The translations under genes were made by a program, and so were the position numbers. Source: Neoechinorhynchus agilis (Eukaryota > Animalia > Acanthocephala). From it: DNA of 23,748 nucleotides. The stretch is taken from positions 1 through 23,748 of the forward strand of contig JBMGUZ010000041.1 in the NCBI GenBank assembly GCA_051530055.1. Direction: 5' to 3'. Under the pieces are notes generated by a model that searched no databases, was not told the DNA's origin, and saw only the letters and a list, made by a program, of their open reading frames with translations. The number at the start of each line of letters is the position of its first letter. Positions within the stretch are counted from its first letter, which is position 1. Shown here piece after piece: positions 1 through 23,748 of this stretch.

Positions 1-61
1 AGACGAACTTCGAACTTTTACCTTCAATAATTCAATCTTTTAGTTTTCATTATATCCCTCA

Positions 62-406
62 TTACGCGCCACCCCATTGGGCCGTTGTTATCACGCTTGC
101 CGTGTTGCCCCGTTGAATAGCCACACTCAAGCGTTGGATGAGGTAGTTCCTTTGTCTGTGATCTCCGCTGGCTTTTATGAGTAGTCGGCCTATCTCCGCG
201 CAAAATTTCTTTGCCGAAACTCCAAATGCCCCATTTGTCTCCACACCGAAAGGAAGGAATAGGTGAGTCTTTTCCAGCTCAGCGTATTTCGCTCTCTCCT
301 CCCCGACCGCCGTCGCAGCCCCTCCCGGTCCCGATATTGCATCACTTCGGCTGGAGGGTGCTAACGAATCGACGCATGTGGCGTCCCAGATAAGGCATTT
401 TCCTCC
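62..406 (-). mobile_element. 3' fragment of a CRE-type non-LTR retrotransposon (C-terminal part of the restriction-like endonuclease), inserted into the Gypsy integrase
   Basis: The last ~115 aa of ORF 62..1204 read GKCLIWDATCVDSLAPS...ERAKYAEL...FLPFGVETNGAFG...QRLSVAIQRGNTASV, matching the C-terminal REL region of CRE-clade elements. The switch from integrase (RSLLCTST) to CRE sequence is at ~406/407. Confidence 0.85.
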
Positions 407-1204
407 AGTAGAGGTACAAAGCAGCGATCTTAGATTTCCCAGAGCTTGTAACAACGCTTCGTCCCACTTTGTTATTGGCCAAGACTTGTCTTCCAATGTT
501 AGGAGGATCGTCTTCCAAAGGGTACCATTGAGACGTTCACATTGTCCATTGGCATGAGGACGATAGGAGGTTGTGTGACTTGAGCATATCCTTAGCGAAG
601 TTAGCCAATCGCGTAATGTTCTAGAGGTGAAGCAGGAGCCGCGATCAGAGTGGATAAAGGAGGGACATCCAAAGAGCGAGAATATTCGTTCGAGGCATAA
701 TTTGACGCTGTCAGCCGAGGTGTCCTTACAAGCGAATGCTATAGGGTAACGAGAAAACTCGTCTATTGCCACGAATAAATATTTGTATCCGTGCGTTGAC
801 GTTGGTAAGGGTCCTTTGAAGTCCACGGAGATTCTCTCCCAGGGCGCCATCGCTTTTATCAATTTCAAGCTCGATTGAGGTTTGAAAAAGCGAGGTTTCA
901 AGTGGCAGCAAATGGGACATTCTGCAGTGATCTTTCGCACGTCATTCAAATCGAACGGTAAGTTTTGCTGTCGAATGAAATGGAGTAGTCTAGTGTTTCC
1001 GGGATGGCCGAGAGACCGATGAACGTCTTTTAGTTTATTGAACGATATGTTCATTGACGCACATACATTTCTCGATAGTGCATCCGCACTCAAATTGTCT
1101 TTACCGGGTCGGAATCGGATACTATAGGAGAACATTGATAACTGTAGCTTCCACCGCAAAATCTTGTCGTTCCGGATCTTCCCGGCGTGTCGTTGATTTA
1201 GCAC
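407..1204 (-). pseudogene. Gypsy pol: end of RNase H plus integrase (HHCC zinc finger and DDE core)
   Basis: KIRNDKILRWKLQL...RPGKDNLSADALSR (RNase H end); HRSLGH...CPIC; SVDFKGP, HSDRGSCF, ANGQCERLNG. Confidence 0.93.
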
Positions 1205-2490
1205 AGCGATTAGCGGTTGGATTTTGCTGGAATAATTAGAAATCCACCGACTGTAATACGCAAAAAAATCCCAATAAACGCCTTAAGGTCGCTTTGTTCG
1301 TTGAAGTTCGGATTTCGTCCAAGGGTTTAAGCCGCGAACGATCTGGTTTCAGCTGTCCTGCGCCGATATCGTATCCTAATACTCGAATGGTTTCTTTGCA
1401 AAACGTACTCTTTGCTTCGTTCAACTTCAATTCGGCAAGCGATGTGACTTTTTTAAAACGGTTTAGATTGACATTGTGTTCTTCACGGGTTTTGTCACAT
1501 ACAATAACGTCGCCCAAATAGGCAAAGGTAGCTTTTAATTCGTTCCCATCGATTACGTGGTTCATGAATCTCTGAAAGGCGGCCACTCCATTTGTCACTC
1601 CCATGGGGATTCGCGTAAAGCGATAGAATTTTCCGCAAGCTTCGAAAGTTGTAAAATTGCGCTCTTTGATCTGTATAGGTACCTGATGGTAAGCGTCTTT
1701 TAGGTCTAAGTGGCTGAGATATCTATATTTTGTGATTTTATTTTGCAAGAGAGCTTAATTTGGGAAGCGGATAAGCGTCCAAGTACGTGATCCTATTAAT
1801 AGTCTGCGAAAAGTCAACGACAAGTCGCTTTTTCCCATTTTCGCGCTTGACGACAATAACTTGGGCTCGCCAAGGTGAGTTCGCGAGTTCTATGACTTGA
1901 TCTCGCAATAGTCGATTGATTTCTGCACGGATAAACGTTGAATTTTCTTCATTGTGCCTTCTCGACTTGGTTACGATCGGAGTCGTGTCTTCGCTCAAAT
2001 TCTCAAAGAGTAGGGGTGAATAGTGAGACTGCTTGGTATTGACCGATGCGATTCGCAGATCTAAACTTTCCATAGTTCCTCCCGGTTTTATCCGCATCTC
2101 AAAATGTAAGCCAATAAAAGGTATTCCAAGGATAACATCGGAACATAAATCGTTTAATAGAAACAATTCCACGTTCAAACAGTTTCTTTGTTCATACTGT
2201 ATGTCCACCAGGCATTTTCCCAACACTTTTCGAGACGAATTACCCGCGGCCATCAGGACGTTGAGATTAACAGGCGTGTAACGTATTCGTAGTTTTCGTG
2301 TCGCGCTCATATCGATGAAGTTTAAAACACTTCCAGTATCCACTAAAGCCGACATTTGACAATTTGAAACATTTATTGAGATTTGAACACGTTTGTCGGA
2401 CTGAGCTTCGAGATTGCTGGTCGCAAGAAAAATCGAAGATACGCTTTTATTCGTCAATTTTCCTTTAGTCTTACAAACCCTAGCAAATGG
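1205..2490 (-). pseudogene. Gypsy pol: aspartic protease and reverse transcriptase, frameshifted
   Basis: ALVDTGSVLNFI and SPWRAQVIVVKR...RLVVDFSQTIN...DAYPLP lie in ORF 1738..2535; LDLKDAYHQV...FAYLGDV lies in ORF 1236..1748. Single-base frameshifts occur near 1744 and in the A7 run at 1262-1268. Confidence 0.92.
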
Positions 2491-3311
2491 CCCTGCTGGG
2501 AGCAGCAGTAACAGACGGCCTCTTTCGCCGGGCACTGAAATCGAGGATTCCGTTTAAGTCCACAGAAATAGCACAGGTTAGTCCCGTTTCGTGACATTTT
2601 CGTTATTTTCGATGGCTGGGTATTTACGGTTGCGTCACATTCAACGGTTTCCAAAATGGAATCCGAGCTATAACCAGGATTGATGAAGCCGACAGAACCA
2701 ACCTCGGGTTTATGGTTGAAATGCGCCAAACTTTCCACCGCATTCTGCATAGATTTTGAGATCGCGATGGCTCTGTTAAGATCCCAATGCTCGTTCTCCA
2801 AAAGTCTTTGGCGGGTAGAGTCAGATCTCAGTCCAGCAATGAACGAATCACGAAGGAAATCGTCCCGAGCTTCCTCAGCGGACACATTTTTGAAATGACA
2901 ATTTTTAGCCAACGATCGGAGTGATTGAATAAATTGGTCGATATCTTCGTTGTCTGCCTGTTTTCGTATGGACAAGAAATACCTGGCCATGACTTCGTTG
3001 CTTTCTTTTAGGAATAAACGATCTAAAGTTTTCAGAGTATCATCTAGAGAGGTCTCCTCTTCGACGAATTCGTAAACGTCCGCGCTTATGTTCAGAAGTA
3101 GAGTGTCGATGGAAACACCTCCATCGATTGATTTCAGAAGGTGTTGGAAATTCCGTCTCCATAACTTGTACTTCTTCAACGCTCCCTCCTCGTGAGGCAA
3201 TACGTTGAATCGTTCAAGACGCCATGAAGGCTTCGAGACGTTGAGCTCGCTCGGTAGCGACAAATTATGGATCACCTTCTTGGAATCCATATCGGAATTG
3301 TTAGTCGTCAT
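2454..3311 (-). pseudogene. Gypsy gag (capsid-like region plus two CCHC-type zinc knuckles)
   Basis: 285-aa ORF with RDSFIAGL and CYFCGLKRNPRFQCPAKEAVCYCCSQQGH (Mag-type double knuckle, first His replaced by Asn). A 1-nt deletion near 2487 separates it from FARVCK in the protease frame. Confidence 0.88.
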
Positions 3312-3334
3312 AGGAATAGTTTTGTTTAATAAAT

Positions 3335-3471
3335 TGTGATGGCCCTTAGTTGGCTTTTGTTAAACAAAACGGGCACTAATGATGGATGCACGCACCGCAC
3401 GCACGTGGGAGGTTTTATATCGATGTAGCGCATAAATTAATTACGCGCATCGATCTATATCGCAATTCACA
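3335..3471 (-). repeat. 5' LTR of the Gypsy element (137 bp)
   Basis: On the minus strand it begins TGTGA and ends TCACA (5-bp terminal inverted repeat), contains TATAAAA and ends 23 nt before the gag ATG. The second LTR is not in the window, so identity cannot be confirmed. Confidence 0.72.
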
Positions 3472-3481
3472 TCACTCGTCA

Positions 3482-4494
3482 TTTTTTCGCCCCATCTCTA
3501 TCCTTCCCGCGCTCTCCAAGTCTTTGAAAAATGCTTTAAAGCGAGCCTCCTCCCCAATCTCCTAGCTAAACAATTTGGATTTCGCCCTAAATATTCAGCC
3601 ACAGATGTTCTACTCTGCATTTATGACGCGCTCATCTAAAATGTTGATTAACATCACAAGCTTATCGAAGCCTGTTCCGATTTCGGACTGGATGCTTGGA
3701 AAATTCGATGGCTCTTTTCATATTTGACAAGTCGAGCACAATACATAAAATGCAACGCCGCCACCTCAAAGACCATGCTACTATCAAAAGGTGTCCCAAA
3801 AGGAGCCATCCTTTCCCCACTCCTCTTCAACATCTTTCTTAACAGACTCAAACTCCTCTCGAGCGAAACCCGTCTATTCCTGTATGCCGACGACATAACC
3901 CTAGTCACCATTGTACCGGCAAACAAGTCACTGCCTGTTACCCTGGCTGAAATCTCAAACATTTCCGATTTCTGCGACGGCATGAAGTTATCGATCAATT
4001 TCTCGAAATCGTCTGCGATGATCCCGGCTCTTAAAGGAAACCCGTCTTTCTACGCACAACCATATCTACCGAATGCGACAAAACGCGTCGCTAACCTTCG
4101 AATTTTGGGCCTCCAGTTCCAACAAGACCTAAAATGGCATTCCCACGTCTCTTTAGCCATCAGAAAAAATAATTTCAAGACCTACCTCTTAAAACGCCTT
4201 CGTCGTTTTGGGGTGATCCCATCAGATCTAGCGAAATTTTATCTAGCTTACATTTACGCAAGCTAGAAGTTTTCCATAAGAGAGCTGTCAAAATTTGCTC
4301 CGGTGATTTTCTGTCCATGAAAGACACTCCTAACAATTTTCACAAAGCAGAGCAAACGCCTGATGTCCCATCCGCCGCGACTCGTTCCCCATATTACCCA
4401 CCCTCATAGAACGCGCAAGCCATCCTCCTTCAAACCGCGCAAATCGCGAACCAACACCTTCATTCCTTTTTTCCTGCTGCTCAGTCATATTTAA
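3482..4494 (+). mobile_element. Degenerate CR1/L2-group LINE ORF2 fragment (RT and C-terminal region)
   Basis: Across frameshifts and stops: RPISILPALSK, QFGFRPKYSATDVLL, GVPKGAILSPLLFNIF, LYADDITL, LRILGLQFQQDLKWHSHV, HKRAVKI and RTNTFIPFF, the typical ORF2 end. Confidence 0.85.
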
Positions 4495-5413
4495 ATAGTA
4501 ACTGAATCGGAGGAAAGAGCACAACCAACTATACTTCGGCAACCAAAGATACATGGGGCGGAACTCGCCGTCGCGTCGTCTGCGATAACGCCATTCCTTC
4601 CCCTTTCAACCGTCCGGGACATAAGTGGTACCGCGGAGATAGATATTTCTACCTGGTCTTTGAACACAAACCTATGCTGTGGCACTCTCAGTCGTGCTTT
4701 GAACATGGTGTGGCCCCGTAAAACCTTGACGAAAAGACCGTTCAGTTTTCCATATCTGTGGATTAACCCGCGATTGTCATCGATCAAAAATCATTCGCAG
4801 GTTATTTCATAAACCACGTTGCTTCAAGTGCAAATTGAATCTTGTCAACGATTTTTGTCCATGGACTTCCTCGGCGCATACGTACACATCAAGGACGATG
4901 CTGGAAAAGTTTCAGACATGACGTCCAGTTCTCGACCGGATTCGCCGAAGTGCCGGCGCGCTTCTATGGACAAACCGGACATCTATTCCTGAAACAAAGA
5001 TCCATTTGTTCTCTCTCGAGTGTGCATGAGGACCCAAATGTACATGGGTTCTCTTCATTGTGACTTTCTTCTAATAAAACGTGTTATTATTATCGGCCAC
5101 TACGTTCAATGTTTGTCGTTTCGTTGCATTCTATGCCAACTCAGAAGCCACCATTCCCAGGTCAAAGACGAATGTACATTTCGACTGATTGTATCAGTCA
5201 TTATCAATTCTATCTAAAAATTGCAGAGGAATTTGTCACAACACACACGACATGATTGCTCGTTTTGACCCGGAAACCCTCCCTGGGTGCATTTAGGTCA
5301 AATACAGGTAATTGGAGGGAAATGTTTGCTTTGTTCCCTTCCATCTTGTTGGCCATTTCATTGTGCATCGACTATTTTATACACGACCCAATCGACACAT
5401 GGAAAGCCCAGCA

Positions 5414-5607
5414 ATGACATTTATCAGAACTGAATACGTTGATGATTTTTGCTCTAATGTAATACGCAGGACCCTCGGAAATTCGAAATAACCGTTCGCC
5501 TATATCACAAGAGATCTCCGACTATCACTGACATACTCAAAAGAAAACCTCAGCAAAACATAAATTCCGACGTAGTATACCGCATCCTCTGCAACGACTG
5601 CGAAATC
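5414..5607 (+). mobile_element. Penelope-like element fragment (linker and start of the GIY-YIG endonuclease), truncated
   Basis: With one frameshift it reads EYVDDFCSNVIRRTL / KFEITVRLYHKRSPTITDILKRKPQQNINSDVVYRILCNDCE. This resembles the PLE pattern PY..G.SE.IRR.L...I.V......TL..LL...K....VVY.IPC..C. It stops before the YIG motif. Confidence 0.65.
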
Positions 5608-5735
5608 ATTCGTAGGTGGGATTGTTAGTTTGTGAGGTTTGGTCTTTCCTCCGGTTCACGATGTTTTGAATTTTTATGTTCAAACATATATTTAAAGTTG
5701 TTTCGTTTTTGTGGTAGAATTGTTTTTGGTCCGTT

Positions 5736-5997
5736 AGTTGATTTTGGTTGGTTAATTTGTAGTTGTTGTTTTCCGCTCTTTCCTCCGAATCAATTCGCAT
5801 TTGGAGGATTGAGCAGTGGGGAAGAAAGATCGGAAGTAGAGATTTGCGCGAGGAACTGAAGGATGGAAAATGTTGGGGCGACGCGAGTGTTGTAGGTGTG
5901 AGCAAAAGGAGAAATTTGTGGTAGAAATTGAAGAAGAGGAAGAGAATGAAGGCGCTTTGAGTGTTTGTGAAAGATTAGAGAGAGGTGTTTTTCTAAG
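5736..5997 (-). repeat. Dispersed repeat, copy 1 (inverted relative to 8202-8451)
   Basis: Its reverse complement aligns to 8202-8451 at roughly 90% identity by eye, with a ~13-nt insertion (gaaaatgttgggg) in this copy. The ORF track shows shared peptides. Confidence 0.9.
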
Positions 5998-6269
5998 AAC
6001 GCGATTTCGGAGGGGCAGATTAGAGCGCACCTCTTGTGAAATGTCTTAAGTTTTTAGAATAGTTTGGAAGAAAATTTGCAGAAGGTTAGATATCGATAGA
6101 TTCGACGATAAAGCTTGTGATTTGACATCCTTTAGGAAAAAGCAGCAGGAGCAAACTTAGGAATTTAAAATCAGCTCTACGCTCAATCACACTTTTTCTG
6201 CATGGGTCAACTTACAACAATAACCGATGGTGATTTCGCATAGAGAAAAGCTAAGACTGCTCTGTGAGA

Positions 6270-7200
6270 GATCCTCGAAATTGAAAAACCACGAGACAGT
6301 AAAAACTGCCTGTACATTCCGAAGCTTCTCCACGAGCTAAGAGTTGTCAAAAACTCGATAGCCTTTTTCGCGAGCAGCTTTCGCTTAACATTGCGCGTCG
6401 TGATAATTCCGTGATCACTTGTGAAAAGACAAGCGCACTTTTCGTTTGGTCGGCTAAACCTGGATTATCCGAGGCACCAGAAATGAACAGCAAAGAGTCA
6501 TCATGGGATTTCCCGATAGCTCAAATGGTCAACAAATCACAAAAAGCAAAATGAACGAGAAGTTCCGGATGAAGCTGATCGCACGCTCAACAAAGGAGTC
6601 TGGCATGTAACTTGAAGCGATTCTATCAGCGCAATTTTTGAACTCCGTTGGACGACGAAACGCTTCGAATCGCATCATGCCCGATCATTTTTAATGCAAT
6701 CTTTCGATTGCTGATGACAGTATAAGCCTCTAGACCCTTTGGTACGAAGATTTAACTTTTTTTACTTCAGGGCATACTAGAGTTATTGTGTAGCCGATCA
6801 GCAGTAAGTTTACCGAGAAACACAGAAACCAACATCGAACGCTGACTTCGATTCATGTTCCCAATAAATTATAGCTTACCAATTTTTACAGATCAGATAA
6901 CAAGCGTCCTGATGGTGTGACTGTTTTTCCTTGGACCCGAGGAAAATGGCTCTTATGAGACGCGATTTGCGCGGAAACATTGGCCAAGTCCAACGCCACG
7001 AGGAAGGGTCCGGAATCAGTGGCGACAGCAGCCTAAAATATAGAGCTGCTCGCAAATTTTAACTTTGACCCCTTCGGAGTGGAGGGCTCCGTAAAAGCCG
7101 GCGTTGAAACTGATCAGCGAGATCAGAAACGTATGGGACTATCACGGAGGACCGCTAGAATATTCCAATCCAGCTAGGTAATACCGTCATCTTAAGGAGA
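6270..7200 (+). mobile_element. Highly decayed CRE-type non-LTR retrotransposon 3' region
   Basis: Relic motifs LYIPKLLHELR, SWDFPI, STKESGM*LEA, PLDDETLRIA, SDNKRPDGVTVFPWTRGKWLL*DAICAETLAKS, FDPFGVE and IQLGNT. Confidence 0.75.
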
Positions 7201-7599
7201 TGACTGCTGCACTGATTTGATTCGCGGTAGAAGGAAGGCTTAAAACTAAGAAGGAAGAATTTTTAACTAATTGAAATTGTATGATATCAATTTAATTTCC
7301 TTTTCTCATTTTATCATACAGATGAGAAAGTCTACTCTTAGTTGGATGCATCTCTAATCAAAAAAGAATTTTAATGTCATGATTAGATGAGCTGAGAGAT
7401 GATTATGGTGATTTTTGCCACGGAAAAGTTTCGTCGAAAAACGAAGATTTGTTGGCATAGAAACAAAATAGCTGAGTTCAATAAAGAGTTAGAGATACAT
7501 TGAAGGATTTTTCACAATTGAACTTTGCGCCGTTTTGACAAAATGACGTCGAAAGCGGCGACGTGCTAACATCTCGAGAAATTACCTCGAAATTCTTCC

Positions 7600-8201
7600 C
7601 CTCAATCCGACCCCGAACTCGTAGGCCCTCTTACCCTCATCGCAAATTACAGCTTTTTCGGTCTTTTCGCGATGCTCGGCGACAAATACTTCTCCCTCTA
7701 TTTAAGAGCGGCGAATTTTTATGTTGCTGGCTGCGAATGGCGTCCCAGAGAAGGTATTTGCGTTCCCTCGGCACGGGAATATTGTGACACCGTCGATGGA
7801 CTTCGAGTCGGCAAAGTTTGAAAGTCTTTGGGATGTTGGGCACATTCACAGTATTCTAAGAATTACGTTCACTTCGGCGTGTCGTGAGTACCTCCCGCCT
7901 TATTGCCGACAAACGATGGCGTCGAAGGCTCAGAGACACTGCGATCCTTACTGTCTCGTCGGAGAGAAGGGCACCCGCAGAAGCGATTGGGAGAGCGTTG
8001 AGCCAAGCACCCGATTCTCTTGTAGAGATTGCCGACAATCGAGTTCGGTTCACCAGGTCACGAGAATCTGAAATTAAAGAGTTATGAATTCTAGCGACGA
8101 GGGGTGAGTCCCAAACTGATTGTTTGCAACCATTGACGGGTACCCTGCTCGCTACCGGAATCTTCGCACCAAAGATTGAGAACCTCCTTCGAACTTGTTG
8201 C
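7600..8201 (-). mobile_element. Decayed CRE-type non-LTR retrotransposon 3' region
   Basis: QSVWDSPLV...RLSAISTRESGAWLNALPIASAGALLSDETVRIAVSL, then in shifted frames RYSRHAEVNVIL, DSKSIDGVTIFP and KYLLWDA. Confidence 0.82.
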
Positions 8202-8451
8202 CTTAGAAAAACACCTCTCTCTAATCTTTCACAAACACTCAAAGCACCTTCATTCTCTCCCTCCTCTTCAATTTCTACCACAAATTTCTCCTTTTGCTCA
8301 CACTTACAACACTTGCGTCGCATCCTTCAGTTCCTCGCGCAAATCTCTACTTCCGATCTTTCTTCCCCACTGCTCAATCCTCCAAATGCAAATTGATTCG
8401 GGGGAAAGAGCGGAAACCAACAAGTACAAAATTAACCAACCAAAATCAACT
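8202..8451 (+). repeat. Dispersed repeat, copy 2 (inverted relative to 5736-5997)
   Basis: cttagaaaaacacctctctctaatc...caaaatcaact matches the reverse complement of 5736-5997. Confidence 0.9.
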
Positions 8452-8666
8452 TACCTAAGGTACACGGTTCGGTGACTTATGCTTTTTCCTCTTTTTATTA
8501 TATAATTAAAGTGTTTGCTAAAATATTGGTCCCCTTTGCTAAATGAGATGTGAGCAATCACAGAGACTTTGCCATTGTAGTTCAATCGACGTCGAAATGC
8601 ATCTCTTTAATGCTTATGGAGACTTCTACACTTTACGTACTTATAAAGTTCCTCTTCATTTTAGAG

Positions 8667-9046
8667 ATGTCATCATTTGTATTCGGACAAAAGCTAAGCA
8701 AAGTAAAACCACCGGAACGAGGATCATTTCCCCTTGATCGATCGGGTGCGCTTCTTGCTCATAATAAGAAAAATGATTTAAAAAAGTACAGGACAATGTA
8801 AATCAAATGCTAGGATGTATCTTCAATGCATGGCCGACTCAAGAAATCAATTTGAAAAGTGCAAATCATTAGCGAGAGATTATCTTGAATGCAGAATGGC
8901 GAAGTATGTTTGATTTCTATGTTTTTGATTGCACATTTATTAGAAATTTAATGAAAGGAGAAAATCTTGATAGATTGGGATTTTCAAGCACCATCTTAAA
9001 GAAATCAAACAGTGATGTCGAAAACAATGCAGTCGCACAAAGTTAA
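8667..9046 (+). CDS. COX19: Cytochrome c oxidase assembly protein COX19 (twin CX9C); exons 8667-8745, 8792-8903, 8944-9046; 97 aa
   Basis: Spliced product MSSFVFGQKLSKVKPPERGSFPLDRSGQCKSNARMYLQCMADSRNQFEKCKSLARDYLECRMAKNLMKGENLDRLGF... contains PP.RGSFPLD, two CX9C motifs and YLECRM..LM....L..LGF. GT-AG introns of 46 and 40 nt give 294 nt in frame. AATAAA overlaps the stop (9045-9050). Confidence 0.95.
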
Positions 9047-9488
9047 TAAATCACCGTTGAATACGTGGTGATTTAAGAAAGGAAAGGCGATTGGAAATTG
9101 AGCTAATAACCAATTTTCGTCTTATGAGCATTGTCGATGAATATACGAAGGTTGTTTCATAAGTTTTGCGATAATTTTAAATAACTCGAAGATGGGTTGA
9201 TATTATCCAAAAAATAATCCTTCGGTGCTGTTCAACATATTTTTTTGTGACATTTTAATGTTAGCGCAGTGTAATTTCCCAAAAGACTCACAGTGAAGTA
9301 GGGCCTAATGAGGCGGAGCTCTGCCTGCAGTTGCGAGAGAACAATTGAAAAAATACATTCATACGGCGACTGCAGGTGACTTGATCGGAAGATTTATTAA
9401 ACAACTCTCGAGTTTTTAAGTAAGGCATAAGTATTTTCAGCTGTCCTTTTTTATTTCTGGAATTTTTAAAATACGTGCATCTCGGCAA

Positions 9489-9758
9489 TTACGTTATGGA
9501 GCATCCATCCTGATTCCCTCCATACTGACCAGGTGAGGAGTATGTTTGGCAACCATATCGCGGATAATTGTAACCTTGATAGTATCCATAGCTTGGATAT
9601 CTCTGTCCATGGTGCTGTCCATGGTGCCCATGGTGTCCATGGTGCCCATGTTGTCCACGGTAGCCACCATAATACATTCCAGGGTATACAGCGGGTAAGG
9701 CAGAAAAGTTGCCAGAAGAGCTTCTACGCATGACTTCAACAGGATTTCTAGTTTTTCT
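9489..9758 (-). CDS. Gly/Tyr/His-rich low-complexity peptide, probably the last exon of an unidentified gene
   Basis: Frame ...NPVEVMRRSSSG...YYGGYRGQHGHHGHHGHHGQHHGQRYPSYGYYQGYNYPRYGC...GCSIT*. Acceptor-like AG dinucleotides lie at 9759-9760 and 9748-9749. AATAAA lies ~35 nt past the stop (9450-9455). Confidence 0.6.
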   Translation of the reverse strand, partial: RKTRNPVEVMRRSSSGNFSALPAVYPGMYYGGYRGQHGHHGHHGHHGQHHGQRYPSYGYYQGYNYPRYGCQTYSSPGQYGGNQDGCSIT

Positions 9759-10993
9759 CTAACATTAACAAAAAAAGATCTTATAAGCTTCAGAATAGAT
9801 TACTCATCATGATATAAGGCTCGTATGAAAAATGATTCAACTTCTTTGTAAGAGAGGATATTTTCGTACTGAAAATGTTTATGAGAGGGTGGGTACATAA
9901 TTTAACATCGACTTAAGAACATTAAAAATTAAGTAATTTGTTTGAAATCTCAGAGAGAACTTTTCGATTGGATTTGACTTGAAAACAAAAAGTAACACAT
10001 ACTCAGAACTTTTAAAAATGAGGAAAATGTGGTCCTTTTTAAATTATACCACAGAGATTATCAGCTAGGCCACTTAAGAGAATAAAAGATCTCAATTGTG
10101 CGCACATCTTAAAAAATGTTAAAATTAAAAGACGAAAGTCACATTCAATTATCGTAAAACAAACGAACGACAATATCTAAGAATTATTAGCTCGATTAAA
10201 CTTAATAATTGCGTTTTATATTAACAAACTCCAAAAGTAAAAGATACATCAGTATTCATTAATGCTTACTGGCAAGCCGGTTCCATTCATTACGTGTTTT
10301 TTAGGCTATGGATTCTATACGACGAATGGTCACCATATCCTCGTGGTCGGCTTTGGTGAGGACGCAACTTTGTTCGGGCGTGCCTTTTCTCTTGTATGTC
10401 GGCGAGTCTTCCCATTTTTTTCATCCTTAACACAACCTCCCTATACCTACACTCCTTTTTCCATGCTGCCCAATCTTCTCGGATATCAGAACTTGAAATG
10501 AACCTAAAGAAAGACCAACTTTTCAAGCGCTCAGGAAACAATTACTACCAGTTCCCACCAGAACGGACTTTCCAACTCGACCGGGCCCGTAATTTACTCC
10601 AAAATCAACAACCGCATAAGAAATAAACGTGTTTTTATTATGTGATTCGACCAAGCTATGGAATGAACGGTCTCACTGTACGTAGTTGTTCATCGGCTCC
10701 TCGTTGCTTGGCTATCAAGTGGGGAATGTATTCAGATGGAAAGTATGAACAAGAGTTCTGACACATCCGGGCATCTACTGTACCCTGATCACATTCTAGA
10801 ACACTCTTAATGCAGACTCCTTAGTTTGAAAACTGACAGATCTAAAAGATATGATATTAGCTGGGACGTGCCTAAAAGGAAAGTTGAGACAGGTGTGGTA
10901 GAGATGAAAATGATGATGTCATAAATCGAGAAGAATTGTTGACATATACGGTCATGTTCCGGCTAAAAATTCTATTTGGAGCATCACTTTTAA

Positions 10994-12493
10994 ATGGCTG
11001 AAATAAAGCAGGAGAAGGTAAGTCTGGAGGCTGACAGAGCGAACAATCCTGATATGAATGTGCCGGTATCAATACATTCAAGTAGCCACATTGAATTGGC
11101 AGTTCGTCGTAATGTGAAGACGAACACGTCTGCATGCCATTCGAGTCGATATGTTTCATGTAATCGTGATTGATCAATTGATCTCCAAATCGATCATTCA
11201 TGGAATAAACCTGATATTCGTCAAACGGGAACTCAGACGTCCAATGGAATTGGTGGATTTATTCCGTTTCCCGTTGGTATTCCGGTCCCCATTCCAATGT
11301 GCATGTTTCGATACTTTACACCGCGTCCAATCCCTTTGCCGATTCCATTGCCGATTCCGGTCTTTCTACCTGTTGGAGAAAAAAGATTTAAAGAACTAAT
11401 CGATCGATCGGTGAAAAATGAACCAACTGAAGAGCAAAGTGAGCACTTTAGTGAAATAGAAAAAGAAGAACAATGTACAGTAGAAACTCGACGGTTACCA
11501 AACCAGTTAGAAATGCCTCCTTCGGTCGACGAATTTTTCATTTCGACCGATAAAGAGCACAACTTAACACTGGGCGCTCAGCTGTTTCAGAGTTTTGTAC
11601 AAACCTACCGCCGTAAGGATCCGTCTATTCCAAAAACATTCCCTGAGTTCAGTGTTGAACAGCTAAGTAAATCTTTGCTTAGATTCGCTATCCAACTGAA
11701 AAAATCCGACGGAACACTGTGCTCCCCAGAAGTTCTCTATTTCGTATCTGTTAGTGTTCACTATTTTCTGAGATCGATCGGAAGGGAGGAAGACATCCTG
11801 TACGATCCTGAATTCAACGCTTTTTCACAATTCGTTTTTGATCGAATCCAACATTGCACTGTTCAAATCGATCCTCGAGACAATCGAGTATATTCTCGTA
11901 TTAATGAAGAAATCTTATGGAAATCGTATATGCTTGGCGCTCATTCACCCAGAACATTACTGAATACTTTGTTTTACATTAACATCAAATGCTTTCTTAT
12001 TCTTAACATTCAGGATCACTACGACCTCACTTTCGCTAATGTCCGCCGTCATGTAAAACGATGGGTCGTACCAATCGATAGCGAGGATCAAAAATTAAAT
12101 GAAAGTGAAAGCAGTCATAATGAAAATCAGCACTATAAGGAAGTGAGCAGGCAGCGGTTCATTCGCTATTATCCAACGCGCGACCCGGATCTTATCTTTG
12201 AACAAATAGAAGACCGATCCTTTGCCATGCATTGCGCATGCCGCATTTTCGAATTCTACATCTCCAAGTGCCCAGTTTCTTTACGGCATTCCGAACATTG
12301 CATCTATTTAGAACCCGAAAAGTCCGTTATGCCAGAATCACCGATTTGGTTCACCAGCAAAGCCGTTTCAGAGATGACACTAACCAAAATGATGCTCCAA
12401 ACGAGACTAATCAAGGAAATGTCGGAACTCGAAATCGCTTTTGCTAGTCAAAGCGGAAGCAGTACAGCAGCAGGACAGACAACAGCCGCCTAA
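10994..12493 (+). CDS. ZMYM: ZMYM2/3/4-Woc family protein (Pro-rich segment and DUF3504 domain); 5' structure uncertain (in-frame TGA at 11171)
   Basis: IPFPVGIPVPIPM...PIPLPIPVFLP, LGAHSPRTLLNTLFYINIKCF...DHYDLTFANV and CRIFEFYISKCPVSLR...IYLEPEKSVMPESPIWF match the ZMYM/Woc C-terminus. Upstream ATG at 10994 (MAEIKQEK) is in the same frame. Confidence 0.85.
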
Positions 12494-12541
12494 CTGGTCG
12501 GAAATGGAACAAACGACAGTTAGCGTTGTCGATTTCAAACG

Positions 12542-12547
12542 AATAAA
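12542..12547 (+). terminator. Probable polyadenylation signal of the ZMYM-family gene
   Basis: AATAAA ~50 nt after the stop codon at 12493. Confidence 0.55.
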
Positions 12548-13030
12548 ACATTTAAAGAATTGTTTTGGAAAAAAACGAAGATCAGCATCAAATTAGAGTG
12601 ACGTAAGATCAATGCGATTTGCACACTCGAAAATGTTACCATACAACATAAACATTCCATTTGACAAGGCAAAAAATATTATCACAACCATCTCACACCA
12701 AAGATACCAGCCGACAACAAAATAAGCAAAATGAGAGAAATTTTAATAATAAAAAAAGTCGTATAATTCAATTTTTGAAACTTTAGAATTCTAAAAAATG
12801 CACATAAGAAAAAATTACGTCGATAATTCCGAAGACCATCGCGAAGATCGCATTTCATCATAGTAAATTAAAGGATAAAATATCACAAAAGGGAGAATTC
12901 GCCCGAGATTTCAATCGCTAAGAATTCAATTACAAATTAAGAACCGAAATCTCGATATCATCATTCGTTCACTAGAACGAAAGTAAGATTTTTGAGAAAT
13001 TAATCATCTCATCTCAAAGAATTCTAAAGA

Positions 13031-13098
13031 ATGCTCAGAAGAAAAACTTTCGTCAGTAAATCCGAAGACCATCGCGAAGATCGCATTTCATCATAGCA
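13031..13098 (-). ncRNA. SNORD35: SNORD35/snR73-like box C/D snoRNA (representative intact copy)
   Basis: Minus strand: C box ATGATGA (13094-13088), guide TCGCGATGGTCT (13077-13066), D' CGGA (13064-13061), C' CTGACGA (13056-13050), D CTGA (13038-13035), short TGC/GCA terminal stem. The guide pairs with 28S AGACCGUCGUGA (2 G-U), and D'+5 falls on the first C (yeast Cm2959). Confidence 0.82.
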
Positions 13099-16000
13099 AA
13101 TTAAAGGATCAAATAGCAAAAAAAGAGAATTCGCTAGAGATTTCAATCGCTAAGAATTCGAGTACAAATTAACATCAGAAATCTCGATATCATCATTCGT
13201 TCAGTAGAACGAAAGTTAGATTTTTGAGAAATTCATCACCGCACCTCAAAGAATTCTAAAGAATGCTCACAAGAAAATCGTTCGTCAATAAATACGAAGA
13301 CCATCGCGAAGATCGCATTTCATCATAGCAAATTAAAGGACAAAAAAAGCACAAAAAGGAGAATTCGCACGACATTTCAATCGCCAAGAATTCAAGTACA
13401 AATTAAGATAATAAATCTCGATATTATCAATCGTTCACTAGATCGAAAGTTAGATTTTTGAGAAATTCATCATCTCATCTCAAAGAATTCTAAAGAATGC
13501 TCACAAGAAAAACTTTGGTCAATAAATCCGAAGACCATCGCGAAGATCGAATTTCATCATAAAAAATTAAAGGATAAAAAAGCACAAAAAGAAGAATTCG
13601 CACGACATTTCAATCGCCAAGAATTCAAGCACAAATTAAGATCATAAATCTCGATATCATCATTCGTTCACTAGAACGAAAGTTAGATTTTTGAGAAATT
13701 ACTCATCTCATCTCCAAGAATTCTAAAGAATGCTCAGAAGCAAAACTTTCGTCAATAAATCCGAAGACCATCGCGAAGATCGCATTTCATCACTGCAAAT
13801 TAAAGGATAAAATATCACAAAAGGGAGAATTAACCCGAGAATTTAATCGCTAAGAATTCAAGTACGAATTAACATCAGAAATCTCGATATCATCATTCGT
13901 TCAGTAGAACGAAAGTTAGATTTTTGAGAAATTCATCATCTCACCTCAAAGAATTCTAAAGAATGCTCACAAGAAAATCGTTCGTCAATAAATAAGACCA
14001 TCGCGAAGATCGCATTTAATCATACCAGATTAAAGGATAAAATAGCACAAAAGTTAGAAGTCGCCCGAAACTTCAATCGCTAACAACTCTATTAAAAATT
14101 AAGATCAGAAATCTCGATATCATCATTCGTTCAGTAGAACGAAAGTTAGATTTTTGAGAAATTCATCATATCATCTAAAGAATTCTAAAGAATGCTCAGA
14201 AGCAAAACTTTCGTCAATAAATCCGAAGACCATCGCGAAGATCGCATTTCATCATAGCAAATTGAAGGATAAAATAGCAAAAAAAGAGAATTCGCCCGAG
14301 ATTTCAACCGCTAAGAATTCCAGTACAAATTAAGATTAGAAATCTCGACATCATCATTCGTTCAGTGGAACGGAAGTTAGATTTTTGAGAAATTCATCAT
14401 CTCATGTAAAGAATTTCAAGGAATGCTCAGAAGCAAAACTTTGGTCAATAAATCCGAAGACCATCGCGAAGATCGAATTTAATCACAGCAAATTAAAGGA
14501 TAAAATATCACAAAATAGAGAATTTGCCCGAGATTTCAATCGCTAAGAATTCAAGTACAAATGAAGATCAGAAATCTCGATATCATCATTCGTTCAGTAG
14601 AACGAAAGTTAGATTTTTGAGAAATTCATCATCTCATCCCAAAGAATTCTAAAGAATGCTCACAAGAAAAACTTTCGTCAATAAATCCGAAGACCATCGC
14701 GAAGATCGCATTTCATCATAGCAAATTAAAGGATAAAATAGCACAAAAAGAAGAATTCGCCCGACATTTCAATCGCCAAGAATTCAAGTACAAATTAAGA
14801 TCAGAAATCTCGATATCATCATTCGTTCAGTAGAACGAAAGTTAGATTTTTGAGAAATTCATCATCTCATCTAAAGAATTCTAAAGAATGCTCAGAAGCA
14901 AAACTTTCGTCAATAAATCCGAAGACCATCGCGAAGATCGCATTTCATCACAGCAAATTAAAGGATAAAATATCACAAAATAGAGAATTTGCCCGAGATT
15001 TCAATCGCTAAGAATTCAAGTACAAATGAAGATCAGAAATCTCGATATCATCATACGTTCAGTAGAACGAAAGTAAGATTTTTGAGAAATTCATCATCTC
15101 ATCTCAAAGAATTCTAAAGAATGCTCACAAGAAAAACTTTCGTCAATAAATCCGAAGACCATCGCGAAGATCGCATTTCATCATAGCAAATTAAAGGATA
15201 AAAAAGCACAAAAAGGAGAATTCGCACGACATTTCAATCGCCAAGAATTCAAGTACAAATTAAGATCATAAATCTCGATATTATCAATCGTTCACTAGAT
15301 CGAAAGTTAGATTTTTGAGAAATTCATCATCTCATCCCAAAGAATTCTAAAGAATGCTCACAAGAAAAACTTTCGTCAATAAATCCGAAGACCATCGCGA
15401 AGATCGCATTTCATCATAGCATATTAAAGGATAAAAAGGCACAAAAAGGAGAATTCGCACGACATTTCAATCGCCAAGAATTCAAGTACAAATTAAGATC
15501 AGAAATCTCGATATTATCAATCGTTCACTAGAACGAAAGTTAGATTTTTGAGAAATTACTCATCTCATCTCCAAGAATTCTAAAGAATGCTCAGAAGCAA
15601 AACTTTCGTCAATAAATCCGAAGACCATCGCGAAGATCGCATTTCACCACTGCAAATTAAAGGATAAAATATCACAAAAGGGAGAATTAACCCGAGAATT
15701 TAATCGCTAACAACTCTACTAAAAATTAAGATCAGAAATCTCGATATCTTCATTCGTTCTGTAGAATGAAAGTTTGATTTTTGAGAAATTCATCATCTCA
15801 TCTAAAGAATTCTCACAAGAAAATCGTTCGTCAATTAATCCGAAGACCATCGCGAAGATCGCATTTCATCACTGCAAATTAAAGTATAAAATATCACAAA
15901 ATAGAGAATTTGCCCGAGATTTCAATCGCTAAGAATTCAAGTACAAATGAAGATCAGAAATCTCGATATAATCATTCGTTCAGTTGAACGAAAGTACGAT

Positions 16001-19000
16001 TTTTGAGAAATTCATCATCTCAAAGAATTCTAAAGAATGATCACAAGAAAAACTTTCGTCAATAAATCCGAAGACCATCGCGAAGATCGCATTTCATCAT
16101 AGCAAATTAAAGGATAAAAAAACACAAAAAGGAGAATTCGCCCGACATTTCAATCAAAAAAAATTCAAGTACAAATTAAGGTCAGAAATCTCGATATCAT
16201 CATTTGTTCAGTAGAACGAAAGTAAGATTTTTGAGAAATTACTCATCTCATCTCCAAGAATTCTAAAGAATGATCACAAGAAAAACTTTCGTCAATAAAT
16301 CCGAAGACCATCGTGAAGATCGCATTTCATCATAGCAAATTAAAGGATAAAAAAGCACAAAAAGGAGAATTCGCACGACATTTCAATCCCCAAGAATTCA
16401 AGTACAAATTAAGATCATAAATCTCGATATTATCAATCGTTCACTAGATCGAAAGTAAGATTTTTGAGAAATTCATCATCTCATCCCAAAGAATTCGAAA
16501 GAATGCTCACAAGAAAAACTTTCGTCAATAAATCCGAAGACCATCGCGAAGATCGCATTTCATCATAGCACATTAAAGGATAAAAAAACACAAAAAGGAG
16601 AATTCGCCCGACATTTCAATCGCACAGAATTCAAATACAAATTAAGATCAGAAATCTCGATATCATCATTCGTTCAGTAGAACGAAAGTAAGATTTTTGA
16701 GAAATTAATCATCTCATCTCAAAGAATTCAAAAGAATGCTAACGAGAAAAACTTTCGTCAATAAATCCGAAGACCATCGCGAAGATCGCATTTAATCACT
16801 GCAAGTTAAAGGATAAAATATCACAAAAGGGAGAATTAACCCGAGATTTTAATCGCTAAGAATTCAAGTACGAATTAACATCAGAAATTTCGACATCATC
16901 ATTCGTTCAGTAGAACGAAAGTTAGATTTTTGAGAAATTCATCATCTCATCTCAAAGAATTCTAAAGAATGCTCATAAGAAAAACTTTCGTCAAAAAACC
17001 CGAAGACCATCGTGAAGATGGCATTTCATCCTAGCAAATTAAAGGATAAAAAAGAACAAAAAAGAGAATTCGCCCGACATTTCAATCGCCAAGAATTCAA
17101 GTACAAATTAAGATGAGAAATCTCGATATCATCATTCGTTCAGTAGAACGGAAGTTAGATTTTTGAGAAATTCATCATCTCATGTAAAGAATTCTAAAGA
17201 ATGCTCAGAAGAAAAACTTTGGTCAATAAATCCGAAGACCATCGCGAAGATCGCATTTCATCATAGCAAATTAAAGGATAAAATAGCAAAAAAAGAGAAT
17301 TCGCTAGAGATTTCAATCGCTAAGAATTCCAGTACAAATTACCATCATAAATCTCGATATCATCATACGTTCAGTAGAACGAAAGTAAGATTTTTGAGAA
17401 ATTCATCATCTCATCTAAAGAATTCTAAAGAATGCTCAGAAGCAAAACTTTCGTCAGTAAATCCGAAGACCATCGCGAAGATCGCATTTCATCATAGCAA
17501 ATTAAAGGATAAAATAGCAAAAAAAGAGAATTCGCTAGAGATTTCAATCGCTAAGAATTCCAGTACAAATTACCATCATAAATCTCGATATCATCATTCG
17601 TTCAGTAGAACGAAAGTTAGATTTTTGAGAAATTCATCATCTCACCTCAAAGAATTCTAAAGAATGCTCACAAGAAAATCGTTCGTCAATAAATAAGAAG
17701 ACCATCGCGAAGATCGCATTTAATCATACCAGATTAAAGGATAAAATAGCACAAAAGTTAGAAGTCGCCCGAAACTTCAATCGCTAACAACTTCATTAAA
17801 AATTAAGATCAGAAATCTCGATATCATCATTCGTTCAGCAGAACGAAAGTTAGATTTTTGAGAAATTCATCATATCATCTAAAGAATTCTAAAGAATGCT
17901 CAGAAGCAAAACTTTCGTCAATAAATCCGAAGACCATCGCGAAGATCGCATTTCATCATAGCAAATTGAAGGATAAAATAGCAAAAAAAGAGAATTCGCC
18001 CGAGATTTCAACCGCTAAGAATTCCAGTACAAATTAAGATTAGAAATCTCGACATCATCATTCGTTCAGTGGAACGGAAGTTAGATTTTTGAGAAATTCA
18101 TCATCTCATGTAAAGAATTTCAAGGAATGCTCAGAAGCAAAACTTTGGTCAATAAATCCGAAGACCATCGCGAAGATCGAATTTAATCACAGCAAATTAA
18201 AAGAAAAATATCACAAAATAGAGAATTTGCCCGAGATTTCAATCGCTAAGAATTCAAGTACAAATGAAGATCAGAAATCTCGATATAATCATACGTTCAG
18301 TAGAACGAAAGTAAGATTTTTAAGAAATTCATCATCTCATCTCAAAGAATTCTAAAGAATGCTCACAAGAAAAACTTTCGTCAATAAATCCGAAGACCAT
18401 CGCGAAGATCGCATTCCATCATAGCAAATTAAAGGATAAAATAGCAAAAAAAGAGAATTCGCTAGAGATTTCAATCGCTAAGAATTCGAGTACAAATTAA
18501 CATCAGAAATCTCGATATCATCATTCGTTCAGTAGAACGAAAGTTAAATTTTTGAGAAATTAATCATCGCACCTCAAAGAATTCTAAAGAATGCTCACAA
18601 GAAAATCGTTCGTCAATAAATAAGAAGACCATCGCGAAGATCGCATTTAATCATACCAGATTAAAGGATAAAATAGCACAAAAGTTAGAATTCGCCCGAC
18701 ATTTCAATCACAAAAAATTCAAGTACAAATTAAGGTCAGAAATCTCGATATCATCATTTGTTCAGTACAACGAAAGTAAGATTTTTTAGAAATTAATCAT
18801 CTCATCTCAAAGAATTCTAAAGAATGCTAACAAGAAAAACTTTCGTCAATAAATCCGAAGACCATCGCGAAGATCGCATTTCATCATAGCAAATTAAAGG
18901 ATAAAAAAACACAAAAAGAAGAATTCGCACGACATTTCAATCGCCAAGAATTCAAGTACAAATTAAGATCATAAATCTCGATATCATCAATCGTTCACTA

Positions 19001-21519
19001 GAACGAAAGTTAGATTTTTGAGAAATTACTCATCTCATCTCCAAGAATTCTAAAGAATGCTCAGAAGCAAAACTTTCGTCAATAAATCCGAAGACCATCG
19101 CGAAGATCGCATTTCATCACGGCAAATTAAAGGATAAAATATCACAAAAGGGAGAATTAACCCGAGAATTTAATCGCTAAGAATTCAAGTACGAATTAAC
19201 ATCAGAAATCTCGATATCATCATTCGTTCAGTAGAACGAAAGTTAGATTTTTGAGAAATTCATCATCGCACCTCAAAGAATTCTAAAGAATGCTCACAAG
19301 AAAATCGTTCGTCAATAAATACGAAGACCATCGCGAAGATCGCATTTAATCACACCAGATTAAAGGATAAAATAGCACGAAAGTTAGAAGTCGCCCGAAA
19401 CTTCAATCGCTAACAACTCTATTAAAAATTAAGATCAGAAATCTCGATATCATCATTCGTTCAGTAGAACGAAAGTTAGATTTTTGAGAAATTCATCATC
19501 GCACCTCAAAGAATTCTAAAGAATGCTCACAAGAAAATCGTTCGTCAATAAATACGAAGACCATCGCGAAGATCGCATTTAATCATACCAGATTAAAGGA
19601 TAAAATAGCACAAAAGGTAGAAGTCGCCCGAAACTTCAATCGCTAACAACTCTATTAAAAATTAAGATCAGAAATCTCGATATCATCATTCGTTCAGTAG
19701 AACGAAAGTTAGATCTTTGAGAAATTCATCATATCATCTAAAGAATTCTAAAGAATGCTCAGAAGCAAAACTTTCGTCAATAAATCCGAAGACCATCGCG
19801 AAGATCGCATTTCATCATAGCAAATTGAAGGATAAAATAGCAAAAAAAGAGAATTCGCCCGAGATTTCAACCGCTAAGAATTCCAGTACAAATTAAGATT
19901 AGAAATCTCGACATCATCATTCGTTCAGTGGAACGGAAGTTAGATTTTTGAGAAATTCATCATCTCATGTAAAGAATTTCAAGGAATGTACAGAAGCAAA
20001 ACTTTGGCCAATAAATCCGAAGACCATCGCGAAGATCGAATTTAATCACAGCAAATTAAAGGATAAAATATCACAAAATAGAGAATTTGCCCGAGATTGC
20101 AATCGCTAAGAATTCAAGTACAAATGAAGATCAGAAATCTCGATATAATCATACGTTCAGTAGAACGAAAGTAAGATTTTTAAGAAATTCATCATCTCAT
20201 CTCAAAGAATTCTAAAGAATGCTCACAAGAAAAACTTTCGTCGATAAATCCGAAGACCATCGCGAAGATCGCATTCCATCATAGCAAATTAAAGGATAAA
20301 AAAGAACAAAAAAGAGAATTCGCACGACATTTCAATCGCCAAGAATTCAAGTACAAATTAAGATCATAAATCTCGATATTATCAATCGTTCACTAGATCG
20401 AAAGTTAGATTTTTGAGAAATTCATCATCTCATCCCAAACAATTCTAAAGAATGCTCACAAGAAAAACTTTCGTCGATAAATCCGAAGACCATCGCGAAG
20501 ATCGCATTTCATCATAGCATATTAAAGGATAAAAAGGCACAAAAAGGAGAATTCGCACGACATTTCAATCGCCAAGAATTCAAGTACAAATTAAGATCAG
20601 AAATCTCGATATTATCAATCGTTCACTAGAACGAAAGTTAGATTTTTGAGAAATTACTCATCTCATCTCCAAGAATTCTAAAGAATGCTCAGAAGCAAAA
20701 CTTTCGTCAATAAATCCGAAGACCATCGCGAAGATCGCATTTCACCACTGCAAATTAAAGGATAAAATATCACAAAAGGGAGAATTAACCCGAGAATTTA
20801 ATCGCTAACAACTCTACTAAAAATTAAGATCAGAAATCTCGATATCTTCATTCGTTCTGTAGAATGAAAGTTTGATTTTTGAGAAATTCATCATCTCATC
20901 TAAAGAATTCAAAGAATGCTCACAAGAAAAACTTTCGTCAATAAATCCGAAGACCATCGCGAAGATCGCATTTCATCACTGCAAATTAAAGGATAAAATA
21001 TCACAAAATAGAGAATTCGCCCGAGATTTCAATCGCTAAGAATTCAAGTACAAATTAAGATCAGAAATCTCGATATCATCATTCGTTCAGTAGAACGAAA
21101 GTAAGATTTTTGAGAAATTATCATCTCATCTCAAAGAATTCTAAAGAATGCTCACAAGAAAAACTTTCGTCAATAAATCCGAAGACCATCGCGAAGATCG
21201 CATTTCATCATAGCAAATTAAAGGATAAAATAGCACAAAAAAGAGAATTCGCCCGAGATTTCAATCGCTAAGAATTCAAGTACAAATTAAGATCAGAAAT
21301 CTCGATATCATCATTCGTTCAGTAGAACGAAAGTAAGATTTTTGAGAAATTAATCATCTCATCTCAAAGAATTCTAAAGAATGCTCACAAGAAAAACTTT
21401 CGTCAATAAATCCGAAGACCATCGCGAAGATCGCATTTCATCATAGCAAATTAAAGGATAAAAAAGCACAAAAAGGAGAATTCGCCCGACATTTCAATCG
21501 CCAAGAATTCAAGTACAAA

Positions 21520-21600
21520 TTAAGATCAGAAATCTCGATATCATCATTCGTTCAGTAGAACGAAAGTTAGATTTTTGAGAAATTCATCATCTCATCTCAA
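21520..21600 (-). ncRNA. SNORD59: SNORD59/snR54-like box C/D snoRNA (representative intact copy)
   Basis: Minus strand: C box ATGATGA (21590-21584), guide CTAACTTTCGTTCT (21570-21557), D' CTGA (21555-21552), C' ATGATGA (21547-21541), D CTGA (21529-21526), TTGAGA/TCTTAA terminal stem, 81 nt. The guide is the exact complement of 18S AGAACGAAAGUUAG, and D'+5 falls on the A of yeast Am974. Confidence 0.88.
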
Positions 21601-23748
21601 AGAATTCTAAAGAATGCTCACAAGAAAAACTTTCGTCAATAAATCCGAAGACCATCGCGAAGATCGCATTTCATCATAGCAAATTAAAGGATAAAAAAGC
21701 ACAAAAAGGAGAATTCGCACGACATTTCAATCGCCAAGAATTCAAGTACAAATTAAGATCAGAAATCTCGATATCATCATTCGTTCAGTAGAACGAAAGT
21801 TAGATTTTTGAGAAATTAATCATCTCATCTCAAAGAATTCTAAAGAATGCTCACAAGAAAAACTTCGTCAATAAATCCGAAGACCATCGCGAAGATCGCA
21901 TTTCATCATAGCAAATTAAAGGATAAAATAGCAAAAAAAGAGAATTCGCCAGAGATTTCAATCGCTAAGAATTCCAGTACAAATTAAGATCATAAATCTC
22001 GATATCATCATTCGTTCAGTAGAACGAAAGTTAGATTTTTGAGAAATTCATCATCTCATCTCAAAGAATTCTAAAGAATGCTAACAAGAAAAACTTTCGT
22101 CAATAAATCCGAAGACCATCGCGAAGATAGCATTTCATCATAGCAAATTAAAGGATAAAAAAGCACAAAAAAGAGAATTCGCACGACATTTCAATCGCCA
22201 AGAATTCAAGTACAAATTAAGATCATAAATCTCGATATCATCATTCGTTCAGTAGAACGAAAGTTAGATTTTTGAGAAATTCATCATCTCATCTAAAGAA
22301 TTCTAAAGAATGCTCAGAAGAAAAACTTTCGTCAATAAATCCGAAGACCATCGCGAAGATCGCATTTCATCATAGCAAATTAAAGGATAAAATAGCAAAA
22401 AAAGAGAATTCGCTAGAGATTTCAATCGCTAAGAATTCCAGTACAAATTACCATCATAAATCTCGATATCATCATACGTTCAGTAGAACGAAAGTAAGAT
22501 TTTTGAGAAATTCATCATCTCATCTCAAAGAATTCTAAAGAATGCTCACAAGAAAAACTTTCGTCAATAAATCCGAAGACCATCGCGAAGATCGCATTTC
22601 ATCATAGCAAATTAAAGGATAAAAAAGCAAAAAAGAGAATTCGCTAGAGATTTCAATCGCTAAGAATTCCAGTACAAATTACCATCATAAATCTCGATAT
22701 CATCATACGTTCAGTAGAACGAAAGTAAGATTTTTGAGAAATTCATCATCTCATCTCAAAGAATTCTAAAGAATGCTCACAAGAAAATCGTTCGTCAATA
22801 AACACGAAGACCATCGCGAAGATCGCATTTCATCATAGCAAATTAAAGGATAAAAAAGCACAAAAAGGAGAATTCGCACGACATTTCAATCGCCAAGAAT
22901 TCAAGTACAAATTAAGATAATAAATCTCGATATTATCAATCGTTCACTAGATCGAAAGTTAGATTTTTGAGAAATTCATCATCTCATCTCAAAGAATTCT
23001 AAAGAATGCTACCAAGAAAAACTTTCGTCAATAAATCCGAAGACCATCGCGAAGATAGCATTTCATCATAGAAAATTAAAGGATAAAAAAGCACAAAAAG
23101 AAGAATTCGCACGACATTTCAATCGCCAAGAATTCAAGAACAAATTAAGATCATGAATCTCGATATCATCATTCGTTCACTAGAACAAAAGTTAGATTTT
23201 TGAGAAATTACTCATCTCATCTCCAAGAATTCAAAAGAATGCTCAGAAGCAAAACTTTCGTCAATAAATCCGAATACCATCGCGAAGATCGCATTTCATC
23301 ACTGCAAATTAAAGGATAAAATATCACAAAAGGGAGAATTAACCCGAGATTTTAATCGCTAAGAATTCAAGTACGAATTAACATCAGAAATCTCGATATC
23401 ATCATTCGTTCAGTAGAACGAAAGTTAGATTTTTGAGAAATTCATCATCGCACCTCAAAGAATTCTAAAGAATGCTCACAAGAAAATCGTTCGTCAATAA
23501 ATAAGACCATCGCGAAGATCGCATTTAATCATACCAGATTAAAGGATAAAATAGCACAAAAGGCAGAAGTCGCCCGAAATTTCAATCGCTAACAACTCTA
23601 TTAAAAATTAAGATAAGAAATTTCGACATCATCATTCGTTCAGTAGAACGAAAGTTAGATTTTTGAGAAATTCATCATCTCATCTCAAAGAATTCTAAAG
23701 AATGCTCATAAGAAAAACTTTCGTCAAAAATCCGAAGACCATCGCGAA

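Follow-up and report, generated by a model that had tools for sequence, protein, structure and literature searches.

A satellite-like tandem array of putative U35- and U59-type box C/D snoRNA gene pairs in an acanthocephalan

The window (the whole stretch of DNA that was analysed, 23,748 nt) contains a single tandem array according to Tandem Repeats Finder, with a period of 233 bp, 47.3 copies and 90% matches, extending from 12785 to 23748 on the minus strand and running past the window end. Forty-seven minus-strand units were recovered, each 222-234 bp long, in agreement with the initial annotation, which had proposed a tandem pair of C/D snoRNA genes in at least 47 copies of a ~233-bp minus-strand unit; the start, however, lies at 12785 and not at 12771. 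In minus-strand orientation, each unit consists of two box C/D cassettes and two spacers, in the order snoRNA B (~66 nt), a 12-nt spacer, snoRNA A (~81 nt) and a spacer of ~70 nt, and the consensus of both cassettes has the boxes in the right order. With a B-A gap of 12 nt and 47 units, the genes are too close together for separate promoters, as in tandemly repeated snoRNA clusters. The array is also a satellite in form, being a long head-to-tail series of short units that diverge from copy to copy (mean pairwise identity 0.90) and that show higher-order block duplications spanning several units (lags 22, 41 and 8/16/24).

The array abuts the 3' end of a convergent gene that lies outside it on the plus strand (11297-12764), delimited by RNA contigs and an open reading frame (11297-12493) of 398 aa with a DUF3504 domain (E 4e-35) and a QRICH1-like domain. 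Its RNA contigs reach a depth of ~250 and stop at 12704/12764, where a loose end carries an A run; the end of its 3' UTR at ~12764, 20 nt from the array, marks the array boundary. At this edge the last unit (12655-12887, minus strand) is degenerate, with the B half recognisable and the A half lost. Open reading frames within the array are short and TTG-started (the longest, 165 aa, extends over two units) and were regarded as spurious. No tRNA genes were found in the window, which excludes a tRNA-linked array.

Unit u41 (14050-14281, minus strand) served as reference because both of its snoRNAs are fully canonical, as are those of u17 (19613-19844) and u38 (14746-14977), on the same strand. 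In u41, snoRNA A occupies 14099-14179 and comprises a C box (14169-14163), a D' guide (14150-14135), a D' box CUGA (14134-14131), a C' box AUGAUGA (14126-14120), a D guide UAUCGAGAUUU (14119-14109), a D box CUGA (14108-14105) and the 3' stem half UCUUAA (14104-14099), all on the minus strand. The terminal stem, as read from the sequence, has 6 bp (UUGAGA/UCUUAA) and stands 4 nt from the C box. The guide and D' box of A are identical over 18 letters to the Rfam snR54 consensus UAACUUUCGUUCUACUGA, and the snR54 model reached its best score on A in a single unit (39.0 bits, E 3.8e-4), below the gathering score of 50.

Potential targets were sought in two environmental eukaryotic rDNA units annotated by Rfam (loci L001 and L044), so that target conservation rests on these units and on the universal conservation of the sites concerned. 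The D' guide of A pairs with 18S AGAACGAAAGTTAGG over 15 bp (14 Watson-Crick), placing position 5 opposite an A that corresponds, by the fifth-nucleotide rule, to yeast 18S Am974, a site assignment taken from PMC5199042 and PMC3511168. The U59/snR54 identity and Am974 target put forward in the initial annotation were borne out by the consensus-identical guide and by the register on two 18S sequences. These results support snoRNA A as the equivalent of U59/snR54, with a D' guide predicted to aim at the SSU A equivalent to yeast Am974. The D guide of A pairs with AGAUCUUGGUG over 11 bp (7 Watson-Crick and 4 G.U), with position 5 on a C that is followed by A,G at +12/+13 and corresponds to yeast 25S Cm1437; duplexes of like quality are common by chance. 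This guide is kept in 41 of the 47 copies, and the SNORD24 covariance model gave no match to snoRNA A. It is possibly a second, weakened U24-type guide aimed at the Cm1437 equivalent.

SnoRNA B occupies 14193-14258 of the minus strand in u41, with a C box AUGAUGA (14255-14249), the pairing segment of a D' guide (14239-14227), a D' box CGGA (14225-14222), a D box CUGA (14199-14196) and a terminal stem UGC/GCA, which across the array has 3-4 bp, UGC(U)/(A)GCA. The D' (CGGA) and C' (UUGA-like) boxes are degenerate in all copies. The guide and D' region of B shares 16 of 18 letters with the SNORD35 consensus, and both changes still pair as G.U. The D' guide pairs with 28S AGACCGTCGTGAG over 13 bp (10 Watson-Crick and 3 G.U), with position 5 opposite a C, the first of AGACC, which is equivalent to yeast 25S Cm2959. 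Letters around this C match the modified neighbours of the yeast site: the U,G at -38/-37 corresponds to yeast Um2921/Gm2922, the A at -13 to Am2946 and the C at -11 to Cm2948. All the target sites were identified by such spacing to neighbouring modified letters, which agrees with the yeast map (table in PMC5199042). In that map Am974 is assigned to snR54, Cm2959 to snR73 and Cm1437 to U24 (PMC5199042), and the U35 and U59 families date back to the last eukaryotic common ancestor (PMC3511168). The 13-bp duplex in register and the SNORD35-like guide uphold the earlier assignment to U35/snR73 with Cm2959 as target, and they support B as the equivalent of this family, with a D' guide predicted to aim at the LSU C equivalent to yeast Cm2959. 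For the D-box guide of B, in its three variants, no conserved rRNA target was found; a 14-bp rRNA match was rejected, as it is confined to one of the rDNAs and runs into the C' box.

At gathering thresholds, Rfam gave no match in the whole window, and the family leads came only from permissive Rfam searches. On B, SNORD35 scored 15.8-18.2 bits against a gathering score of 36 and snR73 scored 18 bits against 37, values that are not significant alone (E 0.21 to 7). A lack of significant covariance-model hits had been named beforehand as evidence against the snoRNA reading, and the outcome was divided: no family attained its gathering score, but snR54 matched at E 3.8e-4. The folding energies of B and A were no better than those of shuffled sequences (z +0.39 and -0.46, respectively), as expected for C/D snoRNAs, and these values are uninformative.

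The box- and guide-like motifs could in principle be chance resemblances in an AT-rich satellite, given that UGAUGA and CUGA are short and that T-rich guides pair readily through G.U. The initial annotation held that two independent guide hits made chance very unlikely, which applies to A, whose observed pairing was matched by 6 of 2000 shuffled guides, but not to the run length of B, which was reached by 146 of 2000 and is thus not rare. What gives the B guide weight is its position on a known site, together with its match to the SNORD35 consensus guide. Both D' guides have at least 10 nt complementary to rRNA adjoining the box, with position 5 in register, as is general for box C/D snoRNAs. 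Furthermore, both cassettes show the right order, spacing and terminal stems, the A guide with its D' box equals a curated consensus, and three of three registers fall on known modified positions among ~5,300 rRNA letters, so that an origin by chance is scarcely credible.

Two complete cassettes had been described for every unit, and this part of the initial annotation was not sustained: strictly canonical C and D boxes occur in 11 of 47 B and 18 of 47 A copies, and the last unit (12887-12655) is wrecked. When guides and internal boxes are included, 10 B and 10 A copies are fully canonical, and 3 of the 47 units are so for both RNAs. Among the 47 copies of each RNA, 32 of B and 33 of A have the RUGAUGA C box, and 15 and 27, respectively, have the CUGA D box (xUGA in 41 and 39); the majority D box of B is GUGA. 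An intact set of K-turn core letters is retained by 36 of 46 B copies and 33 of 46 A copies, and box variation falls mainly on position 6 of the C box and position 1 of the D box, both hypervariable. Box columns overall are no better kept than the spacers, intact C and intact D boxes show no association within copies, and canonical boxes associate weakly with the consensus A guide (p 0.07). Variation within the unit is lowest in the guide segments (0.59 parsimony steps per site versus a mean of 1.30; P 0.00025), and the quietest 23-nt window of the unit is the 23-nt guide region of B.

This pattern invites the alternative that a dicistronic snoRNA pair seeded what is now a dead satellite, either untranscribed or yielding nothing stable, while the working U35 and U59 genes are located at other sites such as introns. 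The apparent conservation of the guides would then be due to uneven mutation, or to block duplication in the recent past, and not to selection. The scarcity of units canonical for both RNAs, boxes that decay like spacers and independently of each other, block duplications typical of satellites, Rfam scores under threshold and a trace-level RNA signal all fit such an origin. However, the guides are significantly less variable than the rest, with the minimum falling exactly on the B guide, even though a mean unit divergence of 10% would suffice to erode a neutral guide of 13-15 nt. Box changes, moreover, mostly affect the two least critical letters, and over 70% of copies retain the G.A core of the K-turn. 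We regard a dead satellite as less likely than a working locus.

Genomic reads indicated a genome-wide copy number of ~100 units (~23 kb), small for a satellite; the earlier description of the pair as massively amplified is thus correct as to amplification but not as to scale, the units numbering about a hundred and not thousands. All eight of the eight RNA libraries listed as holders carried array words. The RNA contigs over the array, probably from poly-A libraries (poly-A selected if they derive from the study of the genome paper, PMC12690905), are strandless, 43-197 nt long and of depth 2-8.6, compared with ~250 for the neighbouring gene. The longest, at 197 nt, falls short of a full unit, which none of them spans. 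These contigs could be read-through or DNA carry-over. One of them crosses the single-copy junction (12761-12940, depth 2.4), which argues against pure DNA carry-over and would equally fit read-through from the strongly expressed neighbour.

The only joint in the RNA contigs skips one repeat unit, and splice-like joints were not found among them. This bears on a further possibility, that the units lie in introns of a long non-coding host with small exons in the spacers, like mammalian SNORD115/116. Eutherian imprinted loci do provide a precedent in animals for tens of tandem C/D copies produced from repeated introns (PMC2766290), and the spacer includes a pyrimidine run followed by AG (UUCUUAG). 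It has no convincing donor site, however, and the unit measures just 233 bp, with spacers of 12 and ~70 nt that offer no space for exons, least of all between B and A. On the minus strand, a downstream exon would likewise find no space, as the array runs up against the 3' end of the expressed convergent neighbour. An intron-hosted array is consequently very improbable.

Between a snoRNA-derived satellite and an amplified polycistronic locus, the two options of the initial annotation, the evidence still lies, and we lean toward a working locus with many defective copies: the array is probably a multi-copy dicistronic snoRNA gene locus that evolves in a satellite-like manner and retains a working subset. 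We infer that its RNAs are transcribed as a precursor and processed, and that the cell is supplied by this array and not by a copy elsewhere. Each 233-bp unit would be a minus-strand dicistronic module, B followed by A, and the 12-nt gap between them suggests that both are derived from one precursor, which may be a long read-through transcript over many units or one transcript per unit. By analogy with the polycistronic snoRNAs of yeast, plants and trypanosomatids, this precursor would be cut in the spacers and trimmed to ends protected by Snu13, Nop56, Nop58 and fibrillarin; copies with a sound K-turn would give stable snoRNPs, and the others would be degraded. Box C/D snoRNAs in general accumulate as stable RNAs of 60-100 nt, to which these four proteins bind. 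Unequal crossing-over would spread blocks of units together with their defects. With tens of usable copies, the loss of any one would be neutral. We propose that guides are kept better than boxes because a copy with good boxes and an altered guide could mis-target methylation.

More broadly, and tentatively, this acanthocephalan may have moved its canonical conserved rRNA-modification snoRNA genes wholesale into satellite-like arrays of tens to ~100 copies per family, subject to concerted evolution as in rDNA and 5S, with guides under selection and box-defective copies tolerated. In such a system, C-box position 6 and D-box position 1 might tune the number of copies that form snoRNPs. In the literature searched, no animal was found for which snoRNA genes organised in this way have been described.

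Guide snoRNAs for rRNA methylation are, in well-studied animals, mostly encoded by single genes that sit within housekeeping-gene introns, with a dosage bound to that of the host gene. If the working-locus interpretation is true, the supply of U35-, U59- and perhaps U24-type guides from a ~100-copy array would break this link and would provide a natural example of a guide RNA gene under concerted evolution. The array would also show how much box decay is tolerable in a multi-copy snoRNA locus while the guides stay fixed, and whether redundancy and the risk of mis-targeting shape which letters persist. Repeat pipelines mask such arrays as satellites, and essential genes would thereby be missed in annotation; in the genome paper of the putative species, snoRNAs and satellites both go unmentioned (PMC12690905). 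The initial annotation considered a satellite-scale array of U35 and U59 apparently undescribed, which holds for this animal group in the literature searched, where no animal counterpart was found outside the eutherian imprinted loci; tandemly repeated snoRNA clusters are already known as a kind (PMC2613932, PMC2766290).

Compared with SNORD59/snR54 (RF00273/RF00473, clan CL00065) and plant snoR23, snoRNA A has an identical D' guide and D' box and shares the order C - guide - D' - C' - D and the target, the 18S A equivalent to yeast Am974 and human Am1031. It differs in its score (39 vs 50 bits), its shorter D'-C' stretch, its additional U24-type guide and its tens of tandem copies, whereas the family consists of one or two intronic or solitary genes. 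SnoRNA B shares with SNORD35/snR73 (RF00211/RF01207, clan CL00056) the D' guide CGCGAUGGUCUU, a non-canonical D' box (CGGA vs consensus CaGA) and the target, the LSU C that corresponds to yeast Cm2959 and human Cm4506. It diverges from this family in its lower scores (15.8-18.2 vs 36-37 bits), its shorter length (~66 vs 88-103 nt), two guide letters changed to G.U, the majority D box GUGA and its union with a U59-type RNA in a dicistronic unit.

The polycistronic clusters of trypanosomatids and plants also hold snoRNA genes close together, and those genes derive from one precursor, as is predicted for the array. Those clusters, however, belong to protists and plants and not to animals, mix C/D with H/ACA genes and comprise few repeats (vs ~100) of well-kept copies. 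The units of eutherian imprinted C/D arrays are far longer than 233 bp. SNORD115/116 (15q11-q13) and SNORD113/114 (14q32) resemble the present array in comprising tens of tandem C/D copies in an animal (PMC2766290), but they are imprinted and consist mostly of orphan snoRNAs with minimal homology to rRNA, each housed in its own intron of a long non-coding transcript. The RNAs described here are canonical rRNA guides that come as a pair in every 233-bp unit, and the array shows no sign of exons. Arrays of 5S rDNA, U1/U2 snRNA and SL-RNA, and the satellites derived from such genes, for instance the 0.6-kb tandem SL-RNA/5S unit of Euglena (cited in PMC2784804), are alike in their head-to-tail small-RNA units, unequal crossing-over and defective copies; they belong to another RNA class and have a known promoter of their own in every unit, whereas a promoter in each unit of our array would be hypothetical. 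The two RNAs are ordinary, and it is their tandem layout that is unusual for an animal.

The 233-bp repeat forms a tandem array whose dicistronic unit joins a U35-type and a U59-type box C/D snoRNA, with about 100 copies genome-wide. Tandem Repeats Finder resolved it within the window as a single array at 12785-23748 (period 233, 47.3 copies, 90% matches) that runs past the window end, and minus-strand anchoring recovered 47 units of 222-234 bp, each with two cassettes; the initial annotation had read this "satellite" as a tandem pair of box C/D snoRNAs, a reading that is both real and correct. The array has a G+C content of 32-34%, compared with 37-48% in the flank, and a strong A-over-T skew on its plus strand. 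Pairwise identity between units averages 0.90, and blocks of 2-3 adjacent units recur in almost the same form 22, 41 and 8/16/24 units apart, with the pair u13/u35 being 100% identical. This recurrence of near-identical blocks is the signature of unequal crossing-over. The upstream end of the array, in the minus-strand sense, lies outside the window. Genomic paired-end reads counted at a likeness of at least 85% gave a depth of ~16 on the unique flank and ~378,000 base-depths summed over 576 array bases, equivalent to a total of ~23 kb, or ~100 units per haploid genome, a rough figure that probably errs on the low side. For a satellite, then, the array is of modest size, and about half of it lies within the window.

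Read on the minus strand, each unit consists of snoRNA B (U35/snR73-like), a 12-nt spacer, snoRNA A (U59/snR54-like) and a spacer of ~70 nt. The consensus of snoRNA B is UGCU-AUGAUGA-AAUGCGAUCUUCGCGAUGGUCUU-CGGA-UUUAUUGACGA-AAGUUUUUCUU-[G/C]UGA-GCA, and that of snoRNA A is UUGAGA-UGAG-AUGAUGA-AUUUCUCAAAAAUCUAACUUUCGUUCUA-CUGA-ACGA-AUGAUGA-UAUCGAGAUUU-CUGA-UCUUAA. Because the gap between them is only 12 nt, B and A cannot be served by separate promoters. An A/T-rich block, UAUUUUAUCCUUUAAU, lies ~10-25 nt upstream of B and is well conserved (~0.5 steps per site); we infer that it could be a promoter or processing element repeated in every unit. Each 233-bp unit contains the hexamer GAATTC at three places, once on either side of A and once ahead of B, each time followed by TC/TT, a pattern that may be a trace of an older and shorter sub-repeat within the spacers. 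Within snoRNA A, part of the D' guide (UUCGUUC) is complementary to GAACGAA, a stretch that begins with the final two letters of the D' box and runs on into the adjoining spacer, giving a 7-bp hairpin (e.g., window 14141-14127, minus strand) that would compete with target binding.

Across the whole window, no Rfam family scored at or above its gathering threshold. At permissive thresholds, snoRNA A matched snR54 in every unit tested, with a best score of 39 bits, below the gathering score of 50 (E 3.8e-4, one unit searched), and in the alignment its guide and D' box were identical to the snR54 consensus UAACUUUCGUUCUACUGA; its second-ranked match was the plant snoR23, which bears the same guide. 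At the same thresholds snoRNA B scored 15.8-18.2 bits for SNORD35 and 18 bits for snR73, its segment CGCGAUGGUCUUCGGAU aligning to the SNORD35 consensus CACGAUGGUCUUCaGAu. Formal covariance-model membership fails, and the functional parts match.

To provide rRNA targets, eukaryotic rDNA was taken from a metagenome collection using a 25-nt pattern, and two of these environmental loci, L001 and L044, carry complete 18S, 5.8S and 28S genes according to Rfam annotation. The register of the guide scan was fixed by counting back from the box to guide position 5. The D' guide of A paired over 15 bp (14 Watson-Crick) with 18S AGAACGAAAGTTAGG, placing position 5 opposite an A, and the D' guide of B over 13 bp (10 Watson-Crick and 3 G.U) with 28S AGACCGTCGTGAG, placing position 5 opposite the first C of GACC; the D guide of A paired over 11 bp (7 Watson-Crick and 4 G.U) with 28S AGATCTTGGTG, placing position 5 opposite a C. 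On the yeast map, Am974 belongs to snR54, Cm2959 to snR73, and Cm1437, Am1449 and Gm1450 to U24 (PMC5199042). In both rDNA loci the target C of B has U and G at -38/-37, A at -13 and C at -11, spacings that fit yeast Um2921/Gm2922, Am2946 and Cm2948, and the target C of the A D guide has A and G at +12/+13, fitting Am1449/Gm1450. Since these neighbor spacings fit the yeast map in both loci, all three registers land on known conserved methylation sites. The guide matches first proposed from the unit alone, with D'+5 at Am974 and Cm2959, were thus borne out on L001 and L044 by pairing, register and neighbor spacing. Shuffled guides paired equally well somewhere in rRNA in 6 of 2000 cases for the A D' guide and in 146 of 2000 for the B guide; run length alone is accordingly a weak argument, and the weight lies with the register at known sites and the match to curated consensus guides. 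A third, U24-type guide in A is possible only.

The additional claim that every unit holds two complete cassettes does not stand, as strictly canonical C and D boxes were found in 11 of 47 copies of B and 18 of 47 of A. Ten A copies and ten B copies are also canonical in their consensus guides and, for A, in the internal boxes, and only three units (u17, u38 and u41) have both snoRNAs canonical. The box variation is uneven and falls at three positions: C-box position 1, where A and G are both allowed; C-box position 6, where U replaces G; and D-box position 1, which varies between C and G in B and between C and A in A. The letters of the K-turn sheared G.A and U.U pairs are intact in 36 of 46 B copies and 33 of 46 A copies. 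Stem II of the C/D K-turn includes a pair between C6 and D1; the stem is required for full snoRNP assembly and dispensable for Snu13 binding, and if formation of this pair is essential, 17 B and 18 A copies qualify. Usable copies are likely to be only a subset of the array. Among B copies, all five with the C box AUGAUUA have the D box GUGA, so that a U.G pair would be possible; copies with GUGAUUA do not follow this pattern.

To measure conservation, the parsimony steps of each column were counted on a 46-unit tree, with a permutation test for each column class. Against a whole-unit mean of 1.30 steps per site, the guide segments averaged 0.59 (lower, P 0.00025), and the 23-nt guide region of B, at 0.35, was the lowest 23-nt window in the unit. 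K-turn core letters (1.0) and spacers (1.48) did not differ from background, and C-box positions 1 and 6 together with D-box position 1 reached 5.0 (higher, P 5e-5). Because recombination among units can add steps where a polymorphism is old, this hypervariable class may represent a few reshuffled polymorphisms. The stem II pairing letters (C6 and D1) of both snoRNAs are the most variable columns of the unit, and the guides are the least variable.

The conservation of the guides is not easily explained if the satellite is entirely dead. Selection on whole copies is opposed by two further results: intact C and intact D boxes are statistically independent within copies, and canonical boxes are only weakly associated with the consensus A guide (p 0.07). 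Guide conservation fits a locus where a null copy is harmless and a mis-guiding copy harmful, and the array as a whole evolves in a satellite-like manner with its guides under constraint.

The array is convergent with a plus-strand gene (11297-12764) whose intron-less ORF of 398 aa encodes two domains, DUF3504 (E 4e-35) and QRICH1, the latter below threshold. The transcript of this neighbor ends at ~12764, ~20 nt short of the first repeat unit; read in the minus-strand sense, the array is followed by the 3' end of this gene. In RNA contigs from three libraries, the neighbor gene had a depth of ~250 and ended at 12704/12764 with an A-run; the array was covered by pieces of 43-197 nt at depths of 2-8.6. 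One contig (12761-12940, depth 2.4) spans the unique array junction, which argues against pure DNA carry-over and is equally compatible with read-through from the neighbor gene. Array words were present in each of the eight RNA libraries listed as holders. For the putative species, the genome paper reports poly-A capture of RNA (PMC12690905); if the RNA runs come from that study, mature snoRNAs would be absent from them. The array might alternatively be hosted in introns, in the manner of SNORD115/116. Because the 3' end of the convergent gene adjoins the array downstream, there is no room there for a host-gene exon, and no splice-type joints were found in RNA contigs over the array, both of which argue against intronic hosting.

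Farther from the array, the flank contains an LTR-retrotransposon body on the minus strand (62-3311; gag-like with zinc knuckle, aspartyl protease, reverse transcriptase and integrase), whose pol region is interrupted, as the body is split among four ORFs, and a separate reverse-transcriptase fragment at 3724-4266 (plus strand). Two ORF-like stretches encoding near-identical peptides (…RKTPLSNLSQTLKAPSFS…SSSISTTNFSFCSHLQH…), at 5606-6030 (minus) and 8124-8475 (plus), form an inverted repeat pair ~2 kb apart and may mark the termini of a mobile element. A short tandem repeat of CCATGGTGC type, whose periods (9, 12 and 18, in 2-5 copies) overlap, lies at 9603-9661.

Our literature search found no paper on acanthocephalan snoRNA genes and no description of canonical rRNA-guide snoRNAs arrayed in tandem in an invertebrate animal, and the genome paper is silent on snoRNAs and satellites (PMC12690905). 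The snoRNA families traced as far back as the last eukaryotic common ancestor include U35 and U59 (PMC3511168), and the tandem C/D arrays of eutherian mammals are imprinted and have little homology to rRNA (PMC2766290).

Follow-up and report, generated by a model that had tools for sequence, protein, structure and literature searches.

The question raised by this locus is whether a 68-base segment of the minus strand, at 13031..13098, is a working gene for a guide RNA of the U35/snR73 type or a remnant of one carried in satellite-like DNA. The segment lies in a window of 23,748 nucleotides from Neoechinorhynchus agilis, by which we mean the whole stretch of DNA that was analysed, and it is one copy among many in a tandem array. 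We consider it probable that it is an intact U35/snR73-type guide gene making up half of an amplified 233-bp unit with two snoRNAs, and that the copies with canonical boxes are the likely producers of the RNA. Few pairs of guide and target in the rRNA modification of eukaryotes are as conserved as that of U35, and its occurrence in a new animal is thus to be expected. The value of the locus lies in its setting, an acanthocephalan genome in which rRNA guides of a classic kind are found dozens of times over in arrays that resemble satellites.

Organization of the tandem array

The array occupies 12785..23748 on the minus strand and comprises 47 units of about 233 bp (TRF period 233, 47.3 copies, 90% matches). 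It runs past the right end of the window, and 47 units is a lower bound. Read along the minus strand, each unit consists of a first snoRNA (snoRNA A) and a second (snoRNA B), the former followed by a spacer of about 75 nt and the latter by one of about 25 nt, and the segment at 13031..13098 is the snoRNA B of one such unit. The 47 units were cut out and aligned, and all copy counts given below refer to this set. Their mean pairwise identity was 0.89. A strict higher-order repeat, sought across the 47 units, was not found; block duplications were seen in the alignment at shifts of 8, 22-24 and 41 units, and the most degenerate unit is the one at the edge of the array. When the 20-mer covering the guide and the D′ box of snoRNA B was searched with up to 2 mismatches, 45 occurrences were obtained, all of them on the minus strand and spaced by about 233 bp, where chance would be expected to give none. 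Pyrimidine tracts ending in AG lie 3′ of both snoRNAs.

Box C/D anatomy of the cassette

The preliminary description had claimed a box C/D architecture for the minus strand of this segment, and the sequence reads as described. From its 5′ end the order is UGCU, AUGAUGA, a 23-nt stretch ending in UUCGCGAUGGUCUU, CGGA, UUUAC, UGACGA, AAGUUUUUCUU, CUGA and GCA, and every box of this copy is canonical. The C box AUGAUGA (13088..13094, minus strand), of the RUGAUGA class, stands near the 5′ end, and the D box CUGA (13035..13038, minus strand) near the 3′ end. Between them lies the 13-nt antisense element UUCGCGAUGGUCU (13066..13078, minus strand), upstream of the D′ box CGGA (13061..13064, minus strand) and separated from it by a single U. 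This D′ box is non-consensus at position 2 and keeps the GA, as does the C′ box UGACGA (13050..13055, minus strand), which is followed by the 11-nt second guide of snoRNA B, the D guide AAGUUUUUCUU (13039..13049, minus strand).

Thus, 23 nt separate C from D′, 5 nt separate D′ from C′ and 11 nt separate C′ from D, and the whole is closed by a terminal stem, UGCU/AGCA, for which the minimum-energy and centroid folds both give 3-4 bp. In the remainder of the RNA the predicted structure was unremarkable (z = -0.85), and low internal structure is what is expected of a box C/D RNA. The order and the spacing of the boxes fit the box C/D snoRNA class.

The 28S rRNA target of the D′ guide

In order to place the guide on rRNA, three proxies were used, namely the 28S sequences of three metagenome contigs (L001, L042 and L012), which belong to other eukaryotes and not to the worm. 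The rDNA was fetched from the metagenome contigs with a 28S pattern, and Rfam identified complete 18S, 5.8S and 28S genes in each of the three. The best 28S partner of the D′ guide was AGACCGUCGUGAG in all three proxies, with a duplex of 13 bp, 3 of which are G.U pairs. The energy of the duplex was -21.1 kcal/mol for the worm guide, compared to -23.6 kcal/mol for the SNORD35 consensus guide. The 28S pairing proposed earlier is therefore upheld as a 13-bp duplex on the 28S of three other eukaryotes. A difference at the target stretch in the worm 28S appears unlikely, because this stretch does not differ among the three unrelated proxies and hardly differs in E. coli.

Two copies in which an A changes one of the G-U pairs into a Watson-Crick pair had also been reported, and both are present. 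One, with the guide variant UCACGAUGG (16300..16319, minus strand), belongs to a unit whose D box is GUGA and whose 3′ stem is damaged, and the other (16999..17018, minus strand) to a unit with AGGAUGA as C box, CGGG as D′ box and AUGA as D box. The variant reads CCATCGTGA on the plus strand, and it converts the G.U pair at guide position 11 into A-U. This change is more likely a sign of decay than an improvement, because it is a CpG transition and both copies are found in box-damaged units.

The fifth nucleotide upstream of the D′ box, G13069, pairs with the first C of AGACCGUCGUGAG in the proxy 28S, and in each of the three proxies the A-loop UGUUC has its G 37 nt 5′ of this cytosine. The same interval of 37 is found between Gm2922 and Cm2959 (snR73) in yeast, between Gm4469 and Cm4506 (U35A/B) in human, and between Gm3255 and Cm3292 (CD23) in Dictyostelium, the site being assigned to snR73, U35A/B, AtU35 and CD23 (PMC8817022); the equivalence holds also for AtU35 (PMC8583080). 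Since the interval is the same in the proxies, yeast, human and Dictyostelium, the cytosine selected by the guide is exactly the conserved Cm2959 (yeast)/Cm4506 (human) site. When a copy of E. coli 23S was used for comparison, the target aligned with the second A of AGAACG, 37 nt after the G of the A-loop. Numbering from Um2552/G2553, we take this position to be A2590, five nucleotides after U2585 and at the foot of helix 93. To speak of the peptidyl-transferase-centre helix, as had been done before, was fair, with A2590 adjoining U2585 of the centre.

Taken alone, the complementarity is weak evidence under the lenient scoring used, by which 18 of 200 shuffled guides equalled the score of the guide somewhere in the rRNA, and 4 of 200 did so for the A variant. 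The U35/snR73 case rests on additive coincidences, which are the known site, the identity with the consensus, the geometry of the boxes and a partner snoRNA that is itself strongly guided.

Relationship to SNORD35/snR73

Rfam searched at gathering thresholds gave no family match in the whole window, and permissive thresholds returned sub-threshold C/D families only. The SNORD35 covariance model, with a cut-off of 36, scored the copy at 13031..13098 at 14.3 bits (E = 0.62, searching 91 nt). The A-variant copies scored higher, namely 19.8 bits (E = 0.014) for the one at 16300..16319 and 18.8 bits for the one at 16999..17018. A significant Rfam SNORD35 score, which the preliminary description had chosen as its own test, was thus reached neither at this copy nor at the best one of the array. 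Membership in SNORD35/snR73 is claimed here by target and guide identity only, and not in the sense of Rfam.

The guide together with its D′ box, UCGCGAUGGUCUUCGGAU, is identical to the SNORD35 consensus UCACGAUGGUCUUCaGAU at 16 of 18 positions, and the A variant at 17; the consensus stretch of the SNORD35 model that aligned with the worm UCGCGAUGGUCUUCGGAU was CUCACGAUGGUCUUCaGAug. The box at the D′ place of the SNORD35 consensus is CaGA. To judge from the consensus, which has both of them, a guide U that wobbles on a 28S G and a D′ box of the CNGA type are family traits. The family of SNORD35, snR73, AtU35 and CD23 (RF00211, clan CL00056) consists of box C/D RNAs with a guide in the 5′ half upstream of D′, as here, and its vertebrate, yeast, Arabidopsis and Dictyostelium members select Cm4506, Cm2959, Cm2949 and Cm3292, which correspond to the 28S cytosine of the worm guide. 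Common to the worm cassette and SNORD35/snR73 are the guide core ACGAUGGUCUU, the U.G wobble and the CNGA D′ box.

The worm copy differs from SNORD35 in one more G.U pair (CGCG where SNORD35 has CACG) and in its length, which is about 68 nt compared to 88 for the SNORD35 model. Vertebrate U35 genes are single-copy and lie within introns of genes for ribosomal proteins, which in human are RPL13A and RPS11, whereas the worm cassette is part of a tandem array. Some of the worm copies carry a putative second guide of the U38/snR61 type. A like layout is found in sn3071 of C. elegans (RF01166), in which the consensus guide UCACGACGGUCUU is followed by CCGA and is directed at the same 28S stretch; unlike the worm guide, it pairs without the U.G wobble. 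The sn3071 model scored 17.6 bits against the worm sequence, with a cut-off of 40.

The partner snoRNA and the second guide

In the same unit, snoRNA A is located at 13167..13243 on the minus strand and resembles snR54/U59, with 34.4 bits for Rfam RF00473 and an 18S guide of 14-15 bp. At the snoRNA A of other units RF00473 scored up to 45.2 bits, and the cut-off is 50. The guide matches 18S AGAACGAAAGUUAG, and none of 200 shuffles was as good. With this highly significant 18S guide, the snoRNA nature extends to the entire unit. For the D guide of snoRNA A, CGAGAUUUC, no rRNA target better than those of shuffles was found.

Two possible hairpins were observed in this part of the unit. In the first of them, the D guide of snoRNA A, CGAGAUUUC, is complementary over 9 nt to GAAAUCUCG, a spacer sequence some 33 nt further downstream (for example, 13182-13174 and 13140-13132 on the minus strand), and the minimum-energy and centroid folds of a unit both contain this hairpin. 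Upkeep of its 9 bp across the array was not evident: only 11 of the 47 units keep the CGAGAUUUC/GAAAUCUCG pairing free of mismatches, and one unit (23700-23471) is doubly compensated. The 3′ end of the 18S guide, UUCGUUC, can fold on GAACGAA, a sequence that includes the GA of the D′ box of snoRNA A itself, to give a 7-bp hairpin with the loop UACU, which would compete with rRNA binding.

The D guide of snoRNA B exists in three forms. In 13 of the 47 copies, most of which have CUGA as D box, it is AAGUUUUGCUU, which is also the D guide of the Rfam DdR13 consensus, and AAGUUUUGCUU-CUGA forms 10 bp with 28S AAGC[A]GAACU (L001), although 31 of 200 shuffles score as well. Dictyostelium CD13 guides Am1370, which is equivalent to Am1133 of yeast (snR61) and Am1858 of human (U38) (PMC8817022). 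CD13 is probably DdR13 under a new name. The copy at 13031..13098 carries a U variant of the D guide, with a mismatch at position 4 of the U38/snR61-type pairing. For the majority form, the search for an rRNA target gave none better than shuffles.

State of the copies

The D′ guide is intact in 44 of 47 copies, 42 of them with the major form and 2 with the A variant. The boxes are more variable. CGGA at D′ was found in 38 copies and UGACGA at C′ also in 38, and the C box is a canonical RUGAUGA in 32. At the D box GUGA prevails, with 24 copies, compared to 15 that have CUGA and 8 with other sequences, a feature that the preliminary description had not mentioned. Only 11 copies have canonical C and D boxes together, and 9 copies, including the one at 13031..13098, have all boxes canonical. 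As for snoRNA A, every element is canonical in 12 of 47 units, and both snoRNAs are intact in 4, one of which is the unit of the present cassette (u13261_13030).

In the geometry of the kink-turn, C1 of the D box pairs with G6 of the C box. A GUGA D box should therefore break this pair and would be predicted to weaken snoRNP assembly. A change of the C-box G6 to U (AUGAUUA; for example, in the units at 19754-19522 and 17895-17663) tends to accompany the change of D-box C1 to G, with 6 units carrying U6/G1 and 3 carrying U6/C1. The U6/G1 combination would put U.G in place of the G-C of stem II, and these counts are too few to speak of covariation.

Conservation of the guide and decay of the boxes

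A window of 16 nt in the guide is the most conserved part of the unit, with 5 non-consensus cells out of 752 (column-permutation P = 0.008); only 3 such cells are found in ATCTTCGCGATGGTCT, which is colder than any other window. On a tree of the units the guide required 5 parsimony events compared to 21 expected, or to 24 after correction of the expectation for base composition (P about 3e-6). GC content was ruled out as the reason for the cold guide, G and C columns elsewhere in the unit being the most mutable. The conserved guide corresponds to columns 188-204 of the alignment of the unit (12785-23748). In comparison, the C, D′, C′ and D boxes of snoRNA B showed 2.3 events per site, and the spacers 1.4.

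Purifying selection on each copy should be negligible in an array so redundant, and change of the boxes at or above the spacer rate is not what such selection on a working gene predicts. Coldness does not always mark a guide. The pre-guide of snoRNA A, UUUCUCAAAAAU, is as cold as the U35-type guide, with 3 events in 12 nt, and the D guide of snoRNA A is cold also; an rRNA partner was sought for both of them and none was found. The real 18S guide of snoRNA A evolves near the neutral rate. Possible causes of the pattern are tolerated box variants, selection on the whole array under concerted evolution, uneven gene conversion, and an antisense role that is independent of the boxes. A more specific combination, to which we give little credence, is either that the machinery tolerates GUGA and AUGAUUA and needs a huge gene dose of a peptidyl-transferase-centre guide weakened by wobble pairs, or that the transcripts act as antisense RNAs or chaperones on pre-28S without a canonical snoRNP. 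The frozen guide beside decaying boxes is in effect a natural experiment on selection in redundant RNA genes that evolve in concert.

The state of the boxes could also mean that the array is a dead satellite, derived from a unit of two snoRNAs and giving no working snoRNP, in which case methylation, if any, would depend on another U35 gene. Such an origin would be consistent with the 38 of 47 copies of snoRNA B that have at least one non-canonical box, with the rate at which the boxes change, with the block duplications, which are typical of satellites, and with the position of the array in repeat-rich DNA beside a retrotransposon pol gene and a DUF3504 ORF. We nevertheless regard it as rather unlikely, considering that a GC-rich 16-mer containing CpG has stayed nearly invariant (5 events vs about 24) while its surroundings diverge by 11%, and that nine fully canonical copies and four units with both snoRNAs intact persist. 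Chance likeness, by which an AT-rich satellite with box-like motifs happens to include a short match to rRNA, is very improbable. All covariance-model scores are indeed sub-threshold, and the shuffle test on complementarity alone is only marginal. However, chance would have to supply four boxes in correct order and spacing, an identity of 16/18 with the SNORD35 consensus, a second snoRNA whose guide 0 of 200 shuffles could match, and a +5 site that falls on a known methylation site, the last with a chance of about 1 in 100, over and above the 9% seen with shuffles.

The 16-mer might instead be kept for a reason other than guiding, for example, as a protein-binding box, as a cold spot of gene conversion, or for an antisense or chaperone role independent of the boxes. 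A protein-binding box is known from alpha satellite, namely the CENP-B box. That the guide is frozen even where the boxes are damaged would agree with such a reason, as would the redundancy of more than 47 copies, which should leave guiding with negligible selection per copy, and the behaviour of snoRNA A, whose pre-guide and D guide are cold with no rRNA partner found and whose genuine 18S guide is near neutral. We still hold this to be quite improbable, as nothing observed speaks positively for DNA binding or for a chaperone function. The cold window is almost the same as the stretch paired with 28S and agrees with the SNORD35 consensus, so that guide function is the simplest explanation of its conservation.

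Proposed expression and function

For the reading that we prefer, that of an intact guide gene in an amplified unit, the following route from array to modified rRNA is proposed. The array would probably be read as a long precursor and trimmed to individual snoRNAs, by analogy with the clusters of plants, trypanosomatids and Euglena. Two other modes of transcription were considered and rejected. Judged from the sequence alone, transcription of each unit by Pol III would meet T5 runs within snoRNA B and within the spacer, and an arrangement of one snoRNA per mini-intron of a host gene was discarded upon reading of the units, most copies having no GT donor and the distances being too short.

The canonical copies would yield a box C/D RNA of about 68 nt, and about a fifth of the copies, which keep all boxes, would be the likely producers; the remaining copies may be decaying passengers of unequal crossing-over. 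In box C/D RNAs generally, the C/D kink-turn assembles Snu13/15.5K, Nop56, Nop58 and fibrillarin, and the C and D boxes of the worm RNA are predicted to form such a kink-turn and to recruit the same proteins. The 13-nt element upstream of D′ would then base-pair to helix 93 of 28S domain V, on its 5′ strand, and fibrillarin would 2′-O-methylate the C opposite the fifth guide nucleotide, a cytosine that corresponds to Cm2959 of yeast and Cm4506 of human.

Comparison with known snoRNA arrays

Tandem snoRNA clusters have been described in trypanosomatids and Euglena, and polycistronic clusters in plants and Dictyostelium (PMC6562600, PMC2784804, PMC8817022). The worm array can be likened to these, in which several snoRNAs that guide rRNA modification are combined per unit in a head-to-tail or polycistronic order. 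Those hosts are protists or plants, whereas the worm is an animal, and the worm array differs further in its very short unit, its very large number of copies and the damaged boxes in the majority of them.

Among animals, SNORD115/116 and SNORD113/114 are named as the only two known mammalian snoRNA gene clusters (PMC2766290). As in the worm, these are long tandem arrays of box C/D snoRNAs; however, the mammalian snoRNAs are orphans without rRNA targets, and the worm snoRNAs carry classic rRNA guides. In the mammalian arrays each snoRNA has its own intron in a long, imprinted host transcript and the unit measures about 1-2 kb, whereas that of the worm is 233 bp long and has no evident exons. 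Trypanosomatids and Euglena have been described with a similar layout, as have mammals, in which the snoRNAs are orphans. For an animal the arrangement is unusual. The transcriptome paper on N. agilis mentions neither snoRNAs nor satellites. For those who annotate genomes, the locus indicates that "satellites" of this kind are gene arrays.

Sequence to the left of the array

The left flank of the array is rich in repeats. An LTR-retrotransposon pol gene with integrase, reverse transcriptase and aspartyl protease was identified on the minus strand at 62-3311, and a reverse-transcriptase fragment on the plus strand at 3724-4266. An intact ORF of 398 aa with DUF3504 and QRICH1 domains (11297-12493, plus strand) ends about 300 bp from the array. 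In addition, 9603-9661 contains a 9/18-bp tandem repeat (CCATGGTGC-like), which lies within an ORF for a low-complexity peptide rich in His, Gly and Tyr.

Follow-up and report, generated by a model that had tools for sequence, protein, structure and literature searches.

Does the minus-strand cassette near the end of this Neoechinorhynchus agilis contig represent a working guide for the methylation of 18S rRNA, and what kind of gene is it part of? Within the window (i.e. the whole 23,748-nt stretch of DNA that was analysed) the string that had been quoted for the cassette was verified at 21526-21590, with box C, guide, box D', a 4-nt linker, box C', an 11-nt element and box D succeeding each other on the minus strand, 13 nt lying between box C and the 14-mer CTAACTTTCGTTCT of the guide and 11 nt between boxes C' and D (Table 1). 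The terminal C and D boxes with their stem, together with the internal D' and C' boxes and the upstream guide elements, place this copy (hereafter snoRNA-1) in the box C/D class. A strict layout pattern (ATGATGA, 10-16 nt, the 14-mer CTAACTTTCGTTCT, 1 nt, CTGA, 4 nt, ATGATGA, 8-14 nt, CTGA) was found to match 11 times in the window, 21526-21590 included, as compared to 0.00 matches expected from 100 shuffles, and the 14-mer by itself occurred 21 times (0.00 expected), in every case on the minus strand.

Table 1. Positions of the tandem array, its units and the elements of the two snoRNAs within the window.
Feature	Position	Strand	Remarks
Tandem array	12785..23748	minus	233-bp unit x 47.3, about 90% alike; Tandem Repeats Finder
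Last array unit	12680-12912	minus	degenerate
Repeat unit containing snoRNA-1	21496..21728	minus	233 bp
snoRNA-2, second box C/D snoRNA of the unit	21615..21681	minus	
snoRNA-2 box C	21677-21671	minus	
snoRNA-2 D' guide	21661-21649	minus	U35/snR73-type
snoRNA-2 box D'	21647-21644	minus	CGGA
snoRNA-2 D guide	21632-21622	minus	U38/snR61-type; mismatched T allele
snoRNA-2 box D	21621-21618	minus	GTGA, degenerate
snoRNA-1, complete snR54/U59-type box C/D snoRNA gene copy including terminal stem	21517..21600	minus	
snoRNA-1 terminal stem, 7 bp	21600-21594 with 21523-21517	minus	UUGAGAU with AUCUUAA; minimum-energy fold
snoRNA-1 box C	21584..21590	minus	ATGATGA
snoRNA-1 D' guide, 15 nt	21557..21571	minus	TCTAACTTTCGTTCT; 15 bp with 18S AGAACGAAAGUUAG(A)
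snoRNA-1 box D'	21552..21555	minus	CTGA
snoRNA-1 D'-C' linker, 4 nt	21551-21548	minus	ACGA
snoRNA-1 box C'	21541..21547	minus	ATGATGA, perfect
snoRNA-1 D-box guide element, 11 nt	21530..21540	minus	TATCGAGATTT
snoRNA-1 box D	21526..21529	minus	CTGA

The assignment to the SNORD59/snR54 type was borne out by the box order, the spacing, the position of the guide (a 1-nt spacer before box D') and the predicted target, all of which correspond to clan CL00065. In E-value mode, RF00473 (snR54) was the top Rfam family at every unit of the array; snoRNA-1 reached 39.7 bits (E=0.0039), the best-scoring copy of the array (23607-23687) 45.2 bits (E=0.00036), and the five best copies, snoRNA-1 being one of them, covered E-values from 0.00036 to 0.0039. 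The alignment is carried by the boxes and by 18 consecutive nucleotides around the guide and box D' (UAACUUUCGUUCUACUGA) that are identical to the RF00473 consensus, and the same guide was also aligned by the plant model snoR23. The gathering mode of Rfam returned zero matches over the whole window, the snR54 matches appearing only in E-value mode, so that the expected covariance-model significance held as an E-value and failed at the curated threshold (a gathering score of 50 bits, missed by snoRNA-1 and by the best copy alike). Being below the gathering score and yet significant by E-value, with snR54 as its top family, snoRNA-1 is to be regarded as a functional equivalent and probable orthologue rather than as a formal Rfam member, and we consider that it belongs to the snR54/U59 family by function and very probably also by descent. 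The highest-scoring copy (23607-23687, minus strand) has a degenerate D box (CTTA instead of CTGA), from which it follows that the score of the snR54 model does not track box integrity.

The 14-nt perfect complement of 18S rRNA that had been predicted for the guide was confirmed, and the T that precedes it extends the match to 15 nt (18S AGAACGAAAGTTAG(A/G)) in four eukaryotic rDNA units. Since the window contains no rRNA, these units (L001, L009, L023 and L024, each with complete 18S, 5.8S and 28S according to Rfam) were retrieved by searching metagenome contigs for the 15-mer AAGAACGAAAGTTAG; they are not the rRNA of N. agilis itself, and as the target string served to retrieve them, they locate it within 18S but say nothing about how common it is. 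When set against the metazoan-looking 18S of L024, the guide (TCTAACTTTCGTTCT) forms Watson-Crick pairs at 15 out of 15 positions, and the duplex (-21.9 kcal/mol) is separated by a margin of 7.7 kcal/mol from the runner-up across the whole rDNA (-14.2 kcal/mol). The 18S segment on which the reading of the target depends is AGAACGAAAGU. As the pairing begins at the second nucleotide upstream of box D', the fifth nucleotide is set opposite the second A of GAACG, which is nucleotide 979 in the 18S of L001. In vertebrate 18S, AGAACGAAA is followed by GUCGG; even so, 11 bp are left for the guide. Inspection by eye of the flanks of the 18S target brought up no useful complementarity to the 11-nt D element or to the 13 nt that precede the guide. 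Yeast Am974 is guided by snR54 (PMC5199042), and this guide forms one clan (CL00065) with those of human Am1031 (U59) and Arabidopsis Am975 (AtsnoR59); the snR54/U59 family can be followed back as far as the last eukaryotic common ancestor (PMC3511168). Taken together, these observations support the prediction that snoRNA-1 targets the second A of GAACG in 18S, i.e. the equivalent of yeast Am974 and human Am1031.

Within the same region of snoRNA-1, the 3' half of the guide (UUCGUUC) is perfectly complementary to GAACGAA (the end of box D', the linker and the first A of box C'; 21548-21563, minus strand). In the fold, the two form a hairpin (7 bp, with a loop of 4 nt) in which the 18S target is mimicked and which would compete with target pairing. 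As a functional feature this hairpin was rejected, since it shows no compensatory change and the two substitutions found in variant copies hit different pairs.

The unit that contains snoRNA-1 harbors a further box C/D snoRNA (snoRNA-2), whose guides also point to rRNA. Its D' guide (TTCGCGATGGTCT, followed by CGGA) pairs with 28S AGACCGUCGUGAG over 13 bp, three of which are G-U (-20.9 kcal/mol, the best site in the rDNA), the predicted methylation site being the C of AGAC*CG, i.e. Cm2959 of snR73/U35 (yeast numbering here and below; PMC5199042). Another placement of its box D' (TTGA/CTGA) was dropped, because CGGA puts the U35-type guide in register and because the targets of the alternative are not conserved between the rDNAs. 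The D guide of snoRNA-2 occurs in several alleles (compared e.g. between 21622-21632 and 19770-19780). The G allele (AGTTTTGCTT), which is letter-identical to the D guide of the Rfam consensus for Dictyostelium DdR13 and mostly linked to a canonical CTGA box D, has its best site at 28S AAGCAGAACU (-13.2 kcal/mol; Am1133 of snR61/U38). The majority T allele (AGTTTTTCTT) is mismatched beside the target nucleotide, gives rise to a T5 run and mostly goes together with GTGA, and a third allele (CGAACGATTTTCTT) is found in 9 units. As the unit under study combines the mismatched T allele with the degenerate box D, its snoRNA-2 is probably a pseudogene. The three guides of the unit (U59, U35 and U38 types) share the property of fitting classic rRNA sites above any other site in the rDNA.

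For the 11-nt element before box D of snoRNA-1 (TATCGAGATTT) the original prediction could name no target; the search of rRNA modifies this statement in that it yields a weak 28S candidate (AGAUCUUGGUG), the assignment being insecure. This candidate is the sole site in all four rDNAs that pairs all 11 nucleotides of the element (7 Watson-Crick and 4 G-U pairs, -10.1 kcal/mol). It ranks best in L001. In L024 it comes third, after two 28S partners (-12.2 and -11.3 kcal/mol) that were discounted as lineage-specific, since the other rDNAs lack them. In the weak, full-length duplex with 28S GAUCUUGGUGG, position 5 of the element faces the C of AGAUC*UU, which in L001 sits 304 nt past the A of the U38 site; since the same spacing separates A1133 from C1437 in yeast (PMC5199042), we equate this C with the U24 site (Cm1437). 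Of shuffled 11-nt guides, 63% had a site of the same quality at some place in the rDNA, while a random match would fall on a known methylated nucleotide in about 1-2% of cases (our own estimate, from a likewise estimated ~55 sites in ~5.5 kb). The remaining guides of the unit were also seen, on inspection, to use G-U pairs in places that C or A would have to occupy for Watson-Crick pairing, and an AT-biased drift under a pairing constraint would yield such a pattern. On this footing we propose the U24/Cm1437 site as a tentative target of the 11-nt element, the odds being against it.

The treatment of the cassette as a single gene did not hold: snoRNA-1 belongs to a tandem series of at least 47 copies, some three quarters of them defective. 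The array reaches the last base of the contig, where it breaks the assembly, and its copy number is at least 47. Its units are dicistronic and arranged head to tail, all on the minus strand, in the order ~50-nt spacer, snoRNA-2, 25-nt spacer, snoRNA-1 and ~30-nt spacer; snoRNA-1 is the second cistron, and neither intronic nor solitary. With several genes on one strand, short spacers and a unit repeated head to tail, the locus has the features of a tandem snoRNA cluster. Among the 46 full units, box C is retained in 33 copies of snoRNA-1, a perfect guide in 20, box D' in 33 and box D in 27, and all four together in 12 (the copy under study included), as compared to an expectation of 6.0 under independent loss (P about 0.001, a significance inflated by the relatedness of the copies). 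Furthermore, 8 of the 11 copies that match the strict pattern have an identical 65-nt core. The mean pairwise identity of units is slightly raised at lags of 8 and 22-23 units, and characteristic variants with multiple defects recur 8 and 22 units apart, which indicates that the array grew by block duplication and is not a regular higher-order repeat. On the plus strand of the array there are three ORFs of at least 60 aa, sporadic and non-periodic. No tRNA genes were found.

In order to express constraint along the unit we counted changes per column by parsimony on a tree of the units, a measure that gene conversion may distort; it replaced a conservation test on cell counts, which was rejected as it overstated significance for related copies. 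Spacers showed 1.57 changes per column and boxes and stems 1.64 (i.e. no constraint visible relative to spacers), while the three rRNA guides showed 0.80 (P=0.025 against spacers) and the pre-guide together with the 11-nt D element of snoRNA-1 0.30 (P=0.001 against spacers). As the boxes and terminal stems vary like the spacers, the copies give no evident sign of being individually under purifying selection. Such figures invite the reading that the array is dead, i.e. that a dicistron was amplified into silent heterochromatin, that the copy under study is intact through its youth or through recent homogenisation, and that the working U59 resides elsewhere (e.g. in an undetected solitary gene). 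Canonical copies amount to only 12 of 46 in line with it, and yet this is twice the number that independent decay would leave, eight copies sharing an identical 65-nt core; likewise, boxes and stems are as variable as spacers, yet the guides are better conserved than the spacers. Its other props are the position of the array at the end of a short (23.7-kb) contig and a neighborhood rich in transposon remains, against which stands that no alternative U59 locus is known. Adding the RNA evidence considered next, we regard a dead satellite as unlikely, and still as the most serious of the competing explanations.

This RNA evidence, which is weak, consists of unstranded Logan contigs from four RNA-labelled N. 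agilis runs, which contain 33-38% of the sampled words from a two-unit stretch. Small-RNA sequencing data are stated to be available for N. agilis (PMC12256650). Over 21470-21750, snoRNAs and spacers are covered alike (word depth 2-9), the contigs are colinear across unit borders (where they go back 232/233), and no recurrent splice-like joints were observed. Canonical and defective variants co-occur in roughly genomic proportion, examples (in minus-strand letters) being C>A in box D (21529), C>G in box D' (21555) and A>T in the guide (21568). The presence of array sequence in four RNA-labelled runs argues against a silent array, whereas defective variants at roughly the genomic proportion are what DNA carry-over predicts. 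The contigs would fit unspliced polycistronic precursors and, equally, carried-over DNA, and because they suit both we infer, rather than observe, the expression of the array.

The same contigs bear on a further explanation, according to which the array would mainly yield long non-coding or repeat-derived RNA (sno-lncRNA-like, or small RNAs for the silencing of repeats), with the snoRNA motifs acting only as stabilising ends, as proposed for mammalian SNORD115/116. We consider this very improbable, seeing that three guides of the unit have their best matches at classic rRNA sites, unlike the orphan snoRNAs of mammalian arrays, and that direct evidence for such RNA species is absent; what speaks for it are the colinear multi-unit contigs in RNA-labelled libraries, and the fact that the most conserved parts (the pre-guide and D-guide segments) are those without a secure rRNA target. 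The published mRNA-Seq of N. agilis was poly-A captured and directional (PMC12690905), and if the runs are identical with it, the poly-A capture would also favor a long RNA, products of this kind having been described at mammalian arrays (PMC11028025). Finally, a chance resemblance in AT-rich repetitive DNA, to which the Rfam score under the gathering threshold could be taken to point, is effectively refuted by the 0.00 matches expected for the full pattern, by a 15-nt perfect complement that is the best in the rDNA by 7.7 kcal/mol and by the two further classic guides in the adjoining snoRNA-2.

We argue that the best explanation for the locus, and a probable one, is a functional U59-type guide gene in a part-decayed tandem array. 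Under this explanation, transcription of the minus strand would produce unspliced multi-unit precursors, starting either from a single promoter upstream of the array (past the end of the contig) or within each unit, downstream of the T5 run and of the TATA-like sequence TATTTTAT that is located ~20-25 nt before snoRNA-2. Snu13, Nop58, Nop56 and fibrillarin would assemble on those copies in which the C/D and C'/D' motifs are intact, the 4-nt D'-C' linker implying a compact K-loop of the kind known from archaeal and protist guides. Exonucleases would then trim the precursor to the terminal stem, unprotected defective copies being degraded, and the mature RNA (~80 nt) would pair with pre-18S, allowing fibrillarin to 2'-O-methylate the A974 equivalent. 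The methylation of the second A of GAACG is proposed on the grounds that both the mechanism of C/D snoRNPs and the fifth-nucleotide rule are established. In such a scheme the array may combine the function of a multi-copy gene cluster with the decay of a satellite. A more far-reaching proposal, which we put forward as a possibility with less than even prospects, is that N. agilis moved much of its repertoire of rRNA-methylation guides from introns into tandem arrays that are transcribed as unspliced polycistronic units, each with four working guides; these would comprise the guides for the U59, U35 and U38 sites and a wobble-rich U24-type guide, with C->U drift having occurred where G-U pairing holds.

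The remainder of the contig harbors several other repeated or mobile elements. The remains of an LTR-type retroelement extend over 62-3311 (minus strand; ORFs resembling protease/RT and gag besides an integrase core with a zinc-binding domain, split between several frames), and a separate reverse-transcriptase fragment with a Pfam RVT_1 match is found at 3724-4266 (plus strand). An inverted repeat (5742-6013/8186-8444), with arms of ~270 nt that are 91-92% complementary and enclose ~2.2 kb, resembles the ends of a foldback element or DNA transposon. At 9489-9731 (minus strand) there is a short putative ORF rich in His, Gly and Tyr, with a run of the HGHHGHHGHHGQ type and a 9/18-bp tandem repeat at 9603-9661 (CCATGGTG(C)). 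The ORF at 11297-12493 (plus strand), which converges on the end of the array, encodes 398 aa with DUF3504 and QRICH1 domains (ZMYM-like, a kind that frequently derives from transposons). Its identity to N. agilis ACOME3_010666 is 96%, a paralogue at 55% exists in the N. agilis genome, and the ORF is almost complete in the RNA runs X2-X5.

With an ancestry of the family that reaches back to the last eukaryotic common ancestor (PMC3511168), one more animal U59-type RNA would be routine annotation. What makes the locus worthwhile is its context, i.e. a canonical rRNA guide that lies, in an animal, within a satellite-like series of 47 or more repeats. Genes of this sort would be hidden by repeat-masking pipelines under the label 'satellite', and the coexistence of intact and decayed copies offers a natural system for the upkeep of a multi-copy RNA gene under weak per-copy selection. 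In the literature that was searched we found no canonical rRNA-guide array in an invertebrate animal and nothing relevant on snoRNAs or snoRNA-derived satellites of Syndermata, and those genome papers on N. agilis that were consulted make no mention of snoRNAs or satellites.

In comparison to known systems, snoRNA-1 resembles snR54 of Saccharomyces (RF00473), human SNORD59/U59 (RF00273) and plant snoR59/snoR23 in being a box C/D RNA with a guide just before box D' that is directed at the same 18S adenosine. The snR54/U59 genes of yeast and human are solitary and intronic. From snR54 and SNORD59 it differs by its sub-gathering score, its 4-nt D'-C' linker, its perfect box C', a possible wobble-rich U24-type guide and its place in a dicistronic unit of which 47 or more copies follow one another. 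With the mammalian SNORD113/114 and SNORD115/116 and with rat Bsr, the locus shares the organisation into a large head-to-tail box C/D array within an animal genome. The snoRNAs of the mammalian arrays are orphans without known rRNA targets, each located in an intron of a repeated non-coding host gene. Unlike them, the array of N. agilis has a unit of 233 bp, gives no sign of splicing and contains canonical rRNA guides. The mammalian arrays show subfamilies, block duplications and gene conversion, and a review that describes the large snoRNA tandem repeats of animals as eutherian innovations at imprinted loci adds that understudied genomes might hold others (PMC11028025). Tandemly repeated snoRNA clusters are known from trypanosomatids and Euglena (Liang et al. 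2004 and Uliel et al. 2004, as cited in PMC2784804), and polycistronic snoRNA clusters from plants (Leader et al. 1997, as cited in PMC11028025). With all of these the N. agilis unit has in common that housekeeping rRNA-guide snoRNAs lie tens of nucleotides apart and that a polycistronic precursor is presumed, and with those of trypanosomatids and Euglena also the tandem repetition of the whole cluster; it is set apart by its animal host, by the high copy number per array and by the visible defects of most copies. Elsewhere, a polycistronic tandem layout of this kind is typical of Euglenozoa; in an animal it is unusual.
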